Of a stretch of 64,000 nt of DNA, positions 1 through 64,000 are shown piece after piece. The position numbers and the translations under genes are program-made. The notes under the pieces are model-generated. The model had not been told where the DNA came from. It saw only the letters and a program-made list of their open reading frames with translations, and ran no database searches. Numbering within the stretch: the stretch's first letter is position 1; each line of letters starts with the position of its first letter. Source of the stretch: Gemmatimonadales bacterium (GTDB taxonomy: Bacteria; Gemmatimonadota; Gemmatimonadetes; Gemmatimonadales; GWC2-71-9); NCBI GenBank assembly GCA_050183505.1, contig JBFXBG010000002.1, positions 13,881 through 77,880 of the forward strand, read 5' to 3'.

Positions 1-838
1 CCGTGCGGAACAGCTTGAACAGATTGCCGTGCAGGTGGAATGAATTGAGCAGGTCGAATTCGGTGATGTTCACCAGATAGATCCGGGTCAGTTCATGCTG
101 CTGCAGGACGATCGGATGCTTCTGGTAGTGGAAGGCCACGGTGTTGACGGCGTAGACCTCGTTCTCGGCGTCGAAATTGGTGTCGAAGCCGTTCATCACC
201 ATCACCAGCTCCCGGGCCGGCGCCCGCCCGCCGGGAGGGTCGACGATGAATGTCCCGTAGAGCCCCTTGTGGATATGGCGCTTGATCGGGACCGTATGGC
301 AGTGGTACAAGTGCAGGCCGAAGGGCTCGGCATCGAATTCGTAGGTATAGCTCTGCCCCGGCTGCACCGGTTCGAACGCGCCGTCCATCGGCGCGGGATG
401 CGTCCCGTGAAAGTGGATCGTGTGCGCGTGGGAGCCCCGGTTGGTGAAACGGATCCGTACCCGGTCTCCCTCGGTGCAGCGGATCGTGGGTCCCGGGACC
501 CGGCCGTTGTAGGTCCACGCCGGATAGAACAACCCCGGCGCCACTTCGATCTCCCGGTCCTCCGAGACCAGGTCATACTCCCGGAGCGCCCGGCCCGACG
601 GCAACCGGGACACCCGGCCGGTATCGAACTCGGTGAGGAAGGCCGTGGGATCGAACGAGCCGGGCTGAAGCTCTCCCATCGTCACCATGTCGTGGTGCGA
701 CGTACCCGGATGGGTGGAATCGGCCTGGGCCTGCGGCTCCCGGCCCAGCGCGAACGCCCGGCCGCCGGCCGCCAGGCCGACGGTCCCCAGGGCGCCGAGC
801 TTGAGCAGGTTCCGCCGCTTGAGATCGGGTCCGGTCAT
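1..838 (-). CDS. multicopper oxidase family protein, Tat-exported; 3' end runs off the window (absent from ORF track because no stop is in the window)
   Basis: Hand translation of the minus frame from ATG at 838. Twin-Arg signal MTGPDLKRRNLLKLGALG. Cu-ligand motifs HAHTIHFHG, LYHCHTVPIKRHIHKGLYG and SFHLHG. Start overlaps the stop of the upstream regulator (ATGA). Confidence 0.75.
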   Translation of the reverse strand, partial: MTGPDLKRRNLLKLGALGTVGLAAGGRAFALGREPQAQADSTHPGTSHHDMVTMGELQPGSFDPTAFLTEFDTGRVSRLPSGRALREYDLVSEDREIEVAPGLFYPAWTYNGRVPGPTIRCTEGDRVRIRFTNRGSHAHTIHFHGTHPAPMDGAFEPVQPGQSYTYEFDAEPFGLHLYHCHTVPIKRHIHKGLYGTFIVDPPGGRAPARELVMVMNGFDTNFDAENEVYAVNTVAFHYQKHPIVLQQHELTRIYLVNITEFDLLNSFHLHGNLFKLFRT

Positions 839-1521
839 GACCGCTCTCCCCGGGAGCAGAGCAGCGACAGGCCAAGCTCGTATCCCACCACGTGGTCCTC
901 GGTTCCGGTCCGCACCGTGGTGGGGCCGTTGAACGGCTGCCGGCCCACTACCGTGAAAGCGGTGCCCGGCACGAGGCCGATCGACGCCAGGTAGCGCAGC
1001 CGCTCCGGCTCGCTGGTGCCGACCCGCCGGAGCTCGACCAGCTCCCCCACCGGTATTTCGGTGAGTGGCGTGTAGATCAGTTCATCCACATTGCCGTCGG
1101 CCGTCGGGATCGGCTCGCCGTGCGGATCCACCCGCGGGTTGCCCAGGGCGGCGGCCATCCGTTCGATGAGATCGTCCGACACGGCATGTTCCAGCCGCTC
1201 GGCCTCCTGGTGCACCCCGTCCCAGGTGAATCCCAGCTCCCGGACCAGATACGCCTCGATGATCCGGTGCCGCCGGACCATGCGCAGGGCCGCCCGCCGG
1301 CCGGTCGGGCTCAGGACCACACCGCGGTAGGGGTGATGTTCCACCAGCCCCTGCTCGGCCAGGCGCTTGATCATCCCGCTTACCGAGGGGGCCGAGAGTT
1401 CCAGCAGGTTGGCGATATCGGTGGTCGAGGCCGGGCCACCCCCGGAGGAGAGGTGGTAGATCGCCTTGAGATAATCCTCTCCCGAACGGGAGAGCGGCTC
1501 GTGGGAGAGCGCAGCCGGCAT
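835..1521 (-). CDS. DtxR/MntR/IdeR-family metal-dependent transcriptional regulator with C-terminal FeoA/SH3-like domain
   Basis: ORF track 228 aa. N-terminal wHTH (EDYLKAIYHL...TTDIANLLELSAPSVSGMIKRL), dimerisation/metal-site region (RRHRIIEAYL...EAERLEH) and C-terminal FeoA-like segment. Confidence 0.85.
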   Translation of the reverse strand: MPAALSHEPLSRSGEDYLKAIYHLSSGGGPASTTDIANLLELSAPSVSGMIKRLAEQGLVEHHPYRGVVLSPTGRRAALRMVRRHRIIEAYLVRELGFTWDGVHQEAERLEHAVSDDLIERMAAALGNPRVDPHGEPIPTADGNVDELIYTPLTEIPVGELVELRRVGTSEPERLRYLASIGLVPGTAFTVVGRQPFNGPTTVRTGTEDHVVGYELGLSLLCSRGERS

Positions 1522-1536
1522 TGCGAGGCCCCATGG

Positions 1537-1560
1537 GTAATTTAGTAAAGCCTAAATTAC
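1537..1560. promoter_or_regulatory. candidate DtxR-family operator (inverted repeat GTAATTTAG-N6-CTAAATTAC) just upstream of the regulator start
   Basis: Perfect 9-bp inverted repeat, AT-rich in a GC-rich background, 16 nt upstream of the ATG at 1521. TTAG...CTAA arms resemble DtxR/MntR boxes. Confidence 0.45.
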
Positions 1561-1582
1561 AAATGGGGCGAGGCTAATGTCA

Positions 1583-1720
1583 AGAGTCGAGAAGTCGAGG
1601 AGTCGAGAAGTCGAGAAGTCGAGAAGTCGAGGGTCGGGGGTCGAGGGTCGAGGGGTCGAGGGGGGCCTGGACCTCGATCCATCTCGACTCCTCGACCTCT
1701 CGACCTCTCGACTTCTTCAC
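1583..1720. repeat. inverted tandem-repeat element, 8-nt unit AGTCGAGR (about 10 copies) facing about 5 reverse-complement units (CTCGAC)
   Basis: Read directly: agtcgaga agtcgagg agtcgaga x3 ... ggcctggac ... ctcgactcctcgacctctcgacctctcgac. Lies between the NUDIX stop and the regulator promoter. Confidence 0.85.
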
Positions 1721-2316
1721 TAAACCAGCGCCCCCAGAAACCCGGTGATGATCCGCTCGGTCATGCCCCAGACGACGTTTTCGCCCACGTGATAGGCCGG
1801 GAAGGTGCGGTCTTCGCCCTGAATGCGGAGCGTGACCCCGCGGTAGATGGCAGGATCTTCCAGGTGGTCCATGGCGGCCCAGACGAGTTCGGCTACTTCG
1901 TCGCCGGCCGTCAGGTCGGGGCGGCCGGGCAGGGCGAACACGAAGGGGCGGACGAAGATGGGAGGCAGGACCCGGGTGCGGGGGGCGATGTCGTCCAGCG
2001 CGCCGAGGCACATGTCCCGGGAGAGGTGAAGCCCGACTTCCTCGAAGGTCTCCCGGATGGCCGTGGCCAGGAGGTCCGGGTCGGCGTCGTCGCGGTGGCC
2101 TCCGGGCAGGCCCATCTGCCCCGACCAGGGGTCGCCCGCGCGGGTTGCGCGGCGGATGAGCAGGACGGCGTCCGGATCGGAGCCCACCACCAGCGATACC
2201 GCCGCCGCCCGGAGGGCCGCGTCGTCGACTTCGACCGGAGATCGGATGGAAAGGGCCCGCTGAACGCGTTGCTGCAGCGAGCTCAGTGGCACCCGCACGA
2301 CCCGCCGCCGCAGCAC
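1720..2316 (-). CDS. NUDIX hydrolase (CoA pyrophosphatase-like)
   Basis: Nudix box GLPGGHRDDADPDLLATAIRETFEEVGL in the 198-aa ORF. Confidence 0.85.
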   Translation of the reverse strand: MLRRRVVRVPLSSLQQRVQRALSIRSPVEVDDAALRAAAVSLVVGSDPDAVLLIRRATRAGDPWSGQMGLPGGHRDDADPDLLATAIRETFEEVGLHLSRDMCLGALDDIAPRTRVLPPIFVRPFVFALPGRPDLTAGDEVAELVWAAMDHLEDPAIYRGVTLRIQGEDRTFPAYHVGENVVWGMTERIITGFLGALV

Positions 2317-2513
2317 CCGCCACCGTCTCCGCCGGAGGGCCCCGGGCCGGAGAAGTCGGGGGCGCCGGATCCGCCGGCCGGGCGGGCGACGACCGACAGC
2401 AGGCGCTTCACCGAGCGGGCACCGCAGGCGGGGCAGGCAGGTTTGCTGTCACCCCGGACCAGCATTTCGAAGCGCCGGTTGCAGGCGGGACAGGAGTATT
2501 CGTAGATCGGCAT
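2283..2513 (-). CDS. FmdB-family zinc-ribbon regulatory protein
   Basis: MPIYEYSCPACNRRFE...KPACPACG (two CxxC pairs) with a Gly/Cys-rich tail. Start moved to the internal ATG (residue 30 of ORF 2283..2600). Confidence 0.8.
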   Translation of the reverse strand: MPIYEYSCPACNRRFEMLVRGDSKPACPACGARSVKRLLSVVARPAGGSGAPDFSGPGPSGGDGGGCCGGGSCGCH

Positions 2514-2529
2514 GGACGGAATAGTAAGC

Positions 2530-2620
2530 AGTGAACGGTGATCGGTGAACGGGGCCGGGTTCCCGACCGGGCAGTTCGTCATGTCCGGTTCACTGTTCAC
2601 CGCTCACCGCTCACCGTCCA
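2530..2620. repeat. inverted tandem-repeat element, 7-nt unit GTGAACG (x3) facing GTTCACY/GCTCACC (x4) around a GC-rich core
   Basis: Read directly. The right arm overlaps the last codons (VSGER*) of the hydrolase gene. Confidence 0.75.
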
Positions 2621-3430
2621 TTTCACCGTCGCGTCGAACACCTGCTCCAGTTCCGGCGTCATCCCCTTGAACGGATGCACCGCTCCGAAGGTGTGGCCCG
2701 CTTCCGGGATCAGTTTCAGCGTTGCGGCCGGGTTGGCGGCGGCGAGGGCGCGGGCATCCGCGACATCGACCGACTCGTCCGCCTCGCCGTGGAGAATGAG
2801 CCAGGGGGCTTTTACGCCGGCGGCCGCACGGCGGATGTTCAGGCCGTTCCCCGCGCCCTGGGCGATATCGTCCAGTATGCCGGTGCCGAGCGGCATGACC
2901 TGACCGGTGCGGGCATTCTGAATGTTTACGTACCCGCGTCGGCGCCACGCCTCCTTGGCGGGATCGGACCAGCGGTCCACCGAGCCGATCGCGGCCCAGG
3001 TCACCAGTGTGGCGATGCCGGGATCCCGCGCCGCATGGAGGACCGCGATCCCGCCGCCCCGGGAATGTCCCACCAGGCTCACCGCGGAAGGGGCGGAGGC
3101 GCCCAGATTGCCTGATCGGAGCGCCTCCAGCACCCGGCCGAGGTCCTCCAGCTCGGCGGAATAGGTGTTCCGGCCGAAGCGTTCGGGAAACGAGAACTCG
3201 CCGGCATCGTCCACACCGCTGCCGCTGGCGTTGTAGCTCACGACCGCGAACCCGGCCCGTGCCAGCCGTTCCGCCAGCGGCGGGAACATCCCCCAGTCCT
3301 TGAACCCCTTGAACCCGTGCAGCACCACGACCGCCGGGCGGGGCCGGCCCGGCTCACCCGTCCGCAGGTCGATCAGGATCGGCCCGAGGGCGCCGGGAAG
3401 CGAACACTTCTGGAGAGTCGGAGTGGCCAT
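2597..3430 (-). CDS. alpha/beta-fold hydrolase
   Basis: Nucleophile elbow VGHSRGG, N-terminal HG oxyanion segment VVVLHGFKGF and C-terminal GHTF. Confidence 0.8.
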   Translation of the reverse strand: MATPTLQKCSLPGALGPILIDLRTGEPGRPRPAVVVLHGFKGFKDWGMFPPLAERLARAGFAVVSYNASGSGVDDAGEFSFPERFGRNTYSAELEDLGRVLEALRSGNLGASAPSAVSLVGHSRGGGIAVLHAARDPGIATLVTWAAIGSVDRWSDPAKEAWRRRGYVNIQNARTGQVMPLGTGILDDIAQGAGNGLNIRRAAAGVKAPWLILHGEADESVDVADARALAAANPAATLKLIPEAGHTFGAVHPFKGMTPELEQVFDATVKWTVSGER

Positions 3431-3433
3431 GGG

Positions 3434-3592
3434 ATGAAGGACTGAGGACTGAGGACTGAGAACTGAGGACTGAGGACTGAGGACTGACGACTGACGACTG
3501 GAGATGAGGACTGAGGACCGGGTACGTCTCGAGGGCCGAGCGTCGGGTGCTGGGAGGTCGGGCCTCAGTCCTCAGTCCTCAACCCTCAGTAC
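3434..3592. repeat. inverted tandem-repeat element, 7-nt unit ACTGAGG (about 11 copies with variants) facing CCTCAGT (about 4 copies) around a roughly 45-nt GC-rich core
   Basis: Read directly: ggactgaggactgaggactgagaactgagg ... gcctcagtcctcagtcctcaaccctcagt. Confidence 0.85.
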
Positions 3593-4554
3593 TATCTCAC
3601 CGCTCCCTCGATGATTTCCAGTTCACCGGCGGTGGCATCGAGCCGGGCCTTGACCCCGATCGGGAGGGTCCACTGGTCGTCGATGTGGCCGATGGGAAAC
3701 CCGTAGGCTACGGGAACGTTGAGCGGCAGCAGGTAGGTGGCCAGGACCTCATCGAAACCGAGGGCGCCCTCGCCGGTGCCGCGCTTCAGCTCGGTAAACC
3801 GTCCCACCGCCACGCCCGCCAGGTTCCGCAGCGCGCCGGTCATGCGAAGGTGGGCCAGCATCCGGTCCACCGAATACAGATCCTCCCCCACGTCCTCGAT
3901 GAAGAGAATGGCGCTGTCGAGGTCGGGGAAATAGCGGGTTCCGATGAGGCACTGGAGCAGGCTCAGGTTCCCGCCTTTCAGGGGTCCTTCCGCCGTGCCG
4001 GCGCGCAGGGTCACGATGCGGTCGTCCCCCGGAACCAGCACGTCGGCCGGCGGCGCGATCCGGCCCAGCTGTCCGGCCGGGTTGATCGCGGCAAGGATGC
4101 GGTCGAGGTGCCACCGGCTGAACGGGCTCAGGCTCGAGCGGCTCATGGGCCCGTGGAAGGTGACCACGCCGGTCCGTTGGTGCGCCGCGTTGAGCAGGGC
4201 GGTGATGTCGCTGAACCCGATGACGGCCCGGGGCCTGCGCTCCAGCGCCTCGAAGTCCACCCGGTCGAGAATCCGGGTGATGCCGTAGCCGCCCCGCAGG
4301 CACCAGACGGCGTCGATCCGCGGATCCCGCAGCGCCGCGTTGAGGTCGGCCACCCGCTCATCGTCGGTCCCGGCGAGATAGCCGTAGTGCCGTCCCGCGT
4401 TGGGCCCCAGCACCGGCTCGTAGCCCAGTGCGCGGCAGAGCTCTTCCCCGCGGGTCAGGTCATCCCGCTCCAGCAGCGGGCCCGCGGGTGCAACCAGCGC
4501 AACCCGGCTCCCCGGCGCCAGCCGGGGCGGACGAACGACCGTTTTTGACCCCAT
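3592..4554 (-). CDS. ldcA: LD-carboxypeptidase (peptidase S66, muramoyltetrapeptide carboxypeptidase)
   Basis: RVALVAPAGP..., nucleophile motif IGFSDITALL and the C-terminal G-HxxD region typical of S66. Confidence 0.85.
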   Translation of the reverse strand: MGSKTVVRPPRLAPGSRVALVAPAGPLLERDDLTRGEELCRALGYEPVLGPNAGRHYGYLAGTDDERVADLNAALRDPRIDAVWCLRGGYGITRILDRVDFEALERRPRAVIGFSDITALLNAAHQRTGVVTFHGPMSRSSLSPFSRWHLDRILAAINPAGQLGRIAPPADVLVPGDDRIVTLRAGTAEGPLKGGNLSLLQCLIGTRYFPDLDSAILFIEDVGEDLYSVDRMLAHLRMTGALRNLAGVAVGRFTELKRGTGEGALGFDEVLATYLLPLNVPVAYGFPIGHIDDQWTLPIGVKARLDATAGELEIIEGAVR

Positions 4555-4756
4555 CCCGCCTCCCTAGTAGTTTCCCGGCTCTGCCACAATCAGGAGTTTC
4601 ACCCTGCGCGCCTCGCATCCCGCACTTCTGGCCACGAGCCGTGCCCTGGGGGAGAGCCGTGAGGCTCTGATCACGCAATGGGCGGCCTGGCTCAACGGCC
4701 GTTCCCACGGTGTCGGCCCCGTCCCCCGGGCGACGGTCGAACGCGGCCTCCGGATC

Positions 4757-5167
4757 ATGGTCGGTGCTCTCACCGAGATGGTGGGACCCATGCGCCGCGA
4801 GGTCAAGGAAATCTGGTACAAGACCTGTGAGCACTACGGCCGCGTCAGCGCGGCACGCGGACTCGCCGCCGGGGAGGTCGTGGAGGAAATGCAGTACCTC
4901 CGCGAACTGCTCATCCGCAATCTGGCCCCGGTCTTTGCGGCCATGCGCGCGCGCCAGGGCATGGCCACCATCCTGCGCCTCAACCGCGTGCTGGATAAAG
5001 GTATCGCATCCGCGGTTGTGGGGTATACCGATGCACTGGTCGCGACCCTGTTCGCCCAGAACGGAGTCCCCAACGGGGACTCCGAAGGCGACACCGCCGA
5101 GCTCGAGAAGCAGCTGGGTGGGTTCGAGGACGAACTGGCCACGGTTACCCGGCCCAAGCCTGATTGA
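4757..5167 (+). CDS. hypothetical protein, RsbRD-N-terminal-domain-like; the true start may lie upstream
   Basis: 136-aa ORF. The same frame is open and protein-like back to 4571 (see findings). Confidence 0.55.
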   Translation: MVGALTEMVGPMRREVKEIWYKTCEHYGRVSAARGLAAGEVVEEMQYLRELLIRNLAPVFAAMRARQGMATILRLNRVLDKGIASAVVGYTDALVATLFAQNGVPNGDSEGDTAELEKQLGGFEDELATVTRPKPD

Positions 5168-5229
5168 GAGATGAGGCGTGAGGGCCGGGGCCCGTCCCCG
5201 GCACCGCCTCCGTCCTCAGTCCTCGCCAC
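5166..5229. repeat. small inverted heptamer element (NNTGAGG x2 / CCTCNNN x3) around hairpin GCCGGGG-cccgt-CCCCGGC; probable terminator
   Basis: Read directly after the stop at 5167. Confidence 0.5.
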
Positions 5230-5236
5230 TCTATTC

Positions 5237-6376
5237 ATGTCCCCATATCTCCTCGCCCTGCCCTGGTTCGCTCCCTTCCTGGCCCTGCTGCGTCTGGGCC
5301 GGCGGGAGCCCGATCTGGCACGGGAGCCGGGGGCCCGGGGGCATATGGTAAGCGTCATCATCCCCGCCCGGAACGAGTCCCGCACCATCGCGACGGTCAT
5401 CGAGTCCGTTCTGGCCACCACGTACGAGCCGTACGAGATCCTGGTCGTCGACGATCGCTCCACCGACGACACGGCGGAGATCGTGGAGCGGTTTGCCCGG
5501 AAGGACTCCCGGGTGCGGCTGATACGCGGCGGGGAGCTTCCGGCCGGCTGGTTCGGCAAGCCCTGGGCGTGCTTTCAGGGCTACCTGGAAGCGCGGGGCG
5601 AAATTCTCCTGTTCACCGACGCGGATACCCGGCACGCGCCGGAGCTGCTGGCCCGGGCGGTGGGTGGCCTGGAACGGGAGCGGGCCGGCCTGCTGACCGT
5701 CGCGCCCCGCCAGCGGTGCGACTCGTTCTGGGAACGGGTCATCATGCCGCATGTCTGGCTGCTGCTGGCCGTCCGGTACCATCCCGCACGGGTCAACCGC
5801 GCCACCCGCCCGCGGGACATCATCGCCAACGGCCAGTTCATCCTGGTCCGGCGATCCGCCTACGAACGGGTCGGCACGCACGCGGCCGTCAAGGATGAGA
5901 TCGCCGAGGATCTGGCCCTGGCCCAGCGGTTCCTGGGCGACGGCCTCAAGGTGTATTTCGCGTTCGCCGAAACGCTCATGGAAACCCGGATGTACCGCGA
6001 CCTGGGTCACATCGTTGAAGGATGGTCCAAGAACATCTTCCTCGGCGGGCGGGCATCCTTCCCCGATGAACCCGGACTCCGGATGCTGGTGCCGTTCATG
6101 CTGGGAACGGTGGGTCTGTTCTGGCTGGCCCCACCGGTCCTGCTGGCACTGGCGCTGGCGGGTTTTCACCCGGAACTCCTCCGGCCGGCTCTTGCAGCCA
6201 CCGGGCTCAGCCTCTTCTTCTGGATGTCCTTCAGCCTCGGCATGCGGATTCCTGCCCAGTATTCCCTGGCCTACCCCCTCGGCTCGGTGCTCATGATGTA
6301 TATCGTGGGCCGGTCGACCTGGCGGGGGGCCCGGAAAATCGAGTGGAAGGGGCGGGTATACGCCTATGGACGCTGA
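5237..6376 (+). CDS. family-2 glycosyltransferase with C-terminal membrane domain
   Basis: VSVIIPARNE...YEILVVDDRSTDDT...LLFTDADT (GT-A DxD) followed by several hydrophobic helices. Start placed at the second ATG, downstream of the hairpin (ORF track starts at 5171). Confidence 0.8.
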   Translation: MSPYLLALPWFAPFLALLRLGRREPDLAREPGARGHMVSVIIPARNESRTIATVIESVLATTYEPYEILVVDDRSTDDTAEIVERFARKDSRVRLIRGGELPAGWFGKPWACFQGYLEARGEILLFTDADTRHAPELLARAVGGLERERAGLLTVAPRQRCDSFWERVIMPHVWLLLAVRYHPARVNRATRPRDIIANGQFILVRRSAYERVGTHAAVKDEIAEDLALAQRFLGDGLKVYFAFAETLMETRMYRDLGHIVEGWSKNIFLGGRASFPDEPGLRMLVPFMLGTVGLFWLAPPVLLALALAGFHPELLRPALAATGLSLFFWMSFSLGMRIPAQYSLAYPLGSVLMMYIVGRSTWRGARKIEWKGRVYAYGR

Positions 6377-6490
6377 GAATACGACGATCGGGAAACCGGG
6401 TTAGATTGCAGGCAATCGCGGCAGCGCCGGATTCCGGCCGGCGCGGCAGCGGCACGCGGCGGCTTGCCATGCAATGAAGGAGCGCGGATC

Positions 6491-6742
6491 ATGAGACTCA
6501 ACCTCACCAGAGACATCCTCGAGGCCCTCGATCGGGCGGCGGACAAGCCCGACTGGCTGACCGAACGCCTGGCCCAGCTGAAGACCGGATCGGAGCCCTA
6601 CCTGCTCCAGCTCAAGGCCGAAGAAGCCACGGCCCTGGAGGAGCTCTGTGCCATGAACATCCGATTCGACGAATCGGGGAACGTCCTCCCGCAGCACAAA
6701 CCGCTGGACGAGCTGTCGCTGCAGATCATGCAGCACTATTAG
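6491..6742 (+). CDS. small hypothetical protein (83 aa)
   Basis: Balanced composition. AAGGAG lies 9 nt upstream of the ATG at 6491. No recognisable family. Confidence 0.5.
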   Translation: MRLNLTRDILEALDRAADKPDWLTERLAQLKTGSEPYLLQLKAEEATALEELCAMNIRFDESGNVLPQHKPLDELSLQIMQHY

Positions 6743-6745
6743 AAC

Positions 6746-6855
6746 GTGAGAAGTGAGAAGTGAGAAGTGAAAGGGGCGGGCTTCGGCATCGGGATGCCGA
6801 CCCGTCCTTCTTGCTTCTTCCTTCTCACTTCTCACTTCTCACCTCTCACCTCACT
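6746..6855. repeat. inverted tandem-repeat element, 7-nt unit GTGAGAA (x4) facing TTCTCAC/TTCTTSC (x7) around hairpin CGGCATC-ggg-GATGCCG; lies between convergent genes
   Basis: Read directly. The right arm overlaps the stop of the kinase gene. Confidence 0.85.
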
Positions 6856-8962
6856 CCCTCCCCAGCACTTCCCGCACTTTCTTCCCGAATTCCTCGCTGG
6901 TCCACGGTTTCTGGATGAACGGCGCGTCCGGCAGGCCGGCCTGGCCGCCGGCGGACGCGTCTCCCCGGGAATAACCGCTGGTGAACAGGAATCGCGCTCG
7001 GCTCCCTTCGCTCTGAAGGGCCTCGTAGAGTGCGCGGCCCCCTACCCGAGGCATGATCACGTCGGAGATCACCAGATCGATCCGGTCCTGGTTGCGGCGG
7101 AAGAGATCCAGGGCTTCCTCGCCGTCCCGGGCCAGCAGGACCGTGTAGCCCAGGTGCTCCAGCAGCCGCCGAGCGGCCCGGCGGAGCGGTTCCTCATCCT
7201 CCACCAGCAGGATCGTCTCCCGGCCACGGACGAGGGCGGCCGGCGCGGCCCCGGCCCGGGCCGGCGGTACGGGTGCCACCATCGATTCGTCCCAGACCGG
7301 CAGGTAGATCGTGACCGCGGTGCCCTCGCCGGGTACGCTGTCGACTTCGATGGAGCCTTCATGCTGTTTGACCAGACCGTAGACCATCGCCATGCCGAGG
7401 CCGGTTCCTTCGGCCGGCGGTTTGGTGGTGAAGAAGGGCTCGAAGACCCGGGCCCGGACATCCTCGCTCATCCCAAGCCCGGTGTCACGGATCTCGAGCC
7501 GGACGTAGTCGCCCTCGGTGATCCAGGGCTGGGCCGCGCTCCTGGCCAGATGCTGCCGCCGGCCGGACATGACCAGCAGCCCGGTACCCTGCATCGCGTC
7601 CCGGGCGTTGGTGGCGAGGTTCAGGATGATCTGTTCCAGGGCGAGGGTGTCTCCGCGGATGAGCAGCGGCTCCGCCGGCAGTTCAAGTCGCACCTCCACG
7701 CCCGCCGGAAGCAGCCGGCGGAGCGTGCCGCTCAGTTCTCGAAGGTGAACTCCCAGATCCACGGTCTGAAAGGTGAGTGTGGCGCTGCGGCTGAAACTCA
7801 GGAGCTTCCGGATCATCGCGGCGCCGCGGCGACAGGAGTTGCGCAGTTCCTCGATGTCCTCCTGGAGTTCTGTCCGGTCCGCCGGCAGCGCCTGGGCGAT
7901 CAGGTCCGCGTGGGCCAGAACCACGGTGAGGATGTTGTTCAGATCGTGGGCGATCCCCCCGGTGAGCTGCCCAACCGCCTCCATCTTCTGAACCTGGCGG
8001 AGATGGGTCTCGACGGCCCGGCGCTCGGTAACGTCCCGCAGAATCGCCTGCACAGTACCGTCCTCCAGCCCGGCGGAGGTCACCTCGACCGGAAGCACGT
8101 TCCCGTCCGCCCGGTGCAGCCGGAGCTCCACCAGCTGCAGCCGGTTGCTGCGCAGGTCGTCCATGCCGACCGACCGGGCGGGGTCTTCCCGGGTCAGCAG
8201 GCCGGTCAACGGTTGCCCCAGGATCGACGCCCGGTCCGCGCCCACCAGCCGGCAGGCCCGGGTATTCGCCTCCAGGATGGTGCCGTCGGCCCCGGCCACG
8301 AAGATCGGGTCCGAGGCCTCGGCCAGCAGGGTCCGGTACCGCCGCTCGGAAGCGGCCAGAATATCTCCCAGGTGCTGCCGCTCGGTGATATCGTGGATGA
8401 CACAGTACAGGCATGGCCGGCCGCCGATCCGGATCGGGGTCAGGTCCATGGCCACCTCGCGCTCCACGCCTGACGCCGTCCGCTGGCGCGTGACAAAGAA
8501 GCTGTGCCCCTCCGCCGCGGCCTGATCCCAGGCCCGGTCCGGCCCCTCCCCCTGCATCGTGTTGATCTCACCGATCGGCATGCCCACCAGTTTCGAATCC
8601 GGCCAGCCATAGAACGCAATCGCCGACGGATTCGCCTCCAGCACCCGGCCGCTCTCACGGTCTATGACCAGAATCGCGGCCGAGGAGTCCCGGAAGATCT
8701 GCTGGTAGCGTGATTCGCTCTCCTGCCGCGCCGCCTCCGATGACTGCACCACCCGCTGGCCGGCCCGCACCAGGCCGTAGACCAGCGAGGCGGTAACCAG
8801 GATGAACAGGAAGCCCTTCAGCGTCTGTTCGTGAGACAGCTGCTCGGCGGTGAGCTCGCCGTTCGACAGGATGAGCAGGAGACGATCCGAAAAGAAGATC
8901 CACGCCGCCCCACAGAACGCATAAATGACGGATATGCCGAAGGGCGTGAGCAGACGTCGCAT
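6851..8962 (-). CDS. PAS-domain hybrid sensor histidine kinase (2 TM, PAS x2, HisKA, HATPase, C-terminal receiver)
   Basis: H-box [16 protein letters not shown] boxes ([21 protein letters not shown]) and receiver ILLVEDEE...[10 protein letters not shown]. Start set at MRRLLTPFG (residue 85 of the ORF), which avoids overlap with the divergent gene. Confidence 0.85.
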
Positions 8963-9194
8963 CGGGTGGGGATGTCCGGGGACGGGGGTGTGGGGGCGAC
9001 TGGAATGTACCCCACGGCCGGTGGCTGTCAAAAGACCCTCGGCCAAGGGCGTTCGACAATACCACCGGATTGCTCGAGCCACCATGAAGGAATCATGAGG
9101 GCCGCGCTCGCGTTTCCTGGATACGCCGGGCATCGGAATGGTTCCCAGATGCCGGCCGGACCGGCCTACCATGGCTCCCTCGTGAAGGGAGACC

Positions 9195-12100
9195 ATGACG
9201 CTCGACGACATCATCCGGTCGATCAGGACGCTGAAGGACGTGCCCCGGCTGTTTCAGGCACTGGGCGCCACCCCTCGATGGGAACCGGTACCGCCGTCCT
9301 TCTGGGGGGAGAATCGGGCGGCCCTGACAAGCCTCGACCGTACCGCGCTCATTGCCAGGACCGGCGCTCTCGACTGGTACGGCTGCGAAACCCGGGACCC
9401 GCCGGCCGTCTCCCGTATCCTCGCCCGGCGGCTGTTGCGCCACGGGATACCGGCGGGAGTGGTCTGCCTGGATCGTCGCCGGGGACAGCTCGCGTTATCG
9501 GTCGCGTTCACCGAGGCGCCCGTCCTGGCTCTTTCGCCGGGGGAAACGGACCGGGTCACCATCGCCCTGCTCCATCGTCTCGGCACGATCGCTCTCGGCG
9601 GGGCACTGGCCACCGCGGCAAGAGTAGCGGAGATCCTGGCCGGGGAAGGAGTGGGGAAGCGGTTCTTCCGGAGCTTTGGGCTCGCGCTCGATCGGATGAG
9701 CGATGGGATCACCGGCGTCCGCCGGCCGGCCGACCGGCGCCCTCTGGCCCTGCTGCAGCTCACCCGTGTCCTGTTCCTCTATTTCGTTCAGTCCAGAGGG
9801 TGGCTGGACGGGCAGACCGGTTTTCTCCGGGCCCGGCTCGACGATTGCCTGGCCCGCGGCCGCCGGGTTCACCGGGATCTGCTCCGACCGCTCTTCTTCG
9901 GGACGCTGAACCAGCCGGCGGGGGCACGCTCCCGGCTGGCCCGCTCATTCGGGCGCATCCCGTTTCTCAACGGAGGGCTGTTCGAACCGCACCGGTTGGA
10001 GCGCAGCTGGACGGGGAGCATCCCGAACCGGCTCTGGCGGGACGTCTTCGACGGACTGTTCGAACGCTTCGAGTTCACCGTGCGCGAAGGAATGCCCGGG
10101 CCCGCCATCGCGCCGGACATGCTCGGCCGGGTTTTTGAAGGCCTCATGCACGCCGGTGAGCGGCACCGTACCGGTACCTTCTACACGCCGCCGGCTCTGG
10201 TAGACACGCTCGTCGGCGCCGGCATCGCCGCGCTGGTTTCCTCCCGGGAGGAATGTTCCTTCGAGGCGGCTCGGGAACGGCTCGACCGGGCAGACCCTGG
10301 CCTCCTGCCATTGCTGCGTGCCATTACGGTCCTCGACCCGGCGGTCGGGTCCGGCGCGTTCCTGCTCGGCACCATGGAAACGCTGGTGGCACTGCGGCGG
10401 CGGATGGCGCCCGGGGAATCCGACCTTCGCCGGAGCATCCTGAGCCGCAACCTGTTCGGCGTGGATCTCAACCCCACGGCGGTCCAGCTCACCGAGCTTC
10501 GGCTCTGGCTCGCCGTCGTGAGTGATGATCCGGAAGATGTGGAGCAGGTGAGACCGCTCCCCAACCTGGACAGCCAGATCCGCCAGGGAGACTCGCTCCA
10601 CGATCCGCTCGGCGCGCTGGCCGGTCTCGTCCTCCGGCCCCAGCTCGCGGGGCCGGCGCTGGGGCGCCTGCGTCGCCGGTTTGCGACGGTCTCGGGCCGA
10701 GAGAAAGCCCGCACCGCGCACCGGCTGCGGGAGCTGGAACAGGCCGCAGTGCGGGAGTGTCTCGACCAGGTCGAGGCCGCGCTGGACCGTCGGATCCGGC
10801 AATGGCTCGCGGCGGCCCGGGATCCGGACCTCTTCGGCGACACCAGGAAACCGGATCGGGGCGCGCGGACCAGGCTTCGCGCGCTTCGGGAGTCCCGGCG
10901 GCAGGTGCGCGGCGCCCGCCGCCGGCTGCAGCGGGACGGAACGGTACCCTGGTTTCAGTACGAGGCCCACTTCGGAGAGATCTTCGCCGCCGGCGGATTC
11001 GAGCTGGTCACTGGCAACCCGCCCTGGGTCCGGGCTGAAGACCTCACGCCAGCGGAACGTGACCGCCTGGGCCGCAGATACGCCTGGTGGCGGACGGACC
11101 ACGGCCGGGGGTTCCGTCATCAGCCCGACCTGGCGATCGCGTTTCTCCAGCGTGCGACCGAACTCGCCGCCCCGGGCGGCGCGGTCGCGCTGCTGATGCC
11201 GGCCAAGCTGGCCACCGCCGGCTATGCCGCACCGGCCCGACGGGCGCTGGTCGCCGAGCACACGTTGCACGTCGCGGCCGACCTGACCCGGACCGGGGCG
11301 GCGCAGTTCCAGGCCACGGCCTATCCCATGGCCGTGGTGTCCTCCCGGAGAGCCCCTCACCGGCAGAACCGGGTCCGCACATCCCTGGATGAAGACCAGA
11401 GCACCCCGCAACGCCTGCTGACCCAGGGCCCCTGGATGCTCCGGGGCGACACACTCGCCCGGGCCCTGAGCCGGATGTCGGAGGGGCATGCCTGCGTGGG
11501 CGATCACTTCGGGATTCATCTCGGGATCAAGACCGGCGCCAATGACGTCTTCCTGGACCCGCCCGCCGGGATTGAACCGGACCTGATCCGGCCGGCGCTG
11601 CGGGGGCGCGACATCCGTCCGTTCGTCATCCGCCCGGGCAGCCGGATTCTCTGGACCCACGACGACCAGGGACTACCGCTGCGATCTCTGCCGCCCGCGG
11701 CCAGGGCCTACCTCACCTCCCGGCGCGGACGGCTGGAACGCCGTTCCGACCTGAACGGCGAAGCCTGGTGGACCCTCTTCCGGATCCCCGGCTCCACCCC
11801 GTCTCCCCGGGTGGTGTGGCGGGATCTTGCCGCGAGGCTGGAGGCGGCCGCGCTGCTTGGCCCGGACACCCGGCCGATCGTTCCGCTCAACACCTGTTAC
11901 GTGATCATCCTCGAGCAGGAAACCGTGGCGGCGCGGATCGCCGCCTGGCTCAACTGCACCTGGGTGCGGGCCGCCGCCATCGCGGGAGCGGATCCGGCCA
12001 GGGGTGGATATGCCCGCTTCAACGCAGCCGTTGTGGCCGCGCTTCCGCTCCCGGGCGGAGTGCTGGAAGACGACGCGCTCTCCGAGTTCTGCCGGAGTTC

Positions 12101-12239
12101 CGCGCCGCGAACACAGGACGACCTCGATGAACTCACCGCCCGCCACCTGGATCTCGACCCTCACTCCCGCCGCGCGCTGGCACGCGCGGGCCGGTCAGGT
12201 CCCGGTCATCGTCGCGGAAGCGCTCGAACGGGTGGATGA
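9195..12239 (+). CDS. gamma-class N6-adenine DNA methyltransferase, PglX/MmeI/Eco57I-like with TaqI-C-like specificity domain; no recognisable nuclease domain
   Basis: IPFLNGGLFE, HRTGTFYTPPALV, motif I ITVLDPAVGSGAFLLG, motif IV ELVTGNPPWVR and C-terminal GIKTGANDVFL. Confidence 0.85.
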   Translation: MTLDDIIRSIRTLKDVPRLFQALGATPRWEPVPPSFWGENRAALTSLDRTALIARTGALDWYGCETRDPPAVSRILARRLLRHGIPAGVVCLDRRRGQLALSVAFTEAPVLALSPGETDRVTIALLHRLGTIALGGALATAARVAEILAGEGVGKRFFRSFGLALDRMSDGITGVRRPADRRPLALLQLTRVLFLYFVQSRGWLDGQTGFLRARLDDCLARGRRVHRDLLRPLFFGTLNQPAGARSRLARSFGRIPFLNGGLFEPHRLERSWTGSIPNRLWRDVFDGLFERFEFTVREGMPGPAIAPDMLGRVFEGLMHAGERHRTGTFYTPPALVDTLVGAGIAALVSSREECSFEAARERLDRADPGLLPLLRAITVLDPAVGSGAFLLGTMETLVALRRRMAPGESDLRRSILSRNLFGVDLNPTAVQLTELRLWLAVVSDDPEDVEQVRPLPNLDSQIRQGDSLHDPLGALAGLVLRPQLAGPALGRLRRRFATVSGREKARTAHRLRELEQAAVRECLDQVEAALDRRIRQWLAAARDPDLFGDTRKPDRGARTRLRALRESRRQVRGARRRLQRDGTVPWFQYEAHFGEIFAAGGFELVTGNPPWVRAEDLTPAERDRLGRRYAWWRTDHGRGFRHQPDLAIAFLQRATELAAPGGAVALLMPAKLATAGYAAPARRALVAEHTLHVAADLTRTGAAQFQATAYPMAVVSSRRAPHRQNRVRTSLDEDQSTPQRLLTQGPWMLRGDTLARALSRMSEGHACVGDHFGIHLGIKTGANDVFLDPPAGIEPDLIRPALRGRDIRPFVIRPGSRILWTHDDQGLPLRSLPPAARAYLTSRRGRLERRSDLNGEAWWTLFRIPGSTPSPRVVWRDLAARLEAAALLGPDTRPIVPLNTCYVIILEQETVAARIAAWLNCTWVRAAAIAGADPARGGYARFNAAVVAALPLPGGVLEDDALSEFCRSSAPRTQDDLDELTARHLDLDPHSRRALARAGRSGPGHRRGSARTGG

Positions 12240-14391
12240 TCCGCTCGAGAGCTTTCTTTCAGGCTGGGAGGCGGCTCCGCCGGCGCGGACGGTGTGCGCC
12301 CTGGTTTCGGGCCTCCGGACCTGGGATCCAGTGGAACCGCCCGGCTGGCTCTACCCGCACCAGCGGCCGGCGTTCGCCAGGATCTGCGGGGTACTGGCGC
12401 GCCACGGTGGCTGCCTCCTGGCCGACCCGGTCGGGGCCGGCAAGACCTACACGGCGCTGGCCGTGGCGGCCCGGCACGTCGCTCATCCCGTTGCCGTCGT
12501 CCCCGCCATTCTGCGCGACCACTGGATCAGGACAGCCAGGAGCCTGGAGATCCCGCTCGAAGTCTGTTCCCACGAAACCGTAAGTCGCGGCCGGCTGCCC
12601 CGGTCCCTCCGCCGTGAGGGCACCCTGGTGATCATCGACGAGAGCCATCATTTCCGATCTCCCGGGACGCGCCGGTATCTGACCCTGGCGCCGGCACTGG
12701 CAGGCCACCCGGTGCTGTGCCTCACGGCAACGCCGATCGTCAACCGATTCCAGGACCTGGCATCTCAACTGCTGCTGGCGATCCGGGACGACGCCCTGCG
12801 GTTTCACGGTCTGCCGTCAATCCGGGAGCATTGCAACGGCACCCGACCGCATCCGGCCCTCGGAGATCTCATCGTCAGCTCTCCCGCCCCCACCGACAGG
12901 CCGGGGCACCGCACCCGGAGAACCCGCACCGGATGCGACGCCCGTGGGGCTGATCCGGTACTCGCCGGGATCGATTCCCTCTCGCTCTCCAGCCATCCCG
13001 CCGTGGCCGCTCTTGTCCGGGGCGTGCTCTGGCGCGCCTGGGCCTCGAGCCCGGCGGCCCTGGAGGCGGCGCTGGGGAGATACCTCGCTCTGCTGTACCA
13101 CGCGCGGGACGCAACCCGGGCCGGGCGCCGGCCCGGTCGGGCCGGACTGCGCCGTTTCATCGGAGAGGATTCGGGCCAGATGGTATTCTGGCAGCTGGTG
13201 GACCCGGGTGAGAACGACGGAGACCTGGTGCTGACCGATATCGGACGGGTGAGCCGTCTGCGGCGGCAGGTCCGTGCCATGACCGGCATGCCGGACGCAA
13301 AGTGCCGCCGGCTGGCCGGCATCGTCCGGCAGAACGGCCCGTCACTCGTCTTCTGCACGGCCCGGGAGACGGTCCGCTATCTGAGGCACCATCTGCCCGG
13401 GCGCGCCGCCTGGTGTACCGGGGACGCAGCCGGGATCGGCCCCCTCCGGCTGCCGAGGGAGCGGGTGCTGCGGTGGTTCTCTCCCACCGGGCGCGAAGCG
13501 GAACCCGACGCGCCCCTCGTCCTGGTGACAACCGATGTGAGCGCCGAGGGCCTCAACCTGCAGGCGGCGCGGCAGATCATTCACTACGATCTCCCCTGGA
13601 CCCCGATGCGCCTCGACCAGCGCGACGGCCGCGCGGTGCGGCTGGGCTCGATTCACCCGGAGGTTCTGATTCACCGGTTCGACCCTTCGGCGGCCCTGGA
13701 GGCCCGGCTCCGGCAGTGTACCCTGCTTCTGCGAAAGCGGCGCCTGCCGGCGCTGGCCGGCATCGGTGAGGACGCCCGGCGGATCTGGCGCTGGCGGGAT
13801 GAGCTCATCCAGCGCTGGGGAACGGAGGAATCGCCGCCGCGGCCGCCTGCCGCTACGGTGAACGGAGTCGAAGGACTGCTCGCCGGGTTCCGGCTGGAGA
13901 GCGACCTCGGCGTGCTCGCGACCTGGCTGGGAGGGATCGACCGGACCGGACGCTGGCGCGACGACGCCGGGTGGGTCGAGCCGTTCCTCATGCGGGCCGT
14001 GGCGGGCGCCGACCCGCAGCCGCCCCGACCCGAAACCGTGGCCTCCGCCATCCACCGGCTCGTGCCGGTGGTCCGGTCCGCCCTCCGGCAGATCCGGGCC
14101 GGGCAGTGGCGCCGGCCCCGGCAGACGGTCGAAACCGCCCGCCTGATCCACCGCCTCACCTCCCTGGCGCGCAGCGCCGCCCGCAACCGCGACGCCGACC
14201 GGCTCGAGGCCATCGAACGGGCGCTGGCCTTCACCCGCCGGGGGCACACCGCCGGTGAGCGCCAGCTCATTGCCGGCCTGGCCGCGAAGCCCGGACCGGA
14301 ACTCGTTTCCTGGCTTACCCGCTGCCCCGCTCCGCGGCCCGAACCGAGCGCCATCTGGCCGGTCCTGACCGGGCTTGTCATCGGTCTCTGA
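12127..14391 (+). CDS. SNF2/DEAD-like superfamily-2 helicase with a roughly 260-aa C-terminal extension
   Basis: LYPHQ, motif I LADPVGAGKTY, motif II LVIIDESHHF, motif III CLTATPIVN, and motifs V/VI LVTTDVSAEGLNLQ / QRDGRAVRLGS. Start uncertain: ATG 12127, or GTG 12232 overlapping the methyltransferase stop. Confidence 0.8.
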   Translation: MNSPPATWISTLTPAARWHARAGQVPVIVAEALERVDDPLESFLSGWEAAPPARTVCALVSGLRTWDPVEPPGWLYPHQRPAFARICGVLARHGGCLLADPVGAGKTYTALAVAARHVAHPVAVVPAILRDHWIRTARSLEIPLEVCSHETVSRGRLPRSLRREGTLVIIDESHHFRSPGTRRYLTLAPALAGHPVLCLTATPIVNRFQDLASQLLLAIRDDALRFHGLPSIREHCNGTRPHPALGDLIVSSPAPTDRPGHRTRRTRTGCDARGADPVLAGIDSLSLSSHPAVAALVRGVLWRAWASSPAALEAALGRYLALLYHARDATRAGRRPGRAGLRRFIGEDSGQMVFWQLVDPGENDGDLVLTDIGRVSRLRRQVRAMTGMPDAKCRRLAGIVRQNGPSLVFCTARETVRYLRHHLPGRAAWCTGDAAGIGPLRLPRERVLRWFSPTGREAEPDAPLVLVTTDVSAEGLNLQAARQIIHYDLPWTPMRLDQRDGRAVRLGSIHPEVLIHRFDPSAALEARLRQCTLLLRKRRLPALAGIGEDARRIWRWRDELIQRWGTEESPPRPPAATVNGVEGLLAGFRLESDLGVLATWLGGIDRTGRWRDDAGWVEPFLMRAVAGADPQPPRPETVASAIHRLVPVVRSALRQIRAGQWRRPRQTVETARLIHRLTSLARSAARNRDADRLEAIERALAFTRRGHTAGERQLIAGLAAKPGPELVSWLTRCPAPRPEPSAIWPVLTGLVIGL

Positions 14392-14489
14392 GCGGCCTCC
14401 GCCCGTGGTCCGGGCAGAATACCGTAACATGCTGATATGCAATGCTTTATACGCCCCAATCCGGGTTGCCTTGCCGGCCCCGGTGAGGC

Positions 14490-14516
14490 TCAAGCTTTGG
14501 GTGGGTCAACCGATAC
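14490..14516 (+). promoter_or_regulatory. candidate sigma28 (FliA) promoter of motA: TCAA-N15-ACCGATAC
   Basis: Resembles TAAA-N15-GCCGATAA. Lies 49 nt upstream of the motA ATG. The same motif occurs upstream of flgL, fliC and flgM. Confidence 0.45.
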
Positions 14517-14564
14517 TCTCCATATCCTCCAGCGTGCGGCGCTGGAAGCCAACCGGGAGAGGGG

Positions 14565-15440
14565 ATGATCGCACTAATCGGGTTGCTGGTTGTGGTCGGC
14601 TCGGTCATCGGCGGCTTTACGCTCGCCGGGGGCAAGGTCATGGCCTTGTTCCACCTGTCCGAGTTCATCGTGATCGGTGGTACCGCCGTCGGGACGGTCC
14701 TCATTTCCACGCCCGGGAGCGTGCTCAAGGCCATGACGGGGAAGCTCACCCGGGTGGCGAAGAGTTCACCCTTTCATAAGAGCCTGTACCTCGAAGCCCT
14801 GAAGCTGCTGTTCGAACTGTTCCAGGTGGCGCGGCGGGACGGGCTGGTGGCCATCGAAGCCCACATCGAGGCCCCCGGGAAGAGCGCCGTGTTCAAGAAG
14901 TACCCCGGCGTGCTGCATCAGCATCACGCGGTGACCTTTCTCTGCGACTCGCTCCGTCTGGTCCTGGTCGGCAGCGTACCGCCGTTCGATCTCGAGACGC
15001 TGATGGAAAACGAGATCGACGTGCATCACGAGCAGGAGGCGATGCCGGTCGCGACGCTGCAGAAAGTCGGCGACTCGCTCCCCGGCATCGGGATCGTGGC
15101 GGCGGTGCTCGGCATCGTGGTCACCATGAGTGCCATCGCCGGCCCGGTGGAGCAGGTGGGCGAACACGTGGCCGCCGCCCTCACCGGCACCTTCCTGGGC
15201 GTCCTCCTGGCCTACGGGTTTGCCAGTCCGCTCGCGACCAGCCTGGAGCACAGCAACACCGCCGAGACCCGTTTCTACCATTTCATCAAGGCGAGCGTGG
15301 TGGCGTTCGCCAAGGGCTTCTCCCCGCTGGTGGCCGTCGAATTCGCCCGTCGGTCGATCTTCACGGCCGACCGGCCGACGTTTGCGGAAATGGAGAGCGC
15401 GGTCAAGTCGCTGAAGGCCAAGCCGGGAGCGGCGGCATGA
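14565..15440 (+). CDS. motA: flagellar motor stator protein MotA
   Basis: 291 aa, four TM segments and a conserved C-terminal ExbB/MotA channel region. Followed by motB with an ATGA overlap. Confidence 0.9.
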   Translation: MIALIGLLVVVGSVIGGFTLAGGKVMALFHLSEFIVIGGTAVGTVLISTPGSVLKAMTGKLTRVAKSSPFHKSLYLEALKLLFELFQVARRDGLVAIEAHIEAPGKSAVFKKYPGVLHQHHAVTFLCDSLRLVLVGSVPPFDLETLMENEIDVHHEQEAMPVATLQKVGDSLPGIGIVAAVLGIVVTMSAIAGPVEQVGEHVAAALTGTFLGVLLAYGFASPLATSLEHSNTAETRFYHFIKASVVAFAKGFSPLVAVEFARRSIFTADRPTFAEMESAVKSLKAKPGAAA

Positions 15441-16279
15441 GCGTGAACAAGAACCGGGAAGTTCCGGTCCGGATCGTCGTCCGCCGCCGCCGCCATGCGC
15501 ACGCTCACCATGGCGGCGCGTGGAAGGTGGCCTTTGCCGACTTCATGACGGCCATGTTCGCCCTGTTCCTGGTTCTGTGGCTGGTGAACCAGAGTTCGGA
15601 CGTCAAATCGGCGATCGCCGGGTACTTCCAGGATCCGCTGGGCCGGGCGGACGAGTTCGGCAGTTCGATTCTGCCGGGCGAAGGGGCCCAGGCGGCCACC
15701 GTCCGCCCCATGCGTCCCTCGCAGGTGATCGACCTGCGCCGGGACCGACTCCGCCAGCTGGGAGACGAACTGCGGCACCAGCTCCGCGAGGTCCCGGAGT
15801 TCGCCGGGCTGGGAGAGAACATTGAAATCGAGCTCACCTCGGAGGGCCTCCGGATCCAGCTGCTGGAGGATTCCTCCGGCGTCTTCTTCGAGAGCGGCCG
15901 CGCGGCCCCGAGTGACCGCGGCCGGCGCATCCTCGCCCTGCTCGGAAACGATCTGGGCGGCCTGCCGTTCCCGGTGCTGGTCGAGGGGTACACCGACGCC
16001 CGCCCCTTCGCCGGCACCGGCGGCTATACCAACTGGGAACTGAGCGCCGACCGGGCCAATGCCGCCCGCCGGATCCTGACCGACCACGGGTTGCCCGACC
16101 GCCAGATCACCCAGATCCGGGGCTGGGCGGACCGCGAGCTGCGTGAGCCGGACGATCCCCTCTCCCCCCGCAACCGGCGGATCGCCATCACGGTGCTCCT
16201 GCCGCCGGCGCCGCTGGACAGCCTGTACGCCGGCCAGCCGGGCCGGGCGGTGCCGTTGATCAGTCCGGGGGGACCATGA
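15437..16279 (+). CDS. motB: flagellar motor stator protein MotB (OmpA-like C-terminus)
   Basis: WKVAFADFMTAMFALFLVLWLV (TM with the conserved Asp). OmpA-like VEGYTDARP...NWELSADRANAARR. Confidence 0.9.
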   Translation: MSVNKNREVPVRIVVRRRRHAHAHHGGAWKVAFADFMTAMFALFLVLWLVNQSSDVKSAIAGYFQDPLGRADEFGSSILPGEGAQAATVRPMRPSQVIDLRRDRLRQLGDELRHQLREVPEFAGLGENIEIELTSEGLRIQLLEDSSGVFFESGRAAPSDRGRRILALLGNDLGGLPFPVLVEGYTDARPFAGTGGYTNWELSADRANAARRILTDHGLPDRQITQIRGWADRELREPDDPLSPRNRRIAITVLLPPAPLDSLYAGQPGRAVPLISPGGP

Positions 16280-17451
16280 ACCGCAACGGCTCGGTCCTGC
16301 TCGTGGGGAATGACCCCGAGGTCCTGGCCACCCTGGTGGGCGCGCTGGAGAGCATCCACGCCACGCTGGTCGTGATCAACGACGATCTGGACCGGGCGGT
16401 CCTCAAGGCGGAACAGGCAGACCCGGTCGCCATCGTCATCCGAAGCTCCGCGGGCGCCTGCATGCCGTTTCATGCCAGCGAATCGCTGGCCCGGACGCTG
16501 GTCATCTTTCTGGTCCAGGACACTGCGGCCGTCCCACCCCCGGTGGTCTGCTCCGGCCTTCATCTATATATGCGCGAACCGCTGGACCCGACCGAGCTGG
16601 CGGCCGCGCTTCACTCGGCGTTCTCCATCCGGCGGCTCACCAGCCGGCTGGACCGCGAAGCCGCCGAACTGGAGCGGCTCCGCGCTTTCACCCGGCAGGG
16701 GGTCCAGGAAACTGTCGGCCTGCTGCGCGGGCTCGGCGAGTTGAGCCTGCCCGGCACCGGGGGGCGGTCCGACCGCCGGGTGCGCATGGCCCTCGCGCTC
16801 GCGGCGCGATTCGCCATTCCCGAGGAACTGCTGCCCGATCTCGAGCTCGCGGCCCGGCTGGTGGAAATCGGCCGGGTCGTGGCGGCGATCCGCCTCAGTC
16901 GGGCCGACGACCACGGGTCACCGCCGGACGCCTGGCATTACGTGCTGGCGAGCCGGGAACTGTTGCGCCAGGTGGCCGGCCTCCAGGAGGCCGCCGACCT
17001 GATCGGCGTCGTCTTCGAGAACTGGGACGGGTCCGGCCACCCGGGACATCGTCAGCAGGGACAGATCCCGCTTCGGTCACGGATCCTGCGGACGGTTCTG
17101 GACTACCAGACGGCACTGGAAGCCGGCGGCGGCCGTTCGCCGCAGGAGGTGATCAGTACGCTCGAATCGCACCAGGGAACCCGGTACGACCCCATGGTCC
17201 TGGTTCACCTGCGCGCCCTGATCGAAGGAGAAGCCGAAGGCGAACGGCGCGAACCGCGGATCCACCTTCAGATTCGCGATCTTCGGGCAGGAATGATCCT
17301 GGCCGACGATCTCTACAGTGATGCCGGCATCAAGCTGCTCGCGAGCGGGACGGTCCTCACCGCCGATGTGCTCCGTACCATCCACGAGCGTGACCGCTTC
17401 GAACCCATGCTGCACGGCGCGAGCGTCAGGCCGCGGCCGGCGCCGGCTTGA
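16276..17451 (+). CDS. degenerate receiver / degenerate HD-GYP domain protein
   Basis: HD-GYP scaffold is recognisable but the catalytic residues are replaced: LHDIGK becomes LVEIGR and HHERWDGSGYP becomes VFENWDGSGHP. The N-terminal REC-like fold lacks the acidic pocket and the phospho-Asp. Start overlaps the motB stop. Confidence 0.75.
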   Translation: MNRNGSVLLVGNDPEVLATLVGALESIHATLVVINDDLDRAVLKAEQADPVAIVIRSSAGACMPFHASESLARTLVIFLVQDTAAVPPPVVCSGLHLYMREPLDPTELAAALHSAFSIRRLTSRLDREAAELERLRAFTRQGVQETVGLLRGLGELSLPGTGGRSDRRVRMALALAARFAIPEELLPDLELAARLVEIGRVVAAIRLSRADDHGSPPDAWHYVLASRELLRQVAGLQEAADLIGVVFENWDGSGHPGHRQQGQIPLRSRILRTVLDYQTALEAGGGRSPQEVISTLESHQGTRYDPMVLVHLRALIEGEAEGERREPRIHLQIRDLRAGMILADDLYSDAGIKLLASGTVLTADVLRTIHERDRFEPMLHGASVRPRPAPA

Positions 17452-17518
17452 TAACGGGTTTGCCTCGCCCGGCGTGGGCCGGTTAGACTCCGGGGGCCCC
17501 GACCCTGGCCGAGGTCCC

Positions 17519-18289
17519 ATGCCTCAGGAGCCCGACCGACGGGCCCAGTCACTCTCCACAGAAGAACGCCTGGATTCTCCCTTACCGGTTATTGCGGGGA
17601 GCCCCCTCGATGTCCTCGCTGTTCAAGCCAGCTGGGACGCGCTTTGTCGCTCGGCGGCGCGTGGCCTTACCCACCTGCTCAACAATACCAGACAGGCACT
17701 GATCCCACCGGCGCTCCCGGAGGGCACCGAGCTGAGCCAGACCATCGAGTGGATGCTCGGGAGGCTGGAATCCGCCGCGGGGGTCCTGGCCCGGATGGGA
17801 CGGCCCCGTGAGGCCCGGCCCAGGCCGACGCTGGTCCCCGAGGTGTTCGAGGAACTCGAGGCCTGGCAGGCGTCACAGTCGGGGCTGCCCCGGAATCCCA
17901 TGGAGTACGACCTGGGGCCGGATCTGCCGGCGGTTGGACTCGGTGCGGGAGACCTGCTGCATGTCCTGCTCGCGCTGGTCACCAATGCCAAGGAGGCGAG
18001 CGAGGGAGAACCGAAACCGATCCGGATCAGCGCCCGGCCGCACTCCTCCGGGGTGCTGATCGAAGTCTGCGACTCGGCCGCCGGAATTCCGGAAGCGGAT
18101 CGGGAACGTGTGCTGGAGCCGTTCGTCGGCTACCGGGAAGGGCATCTTGGCGTCGGGCTCCCCGCGGTCCGATGCCTGCTCCGGGAAACCGGCGGGCGCC
18201 TGACCCTTGGGCCCGGCCCCGGCGGCTGCGGAACGACGGTGTCCGTCTTCCTTCCGGCCTGGAAGCGCCCGGCTGCGGCGGACGCCTAG
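17519..18289 (+). CDS. cytoplasmic histidine-kinase-like protein without a sensor domain
   Basis: H-box-like GLTHLLNNTRQAL. HATPase N/G boxes LVTNAKEA, DSAAGIP and GVGLPAV. Start set to the internal ATG at 17519, after the upstream stop. Confidence 0.65.
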   Translation: MPQEPDRRAQSLSTEERLDSPLPVIAGSPLDVLAVQASWDALCRSAARGLTHLLNNTRQALIPPALPEGTELSQTIEWMLGRLESAAGVLARMGRPREARPRPTLVPEVFEELEAWQASQSGLPRNPMEYDLGPDLPAVGLGAGDLLHVLLALVTNAKEASEGEPKPIRISARPHSSGVLIEVCDSAAGIPEADRERVLEPFVGYREGHLGVGLPAVRCLLRETGGRLTLGPGPGGCGTTVSVFLPAWKRPAAADA

Positions 18290-19650
18290 CGGACCATCTG
18301 CAGGACGTCGTCCATCATCTCGCTGGCAACCTGGACCAGTCGGGCGGCCGCCCCGAAGGCGTGCTGCTGGCCGATCAACGTTACCATCTCCTCGTCGATC
18401 GAGACCCCGCTCACGCTGCTGCGCTGCGCGTCCGCCCGGTCGACCAGCGTCTGCTGGGTCGAGGCGTTCTGATTCGCGTCGCTGACCGCCGTGCCCACCG
18501 CCGAGGCGAGATCGATGTAGAAGTCCCGCAGGGTACGCCCGCTCAGGGAAGGCACCGCGGTACCGCCGAGCTGGGACAACTGAAGCGCCACCGCCGCATC
18601 ACCGGGGGCATTGCCGGCCCCTGTGGCAATCGCGTCGGGCGAGGCCTGCACGGACACCGAGAGTCCGATGGTCGCCGCCGTGGTACCCGCCGGATCGAAG
18701 AAATCCACTCCGGTGGCACCCAGAGCGTTGTATCCCGTCTGATGAACCGCGTTCACTTCCATCACGAGACCCTGGGCCAGGGCGTCCAGCTGGGCCCGGA
18801 TGCCGGGCAGCGTGGTGGTGCTGAGATCGTTCAGGGCCTTGAGGCTCCCCGCCTGGGGATCGACGGCGCCGCCCCCCGCCAGCCCCACCCCGACTCCTCC
18901 ACCGCCGGCGGGGACCACCGTCAGGGTGTTTGCCAGGCCGCCGTCGACCAGCATGGCGTCCCCGAACAGCACCCCGACGGTTCCGTCATTCCGCTCCAGA
19001 ACCCGCACCGCGCCCAGCTGGCTCAGCCGGTCGATCGCGACGTCACGCTGATCGGCCAGGTCGGCCGAGCCGCCGCTGCCGCCGGCCGACAGCAGCCGGG
19101 TATTGAGGTCGGCAATCTGGCGGGCGAGCCCGTTGGCTTCGCTTACCTGGGCCGAGAGCTGGCTGGTGACGTCCTGCATCGCGGCGGTGATCGTCGCATC
19201 CAGCCGATGGAACTGCTGAATCAGGCTGTTGGCCTTCTGCGCCACCTGTCCCCGGGCCACCGGATTGGTGGGATCGGCCGCCAGATCGGCGAACGATCCG
19301 AAGAGTCCGTCCAGGGCCGAAGCCAGCCCGGTATCGGACGGCTCGTTGATCGCCGCCTCGACCCGGCCAAGAAAATCCCGCAGCGTGGTCGAGGTACCAA
19401 GCAGACCCGACTCCCGCCGGAAGGCGGAGTCAAAGAACTGGTCCCGCGCCCGCGAGATTCCTTCGGCCGTTACGCCGCGCCCGATCGCGCCGCCGGGCGT
19501 GAGCAGCGGGACGGCGGCCGCCAGATCCAGCCGCTGGCGGCTGTAACCCGGCGTCTGCGCATTGGCCACGTTGTGCGCGGTGACGTCCATGGCGCGCTGA
19601 TGGGTCACCATGGCCGATCGCGCGATGCTGAGAAAGCTGGTCAGGGACAT
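18286..19650 (-). CDS. flgK: flagellar hook-associated protein 1 FlgK
   Basis: N-terminus MSLTSFLSIARSAMVTHQRAMDVTAHNVANAQTPGYSRQ and conserved C-terminal heptads. Confidence 0.9.
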   Translation of the reverse strand: MSLTSFLSIARSAMVTHQRAMDVTAHNVANAQTPGYSRQRLDLAAAVPLLTPGGAIGRGVTAEGISRARDQFFDSAFRRESGLLGTSTTLRDFLGRVEAAINEPSDTGLASALDGLFGSFADLAADPTNPVARGQVAQKANSLIQQFHRLDATITAAMQDVTSQLSAQVSEANGLARQIADLNTRLLSAGGSGGSADLADQRDVAIDRLSQLGAVRVLERNDGTVGVLFGDAMLVDGGLANTLTVVPAGGGGVGVGLAGGGAVDPQAGSLKALNDLSTTTLPGIRAQLDALAQGLVMEVNAVHQTGYNALGATGVDFFDPAGTTAATIGLSVSVQASPDAIATGAGNAPGDAAVALQLSQLGGTAVPSLSGRTLRDFYIDLASAVGTAVSDANQNASTQQTLVDRADAQRSSVSGVSIDEEMVTLIGQQHAFGAAARLVQVASEMMDDVLQMVR

Positions 19651-19653
19651 CGT

Positions 19654-20190
19654 TCAAGCCCTCCGATTGAGCAGCCGGCCGCTTTCGGCCCGCTCCCGCT
19701 CGTCCGGGAGCGGCCGGTAGGCCGGAGCCGGCCCGTCGGCGGCCGCGAACAGCCGTTGGAGAAACGCTTCCCCGCTCTCGACCGCCCGCCGGAGCACGTC
19801 GCGATTGATCGTCGTTTCCCGGGCCACGTCCCGGGCGGCACGGTGCAGCCGCAGAATCGCGTCGGCAAGCCGCGGCGGTACTGGCGCGCCAAGTTCGCGC
19901 TCCAGATCCTGCAGCGGGAAATCCCGGCTCAGGCCGGCCTCACGAAGCGCCTCCCGCCGCCTTTGCCGGGCGGTGTCGATGTTGAGCAACGTCCGGCTCA
20001 CCGATTCCACGCTGGCGGAAACCCCGCCGGCATCGTCGGCCGACACGGCCACCCGCTGCTGCTGAAGCTCATCCCGCAACAGACAGATGAGCTGAATCTC
20101 CGATTCGAGGGCCGCCGCAATGGCGGCCAGCGATTCCGGGGCGAGGTTCACCGTCAGGGCCTCCGTTCCACCGCTTACGAGTTGCATCAC
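19654..20190 (-). CDS. flgN: FlgN-like flagellar export chaperone
   Basis: Helical 178-aa protein immediately upstream of flgK. GTGA overlap with flgJ. Assignment rests mainly on position. Confidence 0.5.
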   Translation of the reverse strand: MMQLVSGGTEALTVNLAPESLAAIAAALESEIQLICLLRDELQQQRVAVSADDAGGVSASVESVSRTLLNIDTARQRRREALREAGLSRDFPLQDLERELGAPVPPRLADAILRLHRAARDVARETTINRDVLRRAVESGEAFLQRLFAAADGPAPAYRPLPDERERAESGRLLNRRA

Positions 20191-20492
20191 TCCGCTCCCC
20201 CGGCCGGCGTGGATTCAGGGAACACCCGGCTGCTCAGCTGCCGGTAGAGAGCTTCACCCATGCCACGGGACATTCTGCGAGCCGCCTCACTGGCCAGGCG
20301 GTCATCCAGCATCGCGTTGAACATGTCCCGGCCCGGGTCGGCCTCGGTCAGCCCGCCCTGCGGGACCGAGGCGCGCATGGCCTGGAACAGCTGCGCGATG
20401 AATACGCCTTCGAGGTCGTGCGCCACCTGCCGGAGCTGGGCCCGGTCATCCCGTTGCGGCAGACCGCCACCGATCGGAGGAATGGCGGTCAT
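20187..20492 (-). CDS. flgJ: rod-binding protein (FlgJ N-terminal domain only, no muramidase domain)
   Basis: LRQVAHDLEGVFIAQLFQAMR...MFNAMLDDRLA matches the Rod_binding pattern. Confidence 0.7.
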   Translation of the reverse strand: MTAIPPIGGGLPQRDDRAQLRQVAHDLEGVFIAQLFQAMRASVPQGGLTEADPGRDMFNAMLDDRLASEAARRMSRGMGEALYRQLSSRVFPESTPAGGAE

Positions 20493-21532
20493 CGGATCAC
20501 CACTTCCGCCCGGAGCGCGCCGGAAGCGCGCAGCGCTTCGAAAATCGCGGCGACTTCGTCCGGCCGCGCGCCGACGGCGTGCAGGCCGGCCGCGATATCC
20601 TGGACGGTCGCATCCGGCGCGACGCGTACCAGGCCGTCGGCCGCCGGACCCGCCGCCCCGCCTACTTCCAGGGTCAGTCCGTGGTGGCTTACCACCCCGG
20701 ATCCGACCGTCAGGCCGCCGCCGGCCGCGATGGTGCCCTCCCGGGTATTGATCACCACCCGGGCAGGGCCGCTGACCGGAACGGGCAGCGTATCCAGGGC
20801 AGCCAGAAACACATTGGCAGTATCGGCAAGATCACCCGGGGGCTTGAGCAGAACGGAGCCGGGGTCGGTGGCCCGAGCCGTTCCCGGGCCGCGGGCCCGG
20901 TTGACCGCCTCGGCGATGGCCGTCGCGGTGCCGAGGTTCGGGTCCTTCAGGACCAGGCGCAATTCGGCCGCCGGGGCAACCGGGCTCGGATCGGCCTCCA
21001 GCAGACCGCCCTGGATGATCCGTCCGGAATTCCCCCGTCTGGCGGCCGGACCGTAGGCCACGGTCTCACCCTCCACATACAACGGGCCCTGGGCGGTGGC
21101 GACCGGCGGGTCATTGGGATTCTCGACCAGCGGCGTCATCCAGAGGACACCGCCCCGGAGCGAGGTGGCATCACCCATGGCCGAAACCTGTACCTCGAAC
21201 CGACCGCCCGAACGGAGGTAGGGAGACAACTCGGCGGTGACCAGCACCGCCGCCACGTTCCGCAGGCGCAGCCGGTCGGGAGGCACCTCGATATTGAACC
21301 GCCGGAGCAGGTTGACCACCGAGCGCACCGTCATGGTGCCGCCGGCGTAGGTCCCGAAGCTCCGGTCGCCGGTACCGTCGAGGCCGACGACGAGGCCGTA
21401 GCCGACCACCCGCCGGGGCAGATCGCCCGGTCGGAAGGTGAGATCCCCGATCCGCGCGACGCTCTGTGCGGCGGCGCCGGCCGGGAGCAGCAGGGCGAGC
21501 AGCGCCGCCCATCGCATCGATGTTGCCGTCAT
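20489..21532 (-). CDS. flgI: flagellar P-ring protein FlgI
   Basis: Signal peptide followed by RIGDLT...VVGYGLVVGLDGTGD. Confidence 0.9.
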   Translation of the reverse strand: MTATSMRWAALLALLLPAGAAAQSVARIGDLTFRPGDLPRRVVGYGLVVGLDGTGDRSFGTYAGGTMTVRSVVNLLRRFNIEVPPDRLRLRNVAAVLVTAELSPYLRSGGRFEVQVSAMGDATSLRGGVLWMTPLVENPNDPPVATAQGPLYVEGETVAYGPAARRGNSGRIIQGGLLEADPSPVAPAAELRLVLKDPNLGTATAIAEAVNRARGPGTARATDPGSVLLKPPGDLADTANVFLAALDTLPVPVSGPARVVINTREGTIAAGGGLTVGSGVVSHHGLTLEVGGAAGPAADGLVRVAPDATVQDIAAGLHAVGARPDEVAAIFEALRASGALRAEVVIR

Positions 21533-22155
21533 GGCCAGAGTATCGAGAGAATGCGGCCGAGGATCCCCTGCCGGGGACCGATCTTCTTGCCGCGATAGGT
21601 GATCACGCTTTCCGCGATTCGATTCGACAGCACGTAATTCGATGCGGCGATGTCTTCGGAACGGACCAGGCCCTGGACCGTGATCTCCTGCTTCCGTCCG
21701 TCCACGGTCACTTCCTTGCGGCCCTCGATATGCGCCACTCCGTTGGGCTCGACGGCCGTCACCCGGACGCTGAGCACGGCGGTGAGATCGCCCCGGCGTC
21801 CCGCTTCGCCGACGTCACGGGAATCGCTGTTCATGCCGGTGCCGAACCCCTTCGAGGGGCCCAGCCGCACGTCGTCACCGATGCCCGCGTTGAGGTTGGT
21901 GCGCTGGGACCGGTTGCCGGTGGCAACCTGGGAGACCCGCTCGCTCGCCGCCGTCTGCTCGTCCACGACGACGGTCAGGATGTCGCCCACCCGGAGCGGC
22001 ATCCGGTCGGAGACCCAGGACGCGCGGGTGGGAGACAGTCCCGCCCGAGCGGGCGGCGGGGCGGCGGAATCCGCGGGGGCCTGCTGGGCGCCGGCCGCGC
22101 CGGCGGCCAGGATCGCCAGCATGCCGGCCAACAGTCCAACTCCGGTCCTGCTCAT
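21529..22155 (-). CDS. flgH: flagellar L-ring protein FlgH
   Basis: Start set at MSRTGVGLLAGMLAILAAG (ATGA overlap with flgA). Conserved GDILTVVVDE...ITVQG. No lipobox Cys is visible. Confidence 0.85.
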   Translation of the reverse strand: MSRTGVGLLAGMLAILAAGAAGAQQAPADSAAPPPARAGLSPTRASWVSDRMPLRVGDILTVVVDEQTAASERVSQVATGNRSQRTNLNAGIGDDVRLGPSKGFGTGMNSDSRDVGEAGRRGDLTAVLSVRVTAVEPNGVAHIEGRKEVTVDGRKQEITVQGLVRSEDIAASNYVLSNRIAESVITYRGKKIGPRQGILGRILSILWP

Positions 22156-22841
22156 GAGTCTCCTCCTGCCAGAAGCGCGGTCCCGGCCCCATTGGCGGTG
22201 GCGACCACCGATCCAGTGCGGCCCTCGATCCGGGCCCGGACCGATTCGCCAAGTCGGGCGGAGTTGAGGGCGGTACCGTTCACGGTGATCCGGACCCCGC
22301 CGCGTTCCCACGACAGCGTGACCGGAGCCCCGGCCTCGATCACCGCCGGGGGGACCACGGCGGGCCAGGTGATTTCCTCTCCCGCGGCGATGGTACGGCG
22401 GACTTCCCAGCCGGGGGCCGCATCGGCGCGCGGCGAGGTCGATGCTCCCCAGTGAACCCGTTCTTCGACCTTGATGTCCTCCGGTGCCAGCGTGGTGCCG
22501 GAGCGGACGGCGCGCGCCGCGACCGGGACGCTGTCTCTGACTCCCGCCCGGAGCTGGACCGCGGCGGCGTTCCGGTCATCCGGATTGAACACCACAGTGA
22601 ACCATCCGTCGGTGCCCCTCCCCACCAGCCGGAAGGGTACGGCCGCCGCGGGCCAACGCTCGCTGCGACCCCAGGCCAGCTGAATCCGGCCGGGAGGCAC
22701 AGCCCAGTCGTCCGCGATCCGCTGCGCGACGGCCAGCTCGATCGCGGGCGGTGGCGCGGCCGGTAGCTGCTGAGCCGCGGCCGGAACCGCCAGCGCGGCC
22801 AGGGCCGCGAACAGCGGGGCCGTCCTACCGGATGAGCCCAT
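22152..22841 (-). CDS. flgA: flagellar P-ring assembly chaperone FlgA (SAF domain)
   Basis: Signal peptide, SAF-like RAVRSGTTLAPEDI, and its position between flgG and flgH. Confidence 0.75.
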   Translation of the reverse strand: MGSSGRTAPLFAALAALAVPAAAQQLPAAPPPAIELAVAQRIADDWAVPPGRIQLAWGRSERWPAAAVPFRLVGRGTDGWFTVVFNPDDRNAAAVQLRAGVRDSVPVAARAVRSGTTLAPEDIKVEERVHWGASTSPRADAAPGWEVRRTIAAGEEITWPAVVPPAVIEAGAPVTLSWERGGVRITVNGTALNSARLGESVRARIEGRTGSVVATANGAGTALLAGGDS

Positions 22842-23613
22842 CGGCCGCCTGCATCATGTCCTCGCCGGCGCGGATGGCCTTGGCATTGATCTCGTAGGCC
22901 CGCTGCGCGGCGATCATGTCGGTCATCTCCTGCACGATTTCCACGTTGCTCGACTCCAGCGTTCCCTGCAGCAGGCGGCCGAAGCCGTCCTCCTGCGGGA
23001 ATCCGGTAATCGGCTGGCCCGACGCGGCGGTCTCCACGTATTCGTTCTCGCCGATGGCCTGGAGGCCGGTGGGGTTCAGGAACCGGGCCAGTTCGATGCG
23101 GCCGATCTCGACCGGCGTGCTGCTCGATCCCGAGGTCACGCTCACGATCCCGCTCGGCCCGATCGACAGGTTGGTCGCGTCCTGCGGGATGGTGATTCCC
23201 GGGAGGACCACGTACCCGCCGTTGGTGACCAGCGTGCCGCTGTCGGAGATCGTGAAACTGCCGTCCCGCGTGAACGCGGTCGTCCCATCGGGCCGTTCCA
23301 GCTGAAAGAAGCCGTCGCCTTCGATCGACAGGTCGAGCGGCCGTCCGGTCATCTCGGGCGAGCCCTGCGAGTGCAGGCGCAGCACCGCCGCAACCCGTAC
23401 GCCCTTGCCGATCTGAATCGGGCTGATGGTCGAGTTGCCCTGGTAGTTCACGATCCGCCCGCCCTGCACGGTCTCGTAGAGCACATCCTCGAAGCTCACC
23501 CGGCTGCGTTTGAAGCCGGTGGTGTTGACGTTCGCCAGATTGTTGGCGATCACGTCGATCATCCGCTGCTGGGCGATCATGCCGCTCGCCGACGTCCGCA
23601 GACTCGAATCCAT
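22825..23613 (-). CDS. flgG: flagellar distal rod protein FlgG
   Basis: SASGMIAQQRMIDVIANNLANVNTTGFKRSR and C-terminal LESSNV...MIAAQRAYE. Confidence 0.9.
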   Translation of the reverse strand: MDSSLRTSASGMIAQQRMIDVIANNLANVNTTGFKRSRVSFEDVLYETVQGGRIVNYQGNSTISPIQIGKGVRVAAVLRLHSQGSPEMTGRPLDLSIEGDGFFQLERPDGTTAFTRDGSFTISDSGTLVTNGGYVVLPGITIPQDATNLSIGPSGIVSVTSGSSSTPVEIGRIELARFLNPTGLQAIGENEYVETAASGQPITGFPQEDGFGRLLQGTLESSNVEIVQEMTDMIAAQRAYEINAKAIRAGEDMMQAADGLIR

Positions 23614-23652
23614 GGTTCGTTTCCTCTCTCCTGGGTATCGGACAAGGACCGG

Positions 23653-24348
23653 CTACGGAACCCGGCCGACCTGGCCGGTGACCGTGGCCAGCACACTGTC
23701 CATCGCCTTCAGCGCGTCGATGTTCGCGGTGTAGGCCCGCTGAATCGTGACCAGATCCACCATCGACAGCATTGAGTCCACGTTGGATTCCTCAACCGCC
23801 CCCTGACGCACCCGGAGCGAGCCTTCCTCGACCCGCTGCGGCGGCACCGACGCCACGAACCGGCCCATGCCTTCCTTCCGGAGCGAGGCCGGGTCGGCGA
23901 CGGTGACCATACGAAGCCGCCCGGCCGGAGCCCCGTCGACCAGGATGGTGCCGTCCCCGTGAAACTCGAGGTTCTGGCCCTGCAGGATGATCGGACCGTC
24001 TTCACCCAGCACCAGGTCACCATGTGCGTCGGTGAGCCGGCCGGCGGCGTCCAGCCGCAGGGATCCGCCCCGGATGAGGCGTTCACCCTCGGGGGTCCGG
24101 GTGACCAGGAATCCGCGGCCGTCCAGCGCGACATCGAGCGTCCGGCCGGTTTCCCGGAAGGCGCCCTGCTGCAGATCGGTCAGCTGCACCGGCACCGGGA
24201 ACTGGCTGCCGGGCGACAACTCGGCGGTCAGCCGGTCGGCCTTGAAGGCGTCCGAGTTGGCGTTGGCGATGTTGTTGGCGGTCACCTCCTGAAGCCGGAT
24301 CAGGTAGGCGAGTGACCGCGCGGTGTTGACGATGCCACCGACAGGCAT
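23653..24348 (-). CDS. flgF: flagellar proximal rod protein FlgF
   Basis: Start set to the ATG at 24348 (GGGGAG lies 8 nt upstream). EVTANNIANANSDAFK and C-terminal VEESNV...LVTIQRAY. Confidence 0.85.
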   Translation of the reverse strand: MPVGGIVNTARSLAYLIRLQEVTANNIANANSDAFKADRLTAELSPGSQFPVPVQLTDLQQGAFRETGRTLDVALDGRGFLVTRTPEGERLIRGGSLRLDAAGRLTDAHGDLVLGEDGPIILQGQNLEFHGDGTILVDGAPAGRLRMVTVADPASLRKEGMGRFVASVPPQRVEEGSLRVRQGAVEESNVDSMLSMVDLVTIQRAYTANIDALKAMDSVLATVTGQVGRVP

Positions 24349-24392
24349 GGTTCCACTCCCCTCAGACGAAGACATCAGTTCCGCTCCCCTGC

Positions 24393-24426
24393 GGGACTGG
24401 CAAGCGGCATGCCGCCTGCCAGTCCC
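24393..24426 (-). promoter_or_regulatory. 34-nt near-perfect palindrome containing a sigma54-type element (CGGCAT-N5-TTGCC, 24399..24414) upstream of flgF
   Basis: GGGACTGGCAAGCGGCATGCCGCCTGCCAGTCCC. The GG-N10-GC spacing is correct, and the element closely resembles the flgB element. Confidence 0.4.
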
Positions 24427-24524
24427 GCTCCATGTGGTTCTGCCGCTTGCGTTTGCCGGGTCCGCGCCCGCCGGCCGCGCACCCCGCCCGGCGGCCGTCC
24501 ATGCCGGTCCGGCAATTCCTGCCG

Positions 24525-24881
24525 CTACGGGATCTGGACTCTGCCGGTACGAGCCAGCACCCGGACCGCGTCCTGAGCCAGCCCGGTGCGCCGCGCCACC
24601 TCGGCCGGCGATCTCCCCTTCCGCAGCAGTATCCCGAGCGCCCCGGCACGGCGCCGGCGCACCCTCACCAGGAGGAGCGCGGAAAGCGCCAGGCACAGCC
24701 CGAGGCCGGCCGCAAACGAATCCAGCGGTCCGCGGCTGCCGAAGGCCATTGCCGCCTGCCGGAACAGCTCGGGGGCGGCTGCCATCCAGTCCTTCACTAC
24801 CGGAGCCAGCTTCGGCAGGCTGCCCGCCGCGGCAAGCAGAGCCGCGATACCGATGACCATGGGCCAGATCGAGCGCTTCAT
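24525..24881 (-). CDS. hypothetical two-TM membrane protein with C-terminal HTH-like segment, translationally coupled to fliA
   Basis: MKRSIWPMVIGIAALLAAAG... and LGLCLALSALLLV, then RKGRSPAEVARRTGLAQDAVRVLAR. The ATG overlaps the fliA TGA. Confidence 0.5.
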   Translation of the reverse strand: MKRSIWPMVIGIAALLAAAGSLPKLAPVVKDWMAAAPELFRQAAMAFGSRGPLDSFAAGLGLCLALSALLLVRVRRRRAGALGILLRKGRSPAEVARRTGLAQDAVRVLARTGRVQIP

Positions 24882-25666
24882 GTCAGATCTCCTTCCGCCA
24901 GATACTCCCGCAGACGCTGTAGTGCCCGGGTCCGGATCTGGGAGACCCGGGACTCCGAGACGTGGAGCAGTTCGCCGATCTGTTTCAGGTTCACCTGCTC
25001 GTAGAAGGACAGGCTGACGACCAGGCGTTCCTTCTCCGGCAACCGATCGAGGGCCCGGCGCAGGACGGCCACGGTCTCCTGCTGATCCAGCAGATCCGCC
25101 GGCCCCGCCCCATCCTCGTCGGCCAGCCGCTCCGCGAGACTGCCCTGCTCCGGAGTCGCGACCGGATCCATCGAGACGAACCGGCCGCCCTGAAGATCCT
25201 CGTTCCACTGCCAGTAGGTTTCGAGATCGACCTGCAGCGCATCGGCCATCTCAGCCGGAGTCGGGACCCGTCCCAGTTCCTGCTGCAGCCGTTCCCGGGC
25301 TTCGGCCACCCGGCGCGCCCGCGCCCGGGCACCGCGGGGCTGCCAGTTGCGGGCCCGGAGTTCATCCAGCATCGCGCCCCGGATCCGGGGCACGGCGAAG
25401 GAACTGAAGGCCAGTCCCCGGGTGTGGTCGAAGCCCTCCAGCGCCTGCACCAGGCCGAGCGTGCCGGCGCTCACCAGATCGTCCAGCTCGGCGTAATCTC
25501 CCGAGCGCCGGGCCAGCTGGTGGGCCGCATGGTGGACCAGTCCCAGGTAACTGGTGAGCAGCTGAGCCCGCGCCGAGGGGTCCTGGTCGCGGCGGTACCG
25601 CTCCCACAGCCGGTCGGTGAGTCCGCTCCCGGAGCGCCCGGAGGTATCAGCGGTGAGCGGCTGCAT
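24878..25666 (-). CDS. fliA: flagellar sigma factor FliA (sigma28)
   Basis: Regions 2-4 present (DLVSAGTLGLVQALEGFD, FSSFAVPRIRGAMLDELR, LKQIGELLHVSESRVSQIRTRAL). Start set at MQPLTADT. Confidence 0.9.
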   Translation of the reverse strand: MQPLTADTSGRSGSGLTDRLWERYRRDQDPSARAQLLTSYLGLVHHAAHQLARRSGDYAELDDLVSAGTLGLVQALEGFDHTRGLAFSSFAVPRIRGAMLDELRARNWQPRGARARARRVAEARERLQQELGRVPTPAEMADALQVDLETYWQWNEDLQGGRFVSMDPVATPEQGSLAERLADEDGAGPADLLDQQETVAVLRRALDRLPEKERLVVSLSFYEQVNLKQIGELLHVSESRVSQIRTRALQRLREYLAEGDLT

Positions 25667-26483
25667 GGTGGTGTCCCCGGGTGGTAGACTGTTCCAGCCG
25701 CGCCAGCAGATCGGTGAGGCCCGGCGGCTCGTGCCGCAGCAGCGTCGAAGGGTCCTGCAGCGCCGCCCGCATGGACGCGTCTTCTTCGACCGCCCCGGCG
25801 AACCCCACATCCCGCTTGAGGAACCGGCTCGCGGCCAGCCGCAGCCGTTCATGGACTCCAAGCGCTTCTTCCGAATCGGAGACCCGGTTCACCACCACGT
25901 CGACCGGGACCGACGGAACCTGCAGGGTCACGATCTTGGTGAGGGCATACGCGTCGCTCAGGGCGGCCGGTTCCGGCACGGCCAGCACCAGCAGCCGGGT
26001 GGCCGCGATGGCCACCGCCCGCACGACCTCCTCGATGCCGCCTCCGGCATCGACGATCACGTGATCGTACCGGTCGTAGAGCGTGGTGAGCCTGTGATAG
26101 AGCCTGGCGCGATCGGTCACCGTCAGTCCGTGAATCGCTTCCGCGCCGGACTCGGCCGGGAGCAGCCAGAGGTTGCGGGTCACCGCGGTGAGCAGCGCCT
26201 CCGGCCGGACGATTCCCGCGTGCAGGTCGGACAGTTTTGCCGCGGGCCGCAGGCCCAGCATGATGTGCAGGTTGCCCAGGTTCTGGGCGCCGTCGACGAG
26301 CAGCGTGCGCCGGCCGGACCGGGCCAGGGCCGAAGCCAGGAGGATCGAGAGCACCGACTTCCCCACACCGCCCTTACCGCTGCCCAGGACCCAGGCAGGA
26401 ACACGCGGCGGCTCCGCCGGAGCGGGCACCACGGCAGAGGTTGCCGCCACCATGGCCCGGAGGGCCGCGGCCTGATCGTTCAT
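25647..26483 (-). CDS. flhG: MinD/ParA-type ATPase FlhG (FleN/YlxH)
   Basis: Deviant Walker A GSGKGGVGKS. Position between flhF and fliA. Confidence 0.85.
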   Translation of the reverse strand: MNDQAAALRAMVAATSAVVPAPAEPPRVPAWVLGSGKGGVGKSVLSILLASALARSGRRTLLVDGAQNLGNLHIMLGLRPAAKLSDLHAGIVRPEALLTAVTRNLWLLPAESGAEAIHGLTVTDRARLYHRLTTLYDRYDHVIVDAGGGIEEVVRAVAIAATRLLVLAVPEPAALSDAYALTKIVTLQVPSVPVDVVVNRVSDSEEALGVHERLRLAASRFLKRDVGFAGAVEEDASMRAALQDPSTLLRHEPPGLTDLLARLEQSTTRGHHHAAAHR

Positions 26484-27328
26484 GCCACCACCGGGGCCGT
26501 CCGGTCCGCCGCCGGACGTTCACACGCGTTCCGCAGGCGCGCGGCGGCGCTCTTCAGATCGGTGGGGACCTCCTGGCCGTCGGTCAACCACCGCATGGGC
26601 AGCCCGAAGTCGGCGGCCAGGTCGAAGACCATCGCGTCGCCGGGGAATTCGTCCATCTTGCTGGCCAGCAGATGGGTGACCCCCCGCGGCCGGTATTCGG
26701 CCACGACCCGCCGGGCGAGCTGGGGCCGGAGACCGGCCGGCACCACCAGGTGCACTTCCAGCGGGCGGAGCCGCCGGAGCTGATCGAAGGTGGCCTTCAC
26801 GTCGGCCCGGACCGCGGGGCCCCGCCCGGCGGTATCGACCAGCACCACCTCGCGGTCACGCAGCCGGCGGGTGGCCGCGGCGAGATCTCCCGCTTCGTAG
26901 GCGACCTCGATCGGGATCTTCGCGATTTCCGCGTAGATCCTCGACTGCTCCACTCCGCCGATGCGATAGGTATCCAGGCACAGCAGGCCCACCCGCCTGC
27001 CTCCGAAAACGTGCGGGTGGGTGGCCAGCTTGGCGATCGTCGTGGTCTTGCCCGCGCCGGTCGGACCGACCAGAGCGATGAACGCGGGCCCGTTGCCTGA
27101 GGGCCCCGCGTCCAGGCGCGGGATCATGCCGCACTGGCCGGCACGGATGAGCTTCCGCGGCGCGGCGCGTTCGGCGGCACCGGCGCTCTCGGGATCGGCC
27201 GCCACCAGCTCGAAGCCGCCACCGGAAGACCGCCGAACCGACAGGACGACGGCGTCCACCCCCAGAACCGCCTGGGCATGGGTAAGCAGCGCGGGGATAT
27301 CCCGGCCCGAAAAGGTCTCAAGCGGCAT
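26480..27328 (-). CDS. flhF: SRP-type GTPase FlhF (short N-terminal region)
   Basis: G1 LVGPTGAGKTTT, G3 VLVDTAGR and DTYRIGGVEQ. Confidence 0.85.
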   Translation of the reverse strand: MPLETFSGRDIPALLTHAQAVLGVDAVVLSVRRSSGGGFELVAADPESAGAAERAAPRKLIRAGQCGMIPRLDAGPSGNGPAFIALVGPTGAGKTTTIAKLATHPHVFGGRRVGLLCLDTYRIGGVEQSRIYAEIAKIPIEVAYEAGDLAAATRRLRDREVVLVDTAGRGPAVRADVKATFDQLRRLRPLEVHLVVPAGLRPQLARRVVAEYRPRGVTHLLASKMDEFPGDAMVFDLAADFGLPMRWLTDGQEVPTDLKSAAARLRNACERPAADRTAPVVA

Positions 27329-29495
27329 GGGGCAACTCCCAGGTGGCGATGGTGTGAATCGGGGTGTGCGTGGGCAGCTCCGCCAGCGAGATCACGGGCA
27401 GGCGGGGCAGCACCGGCTCCAGCAGCCGGCGGACGCCGACGCGCAGCGCCGGCGACGTGATCAGGGGCGCCAGCCGTCCATCCTGCCGGGTGGACGCGGC
27501 CATTTCCGTCAGGGACTGCAGCACGGCGGCGAGATCGGCGGAATCCATCGGCCGCTGGCCGTCGCGCGGCCGGGGCCCGAACAGCTGGATCAGCGCGGCC
27601 TCCAGCCGCGGGCCCATGCCGATCGCCCGGATGGCACCCTGGCCGCCGCCCAGCTTCTGGACGATCACCGACGACAGCGCGCGCCGGACATGCTCGGTGA
27701 GAATCTCCGGGTCCTTGGTCTGTTCCGCGGCGTCCGACAGCGCCTCGAGGATGGTGATGAGATCCCGGACCGGGATGCCCTCCCGGAGAAGCCGCTGCAG
27801 CACCCGGTGTACCGTACCCAGCGGCAGCCGGTTGGGGACGACGTCCTCGACCAGGGCGGGATTGGACTCCTTGAGGCCGTCCAGCAGTTCACGGGTATCC
27901 TGCCGGCTCAGCAGCTCGGCGGCGTGCTGCCGGATCGCCTCCATCAGATGAGTCGAGATGACCGTCTGCGCCTCGACGACGTTGTAGCCGTGGGCTTCCG
28001 CGTCGGCCCGCTGCCCCGGATTGATCCAGAGGGCCGGGATGCCGAAGCTCGGGTCGGTGGTGGGAATGCCGTCCAGCTTGCCCGCGTGTCCCGAGGTGTT
28101 CAGGGCCAGCAGCTGACGCGGCAGCACTTCGCTGCCGGCCACCCGTACGCCCCGCATCTTGATCACGTACTCATTGGCGCCCAGCTGGATGTTGTCGCGG
28201 ATCCGCGCCGGCGGCACGATGATCCCGATTTCAAACGCCAGTTGCTTGCGCAGGATGCCGATCCGCTGCAGCAGATCCCCGCCCTGCTGTTCGTCCACCA
28301 GCGGAAGCAGAGCGTAGCCGATCTCCAGCTCCAGCGGGTCCATCGCGAGCATCTCCCGGATCACCGGCGGGGCCGATGCCGCGGAAGCCGGTTCGCCGGT
28401 CTTCTCGGCGACGTTGGCAGCCGCGGCTGCGGCCTTTTTTCTCGTGCCGATCCGGTAGGCGATGCCGGCGGACCCGGCGGACAGCAGAAGGAAGGGAATC
28501 GCCGGCAGCCCGGGCACGACCGCGAAGAGGGCCAGCAGGCCGGAGGCGGTCCAGATGGCACGCGCGTCGCGGGTGAGCTGGGCCGCGAGCGAGGGCGCCA
28601 TCGAACTGCCACCCGAGCCGTAGGTCACCAGCATGCCGGCGGCGGTACTCACGACCAGGGCCGGGATCTGGGTGACCAGGCCGTCGCCCACCGACAGGGC
28701 ACTGAACGTGCTCAACGACTGACCCGCGCTCATGCCGTGCTGGGTCATGCCGATGACGAATCCGCCGATCAGGTTGATGCCGGTGATGATCAGCCCGGCG
28801 ACGGCATCGCCCCGGACGAACTTGGCGGCGCCGTCCATCGACCCGTAGAAGTCGGCGTAGCGGCTGATCTCCTCCCGCCGGCGACGGGCCTCGTGTTCGT
28901 CGATCAGCCCGGCGCTCAGGTCGGCGTCGATGCTCATCTGGCGGCCGGGCATGGCATCCAGGGTGAACCGCGCCGCCACCTCGGCGATGCGCCCCGCGCC
29001 CTTGGTGATGACCGTGAAGTTGATCACCACGAGAATCAGGAAGATCACCAGACCGACGACATAGTTGCCGCCGATCACGAAGTTGCCGAAGGCCGCGATG
29101 ACCTGCCCGGCCGACCCGGTGCTCAGGATCAGACGGGTGCTGCTCACGTTGAGCCCCAGCCGCAGCAGCGTGATCAGCAGCAGCAGGCTCGGGAAGATGC
29201 TGAACTCGAGCGGATCGCGGCAGGAAACCGTCACCAGCAGCACCACCACGGCCAGCGCGATGCTCAGGGCCAGCAGGGCGTCCAGCAGGAACGGCGGCAG
29301 CGGCATCACCAGCAGGGCCACGACCGCCACCACACCGATCGCCAGATACGTCTCGGCCGACGACGAAAGCAGCCGGGAGCGGGCGGACGTGCCCGCACCG
29401 GTGGCCACGCCCCGGCCCTGACCCGGACGGGCGCCCTGGGCCACGGTGCCGCTCCGTACCGGGGCGGCGGCAGCGGGAGTGACGACCGCCGTCAC
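27318..29495 (-). CDS. flhA: flagellar export gate protein FlhA
   Basis: Conserved TM region and FHIPEP-like segment (ITKGAGRIAEVAARFTLDAMPGRQMSIDADL). GTG start overlaps the flhB stop (GTGA). Confidence 0.9.
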   Translation of the reverse strand: MTAVVTPAAAAPVRSGTVAQGARPGQGRGVATGAGTSARSRLLSSSAETYLAIGVVAVVALLVMPLPPFLLDALLALSIALAVVVLLVTVSCRDPLEFSIFPSLLLLITLLRLGLNVSSTRLILSTGSAGQVIAAFGNFVIGGNYVVGLVIFLILVVINFTVITKGAGRIAEVAARFTLDAMPGRQMSIDADLSAGLIDEHEARRRREEISRYADFYGSMDGAAKFVRGDAVAGLIITGINLIGGFVIGMTQHGMSAGQSLSTFSALSVGDGLVTQIPALVVSTAAGMLVTYGSGGSSMAPSLAAQLTRDARAIWTASGLLALFAVVPGLPAIPFLLLSAGSAGIAYRIGTRKKAAAAAANVAEKTGEPASAASAPPVIREMLAMDPLELEIGYALLPLVDEQQGGDLLQRIGILRKQLAFEIGIIVPPARIRDNIQLGANEYVIKMRGVRVAGSEVLPRQLLALNTSGHAGKLDGIPTTDPSFGIPALWINPGQRADAEAHGYNVVEAQTVISTHLMEAIRQHAAELLSRQDTRELLDGLKESNPALVEDVVPNRLPLGTVHRVLQRLLREGIPVRDLITILEALSDAAEQTKDPEILTEHVRRALSSVIVQKLGGGQGAIRAIGMGPRLEAALIQLFGPRPRDGQRPMDSADLAAVLQSLTEMAASTRQDGRLAPLITSPALRVGVRRLLEPVLPRLPVISLAELPTHTPIHTIATWELPHAA

Positions 29496-30601
29496 GAAGG
29501 CCTCCGGGTCTCAACCGACCCGGCCGAGGGGAGGCCGGCCCGCCGGCGATAGACGAACGCCAGGATCTCGGCCACCGCCGCGTAGAGCGCCGGGGGAATC
29601 GAACGGCCGACGGTGGCCGTGGCGAGCAGGGCCCGCGCCACGGCAACGTTCTCCACCACCGGGACATCATGGTCGAACGCGATCCGCTTGATACGCTCGG
29701 CCAGCTTCCGTTCGCCCATGGCGAGGACCACCGGAGCGGCGGCCACCGAGACGTCGTATTGCAGCGCGACGGCGACATGCGTGGGGTTGACGATGACCAC
29801 ATCGGCCCGGGGAACCTGCTGCAGCATCCGCTGGCGGGCACGGGAGCGGGCCAGCGACTGGATCCGGCTCTTGATCAGCGGATCGCCTTCGCTCTCCCGG
29901 TGCTCCTGCACCACTTCCTGCCGGGTCATCTTGAGGCTCTTCTCGGTCTGGAAAACCTGGAACCCGTAGTCGAAGGCCGCCAGCGCCAGGAATGCCAGGC
30001 CGGTGATCATGGCCAGCCGCAGGACCAGCGACCGCACCATCATCAGCGTGGCCTCGGGACCGGTCTCGGCGAGGGTGAGGATCTCCGGCCAGGCGCGCGC
30101 CAGAACCATCCAGGTCACCAGTCCGAGGATCAGCACCTTGGCGGTCGATTTGAGCAGCGCCGCGACGGCCTCGAGGCCGAAGATCCGCTTGAGGTTGGCC
30201 AGCGGACTCAACCGTGAGAGCTGGGGACGCAACGGCTGCCCGGTGACCAGGCCGCGTGTCTGGATCAGGCCGACCAGCACCACGATCGCGGTGATACCGA
30301 CCAGGAGCGGCAGCAGCGCGAGCAGCAGACCGAGACCCAGGTCCCGCAGCATGCTGACGACGCTGGCGGGGGTCAGCGGACCGGCCGAGAGGGTCCGGGC
30401 CGACTGGCGGAGCGAGCGGGCGGCGAACCCGGCCAGGGTTCCGCCGGCGGCCACCGCCACCGCCCCGGTCCCCGCCAGGAGAACCGCGGCCGTCAGCAGC
30501 TCGGCGCTCCGCGGGATCTTGCCCTCCTCCCGGGCGCGTTGCCGCTTGCGCGGGGTCGGACTCTCGGTCCGTTCCTGGGCGGAATTCTGTTCGTCAGCCA
30601 T
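29492..30601 (-). CDS. flhB: flagellar export switch protein FlhB
   Basis: N-terminus EQNSAQERTESPTPRKRQRAREEGKIPRS. Autocleavage site VIVNPTHVAVAL. Confidence 0.9.
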   Translation of the reverse strand: MADEQNSAQERTESPTPRKRQRAREEGKIPRSAELLTAAVLLAGTGAVAVAAGGTLAGFAARSLRQSARTLSAGPLTPASVVSMLRDLGLGLLLALLPLLVGITAIVVLVGLIQTRGLVTGQPLRPQLSRLSPLANLKRIFGLEAVAALLKSTAKVLILGLVTWMVLARAWPEILTLAETGPEATLMMVRSLVLRLAMITGLAFLALAAFDYGFQVFQTEKSLKMTRQEVVQEHRESEGDPLIKSRIQSLARSRARQRMLQQVPRADVVIVNPTHVAVALQYDVSVAAAPVVLAMGERKLAERIKRIAFDHDVPVVENVAVARALLATATVGRSIPPALYAAVAEILAFVYRRRAGLPSAGSVETRRPS

Positions 30602-30604
30602 GGA

Positions 30605-31399
30605 TCACCGCGGCACCGGTTGAAAGCTCTGAAGCACTTCCTGCACCTGGGATGGGATCCCGTGCATCCACCGCTCGATTACCGGTGCCACCACGCCGAG
30701 GGAAGCACCAAGGGTCACCAGGCCGAGCGCGATCACGATCGGGAACGACACCATCATCGCATTCAGGTGAGGCACGGCCCGGCTCAGGATCGCCAGGGCC
30801 AGATTGGCCAGCAGCAGAGCGACCATGACCGGCGCGGCCGCGCGCAAGGCGCTGCTGAAGAGCGTACCCGCCAGCATCGTGGCCCCGGTGGCGCCGCCCT
30901 GGAGACTCATGGGCATGCCGGGCGGAAGGATCCGAAGACTGTCCGCCAGCCCCTGCAGCAGCATGGTGTGGCCACCCACGCTGACGTAAATCAGCAGCGC
31001 GAGCGCCGACTGGATCTGGCCGACGCCGGAGACCTGCATGTCCGGCGTGGGGAGCAGGGCGGGACCGAGGGACAGGCTCATCTGCAGCGAGATCACCTCG
31101 CCCGCGAGGGCCGCTCCCTGGACCACCACCGCCGCGGTGAGCCCGATGGCGAGCCCGACGATGAATTCCATGGCCAGCGGGAGCGGCAGATCCAGCCACT
31201 GATCCGGCATGGTCACCCGCGGCGCACCGGGCAGCAGCAGGATCGCCAGGAGCACGGTGATGGCCGCCCGGGCCGGACGCGGCAGCGCCGTCATGGACCA
31301 GAGCGGCGCGGCCAGCATCAGTCCGCCGAGCCGGGTGGAGATCAGCACGAAGGCCGGCCAGCTTCCCGGGCGCAGGGCCTGGATCAGAAAGTCCGGCAT
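30605..31399 (-). CDS. fliR: flagellar export apparatus protein FliR
   Basis: 264-aa polytopic protein between fliQ and flhB. Confidence 0.85.
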   Translation of the reverse strand: MPDFLIQALRPGSWPAFVLISTRLGGLMLAAPLWSMTALPRPARAAITVLLAILLLPGAPRVTMPDQWLDLPLPLAMEFIVGLAIGLTAAVVVQGAALAGEVISLQMSLSLGPALLPTPDMQVSGVGQIQSALALLIYVSVGGHTMLLQGLADSLRILPPGMPMSLQGGATGATMLAGTLFSSALRAAAPVMVALLLANLALAILSRAVPHLNAMMVSFPIVIALGLVTLGASLGVVAPVIERWMHGIPSQVQEVLQSFQPVPR

Positions 31400-31668
31400 C
31401 AGGACCCCAGTGTCGGCAGGCTGCGCAGGGTGCCGACCAGGTACTCGATGAGCTGATTCAGCATCCAGGGTAGCGTCAGCACCAGCACCAGGCCGGTCAG
31501 CAGCAGCTTGGGAATGAAGGTCAGCGTCTGTTCCTGGATCTGGGTCACCGCCTGCAGCAGGCTGATGACGATGCCCGTGAGCATGGCGGTGAGCAGGGCC
31601 GGTCCCGCCACCAGCGCGGTGAGCAGGATGGCACGGCGGACCAGTTCGACGGCAAGAGCGGCGGACAT
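31399..31668 (-). CDS. fliQ: flagellar export apparatus protein FliQ
   Basis: 89 aa, with the typical QAVTQIQEQTLTFIPK segment. Confidence 0.9.
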   Translation of the reverse strand: MSAALAVELVRRAILLTALVAGPALLTAMLTGIVISLLQAVTQIQEQTLTFIPKLLLTGLVLVLTLPWMLNQLIEYLVGTLRSLPTLGS

Positions 31669-31672
31669 CGGA

Positions 31673-32827
31673 TCACCGGAAGCTGGCGACGAGATTCTGG
31701 ACCACGAGGCTCCAGCCGTCGGCCAGCACGAAGAGCAGCAGTTTGAAGGGCAACGAGATCATCACCGGCGGCAGCATGAACATGCCGAGGCTCATGAGCA
31801 CCGACGCGACGATCAGATCGATGACGACGAAGGGCAGGAAGATGACGAAGCCCATCTGGAACGCGGTCCGCAGCTCGCTGGTGACGAACGCCGAGACGAT
31901 CGTGACCGTCGGCAGATCCTCGGCGGTCTCCACGCTCTCCACATGGCTCAGGTCGGCGAAGAGCGTCAGGTCCTGCTCCCGGGTGTTCCCCAGCATGAAC
32001 TCGCGGAACGGGTGCAGCGACCGGCTGTAGGCCTCCGCCTGGCTGATCTGTCCGTCGAAGTAGGGCCGCAGGGCGGTGCGATTGGCCTCCTGCAGCACCG
32101 GGTTCATGACGACCCCGGTGAGCAGCACCGCGAACGCGACCAGCAACTGGCCCGGAGGCGTCGTCTGGGTGCCGAGGGCGGAGCGCAGGAAGTGCAGGAC
32201 GATCAGGATCCGGGTGAAGCTGGTCATCAACAGGAACAGCGCCGGCAGGATAGTCAGCACACCCATGAACACGACCAGACCCACCGTGCCGGACAGATGG
32301 AGCCCGTCGCTCCCTTCACCCAGGCGGATGTCGATCTGCGGCGGAGCCGGCGGGGTCACCCGTGGGCCGGCCGGCTGCTGCACCGCGGCCGGGGCCGGCC
32401 GGGCGGCCGGCGTCTGGGCCGGCAGCCACCGGGGACCGACCAGCAGAAGCAGGAGCACCAGCGGCAGCGCGCGGCGCAGACGTGGGAGCCAGCCCGCGCC
32501 CGCCATCGTGAAGGCCGCCGGCGTCTGCGGCGTGGCCGGCGCCAGCGCCTGGTCGCAGGCCTCGCCGGTGAGTTCGGTCAGCAGCGTGGTGCCGCCGTCC
32601 CCGACCGACACGACCAGGACCCGGTCGGCCACCCGGAGCAGCGCCACGTTCTGTTTGGGACCGACCGGGATGCGCCGGAGCACCTGCAGCGGAACCCGGC
32701 CGCTGTCGCCGCCGAGGCCGTGCTGCAGCCGGCGGAGCAGCCGGACCGCCAGCGCCAGCAGGCCGAAGGTGACGGCCAGCGCGCCGACCAGGCTACCGAG
32801 ACCGGTCATCGGCGGCAGCGTCCGCAC
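31673..32827 (-). CDS. fliP: FliO and FliP encoded in one uninterrupted reading frame (apparent FliO-FliP fusion)
   Basis: The N-terminal roughly 100 aa is FliO-like (TM plus VLRRIPVGPKQNVALLRVADRVLVVSV). This is followed by a FliP signal peptide and core (LTILPALFLLMTSFTRILIVLHFLRSALG). No stop lies between them. The start could instead be M7 (32809). Confidence 0.8.
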   Translation of the reverse strand: MRTLPPMTGLGSLVGALAVTFGLLALAVRLLRRLQHGLGGDSGRVPLQVLRRIPVGPKQNVALLRVADRVLVVSVGDGGTTLLTELTGEACDQALAPATPQTPAAFTMAGAGWLPRLRRALPLVLLLLLVGPRWLPAQTPAARPAPAAVQQPAGPRVTPPAPPQIDIRLGEGSDGLHLSGTVGLVVFMGVLTILPALFLLMTSFTRILIVLHFLRSALGTQTTPPGQLLVAFAVLLTGVVMNPVLQEANRTALRPYFDGQISQAEAYSRSLHPFREFMLGNTREQDLTLFADLSHVESVETAEDLPTVTIVSAFVTSELRTAFQMGFVIFLPFVVIDLIVASVLMSLGMFMLPPVMISLPFKLLLFVLADGWSLVVQNLVASFR

Positions 32828-33137
32828 CCGCGGGCGCCGACATGAGACGGGTGATCCTGATCCCGAAGTATTCTCCGGTCACCACGACCTCGCCTTCGGC
32901 CAGCTTGCGGTCGCTGACGTACACGTCGACCGGTTCGCCAACCATCCGGTCCAGCTGAATGACGGAGCCGGTCCCCAGCTGGAGGATCTCCTCCACCGTC
33001 ATGTTGGCGCGGCCGAACTCGATCACGACCGGCATGGAAACGTCGAGCAGCGCCTCGAGCGTGGCACCGGCGCCGGAACGCGCCGCGGCCGCCTCGAGCG
33101 CGGGGGGCGTGGGCGCCGCCGCGGTGGGCTTGGTCAC
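32793..33137 (-). CDS. fliN: flagellar switch protein FliN
   Basis: SpoA domain LLDVSMPVVIEFGRANMTVEEILQLGTGSVIQLD. Confidence 0.9.
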   Translation of the reverse strand: MTKPTAAAPTPPALEAAAARSGAGATLEALLDVSMPVVIEFGRANMTVEEILQLGTGSVIQLDRMVGEPVDVYVSDRKLAEGEVVVTGEYFGIRITRLMSAPAGADAAADDRSR

Positions 33138-34129
33138 GAAATGATCTCCTGCCGGACGGGAGCCGGCCGTACTCCGGTGGATGGTGCAAGACGCTGGGTG
33201 ATCCGAAGCCCGAGCCTGCGGCGGACCTGCCCCAGCGTGCCGAGAAAGCGGGATTGACCGTTCACATGAACTTCAAGCTGGCCGTCGGGCGGCTGCCGGG
33301 TCGGGAGCACCTGCCCGACTTCGAGTCGCGCCAGCGCGCGGGCGCTGAGCCAGAGCGGCGGCATCCGCACCGAAACCGCCAGCCGGACCTGCCGCAGCCC
33401 GGATTCCACCTGCACCCGGTTGGGCGTGCCGTGGGCCGGCGCGTTGTGGACACTGGGCGTCGCGGTCTGCAGAAAGGCCTCCAGCATGCTCATCGGCAGC
33501 GCCACCGTCGTGAAACCGCGGAAGGCGCCGCTCCGCACTTCGATATTGGCGATGAGCACGTTCTCTTCCCGGCTGGTGACCTGCAGCGCATCCGGATTCG
33601 ACTCGAAGCCGACCATCTCCGGCGCCAGCGGCAGGTAATCCTCCCAGGCATCCTTCAGCAGGCCGAGCATCCGCTCGGCTACGCCGCGCACAACGCCCTG
33701 CTCCAGCGGCGTGACCGCCCGGCGGAGCCGGGTCGGCTCTCCCGGCCCGCCGAACAGCCGGTCGATGAGGTAGAAGGAGAAGCCGGTTCCCAGGTCGATC
33801 ACCCCGTACCCGCTGTTGGCACCCTCACTGCGGAACACGAATGCGGCACAGGGCGCGCCGAGAGACAGCAGGAACTCGCCGAAGGTGGCCTGCTCCACGC
33901 TGGAAACCGCCACGTCCATCGGGCAGCGAAGCCGAGACGAAAGATGCGACTGCACGCTCAGGGCGAACCGCCCGTAGATCGTCTGCAGCAGCGTCCGCCG
34001 GTCCTTGGAGACCCGGGGCGGCTGCAGGAAGTTGAAGGGAACGACTTCGGCCGACGCATCGCCGCCGGTCAGGGGAACCGTCCCCTGCAGCAGCGCGTCG
34101 ATATCCCTCTGCGTAAGGCGCTCGGTCAT
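33134..34129 (-). CDS. fliM: flagellar switch protein FliM
   Basis: N-terminal LTQRDIDALL motif, middle domain and C-terminal SpoA-like domain. Confidence 0.85.
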   Translation of the reverse strand: MTERLTQRDIDALLQGTVPLTGGDASAEVVPFNFLQPPRVSKDRRTLLQTIYGRFALSVQSHLSSRLRCPMDVAVSSVEQATFGEFLLSLGAPCAAFVFRSEGANSGYGVIDLGTGFSFYLIDRLFGGPGEPTRLRRAVTPLEQGVVRGVAERMLGLLKDAWEDYLPLAPEMVGFESNPDALQVTSREENVLIANIEVRSGAFRGFTTVALPMSMLEAFLQTATPSVHNAPAHGTPNRVQVESGLRQVRLAVSVRMPPLWLSARALARLEVGQVLPTRQPPDGQLEVHVNGQSRFLGTLGQVRRRLGLRITQRLAPSTGVRPAPVRQEIIS

Positions 34130-34136
34130 GATCGGA

Positions 34137-34652
34137 TCACTGGAGGACGAATTGCGGCAGAAACACCCGCAGCCGGTCGCTGCTCACGATCGGAGCCACC
34201 GCGAGGGCCAGCTGGCGCTTCAGCGTGTCCCGGGCGCCCGGCAGCAACAGAGCATCCCAGGAGGTCGAACTCAGCACGCCGATGACGGCGTCCCGGACCT
34301 CGACCTCCCGCTCCCGGGCCCGGTCCTCGGTCCTGCTGTCGGGAAACTCGAAGGCCACCGAAGCCATCAGGAACCGGGTTCCCTGCGAGCCGGCAGGGTT
34401 CACGATGATGTTCTCCAGCTTGAGCATGATCCCCGTCCCCGGTTCCGCGGCATGCTCCGGCTCCGGGGTGGCAACCTCGGCCGGCCCCGCCTTCGCCTTG
34501 GCGGCCAGCCGCGGTCCGACGACAAACACGCCGGCGCCGCCGCCGAGCACCAGCGCGAGCCCCACGATGCCGAAGACCACGAACCCCTTCTTCCGGGGCG
34601 GGGCGGCTTCGGCCGGTGGCGCTTCCTGTGTTTCCTGGTCGGTCATGGTCAT
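34137..34652 (-). CDS. fliL: flagellar basal-body-associated protein FliL
   Basis: Single TM FVVFGIVGLALVLGGG, then LENIIVNPAGSQGTRFLMASVAFEF. Start moved to the ATG at 34652 because the sigma54 element lies at 34696..34711. Confidence 0.75.
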   Translation of the reverse strand: MTMTDQETQEAPPAEAAPPRKKGFVVFGIVGLALVLGGGAGVFVVGPRLAAKAKAGPAEVATPEPEHAAEPGTGIMLKLENIIVNPAGSQGTRFLMASVAFEFPDSRTEDRAREREVEVRDAVIGVLSSTSWDALLLPGARDTLKRQLALAVAPIVSSDRLRVFLPQFVLQ

Positions 34653-34695
34653 TCCGGAATAGGGTGGCGCGTGCATCGGGTTCGCCCCCGGCAAA

Positions 34696-34711
34696 AGCAA
34701 CGCGCGTACCA
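34696..34711 (-). promoter_or_regulatory. sigma54-type promoter upstream of fliL: TGGTAC-GCGCG-TTGCT
   Basis: Close match to TGGCAC-N5-TTGCW on the minus strand, about 45 nt upstream of the fliL ATG. Confidence 0.55.
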
Positions 34712-34895
34712 CACCGGGGCGTCATCGGAAGTGCCCGGACGCCGGCCCGGCAACACCTCGGATCCTGTTGTGGGGAATCGACTTGCGAGGGAGGCCCGGG
34801 AGGGCGGTGAATCGGCGGCGGGGTGGTGCGACGAGGCGGGCGGCTGAACCAGCCGGACCGGACGGAATACTCTTCCGGCGGAAGCGGCGAGAATT

Positions 34896-34925
34896 GCCGG
34901 GCGGCAGACGGCGCCGCCGCCCGGC
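34896..34925 (-). terminator. GC-rich hairpin after flgE (10-bp stem GCCGGGCGGC/GCCGCCCGGC, 10-nt loop), followed by AAUUCU
   Basis: Read directly. Lies 14 nt downstream of the flgE stop, in the 226-nt flgE-fliL gap. Confidence 0.4.
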
Positions 34926-34938
34926 ATTCCCCCGGCGG

Positions 34939-36186
34939 TTAGCGCCGCAGATTCACCAGTTCCTGCAGCATTTCGTCCGCGGTGCTGATGACCCGGGCAT
35001 TCGCCTGGAAGCCCCGCTGGGCGATGATCATGCTGGCGAATTCGGTGGAGATATCCACGTTGGAACTCTCCAGCGCACCGGCCGTGATCGAGGAGTTCCC
35101 CCCGGTGCCGGCGAAGCCGATGACGGCCAGGCCGGAGTTGGGAGACTCTTCATAGACGTTCTCCCCGTTCCGCAGCAGACCCGAAGGGTTGTTGAACGAC
35201 GCCAGCGCCACCTGCGCCAGCGGCTTGTTCACCCCGTTGGAGAAGAAGCCGGTGATGATTCCCTGGGCATCCACGCTGATGTTGATCAGATCCCCAGCGG
35301 GATACCCGTCCTGGCTGTTCACCACCGCGTTGGAGGGGTTGGCGAACCCGGCCAGGCCGTCAAACCCGTTGATGGTGCCGGAGTTGATCGACACCTGAAA
35401 GGGCGCCCCGCTCGAAGGGGTCAGGGTGAGGTTGCTTCCGCCGCCCGGATAGGTGAAGCTCGCCAGGCTCCCGTTGGCGTTGAACGTCACGGTCCCGGTG
35501 CCGGCCGGCGTCACGGGCGCCGAGGTACTGGAGGCCGTCCAGTCCCAGGTCCCCGGGCCGGTGTTGGTGAAGAGCAGCTGCAGGTCGTGCGGGGCACCGG
35601 CGCTGTCGTACACCGTGATCCCCATGGTGTGGGTGTCTCCCACCGCGGCCCCGGCGTCCAGGTTGCCGGTGAGCCCGATCTGGGTTGTCGCCTGGGCCGG
35701 TGATTTGGCGCCCAGCTGAAGCTGGATATCCCCGATCGACGACGAGGACGAGAAATTCCCCAGCGGATCGGCGTTGATGCCCTGCACCACGTACCCGTTG
35801 GCGCCGGAAATGAGCCGGCCGTTGGCGTCGAGCTGGAAGTTGCCGGCCCGGGTGTATACCGGCCGCTGGCCGTTGCTCAGGACGAAGAGCGCGTTGCCCT
35901 GAATGGCCAGATCCAGTGTCTGCCCGGTCGTCTCCAGGCTGCCCTGGGTGAACAGCTGGTCGATACTGCCGATGTTGACCCCGGTGCCGATCTGGACCGG
36001 ATTGGTCCCGCCCAGAGTCGCCGGGCGGGACGCGCCCCGGAGCACCTGCACGAAGGCTTCCTTGAACGTGACCCGGGAGGCCTTGAAGCCGACCGTATTC
36101 ACGTTCGCGATGTTGTTGCCGATCACGTCCATCTGGGTCTGGTGACTGCGGAGCCCGGAGACGCCGGCGAAGAGCGCGCCCATCAT
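34939..36186 (-). CDS. flgE: flagellar hook protein FlgE
   Basis: GVSGLRSHQTQMDVIGNNIANVNTVGFK and C-terminal LESSNVDISTEFASMIIAQRGFQAN. Confidence 0.9.
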   Translation of the reverse strand: MMGALFAGVSGLRSHQTQMDVIGNNIANVNTVGFKASRVTFKEAFVQVLRGASRPATLGGTNPVQIGTGVNIGSIDQLFTQGSLETTGQTLDLAIQGNALFVLSNGQRPVYTRAGNFQLDANGRLISGANGYVVQGINADPLGNFSSSSSIGDIQLQLGAKSPAQATTQIGLTGNLDAGAAVGDTHTMGITVYDSAGAPHDLQLLFTNTGPGTWDWTASSTSAPVTPAGTGTVTFNANGSLASFTYPGGGSNLTLTPSSGAPFQVSINSGTINGFDGLAGFANPSNAVVNSQDGYPAGDLINISVDAQGIITGFFSNGVNKPLAQVALASFNNPSGLLRNGENVYEESPNSGLAVIGFAGTGGNSSITAGALESSNVDISTEFASMIIAQRGFQANARVISTADEMLQELVNLRR

Positions 36187-36213
36187 GAGTGTGTGTTCTC
36201 CTGAAAACGTGGG

Positions 36214-36918
36214 TTAGAGGTGTGAGAGCATCGCGAGTGAACCCGGAGCCGGCGTTCCGCCGGTGCCCGGCTCGATTTCGGCCAGGCTCTCAAGCGGGAC
36301 TTCGAGCGCTCCCATGCGGAGCATGATGGTGCCGTTGCGGAAGTAGATCCCATCGACGGTGCCGGTCGTGTAGGTCGTGACCGGGACATCGGCGCCGTCG
36401 GTGGTCTTCACGCTGACCTCATAGTGATACGTCCCGGCCGGCAGGTCGCCCGGCAGCGGGACGGCCTGCCGGCCCGCGGGCACACTGCCCAGGTTCCGGG
36501 TCGCCACAACCGCACCGCTGTCATCCCGCAGAGTGAGGGTCGCCGTACCGCCGGCACCGCCCACCTCGACCCGGAGCTGGCCCGCCGTCCCGGCGGTGAT
36601 CTCCAGCTGGTCTCCCTCGGCAACGATCTGCCGGCCAAGCAGCGATGCGCTGAGGGCGGTCTGGCTCACCAGCGTGCCCAGGTGCACCGCATCGGTCTGG
36701 GCCGCGAGCTGGTCGTTCAGCTGGGTCAACTGCTCCACCGAGGTGAACTGGGCCAGCTGGACCGCGAACTCCTGCGGCTGAAGCGGGCTCAACGGATCCT
36801 GGTGGCGCAGCTGGGTCACCAGCAGCGTGAGGAACGCGTCCTTGTCGAGGCTGCTGCGGTCGCGCGGCTGCGCGGTGGCCGGCCCCGGAAGCACGGATTC
36901 CGCCGTCGGTGTGATCAT
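36214..36918 (-). CDS. flgD: flagellar hook capping protein FlgD
   Basis: LDKDAFLTLLVTQLRHQDPLSPL. Confidence 0.85.
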   Translation of the reverse strand: MITPTAESVLPGPATAQPRDRSSLDKDAFLTLLVTQLRHQDPLSPLQPQEFAVQLAQFTSVEQLTQLNDQLAAQTDAVHLGTLVSQTALSASLLGRQIVAEGDQLEITAGTAGQLRVEVGGAGGTATLTLRDDSGAVVATRNLGSVPAGRQAVPLPGDLPAGTYHYEVSVKTTDGADVPVTTYTTGTVDGIYFRNGTIMLRMGALEVPLESLAEIEPGTGGTPAPGSLAMLSHL

Positions 36919-37976
36919 CGGTCCTGCCTTTCTGCCCCTTCGCGAGGCGAGCGCCGCCGCCCGTCACGGGGGAGGGTGCCGGAACGGTCATCCCGCCGGT
37001 GCTCCTCCGGTGTGTGCGGATCGGACGAATGGTCGCGCGCGGGGTCGCGCGACGGGGTGTGCTTCAGATCGGGAGCCGCCGGTCCCTCACGCACGGCCAC
37101 ATGGGCATCGGCAAAGCCTCGCTCCGCCAGCCCGCGGCGCAGGTCGCCCAGACCGTCGCGCAGCGCGCCGGCCGTGGCGCGGTCGGCGGCGAAGATCGTC
37201 GCGTGCAGCACCTCCCCCCGGAGCGAAAGACGCAGCCTGCCCGCCATGCCGCCTTCGTTGACCAGCGGCACCGTCACCTGCGCCGCCGGCCTGGGCGGCG
37301 GGGGGAGCGGGACGGCTACCGGCCGGACCGGCACCGGAGGTGCCGGCGTCCCGACCTGAGCCAGGGTGACCTGAATCCTCGGTGCCGGATCGGCAACCGG
37401 CGCGGCCGGCTGCGCGACGGCGACCGGGGCGGAGGCCGGGTTCGCGCTCCGGCCCGGCGCGGCCGCGGTCTCGTCCCGGGATGGTTTGGTCGTTTCCCGC
37501 TGCGCCGGCGCCTGATCGGGCGCCGACGCCACGACCGGTGCGGCCGGCTCCGGCGGAGTCCCGGCGGGACCGCCTGCCAGCTCCCGACCCGCCCGGGCGG
37601 CGTCCGGCGGCGGCGGCGAAGCAGCATCGGCTTCGGGACCGACGGCGAGGGGGACCGCGCTCAGCACGGCCGCAGCCGCGCTGCCCGGAACGGTCTTCCC
37701 GGCCTGGCTCGCAGCCGATGGAGCGGTGCGTGGAATGACCGGTCCGGACGGCGAGTCCGGCCCGGCGCCGGCTTCGGCGGCCGGGTTCCCACCGGATGAG
37801 CCCGGCGGCTCGGCGGACGGCTCGCGGCTGCGCAGGGGCGGCGGCGGGACCGTCTGCCGCACGGCCAGTTCCAGCGCCGCATCGAAGGCGGGGCGATCCT
37901 CTTCCCGCTTCGCCACGCGGGCGGGGGTGCGGGAGGGCGCCGGATCGGCCGGGACCGCCGGCAGCGGTTGAATCAT
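36915..37976 (-). CDS. fliK: flagellar hook-length control protein FliK (Pro/Ala-rich)
   Basis: C-terminal Flg_hook-like LRLSLRGEVLHATIFAADRATAGALRDGLGDLRRGLAERG. Start set at MIQPLP (ATGA overlap with the upstream gene). The longer ORF 36915..38879 is not supported. Confidence 0.75.
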   Translation of the reverse strand: MIQPLPAVPADPAPSRTPARVAKREEDRPAFDAALELAVRQTVPPPPLRSREPSAEPPGSSGGNPAAEAGAGPDSPSGPVIPRTAPSAASQAGKTVPGSAAAAVLSAVPLAVGPEADAASPPPPDAARAGRELAGGPAGTPPEPAAPVVASAPDQAPAQRETTKPSRDETAAAPGRSANPASAPVAVAQPAAPVADPAPRIQVTLAQVGTPAPPVPVRPVAVPLPPPPRPAAQVTVPLVNEGGMAGRLRLSLRGEVLHATIFAADRATAGALRDGLGDLRRGLAERGFADAHVAVREGPAAPDLKHTPSRDPARDHSSDPHTPEEHRRDDRSGTLPRDGRRRSPREGAERQDR

Positions 37977-38512
37977 CGGGTTCCCTCGGTGGTGGCGAGC
38001 AGACGGCGGCTCAACGCCGCGGCGCGCTCGACCGGCAGCTGCCCCATGAGCTGGGCGGTCTGTCTCACACCCAGCTGGCGGAAGATTCCTTCGACTTGTG
38101 CGTCGCTCAGGTGACCCAGGATGCGGGCCGCATCGGCCGGCTTCATGTTGACCAGGATCCGGGCGACCTGTCCGTAGGCCCGGGCTTCCTCCTCGGGGGT
38201 CGGACCGGGCTGGGGCCCGGGTGCCTGCCGGATGGGTGCGGCCACCGGCGCCTCGGGCGGCGCGGCAGCCACGGCCCCCGCGTCGGCGCTGTCGGTCCGC
38301 GGTGTGAGCGTATCCGCCGTCGACGGCGGCGGCCCGTGATCGGCCTGGCTGTCCGCCGCGGCCACAGCCACGGCGCCGTGTTCGGTCGAGTCGATCGCGG
38401 TGCTGGTGGAGTCGGCAGCCGGGACATTCCCGCCGGACCGCAGGACCACAGCTCCGGTCCCCGCTCCGAGCGCCACCAGAAACGCCGCGAGGCTCAACAG
38501 GATGATCTTCAT
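37973..38512 (-). CDS. flagellar-operon protein with MgtE_N/MotE-like domain (YlxF/FlbB-like)
   Basis: N-terminal TM. C-terminal KPADAARILGHLSDAQVEGIFRQLGVRQTAQLMGQL. Position between fliJ and fliK. Confidence 0.6.
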   Translation of the reverse strand: MKIILLSLAAFLVALGAGTGAVVLRSGGNVPAADSTSTAIDSTEHGAVAVAAADSQADHGPPPSTADTLTPRTDSADAGAVAAAPPEAPVAAPIRQAPGPQPGPTPEEEARAYGQVARILVNMKPADAARILGHLSDAQVEGIFRQLGVRQTAQLMGQLPVERAAALSRRLLATTEGTR

Positions 38513-38961
38513 CGGGTCTTCTCCCCCCGGGCATGCCGCTGCAGCACGATCTCGTCGATCTGCGATTGCTCATGCCTGGCCACCTGCAGGAACCACTCGG
38601 CGTGACGGATCTCCCGCAGCCGCTCGACCGAGCGACGATCCTGGCGGGCGGCGACGAACTGCGACTGGCCGTCTTCCACGGCGGACACGGCGCTTGCATG
38701 CTCGGCCCGGGCCGCGTCCACGTGGGTCGCCGCGGCATCGCGGGCCAGGCCCAGCGTGCGCAGCACTCCGGCGGTGACGCCGTCTTCGGCGAGCCGGGCG
38801 ATGATTCCGCAGCACCGGTCCAGCCTCTCGGAGGCTTCCTCCACCGCATGGCGCCGCGCCAGTTCATCCCGGACCGCATGCGCCAGTTCGCGTGCGCGCT
38901 CCTGTTCCAGCCGCTCGCGCAGGGCCAGCACGCGGTCGAGTCGGAAAGTGAAGTGTTTCAT
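38509..38961 (-). CDS. fliJ: flagellar export protein FliJ
   Basis: 150-aa coiled-coil protein starting MKHFTFRLDRVLALRE, immediately after fliI. Confidence 0.7.
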   Translation of the reverse strand: MKHFTFRLDRVLALRERLEQERARELAHAVRDELARRHAVEEASERLDRCCGIIARLAEDGVTAGVLRTLGLARDAAATHVDAARAEHASAVSAVEDGQSQFVAARQDRRSVERLREIRHAEWFLQVARHEQSQIDEIVLQRHARGEKTR

Positions 38962-40328
38962 GCCTCGGGCCCTCCCATGCGGGCGCGGACCTGGCCGGCC
39001 AGCTGGAGCAGCAGGCTCCGGGTCCGCTCCAGTCCGCTGTGATCCTCCGCGGTCTGCTGCAGGAAGCCGAGCAACTGCGGACGGAGCGCAATGGCGGCGT
39101 CCACCATCCGGTCGGCGCCGGGTTTGTAGGCACCGACGGCGATCAGATCTTCCTGGCTCCGGTAGGCCGCTTCCAGCCGGAGCACCGTGTTGGCGGCCTC
39201 CAGCTGCTCGCGGTCGACCACGGCGTCCCGTACCCGGCTCACACTCTCGAGAACGTCGATGGCCGGGAAGTGCCGGGCGCTCGCCAGCCGCCGGCTCAGG
39301 ACGATGTGGCCGTCCAGAATCGAACGGGCCGAATCGGCCACCGGCTCGTTGAAATCATCGCCTTCGACCAGCACGGTATAGAGCCCGGTGATGCTGCCGG
39401 TCGCCGCGGTGCCGGCCCGCTCCAGCAGGCGCGGCAGGGCCGCGAAGACCGAGGGCGGATATCCCTTGGTGGTCGGCGGCTCGCCGACCGCCAGGCCGAT
39501 CTCGCGCCAGGCCATCGCCACCCGGGTGATCGAATCCATCATGAGCAGCACGTTCTTGCCGCGGTCACGGAACCACTCGGCGATCGCGGTGGCGACCAGC
39601 GCGCCGGTCGCGCGGACCACGGCGGCCTGGTCGCTGGTGGCGGCGACCACCACCGAACGGCGCAGGCCCTCGGGGCCCAGGTCCCGCTCGATGAATTCGC
39701 GCACCTCGCGGCCGCGCTCACCCACCAGCGCGATCACGTTCACGTCGGCCGTCGAATGGCGCGCCACCATTCCCATCAGCACGCTCTTGCCAACGCCGCT
39801 GCCGGCCATGATTCCGATCCGCTGACCCAGCCCCAGAGTGAGCAGGCTGTCGATGGTACGCACGCCGGTACCGAGCGGCCGGTGAATCGGGGCCCGCTCC
39901 AGCGGACTCGGCGGACTGGCATTGAGGGGGCAGCGCTGCCGCAGCGCGGGAAGCGGCCGGCCATCGATCGGATGTCCCAGCCCGTCGACTACCCGGCCCA
40001 CCAGACCCTCGGCGGCTTCCGCGTACAGCGCGCGCGCCAGGGGAATCACCACGGCACCGGGGTGGATGCCCTGGAGTTCACCCAGAGGCATGAGCAGAAT
40101 CCCGCCCTCATGGAAGCCGACGACCTGGGCCAGCATGGGCTCGTGATCCTCCGGCGTGATCCGGCAGACCTCTCCCACCGCGACCGAGAGCGACGTCGCC
40201 TCCACCACCTGCCCGATGACCCGGGTGACCCGGCCGAACACCACGAAACGCGGGGTGTTGTCGATCCGGGCCAGCCAGTCCGCCAGCAGCGGGGTCGGGG
40301 GGGTGTCAGTCGTAGGCCAGTCGTTCAT
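38958..40328 (-). CDS. fliI: flagellum-specific ATPase FliI
   Basis: Walker A MAGSGVGKSVL, Walker B VLLMMDSITR, F1-beta-like fold. Confidence 0.92.
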   Translation of the reverse strand: MNDWPTTDTPPTPLLADWLARIDNTPRFVVFGRVTRVIGQVVEATSLSVAVGEVCRITPEDHEPMLAQVVGFHEGGILLMPLGELQGIHPGAVVIPLARALYAEAAEGLVGRVVDGLGHPIDGRPLPALRQRCPLNASPPSPLERAPIHRPLGTGVRTIDSLLTLGLGQRIGIMAGSGVGKSVLMGMVARHSTADVNVIALVGERGREVREFIERDLGPEGLRRSVVVAATSDQAAVVRATGALVATAIAEWFRDRGKNVLLMMDSITRVAMAWREIGLAVGEPPTTKGYPPSVFAALPRLLERAGTAATGSITGLYTVLVEGDDFNEPVADSARSILDGHIVLSRRLASARHFPAIDVLESVSRVRDAVVDREQLEAANTVLRLEAAYRSQEDLIAVGAYKPGADRMVDAAIALRPQLLGFLQQTAEDHSGLERTRSLLLQLAGQVRARMGGPEA

Positions 40329-40887
40329 ACAGCCTCTGCAAGGCGACGTCGGTCCGGCCGTCCACGATCCGGGCCGGGGTCTGCATCAGAAACCCGCCCC
40401 GGTCCAGGCTGGGGTCGGCCATCCACTTCACCTTGACTTCTCCCCGGTTTCCCGCCGCCGCGTCGAGCTGGTCGGCGACGGTGGCGTAGTCTTCCGGGTT
40501 CAGATAGATCGTGAACGCCGTGTCCCGGGGGAGCAGTGCCAGCGCGCGCTCGACCAGGGCCTGCAGCAGCGACGGATCCGCCTGGACCTCCCGCTGGATC
40601 ACGTGCTGCGCCATGCCGACCGCCAGGCCTTCGATATTGCGGGCCTGATCGCGCAGGAACTCCTCCCGGGCCGCCGCCAGCGCCGCGACGGTATCGCCCA
40701 GGGCCTCGAGCGCCGGCCCCAGAGCTTCCCGGGCCCGTTCCTGGGCATCGGCGAACCCGTCGGCGTATCCCCGTTCGTACTCCTGCCGGCGTGCCACCTC
40801 GGCCGGGTCGACGACGGAGTGCCGGGGATCCCCGGGAAGCTCCGGCAGGGCCCAGCCGGCGTCAGGCGATGATGTCATCGTTGCCAC
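40306..40887 (-). CDS. fliH: flagellar assembly protein FliH
   Basis: YERGYADGFADAQ motif region and its position between fliG and fliI. Confidence 0.7.
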   Translation of the reverse strand: MATMTSSPDAGWALPELPGDPRHSVVDPAEVARRQEYERGYADGFADAQERAREALGPALEALGDTVAALAAAREEFLRDQARNIEGLAVGMAQHVIQREVQADPSLLQALVERALALLPRDTAFTIYLNPEDYATVADQLDAAAGNRGEVKVKWMADPSLDRGGFLMQTPARIVDGRTDVALQRLYERLAYD

Positions 40888-41887
40888 CGCGGCTCCGCAC
40901 CAGGATCTCTCCCGCTTCTTCGAGCGCCCGCACCCGTTCGATGACTTCCGCGTGGGCGGCCTCCACCTCCCGGACCCGGACCGCGCCGAGCAGCTCGATT
41001 TCCTCTTCGAGTGCCGAGGCGGCGCGCTCGGACATGTTCTTCATGATGTGTCGCTTGAGTTCCTCGCTGGCGGCCTTGAGGGCGAGCGCCAGCTGCTTGC
41101 TTTCCACGTCCCGCAGCAACCGCTGCATGCTGCGGCCGTCGAGCAGGAGCAGGTCCTCGAAGACGAACATCAGGGCCTTGATGCGCGAAGCGATCTCGCC
41201 GCCGTGCGTCTCGATCCCGTCGAGGAGCTGCTTCTCCAGGGTTCCACCGGTGAGGTTCAGCAGTTTGGCCACGGCGGCGGGGCCGCCCGACAGCGCCATC
41301 TCCTGGGTCAGCGTCAGGTCGGTCTTGCTGCTGAGGCCGGTTTCCACCAGGGCGAGCACATCGGCCGAGATCTTTTCCATCCGCGCCATGCGGTAGAGCA
41401 CGTCCGCGGCAAACTCCGGGTCCATGGCCTGCACCACCCCGGCCGCCTGGCGGCTGTCGACATGGGCCAGAATCAGCGCCACCGTCTGGGGATGTTCGCC
41501 CCGGAGAATGCCGGCGAGGACCTCCGGCGCCGCCTTCTTCAGCCGTTTCAGTCCGCTGTCCGGGCCGGGGCCCTGAAGCCGGTCGAGCACCTGGCGGGCC
41601 CGGGTCGATCCCAGGGCCTGCTCCAGCAGTTCCCGGGCGAAGTCGAGCCCGCCGCGGGCGGCGGAGTCCATGGCGTGGGAAACCGTGGAGAACTCCTGCA
41701 GCACGGCGTTGACCGTCTCCGGGGGGACTGCGGGCATCGCCGCGATCTCCCGGGTGACCTGTTCGATCTCTTCGCTGGTGAGTTGCTGCAGGATGCGGGA
41801 GGCCTGCTGCGGCCCCAGCGTCATGCACACGATCGCGCTCTTCTGGGCGCCGCTCAGTTCCCGGGGAGAAACCCGTATGGCCGTCAT
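40862..41887 (-). CDS. fliG: flagellar motor switch protein FliG
   Basis: GAQKSAIVCMTLG and C-terminal torque-helix region LSERAASALEEEIELLG. Confidence 0.9.
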   Translation of the reverse strand: MTAIRVSPRELSGAQKSAIVCMTLGPQQASRILQQLTSEEIEQVTREIAAMPAVPPETVNAVLQEFSTVSHAMDSAARGGLDFARELLEQALGSTRARQVLDRLQGPGPDSGLKRLKKAAPEVLAGILRGEHPQTVALILAHVDSRQAAGVVQAMDPEFAADVLYRMARMEKISADVLALVETGLSSKTDLTLTQEMALSGGPAAVAKLLNLTGGTLEKQLLDGIETHGGEIASRIKALMFVFEDLLLLDGRSMQRLLRDVESKQLALALKAASEELKRHIMKNMSERAASALEEEIELLGAVRVREVEAAHAEVIERVRALEEAGEILVRSRGGNDDIIA

Positions 41888-41889
41888 GG

Positions 41890-43341
41890 TCAGGATTCTC
41901 CCAGCCAGGTGCGGAGAACCTGGGCCGTGACTTCAGGGGCGGTGGCGGTTCTGGGCTCCAGGGCCAGCCGGGGCGTGCCGCCCACCGCCGGCCGGCCGGG
42001 CGGCTCGGTCACGGCCGCGGGCGCCTGGCTGTCCGGAGTCCGGATCGGTGTCTTCAGGATCCGGAAGGCCAGGAGCAGCAGCGCGACGATGGCCACGATA
42101 CCGACGACCGGGCGGCTGAACCGCTCGGCCACCTGGACCGGGCTCGTCGTCGGCTCCACCGGGGCTTCGGCGGCGGCCGGAAGCGCGACGGCCTCGAACG
42201 GAACCGCCATGACGCTCACCCGGTCACCCCGGGTACTGTCCATCCCGATGGCGTTCCGGACCATCGATGCCACGCTGTCGATGCCGATCCGCGGACCGGA
42301 CGCGCCGCCCCGCAGGGCGGCATCGTCGACCAGCACCGCCACCGTGAGCCGGCCGATCGACCCGACGGCCCCGACGATCTTCTCCAGCCGGCGCGAGTTC
42401 TGATAGGTGTTGCTGACGATGGTCGAGGCACCCGCGCCGGTTTCATCGGCGTTGCTGCCGTCTTCACTCCGTTGTTCGGTCGCCAGGACCGCTCCGTCGG
42501 GGTCGTAGGCCTCGATGGTCTTGTCCACCTGATCGAAGCTGAGCTGGGCCGAGACCTGGGTCCGGCTCCGGCCCTGACCCAGCACCGTGGCCAGAAGACC
42601 TTCGATCTTGCCGGCCAGATGGGCCTCCACACCCCGCTGGATCTCCAGTTGCCGGTTGGTAAGCCCGGTCACTTCTCCGGCGCCGCCGGGAATCGTGAGC
42701 ACCCGGCCCGCGTCGTCCATGACGGCCACGTTGTCCGGCGCCAGCTGCTCGACGCTGTTGCTGACGATATAGGTGATGCCCTCGACCGCATCGGGCGGCA
42801 GAGACACCCCGGGCGCGATCGACAGCACCACCGAAGCGCTGGCCGGCCGTTCCAGTCGCCGGATCGCGCTGGTGGTGGGCAGCACCAGATGGACCTGGGC
42901 CCGCTGAATGCCGCGGATGGCGCCGATGGTCCGGGAGAGTTCCCCCTCCAGCGCCCGCTGGTAGGTCACCCGCTGGGTGAAGTCGGTCATGCCCCAGGAG
43001 GGCTTGTCGAACAGCTCGAGTCCCGGCCGGCCGTTGGTCGGCAGGCCGTCCCGCGCCAGGGCGACCCGGGCCCGGGCAATGTCCGCGGCCGGGACCTGGA
43101 CTTCGGTACCGCCGGCACCGAGCCGGAATCGGATATCGGCCTTCTGCAGCCCGTCCTGGATTCCGGCGGCGTCGCTCAGCTCCAGATCGCGGTAGAGCGT
43201 GACCCAGGCCGGGGCCGACGCCCAGCCGGTCACCAGCCACAGGAGGACGAGCACGGTGGCTACGCCCCCGAGCAGCAGGAACCGGCGTGTCGCCGGAAGG
43301 TCGCGAACGGACTGCAGCAGTGCCGGAGATGAATCGCTCAT
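41890..43341 (-). CDS. fliF: flagellar MS-ring protein FliF
   Basis: N-terminal TM, LYRDLELSDAAGIQDGL, YscJ/FliF ring domain and C-terminal TM. Confidence 0.9.
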   Translation of the reverse strand: MSDSSPALLQSVRDLPATRRFLLLGGVATVLVLLWLVTGWASAPAWVTLYRDLELSDAAGIQDGLQKADIRFRLGAGGTEVQVPAADIARARVALARDGLPTNGRPGLELFDKPSWGMTDFTQRVTYQRALEGELSRTIGAIRGIQRAQVHLVLPTTSAIRRLERPASASVVLSIAPGVSLPPDAVEGITYIVSNSVEQLAPDNVAVMDDAGRVLTIPGGAGEVTGLTNRQLEIQRGVEAHLAGKIEGLLATVLGQGRSRTQVSAQLSFDQVDKTIEAYDPDGAVLATEQRSEDGSNADETGAGASTIVSNTYQNSRRLEKIVGAVGSIGRLTVAVLVDDAALRGGASGPRIGIDSVASMVRNAIGMDSTRGDRVSVMAVPFEAVALPAAAEAPVEPTTSPVQVAERFSRPVVGIVAIVALLLLAFRILKTPIRTPDSQAPAAVTEPPGRPAVGGTPRLALEPRTATAPEVTAQVLRTWLGES

Positions 43342-43355
43342 AGGTCAGGTTCGGG

Positions 43356-43655
43356 TCACTGCATGTTCATGACGGTACGGTAGGCTTCCGCCAGCTTGTT
43401 CCGTACTTCGACCAGCAGCTCCAGTGAGATGGCGGCCTCTTCGCTCGCCGCCATGACCTGGTGCAGCTCGACCGGCTCTCCCCGCAGGAACGCGCCGATC
43501 ATGTCCCTGGCGTTGTCCTGCAGACCCGAGGCGTCATTCAGCGCCTGGGTGAAGAGATCACCGAACGAGCCGTCGTTGCCGCGCAGCTCGAAACCGCCGT
43601 CCGGCCGCTCGCGCGGGCCGAGGATCGGGCCGGACGGACCGATGGGGGCGGTCAT
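43356..43655 (-). CDS. fliE: flagellar hook-basal body protein FliE
   Basis: FGDLFTQALNDASGLQDNA...VMAASEEAAISLELLVEVRNKLAEAYRTVMNMQ. Start set to the internal ATG. Confidence 0.8.
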   Translation of the reverse strand: MTAPIGPSGPILGPRERPDGGFELRGNDGSFGDLFTQALNDASGLQDNARDMIGAFLRGEPVELHQVMAASEEAAISLELLVEVRNKLAEAYRTVMNMQ

Positions 43656-43657
43656 GA

Positions 43658-43903
43658 TCAGGCGCGCACGTCCAGCCGCTGCCCGGTCGGAGCCGGCGGC
43701 GTCACACCGGACCCGCCGGCGCGGTAGGCAAGCGGGCCCGCCGCCGCCTGGGTGAAATAGGCGCGCTCCTCGGGCGTCAGCATGTCCCACAGCGTCGCGC
43801 CGTCGGGACGGGCCGCCTCCGAAGCAGGCCCGGACGCGGGACGGGCAGCCGGTGCGGCGGCCGGTACCCGGGGAAGGATCGGAGAATTGCCGGAGATGTT
43901 CAT
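43658..43903 (-). CDS. small hypothetical Pro/Ala-rich protein between flgC and fliE
   Basis: 81-aa ORF tightly packed in the operon, 15 nt after flgC and 2 nt before fliE. No family recognised. Confidence 0.45.
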   Translation of the reverse strand: MNISGNSPILPRVPAAAPAARPASGPASEAARPDGATLWDMLTPEERAYFTQAAAGPLAYRAGGSGVTPPAPTGQRLDVRA

Positions 43904-43918
43904 GCAGGCCTCGAGGAA

Positions 43919-44350
43919 TCAGATATCCAGCGCGCGCCGCAGCATGGCTTTGGCCGCCTGGAAGACACTGGCATTGGCTTCGTGCACCCGCCGGACGACC
44001 ATGAGATCGACCAGTTCCGTGTTGATATCGACATTGGGATAGGTCACATATCCCTGGGCGTCCGCGTCGGGGTGACCCGGGTCGTACTCTTTCCGTCCGG
44101 TTGCGCCGTCCTGCACCACGCGCGTCGTCAGCGCCCCGGTGGCGGGATCCCGCGTCACCACGGCGATCTGGCGTTGATACGCGCCGCCGTCGGGTGTCCG
44201 GGTCGTCTCCGCGTTCGCGATGTTCGCGGAAATCACGTCCATGAACTTCTGCTGCACCGACATGCCCTGGGCGCTGGTCTGCAACGGACCCAGCAGCTGG
44301 CGGAGCGGCCGGGGCGTGATCGGAAACCCGGGGATTCTAGGCGCGGTCAT
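43919..44350 (-). CDS. flgC: flagellar proximal rod protein FlgC
   Basis: MDVISANIANAETTRTPDGGAYQR and C-terminal PNVDINTELVDLMVVRRVHEAN. Start set at MTAPRIPG. Confidence 0.85.
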   Translation of the reverse strand: MTAPRIPGFPITPRPLRQLLGPLQTSAQGMSVQQKFMDVISANIANAETTRTPDGGAYQRQIAVVTRDPATGALTTRVVQDGATGRKEYDPGHPDADAQGYVTYPNVDINTELVDLMVVRRVHEANASVFQAAKAMLRRALDI

Positions 44351-44630
44351 GGATCGCCGTCCGGAGCCGGGCGTACGCCTGCTGCAGCAGCCGGGCATCC
44401 GCTTCGTAGCGGAGCTGGGTATCGGCCAGGGCGGTCATGTCGCGCTGGAGATCCTCTTCCGTCGAGGCCGCGGCCTTCCCCTGCAGGGTTTCGGCGAAGC
44501 TCACGCTGGAACTCTGATCCAGCGCGCCCGCGACCCGCGCGGCGATCCCGCGATGGGTCGCGCTGGTCTCTTCGAGGCCGCCGCGCAGCATCGACGTAAG
44601 CGTGGATGGGCCAAACAGCGACTTGAGCAT
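44337..44630 (-). CDS. flgB: flagellar proximal rod protein FlgB (short, divergent)
   Basis: First gene of the block. C-terminal MTALADTQLRYEADARLLQQAY is FlgB-like. The N-terminal rod motif is weak. Confidence 0.65.
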   Translation of the reverse strand: MLKSLFGPSTLTSMLRGGLEETSATHRGIAARVAGALDQSSSVSFAETLQGKAAASTEEDLQRDMTALADTQLRYEADARLLQQAYARLRTAIHDRA

Positions 44631-44665
44631 CCTGCCTCCAGGGCTTCGTGTCGGACGGAGCCAGG

Positions 44666-44681
44666 GGCAAGCCGCGTACCG
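44666..44681 (-). promoter_or_regulatory. sigma54-type promoter upstream of flgB: CGGTAC-GCGGC-TTGCC
   Basis: GG-N10-GC spacing is correct. About 36 nt upstream of the flgB ATG, with GGAGG as the RBS in between. Confidence 0.5.
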
Positions 44682-44863
44682 CGATCCCGAACGGTACCGA
44701 TCGGATCGAGTCCGGCGATGCTAACTGACGATTGCTGCGGGAGTTGGGAAGGAGGGTCGGAGCGGCCGACACCCCGATGACGAAGGCCGGCGCGTGGGCG
44801 CCGGCCGGTTGACTCCGGAAGAATATTCCGACCGGGCGGCCATCCTTGCCGGTCGGTCAGGCC

Positions 44864-46267
44864 TCAGCCGCCGTCGGGGTCCTTGGTGTTGAGCTTGTTG
44901 CGAAGCGTGCGCTCGCTGATGCCAAGCAGCTCCGCCGCCTTGGAGCGGTGCCCACCCGTTGCCCGAAGCGCGCGCTGGATCATCCGCTCCTCCATCGACT
45001 TGAGGTCGAACGGCTCGTCGCCGGCGGGAGCGGCCGGAGCCGGGGCGGACGGCGCGGCGGCGGCGGCCACAGGGGCCCGGGCGGCGGGGCTCGCCGCCGG
45101 TGGCATGAGGTCTGCCACTGCCCGGAAGGCGGCAGCGGACAGCCGCTGGGGATTGAGAATCACCGCGCGTTCGATCGCGTTCGCGAGCTCCCGCACGTTC
45201 CCCGGCCAGGGAAGCCCCTGGAGGAGTGCATAGACATCCTCGGAAACCTGCGGCGGCCTGACCCCGAGTTCGCCGGCCGCAAGCTGGACGAAATGATCGA
45301 CCAGTACCGGAATGTCGTCCACCCGTTCCCGAAGCGATGGCGTACGGATCGGCACGACGCTCAGACGGTAGTAAAGGTCCCGGCGGAACCGCCCGGCCTC
45401 GACCTCCGCCAGAAGGGCCCGGTTGGTGGTGGCCACCAGACGGACGTCGACCCGGATCGTCTGGGTGCCGCCCACCCGCTCGAACTCCTGCTCCTGGATG
45501 GCACGGAGCAGCTTGGACTGCAGATCCAGCCGCATCTCGGAGATCTCGTCCAGCAGCAGGGTCCCCTTGTGGGCCCGTTCGAAGGCGCCGTGGCTGCGGG
45601 CGGTCGCCCCGGTAAACGCACCCCGCTCGTGCCCGAAGAGCGTGCTCTCGACCAGGCCCTCGGGCAGAGCCGCGCAGTTCACCGTCACCAGCTGGCCGGT
45701 CCGTCCGCTCTGTTCGTGGATCGCGCGGGCGAAGAGTTCCTTGCCGGTACCGGACTCGCCCTCGAGCAGGACCGTCGCCCGGGTGGGTGCCACGGTGGCA
45801 ATGGTGTTCATGACGGCCGCGATCACCGGGCTCTCACCGACGATGCGCCGGGCCTGACGGAGCGAGTTGATCTCCCGCCGGAAAGCATCGTTCTCCCGGC
45901 GGAGGCGTACCACCTCGATCGCGTTGTTGACTGCGATCCGCAGGGCCTCCGCCCGCACCGGCTTCGACAGGTAGTCGATGGCGCCGTGCCGGATGGACAT
46001 GACGGCATTCTCGATGCTGCTGTACCCCGTCATGATGATGACCGGGATGTCATGACCCTGCTCCCGGAGCCGGGCCAGCAGATCGATGCCGGTTTCGTCC
46101 GGCATGCGGTAGTCCGAGAGGATCAGGTCCAGCGGCTGACGCTGGACCACCTGAAGTCCCTCGCGCACGCTGGTCGCGAGAACCGGCTCGTGGCCGATCT
46201 CGGTCAGAGCATGCTCGAGGACGACACCGACGGCCGGTTCGTCATCAATGCAGAGGACTGTAGCCAT
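44864..46267 (-). CDS. sigma54-dependent response regulator (NtrC family; FlbD/FleR/FlrC-like)
   Basis: Receiver (LILSDYRMPDETG), AAA+ domain with Walker A GESGTGKE and GAFTGA loop (ERGAFTGA), and C-terminal Fis-type HTH. This is the C-terminal 467 aa of the 1197-aa ORF-track entry. Confidence 0.9.
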   Translation of the reverse strand: MATVLCIDDEPAVGVVLEHALTEIGHEPVLATSVREGLQVVQRQPLDLILSDYRMPDETGIDLLARLREQGHDIPVIIMTGYSSIENAVMSIRHGAIDYLSKPVRAEALRIAVNNAIEVVRLRRENDAFRREINSLRQARRIVGESPVIAAVMNTIATVAPTRATVLLEGESGTGKELFARAIHEQSGRTGQLVTVNCAALPEGLVESTLFGHERGAFTGATARSHGAFERAHKGTLLLDEISEMRLDLQSKLLRAIQEQEFERVGGTQTIRVDVRLVATTNRALLAEVEAGRFRRDLYYRLSVVPIRTPSLRERVDDIPVLVDHFVQLAAGELGVRPPQVSEDVYALLQGLPWPGNVRELANAIERAVILNPQRLSAAAFRAVADLMPPAASPAARAPVAAAAAPSAPAPAAPAGDEPFDLKSMEERMIQRALRATGGHRSKAAELLGISERTLRNKLNTKDPDGG

Positions 46268-46341
46268 GTGGGCGCGCCTAAGCGCGTCAGACGGACCGCC
46301 AGGCAGGGTGGCCGGAAACCGGCCGCTCGCAGGCCTGGGAC

Positions 46342-46369
46342 TCAAGGGGAATGACAAGATAACCGACAC
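46342..46369 (+). promoter_or_regulatory. candidate sigma28 promoter of flgL: TCAA-N16-ACCGACAC
   Basis: Same motif as upstream of motA, fliC and flgM. The spacer is one nt longer. Confidence 0.4.
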
Positions 46370-46385
46370 TGTGACAAAAGTCACA
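46370..46385. promoter_or_regulatory. perfect palindrome TGTGACAAAAGTCACA (CRP/FNR-type TGTGA-N6-TCACA) at the predicted flgL transcription start
   Basis: Read directly. Abuts the -10-like element and lies 18 nt upstream of the flgL ATG. Confidence 0.5.
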
Positions 46386-46402
46386 CACGAGGTGCAGGGA
46401 CC

Positions 46403-47272
46403 ATGAGGATATCGACCCAGCAGATCACCCAGAACGCCGTCCGGGCCCTCCAGGACCGGCTCACCAGCCTGGCCAGCGCCCAGGATGAGGTCACCACCGG
46501 CCGGCGGGTCAATACCGTGTCGGATGACCCGGTCGACGCGGGCCGGATCATGCGGCTGGACGGGAGCCTCCGGGACCTCGACCAGTACCGGCGCAACGGA
46601 ACCGCCGCCACCACCCGGTTGTCCGCCGAGGACTCGGTACTGTCGAGCCTGCGGAGCCTGCTCGGTCAGGCCCGGGACCTGGCCCTCAAGGCCGCCTCGG
46701 ACGATCCGGCTGATCCGACCCGGTTGGCGGCCCTGGCCGCGGTCAACCAGGTCAGGGACCAGGTGATCGGCCTCGGCAATACCCGGGTCGGCAACGAGTA
46801 CATCTTCGGCGGGGGGCAGAGCACGGTGGCTCCTTTCATTAATACAACCGGTACGTACGTGGGAGACTCCCTGGTGCGGCAGGCCGTGATCGACAACGGC
46901 GTGACGGTCGACCTGAACCACACCGGAGACCAGATCTTCCAACCCGCCCTCCAGGCGCTGGACGCCCTCCGGACCGAGCTGCAGACCGGGACGGCGGCTA
47001 CGATCCAGGCCTCCGCCGATGGGGTGAACGCAGCCGAAGACCAGGCACTGGCGGGCCAGTCGATCATCGGCCTCCGGCTGCAGCAGGTTCGGGACACCGG
47101 AGCCGACGTCGCCCGGCGGTCGGGCATGCTGATCGACCAGCGCAATGCCGTCCGGGACGCCGACCCCACGACCTCGGTCGTCAAGCTGATGGACTCCCAG
47201 TCCGCGCTGGAACGGGCCTACGCGGCCCTGGGCCGGGTGCTGAACACCAACCTGCTCGACTATCTGCGCTAG
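46403..47272 (+). CDS. flgL: flagellar hook-associated protein 3 FlgL
   Basis: MRISTQQITQNAVRALQDRLTSLASAQDEVTTGRRVNTVSDDP and a flagellin-like C-terminus. Confidence 0.85.
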   Translation: MRISTQQITQNAVRALQDRLTSLASAQDEVTTGRRVNTVSDDPVDAGRIMRLDGSLRDLDQYRRNGTAATTRLSAEDSVLSSLRSLLGQARDLALKAASDDPADPTRLAALAAVNQVRDQVIGLGNTRVGNEYIFGGGQSTVAPFINTTGTYVGDSLVRQAVIDNGVTVDLNHTGDQIFQPALQALDALRTELQTGTAATIQASADGVNAAEDQALAGQSIIGLRLQQVRDTGADVARRSGMLIDQRNAVRDADPTTSVVKLMDSQSALERAYAALGRVLNTNLLDYLR

Positions 47273-47305
47273 TCCAACTCCGGTCAGTCCTGCAGTGCCG
47301 TTCAT

Positions 47306-47340
47306 CCGCCCCGGGGATCCCCCCGGGGGCGGCTTCTTGT
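47306..47340 (+). terminator. hairpin CCGCCCCGGGG-atcc-CCCCGGGGGCGG followed by CTTCTTGT
   Basis: Read directly, 34 nt after the flgL stop. Confidence 0.45.
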
Positions 47341-47383
47341 GACCCCGGGGACTCCCCGGTACGGGGCCGCACAGCCGGCGCCC

Positions 47384-47410
47384 TAAAGTCCACCAGCGCC
47401 GGACCGACTC
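47384..47410 (+). promoter_or_regulatory. candidate sigma28 promoter of the flagellin gene: TAAA-N15-ACCGACTC
   Basis: Matches TAAA-N15-GCCGATAA in the -35 element, the spacing and the CCGA core. About 80 nt upstream of the ATG. Confidence 0.45.
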
Positions 47411-47491
47411 TAGGTGTGTCGGCACTTCCGCCGGCGTTCCCCGGGCAGAAGCCAGGGGCCTCGAAGGACCACCTAGAAAGGGGTTAGTACC

Positions 47492-48304
47492 ATGGCGATC
47501 AATGACATCACCCTCGCCGGCGGAATGCGGGGGAACCTCCAGAGCCTGCAGCTGGTCGACTCGCTGATGTCGCGGACGACCGAGCGGCTGGCCACGGGCC
47601 GGAAGGTGAACAGCGCGGTGGACGATCCGTCGGCGTTCTTCGCCGCGGAGAATCACCGCAGCCGCGCGGCCGACCTCTCCGCCCGGAAGGACGCGATGAG
47701 TGAGGCGATCCAGACCATCAGGGCGGCCAGCGACGGGATCAGCGGCATCACCAAGCTGATCGAGCAGGCCAAGGGTCTGGCGGCGAGCGCCCGGAGCGCC
47801 ACGACTGCGGATCGCGCCACCCTGGCGACCCAGTTCGACGCCCTGCGCACGCAGATCGACCAGCTGGCCGGCGATGCCGGGTACAAGGGGACCAACTTCC
47901 TCTCCAGCGGCTCGCTCACCGTGGAGTTCAACGAGAGCGGCAGCTCCAGCATCACCATCACCGGCTTCGACGGTTCGACCACCGGTCTGTCCATCTCGGC
48001 CGCTGCCAACTCCTGGGCAGCCGACGCGGACATCGATGCGGCCGTGACGGAGCTCGATGCCGGCCTCAGCACGCTGCGGACCAATGCGGCGACGCTGTCG
48101 TCCAACAACGGCGTCATCTCCACCCGGCAGGACTTCACCACCTCGATGATCAACAACCTGACCACCGGGGCGGACAAGCTGACCGCGGCGGACCAGAACG
48201 AGGAAGGCGCCAACATGCTGGCACTGCAGACCCGCCAGCAGCTGGGCATCGTCGCCCTGAGCCTGACCTCGCAGTCGCAGCAGAGCATCCTCCGGCTTTT
48301 CTAA
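47492..48304 (+). CDS. fliC: flagellin (short, about 270 aa, no large variable domain)
   Basis: N-terminal LQSLQLVDSLMSRTTERLATGRKVNSAVDDPSAFF and C-terminal LALQTRQQLGIVALSLTSQSQQSILRLF. Confidence 0.9.
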   Translation: MAINDITLAGGMRGNLQSLQLVDSLMSRTTERLATGRKVNSAVDDPSAFFAAENHRSRAADLSARKDAMSEAIQTIRAASDGISGITKLIEQAKGLAASARSATTADRATLATQFDALRTQIDQLAGDAGYKGTNFLSSGSLTVEFNESGSSSITITGFDGSTTGLSISAAANSWAADADIDAAVTELDAGLSTLRTNAATLSSNNGVISTRQDFTTSMINNLTTGADKLTAADQNEEGANMLALQTRQQLGIVALSLTSQSQQSILRLF

Positions 48305-48320
48305 CGGAGGCAAGTGGGAC

Positions 48321-48356
48321 GGAGGGCCGGCCGCCGTAATCCGGGCCGGCCTCTCC
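48321..48356 (+). terminator. GC-rich hairpin (GGAGGGCCGGCC ... GGCCGGCCTCTCC) after the flagellin gene; no U-tract
   Basis: Read directly, 17 nt after the stop. Confidence 0.35.
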
Positions 48357-48438
48357 CCCCCCGCCAGCGGGATCTCCCCCTGGGAGGCCGGGCGGCCTAC
48401 GCACAAGAAGACCAGCGCGGCACGGAAAGGAACCACCC

Positions 48439-48828
48439 ATGGCTCTCCGGCTCTCACTCAGGCCCTTCGAACGCGTCATCATCAGTGGCGCGGTGATCCA
48501 GAACGGGCCCAGCCGGACCGATCTGTCGGTCGAGAACCAGGTTCCCGTCCTCCGCGAGACCGATATCCTGAGCCCCGCCGCCGTGCGCACTCCCTGCGAG
48601 CGCATCTATCTCGCGCTCCAGCTGGCGTATGTCGATCCGGACCAGGGCCCCCGCAACCTCGCCGCCTACGACGCACTGGCGGCCGAGGTGCGGGCGGCGG
48701 CGCCGAGCTGCGGGCCGTTGCTGGAGCGGATCGAAGGCATGGTGGCCCGGCCGCGATACTATCAGGCCCTGAAGGCAGCGGCCGATCTCCTTGACTACGA
48801 ACGCGAGCTGATGGCCTATGTTCAATAG
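48439..48828 (+). CDS. flbT: flagellar biosynthesis repressor FlbT
   Basis: MALRLSLRPFERVIISGAVIQNG...VLRETDILSP...RIYLALQLAY matches the FlbT pattern. Confidence 0.8.
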   Translation: MALRLSLRPFERVIISGAVIQNGPSRTDLSVENQVPVLRETDILSPAAVRTPCERIYLALQLAYVDPDQGPRNLAAYDALAAEVRAAAPSCGPLLERIEGMVARPRYYQALKAAADLLDYERELMAYVQ

Positions 48829-49195
48829 CGCGATGCAGGCCTACGAAACCGGCGGGAAGGCCACCGCCTCCACCCGGGACCTCGAAGCCGCCGCCCTGTT
48901 CAAGGCCGCGCGCCTCCTGGAGAGCTGCCGGATGAACCTCGAGAGCGCGGACTGGAAGACCCGGATGGCGCAGGCGCTGCAGTACAACCAGCGTCTGTGG
49001 ACCTTCTTTCAGGCGGAACTGGCCGAGCCGGAACATCCACTGGAGCCCCGGCTTCGGGCCGACCTGCTGCAGCTGTCCTCCTTCGTGGACCGGCGCACCT
49101 TCGAGCTGATGGCGGACCCCGATCCGGCCGGCCTCCAGGTCCTGATCGAGATCGACCGGAGCATTGCCGCCGGACTGTCCGCCCGGACCGGGTGA
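48818..49195 (+). CDS. flaF: flagellar biosynthesis regulator FlaF
   Basis: AYETGGKATASTRDLEAAALFKAARLLE...ALQYNQRLWTFF...LRADLLQLSSFVDRRT matches the FlaF pattern. Confidence 0.8.
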   Translation: MFNSAMQAYETGGKATASTRDLEAAALFKAARLLESCRMNLESADWKTRMAQALQYNQRLWTFFQAELAEPEHPLEPRLRADLLQLSSFVDRRTFELMADPDPAGLQVLIEIDRSIAAGLSARTG

Positions 49196-49211
49196 CCGGT
49201 CCGGGGCGGCC

Positions 49212-49238
49212 TCAAGTTTGCAGGGAACCGGCCGACAC
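49212..49238 (+). promoter_or_regulatory. candidate sigma28 promoter of flgM: TCAA-N15-GCCGACAC
   Basis: About 49 nt upstream of the flgM ATG. Same motif family. Confidence 0.45.
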
Positions 49239-49286
49239 TGATGTCAGGGTGAAGCACGTCAGCGACCCAGAACCACGGACCAGAAC

Positions 49287-49625
49287 ATGCCCATCAACCC
49301 AGCCGGCTCGGGATCATGCACCCCGCCCGGCGCAGGCCGGCCGGAGGGTGCCGAAAAACCCCTCGCGGGCAGGGCCGGCAAGCCGTCGGACGCCCGGGAA
49401 GCCCCGGGGCACGCCGTTCCTGACGGCGTCGAGCTGTCGGACGCCGCCCGGGAGCTGTCCGAAAAGACCGCCAGTGAAGCGCCGCCGTCCGGAACTCTCT
49501 CCCCGGACCAGCTGCGCCACCTGGCCCAGCGCATTGCGGACGGTCACTACGATCGCCCGGAAGTCCGGGATCAGGTCGCGGCCAGTCTGCTGAAAGCGCT
49601 CAACGACCCCTCGACCGGCGCCTGA
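49287..49625 (+). CDS. flgM: anti-sigma28 factor FlgM
   Basis: C-terminal VELSDAARELS...LAQRIADGHYDRPEVRDQVAASLL (FlgM signature I..G.Y). Confidence 0.75.
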   Translation: MPINPAGSGSCTPPGAGRPEGAEKPLAGRAGKPSDAREAPGHAVPDGVELSDAARELSEKTASEAPPSGTLSPDQLRHLAQRIADGHYDRPEVRDQVAASLLKALNDPSTGA

Positions 49626-49632
49626 GGCACCC

Positions 49633-50013
49633 ATGCGGTTCCTGGTGGTGGACGACTCCATCACGGTTCGCCGCATTCTGGCCAATGCACTGCAGGAAAT
49701 CGGGTGCGAGGAGGTCCGCGAGGCGACCGACGGGAAGCAGGCACTCGAGATGTGCCAGGACATCGACGTGCTCATCACCGCCTGGAACATGCCGGTCATG
49801 AGCGGCCTCGACCTGGTCCGTCAGATCCGCGCCAACCCCGCCACCGCGAAGATCCGGATCATCCTCGCCACCAGCCGCAACTCCCGGGACGATGTCCAGC
49901 AGGCGGCGGAAGCCGGTGTCGACGGGTATATCCTCAAGCCCTTCGCTCAGGACAGCCTGCGGGCCAAGCTGGACGAAGTCCTCAACCCCGACCGCCCGGC
50001 CAGCGCCGCCTGA
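49633..50013 (+). CDS. CheY-like single-domain receiver with Ala at the phospho-acceptor position
   Basis: MRFLVVDDS..., VLITAWNMPVMSG (E. coli CheY has [12 protein letters not shown]), ILATS and GYILKPF. Confidence 0.85.
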   Translation: MRFLVVDDSITVRRILANALQEIGCEEVREATDGKQALEMCQDIDVLITAWNMPVMSGLDLVRQIRANPATAKIRIILATSRNSRDDVQQAAEAGVDGYILKPFAQDSLRAKLDEVLNPDRPASAA

Positions 50014-50281
50014 CCTCCAACCGGCGGACTATTCCGATAACTCGGAAGATCCTTCCGCCCGGCTTCCCTCGCCGAATCCTCAATCCGGCAGCGGCCGGAC
50101 TCTCCCCGGATCCCCGGACCCCTTACATCACAACGACTTACCGACGCTCTCCGCGCCGCGGGCCGGCCCTGGCACAGCGTCTGCTTTTCCCCTGCCCCAG
50201 TCCATCAGTGCCGGAACCCCGGCACCGGCCGCACGGCTCGTGCGGAAACCGCCAATCAGACATCGTAACCAGGTGGCCGAC

Positions 50282-51316
50282 ATGGGTGGGGCCAGCGAAT
50301 CCAGCATGAAGACCTCGATCACGAGCCTGCCGCCCGCAGGATCCCGCACGGCGGCACAGGCTCCCGGCGATGACCGGCCCTTGCGGCTGCTTACGGTCTC
50401 CAGCCGCCCGGGTACCGTGGCGTACCTCGGCCACCTGGTCCGGCTGGGCCACACGCAGCCCTTCGTCTACGAGGAATGCGATCGTCTGGCCACCGCCCTC
50501 AAGCGCGTCCTGCGCGGGGGGCTCGATCTGATCCTGCTCGACCTGACGCTCCGGGACGCGGACGGACTCAAGGCGCTGGCGGAACTCAGTACGGCGGCAC
50601 CGCAGATCCCGCTCGTGATCCTGGCCGATCAGGACGCCGAAACTGCCGCGATCGAGGCCGTCCGCCAGGGGGCACAGGACTATCTCCTGCGGGAGCAGCT
50701 GACGCCGGGGGCGCTGAGCCGCGCCGTGCGGTGCGCCATCGAGCGTCATCGTCATCTTCTGACCCTGCGGGATTTGAGCCTCACCGACCCCCTCACCGGG
50801 CTCTACAACCGCCGCGGCTTCTACGCCGTGGCCGAAGCGCAGATCCGGATGGCCCGCCGGGGGCGGCACCGCTGCCTGCTGGTCTGCGCCGACCTCGACG
50901 GACTGAAGGAAATCAACGACCGGCACGGCCATCAGGCCGGGGATCGCGCCATCCTGGAGGCCGCGCTGATCCTGCGCTCCTGCTTCCGGGATACTGACGT
51001 CATCGCGCGGTTCGGCGGAGACGAGTTCGTAGCCATGGCCTACGATGTCAGTCCCGACGCCGAACAGGTCCTCCTCACGCGGGTCGACAACTCCTTCAAG
51101 GCGGCCAATGGCGTCAGAAAGCAGGATTTTCAACTGACCCTCAGTGTCGGCACCCTGGGATTTGCCGGCGCCGAATCGGTGAATATCGGCCAGCTCATGG
51201 ACCGGGCGGACCGGGCGCTCTACCGGGAAAAACGGCGCCGGAACTCGGGACCGCATCACCTGATCCCCGGGGGGGTCCCGGCCGGCATTCACCGGTCCGC
51301 CGCCCAGTGCGCCTGA
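50282..51316 (+). CDS. response-regulator diguanylate cyclase (atypical REC plus GGDEF)
   Basis: LDLILLDLTLRDADG. GGDEF domain with RxxD-like site, DPLTGLYNRRGF and intact RFGGDEF. Start set at the ATG at 50282 (AGGTGG lies 5 nt upstream). Confidence 0.85.
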   Translation: MGGASESSMKTSITSLPPAGSRTAAQAPGDDRPLRLLTVSSRPGTVAYLGHLVRLGHTQPFVYEECDRLATALKRVLRGGLDLILLDLTLRDADGLKALAELSTAAPQIPLVILADQDAETAAIEAVRQGAQDYLLREQLTPGALSRAVRCAIERHRHLLTLRDLSLTDPLTGLYNRRGFYAVAEAQIRMARRGRHRCLLVCADLDGLKEINDRHGHQAGDRAILEAALILRSCFRDTDVIARFGGDEFVAMAYDVSPDAEQVLLTRVDNSFKAANGVRKQDFQLTLSVGTLGFAGAESVNIGQLMDRADRALYREKRRRNSGPHHLIPGGVPAGIHRSAAQCA

Positions 51317-51434
51317 GCGTTTCCCCCGGATATCCCCGGCTCAAGATTCGCCGACCGCAGCCGAGACTGGAGGAAACCGGCCGAAGCCCCCCGAGGGGGC
51401 CTGCCCTGACGCTCCAATCAGCCGACTGCGACCC

Positions 51435-52292
51435 ATGCCGTTTTCCGAACCGCGAACCCCGCACCCGCGGCAATCCCAGAAGCTGGAGACCATGGGGATG
51501 CTCGCGGCCGGAATCGCCCATGAACTCTCCGCCCCGCTGCAGGCCGTCGGAGACAATACCCATTTCCTGGGTGAGGCCTTCGGCCGGCTGATCCGGTTGC
51601 TGGGGGTCTACCGGGACGCATGCCGCGCGGGCACGGTGGGAAGCGACACGGCCGGGGCGCTGGAAGCAGCCGAGACCGATCTGGGCTACCTCGAAGTGGA
51701 GATTCCGCTCGCGGTTGCGCAGATGCGCGAGGCGATCGGGCGCGGCACCGAGATCGTGCGCGCCATGAAGACCCTGGCGCACCCGGGGGATGCCGAGATG
51801 TCGCCGGCCGATCTGCACAAGGTCATCCTCGGGGCGATGCTGCTGGCCAAGCCGCGCACCCGGGACCTCGCGGTGGTGACGACCGATTTCGGTGACTTGC
51901 CGCATGTCGTCTGCCAGCCCGGGCTGCTGAACCAGGTCTTCCTCAACCTCCTGCTGAACGCCGCCGACGCCATCGCCGAAACGCCGGGCACCGGCGTGCG
52001 GGGCTCCATCCGGATCCGGACCCGGTTGGAGGACACCGAGGCCGTCGTCGAGATAGCGGACTCCGGCGCGGGGATCCCTCCGGCGGTCCGGGATCGCATC
52101 TTCGAGCCGTTCTTCACCACGAAGGCGGTCGGGGTCGGCACCGGCCAGGGGCTCGCCATCGCCCGGGCGATCATCGAAGAAGAACACGAGGGGCGGATCT
52201 CCCTCGAGTCCGAGCGGGGCCAGGGAACCACGTTCCGGGTCCGTCTGCCGGTGAGCGGCCCCGCCCGGCGGGCCTCGCGGAGGATCGCATAA
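51435..52292 (+). CDS. cytoplasmic histidine kinase without a sensor domain
   Basis: KLETMGMLAAGIAHELSAPL (H-box). N/G boxes LLLNAADA, DSGAGIP and GTGQGLAIA. Confidence 0.8.
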   Translation: MPFSEPRTPHPRQSQKLETMGMLAAGIAHELSAPLQAVGDNTHFLGEAFGRLIRLLGVYRDACRAGTVGSDTAGALEAAETDLGYLEVEIPLAVAQMREAIGRGTEIVRAMKTLAHPGDAEMSPADLHKVILGAMLLAKPRTRDLAVVTTDFGDLPHVVCQPGLLNQVFLNLLLNAADAIAETPGTGVRGSIRIRTRLEDTEAVVEIADSGAGIPPAVRDRIFEPFFTTKAVGVGTGQGLAIARAIIEEEHEGRISLESERGQGTTFRVRLPVSGPARRASRRIA

Positions 52293-53512
52293 TGCGTATC
52301 CTCGTGGTGGATGACGAGCCGATGGTGCTCGGCGCCATCAAGCGGCTGCTGCTCACCTTCCGGCCCACGCCGGAGGTCATCGCGGAGCCGGGTGGGGCCT
52401 CGGCCGTGGCCCGCATGACGGATGAGCAGTTCGATCTGATCATCACCGACATGGAGATGCCGGGGATGAACGGCGCCGCGGTGCTGGCCCACGTACGGGA
52501 GAACTACCCTCACATGGTGCGGGTGGTCCTGAGCGGCTATGCCGAACCGGCGTCCGGCCTCCAGGCCGTGGCCCTGGCGCATCGATATCTCGCGAAGCCC
52601 TGCACCGTCCAGGATCTGAGCGAGACGATCCGATCGGCCCGGGAAATCCACGACGCCCTGGAGCCGCCCGATGTCCGCACGGCGATCACCGGTCTCACCG
52701 CGCTGCCTACCGCCCCTCCGCTCTATTCCACGCTGGCCAGGGCGTTGCGCCGCCCGAACTGCACCGTCCAGGAAGTGACCGACGTCGTCATGCAGGACGA
52801 CGCCATTGCCGCCAAGGTTCTGCAGGTGGTGAATTCGGCGTACTTCGGTCTGGCTCAGCCGGTCACCGGCCTGCACGATGCCGTCGCCTATCTGGGCCTC
52901 AACACCCTCCGCACGCTGGTGCTGTCGGTCGAGGCGTTCCGGCTCTTCGGCCGGAACGACATGTGTCCCGGCTTCGATCCCGCCGCCCACCATGGGCACG
53001 TCCTGCTCACGGCCAGGATTGCGACCCAGCTCATGGACACGATGGAAGACCGGGAGGACGCCCTGACCGGCGCCCTGCTCCACGACATCGGGAAACTGCT
53101 GCTGGCTTCGCGGCTTCCGGCCCGGTACAGCTCCGTCATGGCCCGGCTCAAGACCCGTCCCGTCCCCTCGGAGCGGGCCGAACTCGAGGAGGGCCTGCCC
53201 GGCCACGCCGCGGTCGGGGCCCATCTGCTGAGTCTGTGGGGGCTGCCGGCCAAGGTGGTGGACATGGTCGCGCATCATCACGACACGGCATACCTGCGCA
53301 GCGGCGGCTGGGGGCCGGCCGTCGCCGTCCATGTCGCCGATGTCCTGGTCCACGAACAGATGGTCCGGCTCGGCCGGGAACCCGCCGGACTGGTCTCGGC
53401 CGACCTGCCCGCGCTGCTCACCGCGCTGGGCCGCATGGGAGACTACCCCGCCTGGCAGGAGCTGACGGCGGATGAAGCCACCCGGGTAGACGGGGAGGAG
53501 GAGATCCTCTAG
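52292..53512 (+). CDS. response regulator with HDOD output domain
   Basis: MRILVVDDEP...DLIITDMEMPGMNG. HDOD region AKVLQVVNSAYFGLAQPVTGLHDAVAYLGLNTLRTLVL. The start overlaps the upstream stop (TAATG). Confidence 0.85.
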   Translation: MRILVVDDEPMVLGAIKRLLLTFRPTPEVIAEPGGASAVARMTDEQFDLIITDMEMPGMNGAAVLAHVRENYPHMVRVVLSGYAEPASGLQAVALAHRYLAKPCTVQDLSETIRSAREIHDALEPPDVRTAITGLTALPTAPPLYSTLARALRRPNCTVQEVTDVVMQDDAIAAKVLQVVNSAYFGLAQPVTGLHDAVAYLGLNTLRTLVLSVEAFRLFGRNDMCPGFDPAAHHGHVLLTARIATQLMDTMEDREDALTGALLHDIGKLLLASRLPARYSSVMARLKTRPVPSERAELEEGLPGHAAVGAHLLSLWGLPAKVVDMVAHHHDTAYLRSGGWGPAVAVHVADVLVHEQMVRLGREPAGLVSADLPALLTALGRMGDYPAWQELTADEATRVDGEEEIL

Positions 53513-53525
53513 CTTCCCGCCACCC

Positions 53526-54170
53526 ATGAACCGCTGCGACACGCTCCTCTTCGACCTCGATGGAACACTGATCGACTCCATCAGGCTCATCATCGAGAGC
53601 TATCACCACACGCTGAGTGCGCACGGGCTCCCGGCCCAGACCGACGAGATCTGGCTCCGGGGCATCGGTACCCCGCTCCGCAACCAGCTGGGGCCGTTCT
53701 GCACCGAGTCCGTCACGATCGAGACCCTGATCGCGACCTACCGCGAGTACAACATCCTCCACCACGACGGGCTGGTGAAGCCCTACCCGGGCGTCGTGAC
53801 GATGATCCGCGCGGTGCGCGCGCGGGGCCTTCGCACCGGGCTCGTCACGAGCAAGAACCGGGCGGGTGCCCTGCGCGGGCTTCGGCTCGCCGGTATCGAG
53901 GATGCGTTCGACACCCTGGTCTGCGCGGACGAAGTGGAAAACCCCAAGCCCCATCCCGAACCTGTCCTCAAGGCCCTGACCCACCTCCAGAGCCGGCCGG
54001 AGACGGCCGTCTTCATCGGCGACAGTGTCCACGACATGGAATCCGGCCGGGCAGCCGGTGTACGTACCGCCGCGGTCCTCTGGGGACCGTTCCGGCGGGA
54101 GCACCTGTCGGAGACCAGGCCGGCCTGGTGGCTGGAGCGCCCCGAAGATGTCCTCGACCTGATCGTGTGA
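53526..54170 (+). CDS. HAD-superfamily hydrolase (phosphoglycolate phosphatase/PpaX-like)
   Basis: Motif I LLFDLDGTLIDS, motif II LVTSK and motif III GDSVHDMESG. Confidence 0.85.
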   Translation: MNRCDTLLFDLDGTLIDSIRLIIESYHHTLSAHGLPAQTDEIWLRGIGTPLRNQLGPFCTESVTIETLIATYREYNILHHDGLVKPYPGVVTMIRAVRARGLRTGLVTSKNRAGALRGLRLAGIEDAFDTLVCADEVENPKPHPEPVLKALTHLQSRPETAVFIGDSVHDMESGRAAGVRTAAVLWGPFRREHLSETRPAWWLERPEDVLDLIV

Positions 54171-54237
54171 CGCGCCCTCGGCACGCGCCCATCCTGCGGT
54201 AACCGTCCGTCCCGGTCACTCCAACTCGGGAGATACC

Positions 54238-54669
54238 ATGTCCCGTGGTGCCATTCCCTTTATCCCCGCCCTCGCGGGACTCCTTGCCATAATGGCCGCA
54301 CCCAGGCCGGTGGTCGCTCAGGCTCCCGTCGTACCGGACAGCGTCCTGGTGGAACGGCTGGTTACCCTCCGGGCGGAACGGCGGGCGCTGCGCTTCCAGT
54401 TCGACCCTTCCTCGCCCCAGATGCGGCTCATGGACGACCGCATCGCCACTCTGGCAGGCACCGTCGACAGCCTGCGGGCCGTGCGCGCCCGGAGGCTGGA
54501 GCGCCTCCAAGCCGAATCCGGCGCGATCCACCACGGGCACCGGAACGACGACTCTGCAGTCGCATCGTTCGAGCGGGCCGTGGAGCGGGCCCGTCATTCC
54601 TTCTGTATCGTTGCCGCCGACGATGCCCGCTGCCGGGATTCCACGGGGGAGCGCAGCGGCGGCCGGTAG
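54238..54669 (+). CDS. hypothetical secreted protein
   Basis: Signal-peptide-like N-terminus (IPALAGLLAIMAAPRPVVAQA). No family recognised. Confidence 0.4.
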   Translation: MSRGAIPFIPALAGLLAIMAAPRPVVAQAPVVPDSVLVERLVTLRAERRALRFQFDPSSPQMRLMDDRIATLAGTVDSLRAVRARRLERLQAESGAIHHGHRNDDSAVASFERAVERARHSFCIVAADDARCRDSTGERSGGR

Positions 54670-54848
54670 GGTCGTCGCGGCAGGGAGGGGCCAGGAACCG
54701 CGCCGGCCGAACCGGCAGGGTTCCCACCTGTAGGGACCGGCACACCCCGCCACCGGCCGGTGCTTGACCCGGCCGCCGGGAACCATTACCATCAAAACAT
54801 TATTTTGACGGTTACATCATCAACGGCGGCCTGATCGGCCGCGGGGAG

Positions 54849-55310
54849 GTGACCATGCCGGAGACACCCGGCCCCGTGCTCGGGCACGTGGGCCTCAACG
54901 TCAGCGCCCTCAGCCGTTCCACGGACTTCTACCGCCGGGCCTTCGGCCTCGAGGTGCTCCGCATCTCAGAGGAAGACGGCCGCCGCTACGCTTTCCTCGG
55001 CCGGGATGGCGCCGTGAGTCTCACTCTCTGGCAACAGTCGAGCGGGGCGTTTGCGATCGACCGGCCCGGGCTCCACCACCTCGCGCTGCGGGTCGAGTCG
55101 ATCGAGGATGTGCGCATCATCGAAGCGAGGCTGCGGGAACTCGGAGCCACGATCCACCACGGCGGCGTGGTACCTCATGGGGAGGGACAGCAGTCCGGCG
55201 GGGTGTTCTTCGAAGACCCCGTCGGCATCCGGGTGGAGGTCTTCGCCCCGAGCGGAGCGGAGGTCGCCGAAGCGCCCACGGCCGGCGCGCCCACCTGCGG
55301 GTTCTTCTAG
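54849..55310 (+). CDS. glyoxalase/bleomycin-resistance/dioxygenase (VOC) family protein
   Basis: LGHVGLNVSALSRSTDFYRRAFGLEV...GLHHLALRVES. The start could be the ATG at 54855. Confidence 0.8.
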   Translation: MTMPETPGPVLGHVGLNVSALSRSTDFYRRAFGLEVLRISEEDGRRYAFLGRDGAVSLTLWQQSSGAFAIDRPGLHHLALRVESIEDVRIIEARLRELGATIHHGGVVPHGEGQQSGGVFFEDPVGIRVEVFAPSGAEVAEAPTAGAPTCGFF

Positions 55311-55319
55311 GAGGCGCCG

Positions 55320-56195
55320 GTGAGCTCCGGTTACCACGAGGGCGAGATAGCGGTTCAGGAACGGGCCGGGGTCCGAAACATCGCCGACCGGGTGGGAAAC
55401 TCCCGGCGGCTCGAGATCCCCGACGCGGCCGGGCAATTCCTGGAAGCCCTGCAGTTCATCGTGGCCGGCACCGCCGATCCCGACGGTCGGCCCTGGGCCT
55501 CCCTGCTTGCGGGTGAGCCCGGGTTCATCCGGCTGCTGGATGGACGCACCTTCGAGATCGACGCGGTTCCGGAACCGGCCGACCCATGGTCGGATTACGC
55601 CGCGGCCGGCGGGCCCGTCGGGCTCCTGGCGATCGATTTCGCCACCCGCCGGCGGGCGCGGATCAACGGCCACTACACGCTGGACCGGACCCGCCGTGTG
55701 CGCATCACGGTCGAGGAGATCTACTCCAACTGCCCCAAGTACATCCGGGTCCGGACGGTGGAACCGCAGACCGGGCCCGGGCTCCGCAACACCGCGGACG
55801 GTCTCAGTGAGGATCAGCGTGCGCTGATCCGTGCCGCCGACACATTCTTTGTAGCCACCGTCCATCCCCACGCCGGGGCGGACGCCTCGCACCGCGGCGG
55901 CGAGCCCGGCTTCGTACGGGTCGAGGGGAATGTCGTGACCTGGCCGGACTACCGGGGCAACGCGATGTTCAACACCCTGGGAAATCTGGCGGTCCATCCC
56001 TCCATCGGGGTGACCTTCCCGGACTTTGCCACCGGACGCCTGCTCCAGTTGAACGGTGTCGCCCGGATCGAGTGGGATCCGCGGAAAGTGGCGGAGTTCC
56101 CCCAGGCAGAGCGGTTGGTGGTCCTTACCGTGGAGACCGCCCGGGAAACCGGACGCGGCCTCCACCAGGTCGGGGAAGGAACGCCGGACGTTTGA
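55320..56195 (+). CDS. pyridoxamine 5'-phosphate oxidase-family FMN-binding protein
   Basis: HEGEIAVQERAG...FIVAGTADPDGRPWASLL and a second split-barrel-like half (FFVATVHP...HRGGEPGFVRV). Confidence 0.75.
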   Translation: MSSGYHEGEIAVQERAGVRNIADRVGNSRRLEIPDAAGQFLEALQFIVAGTADPDGRPWASLLAGEPGFIRLLDGRTFEIDAVPEPADPWSDYAAAGGPVGLLAIDFATRRRARINGHYTLDRTRRVRITVEEIYSNCPKYIRVRTVEPQTGPGLRNTADGLSEDQRALIRAADTFFVATVHPHAGADASHRGGEPGFVRVEGNVVTWPDYRGNAMFNTLGNLAVHPSIGVTFPDFATGRLLQLNGVARIEWDPRKVAEFPQAERLVVLTVETARETGRGLHQVGEGTPDV

Positions 56196-56277
56196 CCCTG
56201 ACCATACGATGACCGCCCCGGCCACCGGAAACCGTTATCCGGCAACAGATTAACCGCGGGACCGCAGGTAACGAATC

Positions 56278-56299
56278 CGTCACGGTCTTGTCACGGTCG
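56278..56299 (+). promoter_or_regulatory. candidate Pho box: two 11-bp-phased direct repeats CGTCACGGTCT / TGTCACGGTCG, 10 nt upstream of a TATCTT -10-like hexamer
   Basis: Read directly upstream of the DUF47-pitA pair. PhoB-type boxes are 11-bp-phased direct repeats with a TGTCA core. Confidence 0.4.
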
Positions 56300-56351
56300 C
56301 CTCCGTGGGTATCTTCCGCGCGGTTTCTGACCATTCGCGGAGATAACTCAC

Positions 56352-56972
56352 GTGCGCCTCCTGCCCCGGGATGAGCGGTTCTTCGATCTCTTTACCGCCG
56401 TCGCGTCGATCAACGTCGAAGCAGCCCAGCATCTCCAGTCCATGCTCCAGGCCGACCCGGACCGGCGCGGCCCGATCGCGGACACCATCAAACGCTGCGA
56501 ACATCAGGCGGACGACCTCACCCATGAGGTCGTGAAGCGGCTCGACCGGAGCTTCATCACGCCGCTCGACCGGGAAGACATCCACATGCTGGCATCCCGG
56601 CTGGACGACATCGTCGACCGGATCGACGGGACGGCCAGGCGGACCATGATCTTCCGCCCCGGTCCGGCTCCCCGGGGGGCGGTGCTGCTGGCCGAAGTGA
56701 TCCACCGGGCCACCGAGCAGATTCTCGCGGGAGTCAAGGTGCTCGAGGGGGGCAAGGCGGCGCTGGTCATCCCCGCCTGCATCAAGGTGAAGCAGATGGA
56801 AGAGGAAGGGGATGCGTTATACCACGAATGGCTGGCCCGGCTGTTCGAGGAATCGTCCGACGCCCTCGGCATCATGAAGTGGAAGGAGATCTACGACACT
56901 CTGGAGAAGACGCTGGACCAGGCCGAGGACGTCGCCAACGTCCTGGAGTCGATCGCCATCAAGCACTCCTGA
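56352..56972 (+). CDS. DUF47/PhoU-like phosphate-transport regulator partner of Pit
   Basis: LLPRDERFFDLF...CEHQADDLTHEV...FITPLDREDIHMLASRLDDIVD. Followed by pitA. Confidence 0.85.
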   Translation: MRLLPRDERFFDLFTAVASINVEAAQHLQSMLQADPDRRGPIADTIKRCEHQADDLTHEVVKRLDRSFITPLDREDIHMLASRLDDIVDRIDGTARRTMIFRPGPAPRGAVLLAEVIHRATEQILAGVKVLEGGKAALVIPACIKVKQMEEEGDALYHEWLARLFEESSDALGIMKWKEIYDTLEKTLDQAEDVANVLESIAIKHS

Positions 56973-56975
56973 CCC

Positions 56976-58016
56976 ATGGACAGCACGGCCGCCTTCGTCC
57001 TGGGCATCATCGGCGTCGCCCTGGTCTTCGATTTCATCAACGGGTTCCACGACAGCGCCAATTCCATCGCGACCGTGGTCTCCACCCGGGTGCTGTCGCC
57101 CGGCGTCGCGGTGCTGTGGGCCGCTTTCTTCAATTTTGCCGCGGCGTTCACCGTGGGGACCGCGGTGGCCAGGACCATCGGCAAGGGCCTGATCGACCCG
57201 TCGGTGGTCGACCCCTACGTCATCCTCGCGGCCCTGCTCGGCGCCATCATCTGGAATCTGATCACCTGGTACCTTGGCCTGCCGACCTCGTCCTCCCACG
57301 CGCTGCTCGGAGGCTTCGGCGGGGCGGCCATCGCCAAGGCGGGAATCGCGTCGCTGCTGCTCAGCGGATGGGTGCTTCCGATCCTCTTCATCGTGCTCTC
57401 ACCGGTGATCGGGATGACCCTCGGCGTGAGCCTCACGATCGGGCTCTCGTGGCTGGTGTACCGCTGGCCGGCACAACCGGTCGAGAAGGCCTTCCGCCGT
57501 CTCCAGCTGGTCTCCGCGGCCCTGTATTCCCTGAGCCACGGGGCGAACGATGCCCAGAAGACGATGGGCATCATTGTCGGGCTGCTGGTGTCCACCCAGA
57601 TGCACTTCGCGGGAGCCACCGGCTGGCTGCGCCTGCTCTACGTGCCGACGGCGGACCGGATCCCCCTCTGGGTGGAGATGATCGCCTACTCCGCGATTGC
57701 GATGGGGACCGCGCTGGGCGGGTGGCGTATCGTCAAGACCATGGGAACCCGGATCACCCGGCTGCGGCCCTTCGGGGGCTTCTGCGCCGAGACCGCCGGC
57801 GGCCTCACCGTGCTCATGGCATCGAGTCTGGGCGTGCCGGTCAGTACGACCCACACGATCACCGGCGCCATCGTCGGTGTCGGTACCGCCCGCCGGCTGT
57901 CCTCCGTCCGGTGGAGGATCGCGGGAAGGATCGTCTGGGCCTGGGTGCTCACCATCCCCATGAGTGCCGCGATGGCCGGAATGGTGTATCTGGCTATGAG
58001 GCTGCTGCTGCGATAG
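56976..58016 (+). CDS. pitA: inorganic phosphate transporter, PiT (PHO4) family
   Basis: FDFINGFHDSANSIATVVSTRVL and the duplicated motif HGANDAQKTMGII. Confidence 0.9.
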   Translation: MDSTAAFVLGIIGVALVFDFINGFHDSANSIATVVSTRVLSPGVAVLWAAFFNFAAAFTVGTAVARTIGKGLIDPSVVDPYVILAALLGAIIWNLITWYLGLPTSSSHALLGGFGGAAIAKAGIASLLLSGWVLPILFIVLSPVIGMTLGVSLTIGLSWLVYRWPAQPVEKAFRRLQLVSAALYSLSHGANDAQKTMGIIVGLLVSTQMHFAGATGWLRLLYVPTADRIPLWVEMIAYSAIAMGTALGGWRIVKTMGTRITRLRPFGGFCAETAGGLTVLMASSLGVPVSTTHTITGAIVGVGTARRLSSVRWRIAGRIVWAWVLTIPMSAAMAGMVYLAMRLLLR

Positions 58017-58053
58017 GGGAGTTCAGGACGCCTTCGAACCCGTTGTCTGGTGG

Positions 58054-58836
58054 TCACTTGACGTCGAACGTCTTGTGAATCCCGTCGCTGTCCAGGATGG
58101 GCGGAATCTTTCCCCGGATCCAGGTCTCCACATCCAGATTGGCCTTGAGCGTCGGACCCACCAGATCGATCCAGAAATCCCGGTCCCACTTCCGGTTCTT
58201 CGCGATCACCTTGAACGCCAGCCCTCCGCGCGTCCCGCAGTCGATCGTATCGGAGTCCCCGGCCGCATTGGGGTTCAGCGGCCGGCTGAGCAGATAGAGC
58301 GGATCGGTCTTGCCCAGCGTCGCCGGGATTCGGGGCAGGTAGACCTGAGGCTCCTGATGGTTGCTCATCTGGGTGGCGATCCGGCCCGCGGTGGCCAGGT
58401 CGAGCGATACGCAAAGGAACGTCTGCCCATAATCCGGTGTGGGCATCCCGCGGGCATGCGGATCCGCGAACTTGGGCCACGAGTGCAGCAACCAGAGCGC
58501 CGTCTTCGTGGCGGTATCGAAGGCGATGACGCCTCTGGTATGCCCGAAGCTGCCGCTGTCCCCGCGTTTGGCATCCGCGGGCATCTCGTCGTTGTAGAGG
58601 ATCCAGCCGGTACTTTCCGCGGGCTAGTCGAACACGGAATCGAGCGTCAGGTCGAGAGCGCCCTTCCCGTTGGTCAGTTCATTGGGCGACCGGACAACCT
58701 GATCCACGGCGGGATCGTAGTACAGATACTCATACCCCACAGCCGAGGGAATTCCCGTCTGCGCGGACAGCTTCGGCACCTTGTAGGCAAACCACCAGTC
58801 AACCGGTTTGCCGCTCTCGTTCAGCGGGGAGTTCCA
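58054..58836 (-). pseudogene. decayed DNase II-family (PLD-superfamily) nuclease gene: in-frame TAG, no start codon, C-terminal part missing
   Basis: Minus-frame translation: GKPVDWWFAYKVPK ... VFD*PAESTGWILYNDEMP ... GHTRGVIAFD...WLLHSWPKF...YGQTFLCVSL. TAG at 58624..58626. The frame opens after a TGA at 58837..58839 with no ATG/GTG/TTG. It ends before the second HxK motif. Confidence 0.7.
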
Positions 58837-58892
58837 TCAGTGTCTTCGTCGCCGGGATGAGCCGTCCTGGCCGGAGAGCGCCGGCCCACGAT

Positions 58893-58952
58893 CCACCTGC
58901 CCCCACCTGCCCACACATGCCCCCACCTGCCCTCACCTCCCCTACGCCGCCC
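58893..58952. repeat. one-armed tandem array, 10-nt unit CCACCTGCCC (6 degenerate copies)
   Basis: ccacctgccc ccacctgccc acacatgccc ccacctgccc tcacctcccc tacgccgccc. The last units overlap the 3' end of the GT4 gene. Confidence 0.7.
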
Positions 58953-60087
58953 GGATCACGACCGGCTGCACCGCGGCGTCGCGGTACTGGGCTTCCAGCT
59001 GGTCGAAGATGACGTCCCAGCGCCGGTCGCGTGCCGTCTGCAGGGCGCCGAGCGACAGCCGCCGGCGCAGTTCCGTGTCCGCGAGCAGTCGTTCCAGCCC
59101 CCGGGTGATGGCATTGGCGGACTGGGGTTCGACCAGCCAGGCATTGGCGCCATGCCGGGCGAACTCCACCACCCCGCCGGCCGCGGCCGCCAGGCACGGC
59201 AGGCCGGAGGCCATGGCCTCAAGCAGGGCGTTGCCGAAGGTCTCGGTCGAGGAAGGAAAGGCGAACAGGTCGGCCGAGGCGTAGGCCACCGACAGGTCCC
59301 TCCCCTGCAGGACTCCGGCAACCCGCACGCCCGGGATGTCGCGTTCCTGGAGTTCCTGCTCCATGGGCCCCTTGCCCACCAGCAGCAGTTTCACGTCATC
59401 CCGCCTCCCCAGGAGTTCCCAGGCTTCCACCAGCAGGTCCAGGTCCTTTTCCCGCGCGATCCGGCCCACGTACGCCACCAGCAGATCCCTCGGCCCCACG
59501 CCGAGTGAGCGGCGGAATTCGTCGCTCCGCCAGACCGGATTGAAGAGATCGGTCTCCACGCCCCGGGTCCAGATGCCGGTATGCCGCACGCCCCGGGCAT
59601 GGAGATGGCGCTCGTAGACGCTCGAGGGGCACAGCACCTTTCCGGTCTGGCCGTAGAACCACCGGAGATAGCGCCACCCCGCCCGCATCACCCAGTCGAG
59701 CCCATACCGGCCGGCGTACCGCTCGTAGTCGGTGTGTGCCGAGGCGATCACCGGCACGTCCAGCGCCCGTGCAACCTTGAGGCCGGCCTTGCCCATGGCG
59801 AACTCGGTGGCCACATGCACCACGTCGGGCCGGAAGGCGCGGGCGTCGTCCAGCACATCCCGGAACCGGGGAAAGGCCCACTGCACATCGGGATAGAGAA
59901 ACAGCGGGATGCTGGGCGAGCGGTGCGCCTCGGGCCGATCCGGCCGGCCCCCGGGCAGGGGATAGGACGCGGAATAGACCCGGACCGCATGCCCCCGTGC
60001 CTGCAACGCCTCACTCAGCCGGAGCAGGGTCACCCCCACGCCGCTCACCATGGGCCAGTAGACTTCGGAAAACAGGGCGATGCGCAT
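58942..60087 (-). CDS. family-4 (GT-B) glycosyltransferase
   Basis: MRIALFSEVYWPMVSGVGV... and C-terminal FAFPSSTETFGNALLEAMASGLP (EX7E). Start set to the second ATG (the ORF track starts at 60114). Confidence 0.85.
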   Translation of the reverse strand: MRIALFSEVYWPMVSGVGVTLLRLSEALQARGHAVRVYSASYPLPGGRPDRPEAHRSPSIPLFLYPDVQWAFPRFRDVLDDARAFRPDVVHVATEFAMGKAGLKVARALDVPVIASAHTDYERYAGRYGLDWVMRAGWRYLRWFYGQTGKVLCPSSVYERHLHARGVRHTGIWTRGVETDLFNPVWRSDEFRRSLGVGPRDLLVAYVGRIAREKDLDLLVEAWELLGRRDDVKLLLVGKGPMEQELQERDIPGVRVAGVLQGRDLSVAYASADLFAFPSSTETFGNALLEAMASGLPCLAAAAGGVVEFARHGANAWLVEPQSANAITRGLERLLADTELRRRLSLGALQTARDRRWDVIFDQLEAQYRDAAVQPVVIRAA

Positions 60088-60205
60088 ACGGGAACGCTCG
60101 CGGGTCGTGGTCACGGCGGCTCGACGACCCGGCGACAGAGGAGAAACGGGAGACCGGGAACCTGTCTGAAACTATGGGCAGGACTGAAGTCGCGCCAACC
60201 CGGCG

Positions 60206-61312
60206 CTATTCCTGCGACAGCACGATGAGATGACCGCCGGTTGCCATGGTAATGAGCACGTCCTTGTCCGGAACATCCCCGTTGGGCCCGAAGACGAACC
60301 GTCCGGACACTCCCTCAAACGCCGGCGTCGCGGTACCGACGCCGTCGAGGTAGGTCTTGATCCGGTCCCGGGAAGCTCCGCCCTCGCGGATGGCCCGGGC
60401 CAGGAGGTAGATCGCGTCGTAGGCACCGGCGCCGCGATGATCCGGCAACCGCCCGCCGTAGGCCGCGGCATAGGCCTGCACAAACTCACGGTTCCGCTCG
60501 CCCGGCTGGTCCGGATGGTAGGCCAGGGTGATGTACAGGCTCGCCGGGATGGCCGCAGAGGTTTCCGCCCCGGAAAGACCGTCGGCCCCCAGCACCGGCA
60601 CAGACAGGCCTACCGCACGCATGCCGGCCATGATCGACTCGGCTTCGACCCGCGAGCCCGCAATCATCAGCGCATCCGGGCGCCGCTCGGCGAACAGGCG
60701 CAGATACGGATCGTACGCGTTCATCCCCGGCAGGTAGGGATCCTGCGCGATCACCTTGCCGCCGAGCTTTTCGAAGCTGCGGGTGAACGCGGTCCGGACG
60801 CCGCGGCCGTAGTCGTCATTCTGGTAGAGGACGGCGACGGTGGACGCTCCCAGCCGCTGCCATGCCCACCGGGCCAGCCGGACCCCATGCGCCAGGTCCG
60901 TCGGGCAGACCGCGAACGTGTAGGGGCCCGCCGCGCTCACCGAGGGACTCGATGCCGAAGGCGTGATTTCCACCACCGGAGTGGCGCCGCCGTTGTAGAT
61001 CGGCGCGGCGGCAAGCGTGGCGCCGCTGGTCAGGTGCCCCACGACCGCCAGCACCCGGTCGTCATCATAGAGTCGCTGCGCGACTCTCACCGAAACGTCG
61101 GCGTTGGCGCTGTCGTCGAAAATGGCCAGGTCGAGCGGACGCCCGTTGATGCCTCCCGCCCGGTTGATCTCCGCCCGGGCCAGCTCCGCCGCCAGCTTCA
61201 TCGACTGGCCGCGGGGCTGCGAGAACGGGCCCGCAAGCCCGATCACCACCGGATCGGACCCGGAGCTGCAGGCGGCGATCAGCAACGTCAAGGCAATGAG
61301 TGTGCGGGGCAT
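60206..61312 (-). CDS. ABC-transporter substrate-binding lipoprotein (Leu/Ile/Val-binding, Peripla_BP_6-like)
   Basis: Lipobox LLIAAC, then VVIGLAGPFS...AELARAEINRAGGINGRPLDL. Start set at MPRTLIAL. Confidence 0.85.
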   Translation of the reverse strand: MPRTLIALTLLIAACSSGSDPVVIGLAGPFSQPRGQSMKLAAELARAEINRAGGINGRPLDLAIFDDSANADVSVRVAQRLYDDDRVLAVVGHLTSGATLAAAPIYNGGATPVVEITPSASSPSVSAAGPYTFAVCPTDLAHGVRLARWAWQRLGASTVAVLYQNDDYGRGVRTAFTRSFEKLGGKVIAQDPYLPGMNAYDPYLRLFAERRPDALMIAGSRVEAESIMAGMRAVGLSVPVLGADGLSGAETSAAIPASLYITLAYHPDQPGERNREFVQAYAAAYGGRLPDHRGAGAYDAIYLLARAIREGGASRDRIKTYLDGVGTATPAFEGVSGRFVFGPNGDVPDKDVLITMATGGHLIVLSQE

Positions 61313-61406
61313 TGGCCGGGGAGCATGGGCGAATGAAAGAGCCTGGTGCGGAGTGCGGCGGCGGCACCGGGCACCCGGCATGAAGTGGAGAGGCCGGGGG
61401 CGGACA

Positions 61407-61479
61407 CTGGGGCGGCTGGAGTCGAACCAGCAACCTCCCGGTTAACAGCCGGGCGCTCTGCCGATTGAGCTACACCCCA
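61407..61479 (-). tRNA. tRNA-Asn (anticodon GTT), no encoded CCA
   Basis: Hand fold of the reverse complement TGGGGTGTAGCTCAATCGGCAGAGCGCCCGGCTGTTAACCGGGAGGTTGCTGGTTCGACTCCAGCCGCCCCAG. 7-bp acceptor stem, D arm GCTC/GAGC, anticodon stem CCCGG/CCGGG with loop CTGTTAA, T arm GCTGG-TTCGACT-CCAGC. Confidence 0.85.
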
Positions 61480-61530
61480 TGGAACAGTCAATTCTAGCGT
61501 CGGCCGGGTCCCGGAGGTAGCCATCCGGCT

Positions 61531-61600
61531 ACTTTACTCATCACTCCTGTCTCCTTACTCCTTCGTCTTCCCCGCGTTCTCTTCGTCTCCCCTTCTCTCC
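61531..61600. repeat. degenerate one-armed CT-rich array with 7-nt phasing (NNNTCCT/TCTT)
   Basis: tactcat cactcct gtctcct tactcct tcgtctt ... ttctctt cgtctcc. Lies between the tRNA and the next gene. Confidence 0.4.
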
Positions 61601-61610
61601 ACGGTTCCGC

Positions 61611-62243
61611 TTGCTCTTCCCCATCCTGCTCGCCGCCGGCCAGAACCGCCGATTCGGAGCCAGCAAGCTGCTGGCGCCGCTCGGGGGACGGCCCCTCATC
61701 GCGCATGTCCTCGCCGCGATCGAGGCGTCGCGTGAGGGCGGCCTGCTGGGACCCGGTGCGGCCGTCCTTGCGGAGACCGACCCCGAGCTGCACCGGCTGG
61801 TCACCGGAGCCGGGCTTGTCCCGGTCATCAACCCGGACCCATCGGCCGGGCTGGCCTCTTCCCTGCGGCTGGGCATCGCCTGGGTGGCCTCCCGGGCGGG
61901 AATCACCCGCGAGGACGCGGCCCTCGTCATCCTGGCCGATCAGCCCGGCCTGCGCACGGAAACGGTGCAGGCACTGGCCCGGGAATACGGTGAATCGAGG
62001 GCTCCCATCGTGCGGCCTCGCTATCGCCGGACTCCGCAGGTACCGGGCCATCCGGTGCTGCTGGCGCACGAGGCCTGGCCCCTGGTCGAGGAGCTGCAGG
62101 GCGATCGGGGCCTGGGCCAGGTGCTCGAGGCCCGTCCGGCTCTGGTCCGGACGGTGGACGTGGAGGGCGAGAATCCGGACGTCGACCGGCCCGAGGACCT
62201 CGCCCGCCTCTCGCGCATGATGGAACGGGAGGACCGGCCGTGA
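61611..62243 (+). CDS. NTP_transf_3 nucleotidyltransferase (MocA/molybdenum cofactor cytidylyltransferase-like)
   Basis: ILLAAGQNRRFGASKLLAPLGGRPL and ILADQP. TTG start. Confidence 0.75.
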   Translation: MLFPILLAAGQNRRFGASKLLAPLGGRPLIAHVLAAIEASREGGLLGPGAAVLAETDPELHRLVTGAGLVPVINPDPSAGLASSLRLGIAWVASRAGITREDAALVILADQPGLRTETVQALAREYGESRAPIVRPRYRRTPQVPGHPVLLAHEAWPLVEELQGDRGLGQVLEARPALVRTVDVEGENPDVDRPEDLARLSRMMEREDRP

Positions 62244-63043
62244 CCCGCCGCGTGCTGGTGATCTCCGGCCTCCGGATGTCGGTCCAGGACACCGGGTCGG
62301 GGCCGGCCGTTCTGCTGGCGCACGGCATGTGGTGCAACAGCCGCATGTTCGAGGCGATGACCGCGGCCCTGCAGTCCCGCTTCCGGGTCGTAACTCCCGA
62401 CCTGCGGGCACACGGTGAGACCCAGGTTCCCGATACACCCTGGACCGTCATGGACCTGGCCGACGACCTGGTCCGGCTGCTCGACGCCCTCGGGATCGAA
62501 CGGGCTACGGTGGCCGGATTCAGTATGGGCGGGATGGCGGCCTTGCAGCTTGCCCTCCGGTCTCCCGATCGACTCGATGCGCTCGCCTTGCTCAGCACGA
62601 CGGCCGCGGCTGAAGAGCGGCTGCGCTACCTCCAGATCAAGGGCCTCGAGATCATGCTCTCCACCGGGATCCTGCGCCGTCACCTGGCGGAGGAGGCCTC
62701 GCGCTGGATGTTTGCATCGGATTTTCGCACGCTGCACCGCTCGACTGTCCGCCGCTGGATCGAGGATGTAGGCGCCATGCCCACCTCGGCCGTGCTCCAG
62801 GCCCTGGAGGCCGTGGGCCGCCGGCCCGACGTCATGGACCGGCTGGGTGAAATCCGGGTCCCCGTGCTCGTGTCCGCCGGAGACGCCGACCCGATCATTC
62901 CCCGGGCCGACGCGGGGCTCATGGTCCAGCGCCTGCCCGATCCCACACTCCGGATCTTCCCGGGGGCCGGCCACGCCACCCCGATCGAACGTCCGGCCGA
63001 GCTCGCCGCAGAGATCACAAATCTCGCCTCCTCAACAGCTTAA
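62240..63043 (+). CDS. alpha/beta-fold hydrolase
   Basis: VLLAHGMW, nucleophile elbow GFSMGG and C-terminal GAGHATPIERP. The GTG start overlaps the upstream stop. Confidence 0.85.
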   Translation: MTRRVLVISGLRMSVQDTGSGPAVLLAHGMWCNSRMFEAMTAALQSRFRVVTPDLRAHGETQVPDTPWTVMDLADDLVRLLDALGIERATVAGFSMGGMAALQLALRSPDRLDALALLSTTAAAEERLRYLQIKGLEIMLSTGILRRHLAEEASRWMFASDFRTLHRSTVRRWIEDVGAMPTSAVLQALEAVGRRPDVMDRLGEIRVPVLVSAGDADPIIPRADAGLMVQRLPDPTLRIFPGAGHATPIERPAELAAEITNLASSTA

Positions 63044-63055
63044 CCACTCTCCACC

Positions 63056-63154
63056 CCAATCCCCCAGCCCTCAATCCCCTCAATCCCTCAATCCCTCAAT
63101 CCCCCAATCCCCTCAATCCCTCAATCCCCTCAATCCCCTCAATCCCTCAATCCC
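63056..63154. repeat. one-armed tandem array, 8/9-nt unit CTCAATCC(C), about 11 copies
   Basis: Read directly, immediately after the hydrolase stop. Confidence 0.85.
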
Positions 63155-63287
63155 AAGTCCGCTTCACCCCTCCATCCCGCTTTCTTCACAGTCCATTCCC
63201 TACCCTATATGTCATTGAGCCAACAGCGCATGCCGGGATCCTGAGTGCCCGGTCTCGACGCCGGTATTCCCCAGAGGACGAAACCCC

Positions 63288-64000
63288 ATGAGCGTCCCTT
63301 CATTGCTTCTTCGTCAGTTGTACAGTTTCGGATCTCTGCAGAACGACGCCGGCGGTTTTCGCTTCGCGATCAAGAACCGGCTCACGGACGTAACGCTTAC
63401 CCGGATCGACCGGGTCCGGGTCGACGGGCAGGAGATCCCGCTGGAGACACTGCAGTTGAGTCTGGGTGACGGCCGCGTCCTGCGGGCCCTGGACGTTACG
63501 CCGGAGAACCCGGTTCCGTTCGGGCTCCGTCAGACGACGGAACTCCGCGCCGGCGTCGGCCCGCTCCGCGACGGGCCGCACGACATCCAGCTCGGATTCC
63601 ACACCCTGCCATTTGGCCGGCTCGAGCTGAAGGCCCGGGACGCCGTCACCCGGGCCCGGTGCGTGCCGGACGGGATTCCCTACGACCTCGACCAGGAGCG
63701 GAACAACAGCCCCGAGCTCATCCGGGCCCGGCAGCGCTACGTCGAGGAGTTCACCGGCCGGCGCCTGCTGCACGTCCCCCGGTTCAGCTTCGATCCGCAG
63801 GAGGCACGCGGAAACATCGAGAACCTGGCGGGGGCTGCCCAGGTACCGCTGGGATTCGCCGGGCCCTTCCGGATCAACGGCGAGTATGCCCGGGGCGAGT
63901 ACCTGATTCCCCTCGCCACCACGGAAGGGACGCTGGTCGCCTCCTACAACCGGGGCATCAAGGTGATGAACCTGTCCGGGGGAGTCACGACGACGATCTC
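63288..64000 (+). CDS. HMG-CoA reductase with an unusual roughly 150-aa N-terminal extension; 3' end runs off the window
   Basis: Hand translation from the ATG at 63288: ...GNIENLAGAAQVPLGFAGPFRINGEYARGEYLIPLATTEGTLVASYNRGIKV (HMGR signature). Confidence 0.8.
   Translation, partial: MSVPSLLLRQLYSFGSLQNDAGGFRFAIKNRLTDVTLTRIDRVRVDGQEIPLETLQLSLGDGRVLRALDVTPENPVPFGLRQTTELRAGVGPLRDGPHDIQLGFHTLPFGRLELKARDAVTRARCVPDGIPYDLDQERNNSPELIRARQRYVEEFTGRRLLHVPRFSFDPQEARGNIENLAGAAQVPLGFAGPFRINGEYARGEYLIPLATTEGTLVASYNRGIKVMNLSGGVTTTI

Follow-up and report, generated by a model that had tools for sequence, protein, structure and literature searches.

Inverted tandem-repeat hairpins of a Gemmatimonadales genome look like gene-less versions of a PF05635-enclosing cassette

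Five intergenic hairpins in a 64,000-nucleotide stretch of a Gemmatimonadales genome (hereafter the window) resemble a poorly understood cassette without its gene; in full form, this cassette carries a small four-helix-bundle gene. The reading we consider probable is that these loci belong, as members without a gene, to a single genome-wide hairpin population, built like the cassettes that enclose PF05635 genes, and that they are selfish or near-neutral.

The five hairpin loci, described in a first-pass annotation of the window, were confirmed: in four of them, inverted tandem arrays clearly flank a GC-rich core; the fifth is a weak case (Table 1). Tandem Repeats Finder (TRF) called elements 1, 2, 3 and 5; element 4, with only about three degenerate units per side, gave no TRF call. 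The long stem-loops proposed in the annotation were borne out, since all five elements folded far better than shuffled sequences, at -79.9 kcal/mol (z -6.4) for element 1, -48.5 (z -4.9) for element 2, -64.1 (z -5.6) for element 3, -37.3 (z -3.3) for element 4 and -66.3 or -68.5 (z -9.4 or -8.9) for element 5; no shuffle out of 200 folded as well for elements 1, 2, 3 and 5, and one of 200 did so for element 4. The arms are indeed unequal (x11.7 and x4.0 in element 3), and the view that these are not CRISPR arrays holds. In the left arm of element 1, the 8-nt AGTCGAGR shortens towards the core to the 7-nt GTCGAGG, a change of period within one array that shows mutation of a unit and its later amplification in place.

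Table 1. Parts of the five elements and two further arrays in the window
Feature	Position	Strand	Unit or sequence	Basis
Element 1, purine-rich arm	1584..1661		AGTCGAGR, 8 nt x10.1	TRF, sequence
Element 1, core/loop	1662..1681			fold
Element 1, pyrimidine-rich arm	1682..1719 (TRF 1682-1716)		TCTCGACY x~4.4	
Element 2, purine-rich arm	2531..2552		GTGAACG x3.1	TRF
Element 2, GC-rich core	2553..2596			fold
Element 2, pyrimidine-rich arm	2597..2616		TCACCGC x2.9	TRF
Element 3, purine-rich arm	3438..3518	+	AGGACTG x11.7	TRF
Element 3, core	3519..3562			fold
Element 3, pyrimidine-rich arm	3563..3590		CCTCAGT x4.0	TRF
Element 4, weak member	5162..5226		~3 degenerate NNTGAGG, CCGGGG...CCCCGG hairpin, ~3 CCTCNNN	sequence, fold
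Element 5, purine-rich arm	6741..6770		GTGAGAA (TRF: AGAAGTG) x4.1	
Element 5, GC-rich core hairpin	6771..6804		GGCATCGGGATGCC	fold
Element 5, pyrimidine-rich arm	6805..6850 (TRF 6805-6849)		CTTCTCA-type units, x4-6	
Further single array, same population	58893..58942		CCACCTGCCC x5	TRF
Further single array	63057..63154		CAATCCCT x12, GGGATTGA family	TRF

Each of the five elements adjoins a stop codon, in agreement with the annotated location at gene 3' ends or in a convergent gap; elements 1-4 lie in same-strand gene gaps and element 5 in a convergent one. The right arm of element 1 reaches stop 1720-1722 (TAG, minus strand) of gene 1720-2316(-). The 3' end of gene 2597-3430(-) is overlapped by the right array of element 2, which supplies its TGA stop, and 7 nt separate the ATG of this gene from the left arm of element 3, the right arm of which lies 1 nt from stop 3592-3594 of gene 3592-4554(-). 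Element 4 is placed between stop 5165-5167 and the following gene. Element 5 begins at stop 6740-6742 of gene 6464-6742(+) and ends at stop 6851-6853 of the convergent gene 6851-9214(-); among the five, it alone has the look of a classical terminator. Of the two further arrays, the first has a purine-rich sense strand and lies immediately past a minus-strand stop, and the second starts 13 nt past a stop codon.

Scanning the whole genome yielded 1426 arrays of period 7-9, including 193 strict inverted pairs, and the purine-rich arm came first in 193 of 193. All pairs have a common geometry, with the purine-rich strand running 5' to 3' from the adjoining gene towards the centre. Adjacent arrays followed the purine-to-pyrimidine order 295 times and the opposite order 13 times, and reverse-complement matches among the purine-to-pyrimidine neighbours numbered 185, against 31 +/- 5 expected. 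The density of 35 arrays per 100 kb compares with 4-16 in 100-kb samples of relatives of the same G+C, which held 0-1 pairs each. Arms start at a median of 2-3 nt from the gene end, and the element occupies about 90% of the spacer. Pairs are over-represented in convergent spacers, which take 62 of 133 pairs but make up 13% of all spacers.

Orientation relative to coding signals is also skewed. Arrays starting at stops were sense-purine in 485 cases and sense-pyrimidine in 120; three-frame stops occur on 594 of 1342 purine strands but only 52 of 1342 pyrimidine strands, and ATG or GTG on 455 and 15, respectively. Such signals may filter element orientation: the purine strand, bearing three-frame stops, GTG and Shine-Dalgarno-like words, would be tolerated only past stop codons, whereas the pyrimidine strand, almost free of them, would be tolerated before start codons. 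The filter cannot be complete, however, since 199 of the 485 stop-hugging purine arrays have no stop codon.

The annotation had stressed that every locus has its own unit. This is correct inside the 7 kb but not genome-wide, where 44 unit types account for 1083 of 1342 arrays and units fall into about nine recurring groups linked by mutation, one of which connects AGTCGAGA, GTGAACG and GTGAGAA. Five differing units in succession is what random sampling predicts, and there is neither local clustering nor avoidance of units. Unit families also recur across genera. Most cores are unique (88%), and 19 of 161 (12%) have a second copy; four unlinked loci carry one whole element, identical in core and arms. 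The argument that the elements could not be copies of a mobile sequence thus fails for some of them, and a minority would have been copied whole to unlinked loci, although neither a copying event nor a target duplication nor an enzyme was observed.

The link to PF05635 (23S-rRNA-IVS / XCC0516-type four-helix-bundle) genes came from their surroundings. All seven such genes in this genome are enclosed in the order purine arm, gene, pyrimidine arm, by seven different units, the background for enclosure being 7 of 2520 genes; three of the seven are armed by the units of elements 1, 3 and 5. Enclosure extends to 22 of 30 PF05635 genes in ten relatives, plus about 10 of 13 more, and across at least 12 phyla to 33 of 80 loci by strict definition, with an array nearby at 74 of 80. 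In Xanthomonas, the PDB homologue XCC0516 is in contact with a GGGAATC repeat. The link is imperfect, as this genome's 94%-complete assembly contains no gene-bearing copy of the ATGATTGG or the ACGGCCAGG family. Nor was the similarity between gene-less cores and the interiors of gene-bearing cassettes above that of shuffled controls, so that a MITE-like origin by deletion is unsupported. The gene-bearing cassettes would correspond, outside rRNA, to the ORF-bearing intervening sequences (IVSs) of 23S rRNA.

The type of unit is kept within PF05635 protein clades, and units are conserved there at about 50% protein identity, also across phyla. This is what would be expected if the arrays were putative binding sites, for global regulators or for PF05635 pentamers, with selection on binding keeping the units and the hairpin being secondary. 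The possession of its own unit by each PF05635 gene points the same way, as do genome-specific blooms that fit the resident arm type (AGCTAAC arrays bloom in a genome having an AGCTAAC-armed PF05635 gene) and the paired tandem sites of Geobacter, which were so interpreted (PMC2700814). However, about nine unit groups would demand about nine specificities, and genomes G012 and G103 are counter-examples, with GTGAGAA arrays yet no GTGAG-armed PF05635 gene among the genes examined. Moreover, common descent of gene and arms explains part of the covariation, and a global protein-versus-unit Mantel test was weak (r 0.10, 357 of 5000 permutations). The constancy of unit type within clades and the AGCTAAC bloom also speak for the link between the elements and PF05635, and G012, G103 and the weak Mantel test also speak against it. 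We regard binding sites as an unlikely explanation, though the best of the alternatives.

Comparison of strains showed that elements come and go between lineages separated by about 6%. A sister lineage at this distance is without element 1, having 88 other letters in its place, and retains only the purine-rich arm of element 3 (3438..3518). In four relatives, element 3 including its core is missing and the flanking genes are 2-30 nt apart, which shows that the element was inserted into an ancestral operon junction of 2-30 nt. The core of element 2 is an indel hot spot, with indels that vary among sludge strains; the right arm of element 5 is gap-free in the sister lineage (X6 contig 6455-6852). 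Each arm was also shown to gain and lose whole units independently: element 4 has an extra CCTCAGT (+7 nt) after 5206 in run X4 but not in X6, at another locus the differences between close strains are -48 nt (6 units) and -7 nt, and copy numbers of left and right arms are uncorrelated (rho 0.03). The slippage invoked in the annotation is thus supported by whole-unit differences between close strains.

Slippage polymorphism would also suit bidirectional terminators or RNA stabilisers that are adaptive and grew locally: a terminator hairpin already in place would be extended on both sides by slippage, and its long stem retained by selection. Enrichment at 3' ends and in convergent gaps, the high stability of the stems, and the core and T-rich arm of element 5, which fit a terminator pattern, are all in keeping with this idea, and established hybrid-stability rules imply that, whichever way transcription runs, the RNA:DNA hybrid formed by the pyrimidine-rich 3' arms would be weak. 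Nevertheless, the annotation's proposal of growth around an existing terminator conflicts with element 3, which together with its core is new DNA in an operon junction and leaves the downstream gene without room for a promoter. About half of all pairs occupy same-strand spacers, the sister lineage can dispense with two of the five elements, and the uncorrelated arm lengths argue that stem length is not maintained. Furthermore, 110 non-matching array pairs, incapable of forming stems, have the same polarity, and the recurrence of units in families and across genera is not predicted by local origin. We consider this explanation somewhat less likely still than binding sites.

G-quadruplex formation, as suggested for Xanthomonas and Nostoc repeats, is very improbable: the placement rule is that of Rehm et al. 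(PMC4692102) and the GGGATTGA family could form quadruplexes, but four of the five window units (AGTCGAGR, GTGAACG, ACTGAGG, GTGAGAA) contain no GGG, and most large families lack GGG runs, making quadruplexes impossible for most main families. An assembly artefact of a fragmented metagenome bin can practically be dismissed, for although short-read contigs end within arrays and copy numbers of the longest could be wrong, independent contigs (five runs, four other studies; the three elements in sister-lineage contigs) extend across elements 2, 4 and 5 as well as other loci, and near-complete genomes of relatives show the same architecture.

Overall, the earlier interpretation was partly supported. 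Its view that the class was undescribed needs qualification, as it is partly in print (PMC4692102, PMC2700814, PMC4990558), the closest cases being the Xanthomonas GGGAATC repeats (PMC4692102) and the Coxiella IVS heptamers (PMC4990558). Rehm et al. (2015) described heptameric G-rich repeats, GGGAATC in Xanthomonas campestris/citri and GGGGAYT in Nostoc, which are likewise tandem (typically about 4 copies) and intergenic, under-represented in divergent gaps, with the G-rich strand sense within 50 bp past stops or antisense before starts; 70-75 convergent pairs are stem-loop capable, close species differ in the genes carrying them, and no function was found (PMC4692102). Of the Xanthomonas repeats, #15 overlaps the PF05635 homologue XCC0516 at its start, a link not made in that study (PMC4692102). 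In contrast to those repeats, the present population has many families of 7-, 8- and 9-nt units rather than one, is denser, and consists mostly of units that cannot form G-quadruplexes. ORF-bearing 23S rRNA IVSs are found in Leptospira and in Coxiella burnetii, where the IVS has S23p and a 28-bp stem cut by RNase III (Warrier et al., 2016; PMC4990558). There too, terminal inverted repeats form a long stem of tandem heptamers with copy numbers varying among strains, the loop holds a PF05635-family ORF, as in the seven gene-bearing copies here, and the IVS is regarded as selfish (PMC4990558); the five window elements, however, have no ORF and lie outside rRNA.

Paired tandem-repeat sites of Geobacter metallireducens (classes 1-3; Aklujkar et al., 2009; PMC2700814) also comprise 3-5 tandem 7-9-nt units on opposite strands, at variable distance, at dozens of intergenic loci; they differ in their units and in being annotated as regulator binding sites, and their analysis did not extend to hairpin, polarity or gene cargo (PMC2700814). 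The cyanobacterial STRR heptamers (Mazel et al., 1990, cited in PMC4692102) and the TAACTGA arrays that hug start codons in Beggiatoaceae (PMC4679880) share intergenic tandem heptamers, patchy phylogenetic distribution and unexplained origin; they are mostly direct arrays, with one indirect repeat reported and no hairpin architecture described. REP/BIME elements with RAYT (Y1 transposase) are likewise many-copy intergenic palindromes at 3' ends, but the arms seen here are tandem arrays and the cores are variable. The annotation's rejection of this family stands, as different, classical REPs of their own, rather than arrays, border both Y1-transposase loci of the genome.

Each element consists of a run of 7-9-nt units, a variable core and a reverse-complement run, and the elements are insertions at gene boundaries. 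Taken together, these results suggest a model in which they behave as selfish or near-neutral DNA. When transcribed, they would fold into stems of 25-40 bp at mRNA 3' ends or between cistrons. RNase III, which cuts the Coxiella stem (PMC4990558), could not be detected in any of about 105 genomes from this class but is present in other classes of the same phylum, so stems here would not be cut like those of IVSs. Uncut, they may persist as blocks at transcript ends, serving as stabilisers or terminator-like pauses.

Elements 1–5, the five intergenic inverted tandem arrays in the first 7 kb of the window, each consist of a purine-rich unit array, a GC-rich core (20–45 nt) and a reverse-complementary, pyrimidine-rich array, and Tandem Repeats Finder called both arms at four of the five. 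Their RNA folding energies (-79.9, -48.5, -64.1 and -37.3 kcal/mol for elements 1–4, and -66.3/-68.5 kcal/mol for element 5) make them more stable than dinucleotide shuffles (z -3.3 to -9.4), and an Rfam search of the elements returned only sub-threshold matches to generic hairpins (miRNA precursors). Same-strand genes flank elements 1–4 and convergent genes flank element 5, and each of the five touches a stop codon. Element 3 spans from 1 nt past one stop to 7 nt short of the next ATG, and the right arm of element 2 encodes the final codons of a hydrolase gene (2597-3430, minus strand) together with its TGA stop. As element 1 nears its core, its period shortens from 8 to 7, the result of a unit mutation amplified in place. 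A scan for the intrinsic-terminator consensus, a GC-rich hairpin with a U tract after it, flagged the core of element 5 alone, a count no higher than in shuffles.

Arrays of elements 1–5 and two single arrays elsewhere in the window
Feature	Position	Unit and copies	Tandem Repeats Finder	Remark
Element 1, left arm	1584-1661	8 nt x10.1	called	
Element 1, right arm	1682-1716	x4.4	called	
Element 2, left arm	2531-2552	GTGAACG x3.1	called	
Element 2, right arm	2597-2616	x2.9	called	
Element 3, left arm	3438-3518	AGGACTG x11.7	called	
Element 3, right arm	3563-3590	x4.0	called	
Element 4	5162-5226	~3 degenerate units per side	no call	
Element 5, both arms	6741-6770 / 6805-6849	GTGAGAA type, ~4 units per side	called	
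Single array	58893-58942	(CCACCTGCCC)x5, 10-nt unit		after minus-strand stop; outside the elements' range
Single array	63057-63154	(CAATCCCT)x12		13 nt past stop; sense-pyrimidine, the 'wrong' orientation; outside the elements' range

A scan of the whole assembly (4.11 Mb, 278 contigs, 68% G+C), which the first-pass annotation had proposed, yielded 1426 arrays (period 7–9, at least 3 copies) and 193 strict inverted pairs, whose medians are 42 nt for the core and 4.4–4.5 units for an arm. Array density was 35 per 100 kb, compared with 4, 5, 11 and 16 in 100-kb samples from four relatives, which held 0–1 pairs. Since these relatives have a similar G+C content, base composition is not the source of the arrays. 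The units, which the same annotation had taken to differ at every locus, proved not to be locus-specific: 44 unit types account for 1083 of the 1342 oriented arrays and form nine groups, each connected through single substitutions or indels, and one group takes in three of the window's five units, AGTCGAGA, GTGAACG and GTGAGAA. Nor does one unit cluster locally in neighbouring spacers, close neighbours being of one family in 6 of 27 cases (4.2 expected). Neighbouring elements are therefore independent draws, and five differing units in a row are unremarkable.

Element 3 separates an LD-carboxypeptidase-like gene from a hydrolase gene; in four same-family relatives (proteins 63–75% identical) these two genes lie 2–30 nt apart or overlap. 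Since the relatives' genes nearly abut, all 160 nt of the element, its core among them, are DNA specific to this lineage within an operon junction, and such inserted DNA contradicts, for element 3, the earlier proposal of growth around a terminator hairpin. The genus is represented by this genome alone, and the protein collection held no homologue of the flanking hydrolase above 67% identity. As the spacer (3431-3594) is wholly element 3, the hydrolase gene has neither promoter room nor an obvious Shine-Dalgarno sequence. Cores within one unit family are mostly unrelated, and a second copy was found for 19 of 161 (88% unique). A search for a general core motif failed, GGCYGG...CCRGCC being present in only 11 of 193 cores. 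However, core CGCCCGCACGGATCCCGATGGGCAG with GGGATTGA arms occurs at four loci whose flanks are unrelated and whose copy numbers differ, and another recurring core is present in both orientations, indicating that whole elements are sometimes copied. Neither the element 3 junction nor the four-locus family showed a target-site duplication, and no enzyme or movement for the arrays was seen in the genome. Manufacture of the repeats by a reverse transcriptase was rejected because the RVT_1 domain is absent from it. Copy numbers of left and right arms are uncorrelated (rho 0.03) and variant units in one arm are not mirrored in the other, so that the arms evolve independently after formation.

Variation between strains was followed in a sister lineage about 94% identical, recovered from five runs in four studies of sludge and biogas. 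In place of element 1 it carries 88 other letters with a non-repetitive start (first 30 letters recovered). Of element 3 it retains the left array only, 3483-3591 being replaced by CGG. Elements 2 and 4 show core indels that differ among sludge strains, and element 4 has an extra CCTCAGT unit in one run that is absent from another run of the same sample; element 5 is intact and gap-free. At two loci on contig 21 one arm is shorter, by 48 nt (6 units) at the first and, in a single run, by 7 nt at the second. These whole-unit differences bear out the slippage part of the first-pass explanation, but not a local origin, as the units recur in genome-wide families. Because independent sister-lineage contigs carry the arrays, an assembly artefact is ruled out. 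Run X5, the only one labelled as RNA (RNA-Seq), was rejected as transcript evidence: its contigs reach 216 kb and follow 6 kb of the window collinearly, so it behaves as DNA. In four runs the sister lineage lacks a 38-nt stretch (6416-6455) upstream of a small gene (6464-6742). We conclude that the elements insert at gene boundaries and are occasionally copied whole, that each arm slips independently by whole units, and that turnover is fast.

The arrays have a strict polarity. The purine-rich arm comes first in all 193 pairs, whichever strand is read, and adjacent arrays stand in purine-then-pyrimidine order in 295 cases and in the reverse order in 13. Reverse-complement matches between adjacent arrays exceed chance (185 vs 31 +/- 5), yet 110 of the 295 neighbours have unrelated units; polarity thus holds without complementarity and does not result from hairpin formation. 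Geometry alone defines the rule: whichever way the flanking gene is oriented, the purine strand leads 5' to 3' away from it into the spacer. Array starts lie at -2 to +5 nt relative to the stop, where sense-purine outnumbers sense-pyrimidine by 485 to 120 (single arrays: 228 G-rich-sense vs 43); before starts, single arrays are mostly sense-pyrimidine (91 vs 29). As to gene orientation, a correlate named for checking, pairs are enriched in convergent spacers (62 of 133, compared with 13% of spacers), whereas divergent genes have fewer than their share between them (7); a pair occupies about 90% of its spacer. Of 1342 arrays, 594 have stops in every frame of the purine strand and 455 have ATG/GTG on it; for the pyrimidine strand the counts are 52 and 15, respectively. 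Nevertheless, 199 of the 485 purine arrays at stops lack stop codons, so a filter on coding signals is not the whole reason for polarity. The idea that arrays are the ends of larger composite transposons was rejected, since long-range matched pairs show no polarity (20 vs 14), the exception being cassettes of about 450 nt around genes of the PF05635 family (23S-rRNA-IVS/S23p/XCC0516-type four-helix bundles), whose build and units are the same as those of the elements.

Tandem 7-nt repeats at gene ends are known from Xanthomonas, cyanobacteria, Geobacter and Beggiatoaceae, and we found no paper on these elements in Gemmatimonadota. Among the closest matches is the Xanthomonas-type heptamer SSR (Rehm et al, 2015), with which the elements share intergenic tandem units of about 7 nt in at least about 4 copies. 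The placement rule, G-rich sense after stops and antisense before starts, is common to the Xanthomonas and Nostoc repeats (PMC4692102), as are convergent opposite-strand pairs, 70–75 per genome for Xanthomonas GGGAATC and Nostoc repeats (PMC4692102) and 193 here. The Xanthomonas-type unit is a G-quadruplex (G3 tract) unit, whereas four of the five window units have no GGG. The elements therefore fit the published definition, the G-quadruplex property excepted.

The intervening sequence (IVS) of 23S rRNA with a PF05635 (S23p) gene likewise has a long stem of terminal inverted repeats with tandem heptamers (PMC4990558). In Coxiella, it comprises an S23p ORF, a 28-bp terminal stem cut by RNase III and GACAGAT heptamers in 2–3 copies by strain (PMC4990558). 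However, the IVS sits in helix 25 or 45 of 23S rRNA and the five elements between protein genes; its loop holds an ORF that they lack and that seven other loci of the genome have; and it is excised by RNase III, a domain of which was not found in this genome or the sampled class genomes. REP/BIME sequences, near-identical imperfect palindromes of 20–40 nt, differ from these variable-copy arrays with largely unique cores. The check for a RAYT-linked family found PF01797 Y1-transposase (RAYT/IS200-like) genes at C26:21337-21681 (in-frame TGA) and C12:42809-43149 (split), flanked by REP-like palindromes of their own (22 and 3 copies) that are unrelated to the tandem-array hairpins, and no 7–8-nt arrays were adjacent. 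For MITEs, which have terminal inverted repeats and a target-site duplication and derive from an autonomous transposon, the signs are mixed: the elements have inverted arms, neither target duplication nor transposase was seen, and their cores are unrelated to PF05635 cassette interiors. Derivation of gene-less cores from such cassettes by deletion was rejected, similarity being no more than in shuffles. CRISPR arrays, which the first-pass annotation had already dismissed, have 24–48-nt repeats with unique spacers, unlike directly tandem units of 7–9 nt.

The window's genome has seven PF05635/TIGR02436 genes, and all seven are enclosed by a hairpin in the order purine array, gene, pyrimidine array; of the genome's 2520 genes, only 7 are so enclosed. 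Their units all differ (AGTCGAGA, CCGGGTG, GACGG type, AGGACTG, AGTGAGA, CAGTGAG and TGAGGGAT), and three of them are the units of elements 1, 3 and 5; the unit of element 2 is matched by the GTGAACG-type arms of a PF05635 gene in a relative (G124). In ten relatives 22 of 30 PF05635 genes, and about 10 of 13 more, are enclosed, each with its own unit, array-poor relatives included. At C142:3120-3800 of the window's genome, a GTGAGAA-armed hairpin surrounds other cargo, an ORF of about 158–189 aa without a Pfam match. A single-protein scan of species-representative genomes, a sample biased to one clade, gave 80 PF05635 loci in at least 12 phyla, of which 74 lie no more than 450 nt from a tandem array and 33 are strictly enclosed (32 with period 7), the units being mostly of AGCTNNN type. 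One genome with an AGCTAAC-armed PF05635 gene (G138) has 207 AGCTAAC pattern hits on at least 30 contigs, and eight other genomes have no AGCTAAC arrays.

In a maximum-likelihood tree of PF05635 proteins, two supported clades keep a fixed unit type, GGCGG/GCGGG 8–9-mers in all ten genes of one and GTGAG-like 7-mers in all five genes, from four genomes, of the other (permutation tests 1/5000 and 5/5000, the clades having been picked after the tree was seen). Protein pairs at p < 0.5 also have more similar units (2.59 vs 3.27; 2/5000 permutations). Global Mantel tests of protein against unit distance were not significant (r 0.065, then 0.10), the significant tests being shallow and clade-level only. 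The PDB homologue of these proteins is the pentamer XCC0516 of Xanthomonas campestris (2GSC, E 1e-21), whose start codon is overlapped by GGGAATC repeat #15 in Rehm's table (PMC4692102). We found a link between PF05635 and repeats nowhere in the literature beyond the single Coxiella IVS.

RNase III domains (PF14622, PF00636) were not found in the window's genome, where tblastn with E. coli Rnc and a search for the ERLEFLGD motif also gave no match, nor in 13 further Gemmatimonadales; sampling of about 105 genomes from the class likewise turned up no RNase III domain. RNase III is present in 14 of 14 sampled genomes of the phylum's other classes and in one same-class family. This distribution points to an apparent class-wide loss in Gemmatimonadetes. 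RNase III cuts such stems in other bacteria. Transcribed elements would form 25–40-bp stems at mRNA ends, and since no RNase III domain was found, these would persist rather than be cut, perhaps as 3'-end blocks or pause sites. The elements themselves are probably selfish or near-neutral, their tolerated orientation being set by coding signals.

A tentative reading, which we hold to be rather unlikely, is that each PF05635 pentamer is the cognate, unit-specific partner of one tandem-repeat hairpin family. On this view the cassette with its gene would be the 'full' element, accompanied by hundreds of gene-less hairpins as satellites. The protein, bound to its own 7–9-nt unit in either DNA or RNA, would keep up, shield or propagate the arrays, and loss of RNase III in Gemmatimonadetes would have taken away the nuclease that cleaves such stems and so let satellites bloom at mRNA ends. 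Two relatives (G012, G103) have GTGAGAA arrays, but a GTGAG-armed PF05635 gene was not found among the genes examined, and for ATGATTGG and ACGGCCAGG, large families of the window's genome, a gene-bearing copy was not found in the 94%-complete assembly. If true, the cognate-partner reading would tie together the 23S rRNA IVS proteins, the Xanthomonas GGGAATC repeats and the Geobacter paired sites, and possibly the cyanobacterial heptamers as well.

In practical terms, the elements break short-read assemblies, provide stop codons and move gene ends, and they are fast strain markers. The apparent loss of RNase III across the class offers a distinct lead on the handling of double-stranded RNA in these bacteria. 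Knowledge of the S23p/PF05635 'intervening-sequence protein' goes back decades; what is distinctive here is the many unit families, their unusual density, the one-gene-one-unit pattern and a host class lacking RNase III. This genome joins the heptamer-repeat and S23p puzzles, since its PF05635 genes lie in hairpins, gene-less hairpins share their units and clades keep their unit type. The two puzzles thereby become one testable question, namely whether the PF05635 pentamer recognises its own repeat.
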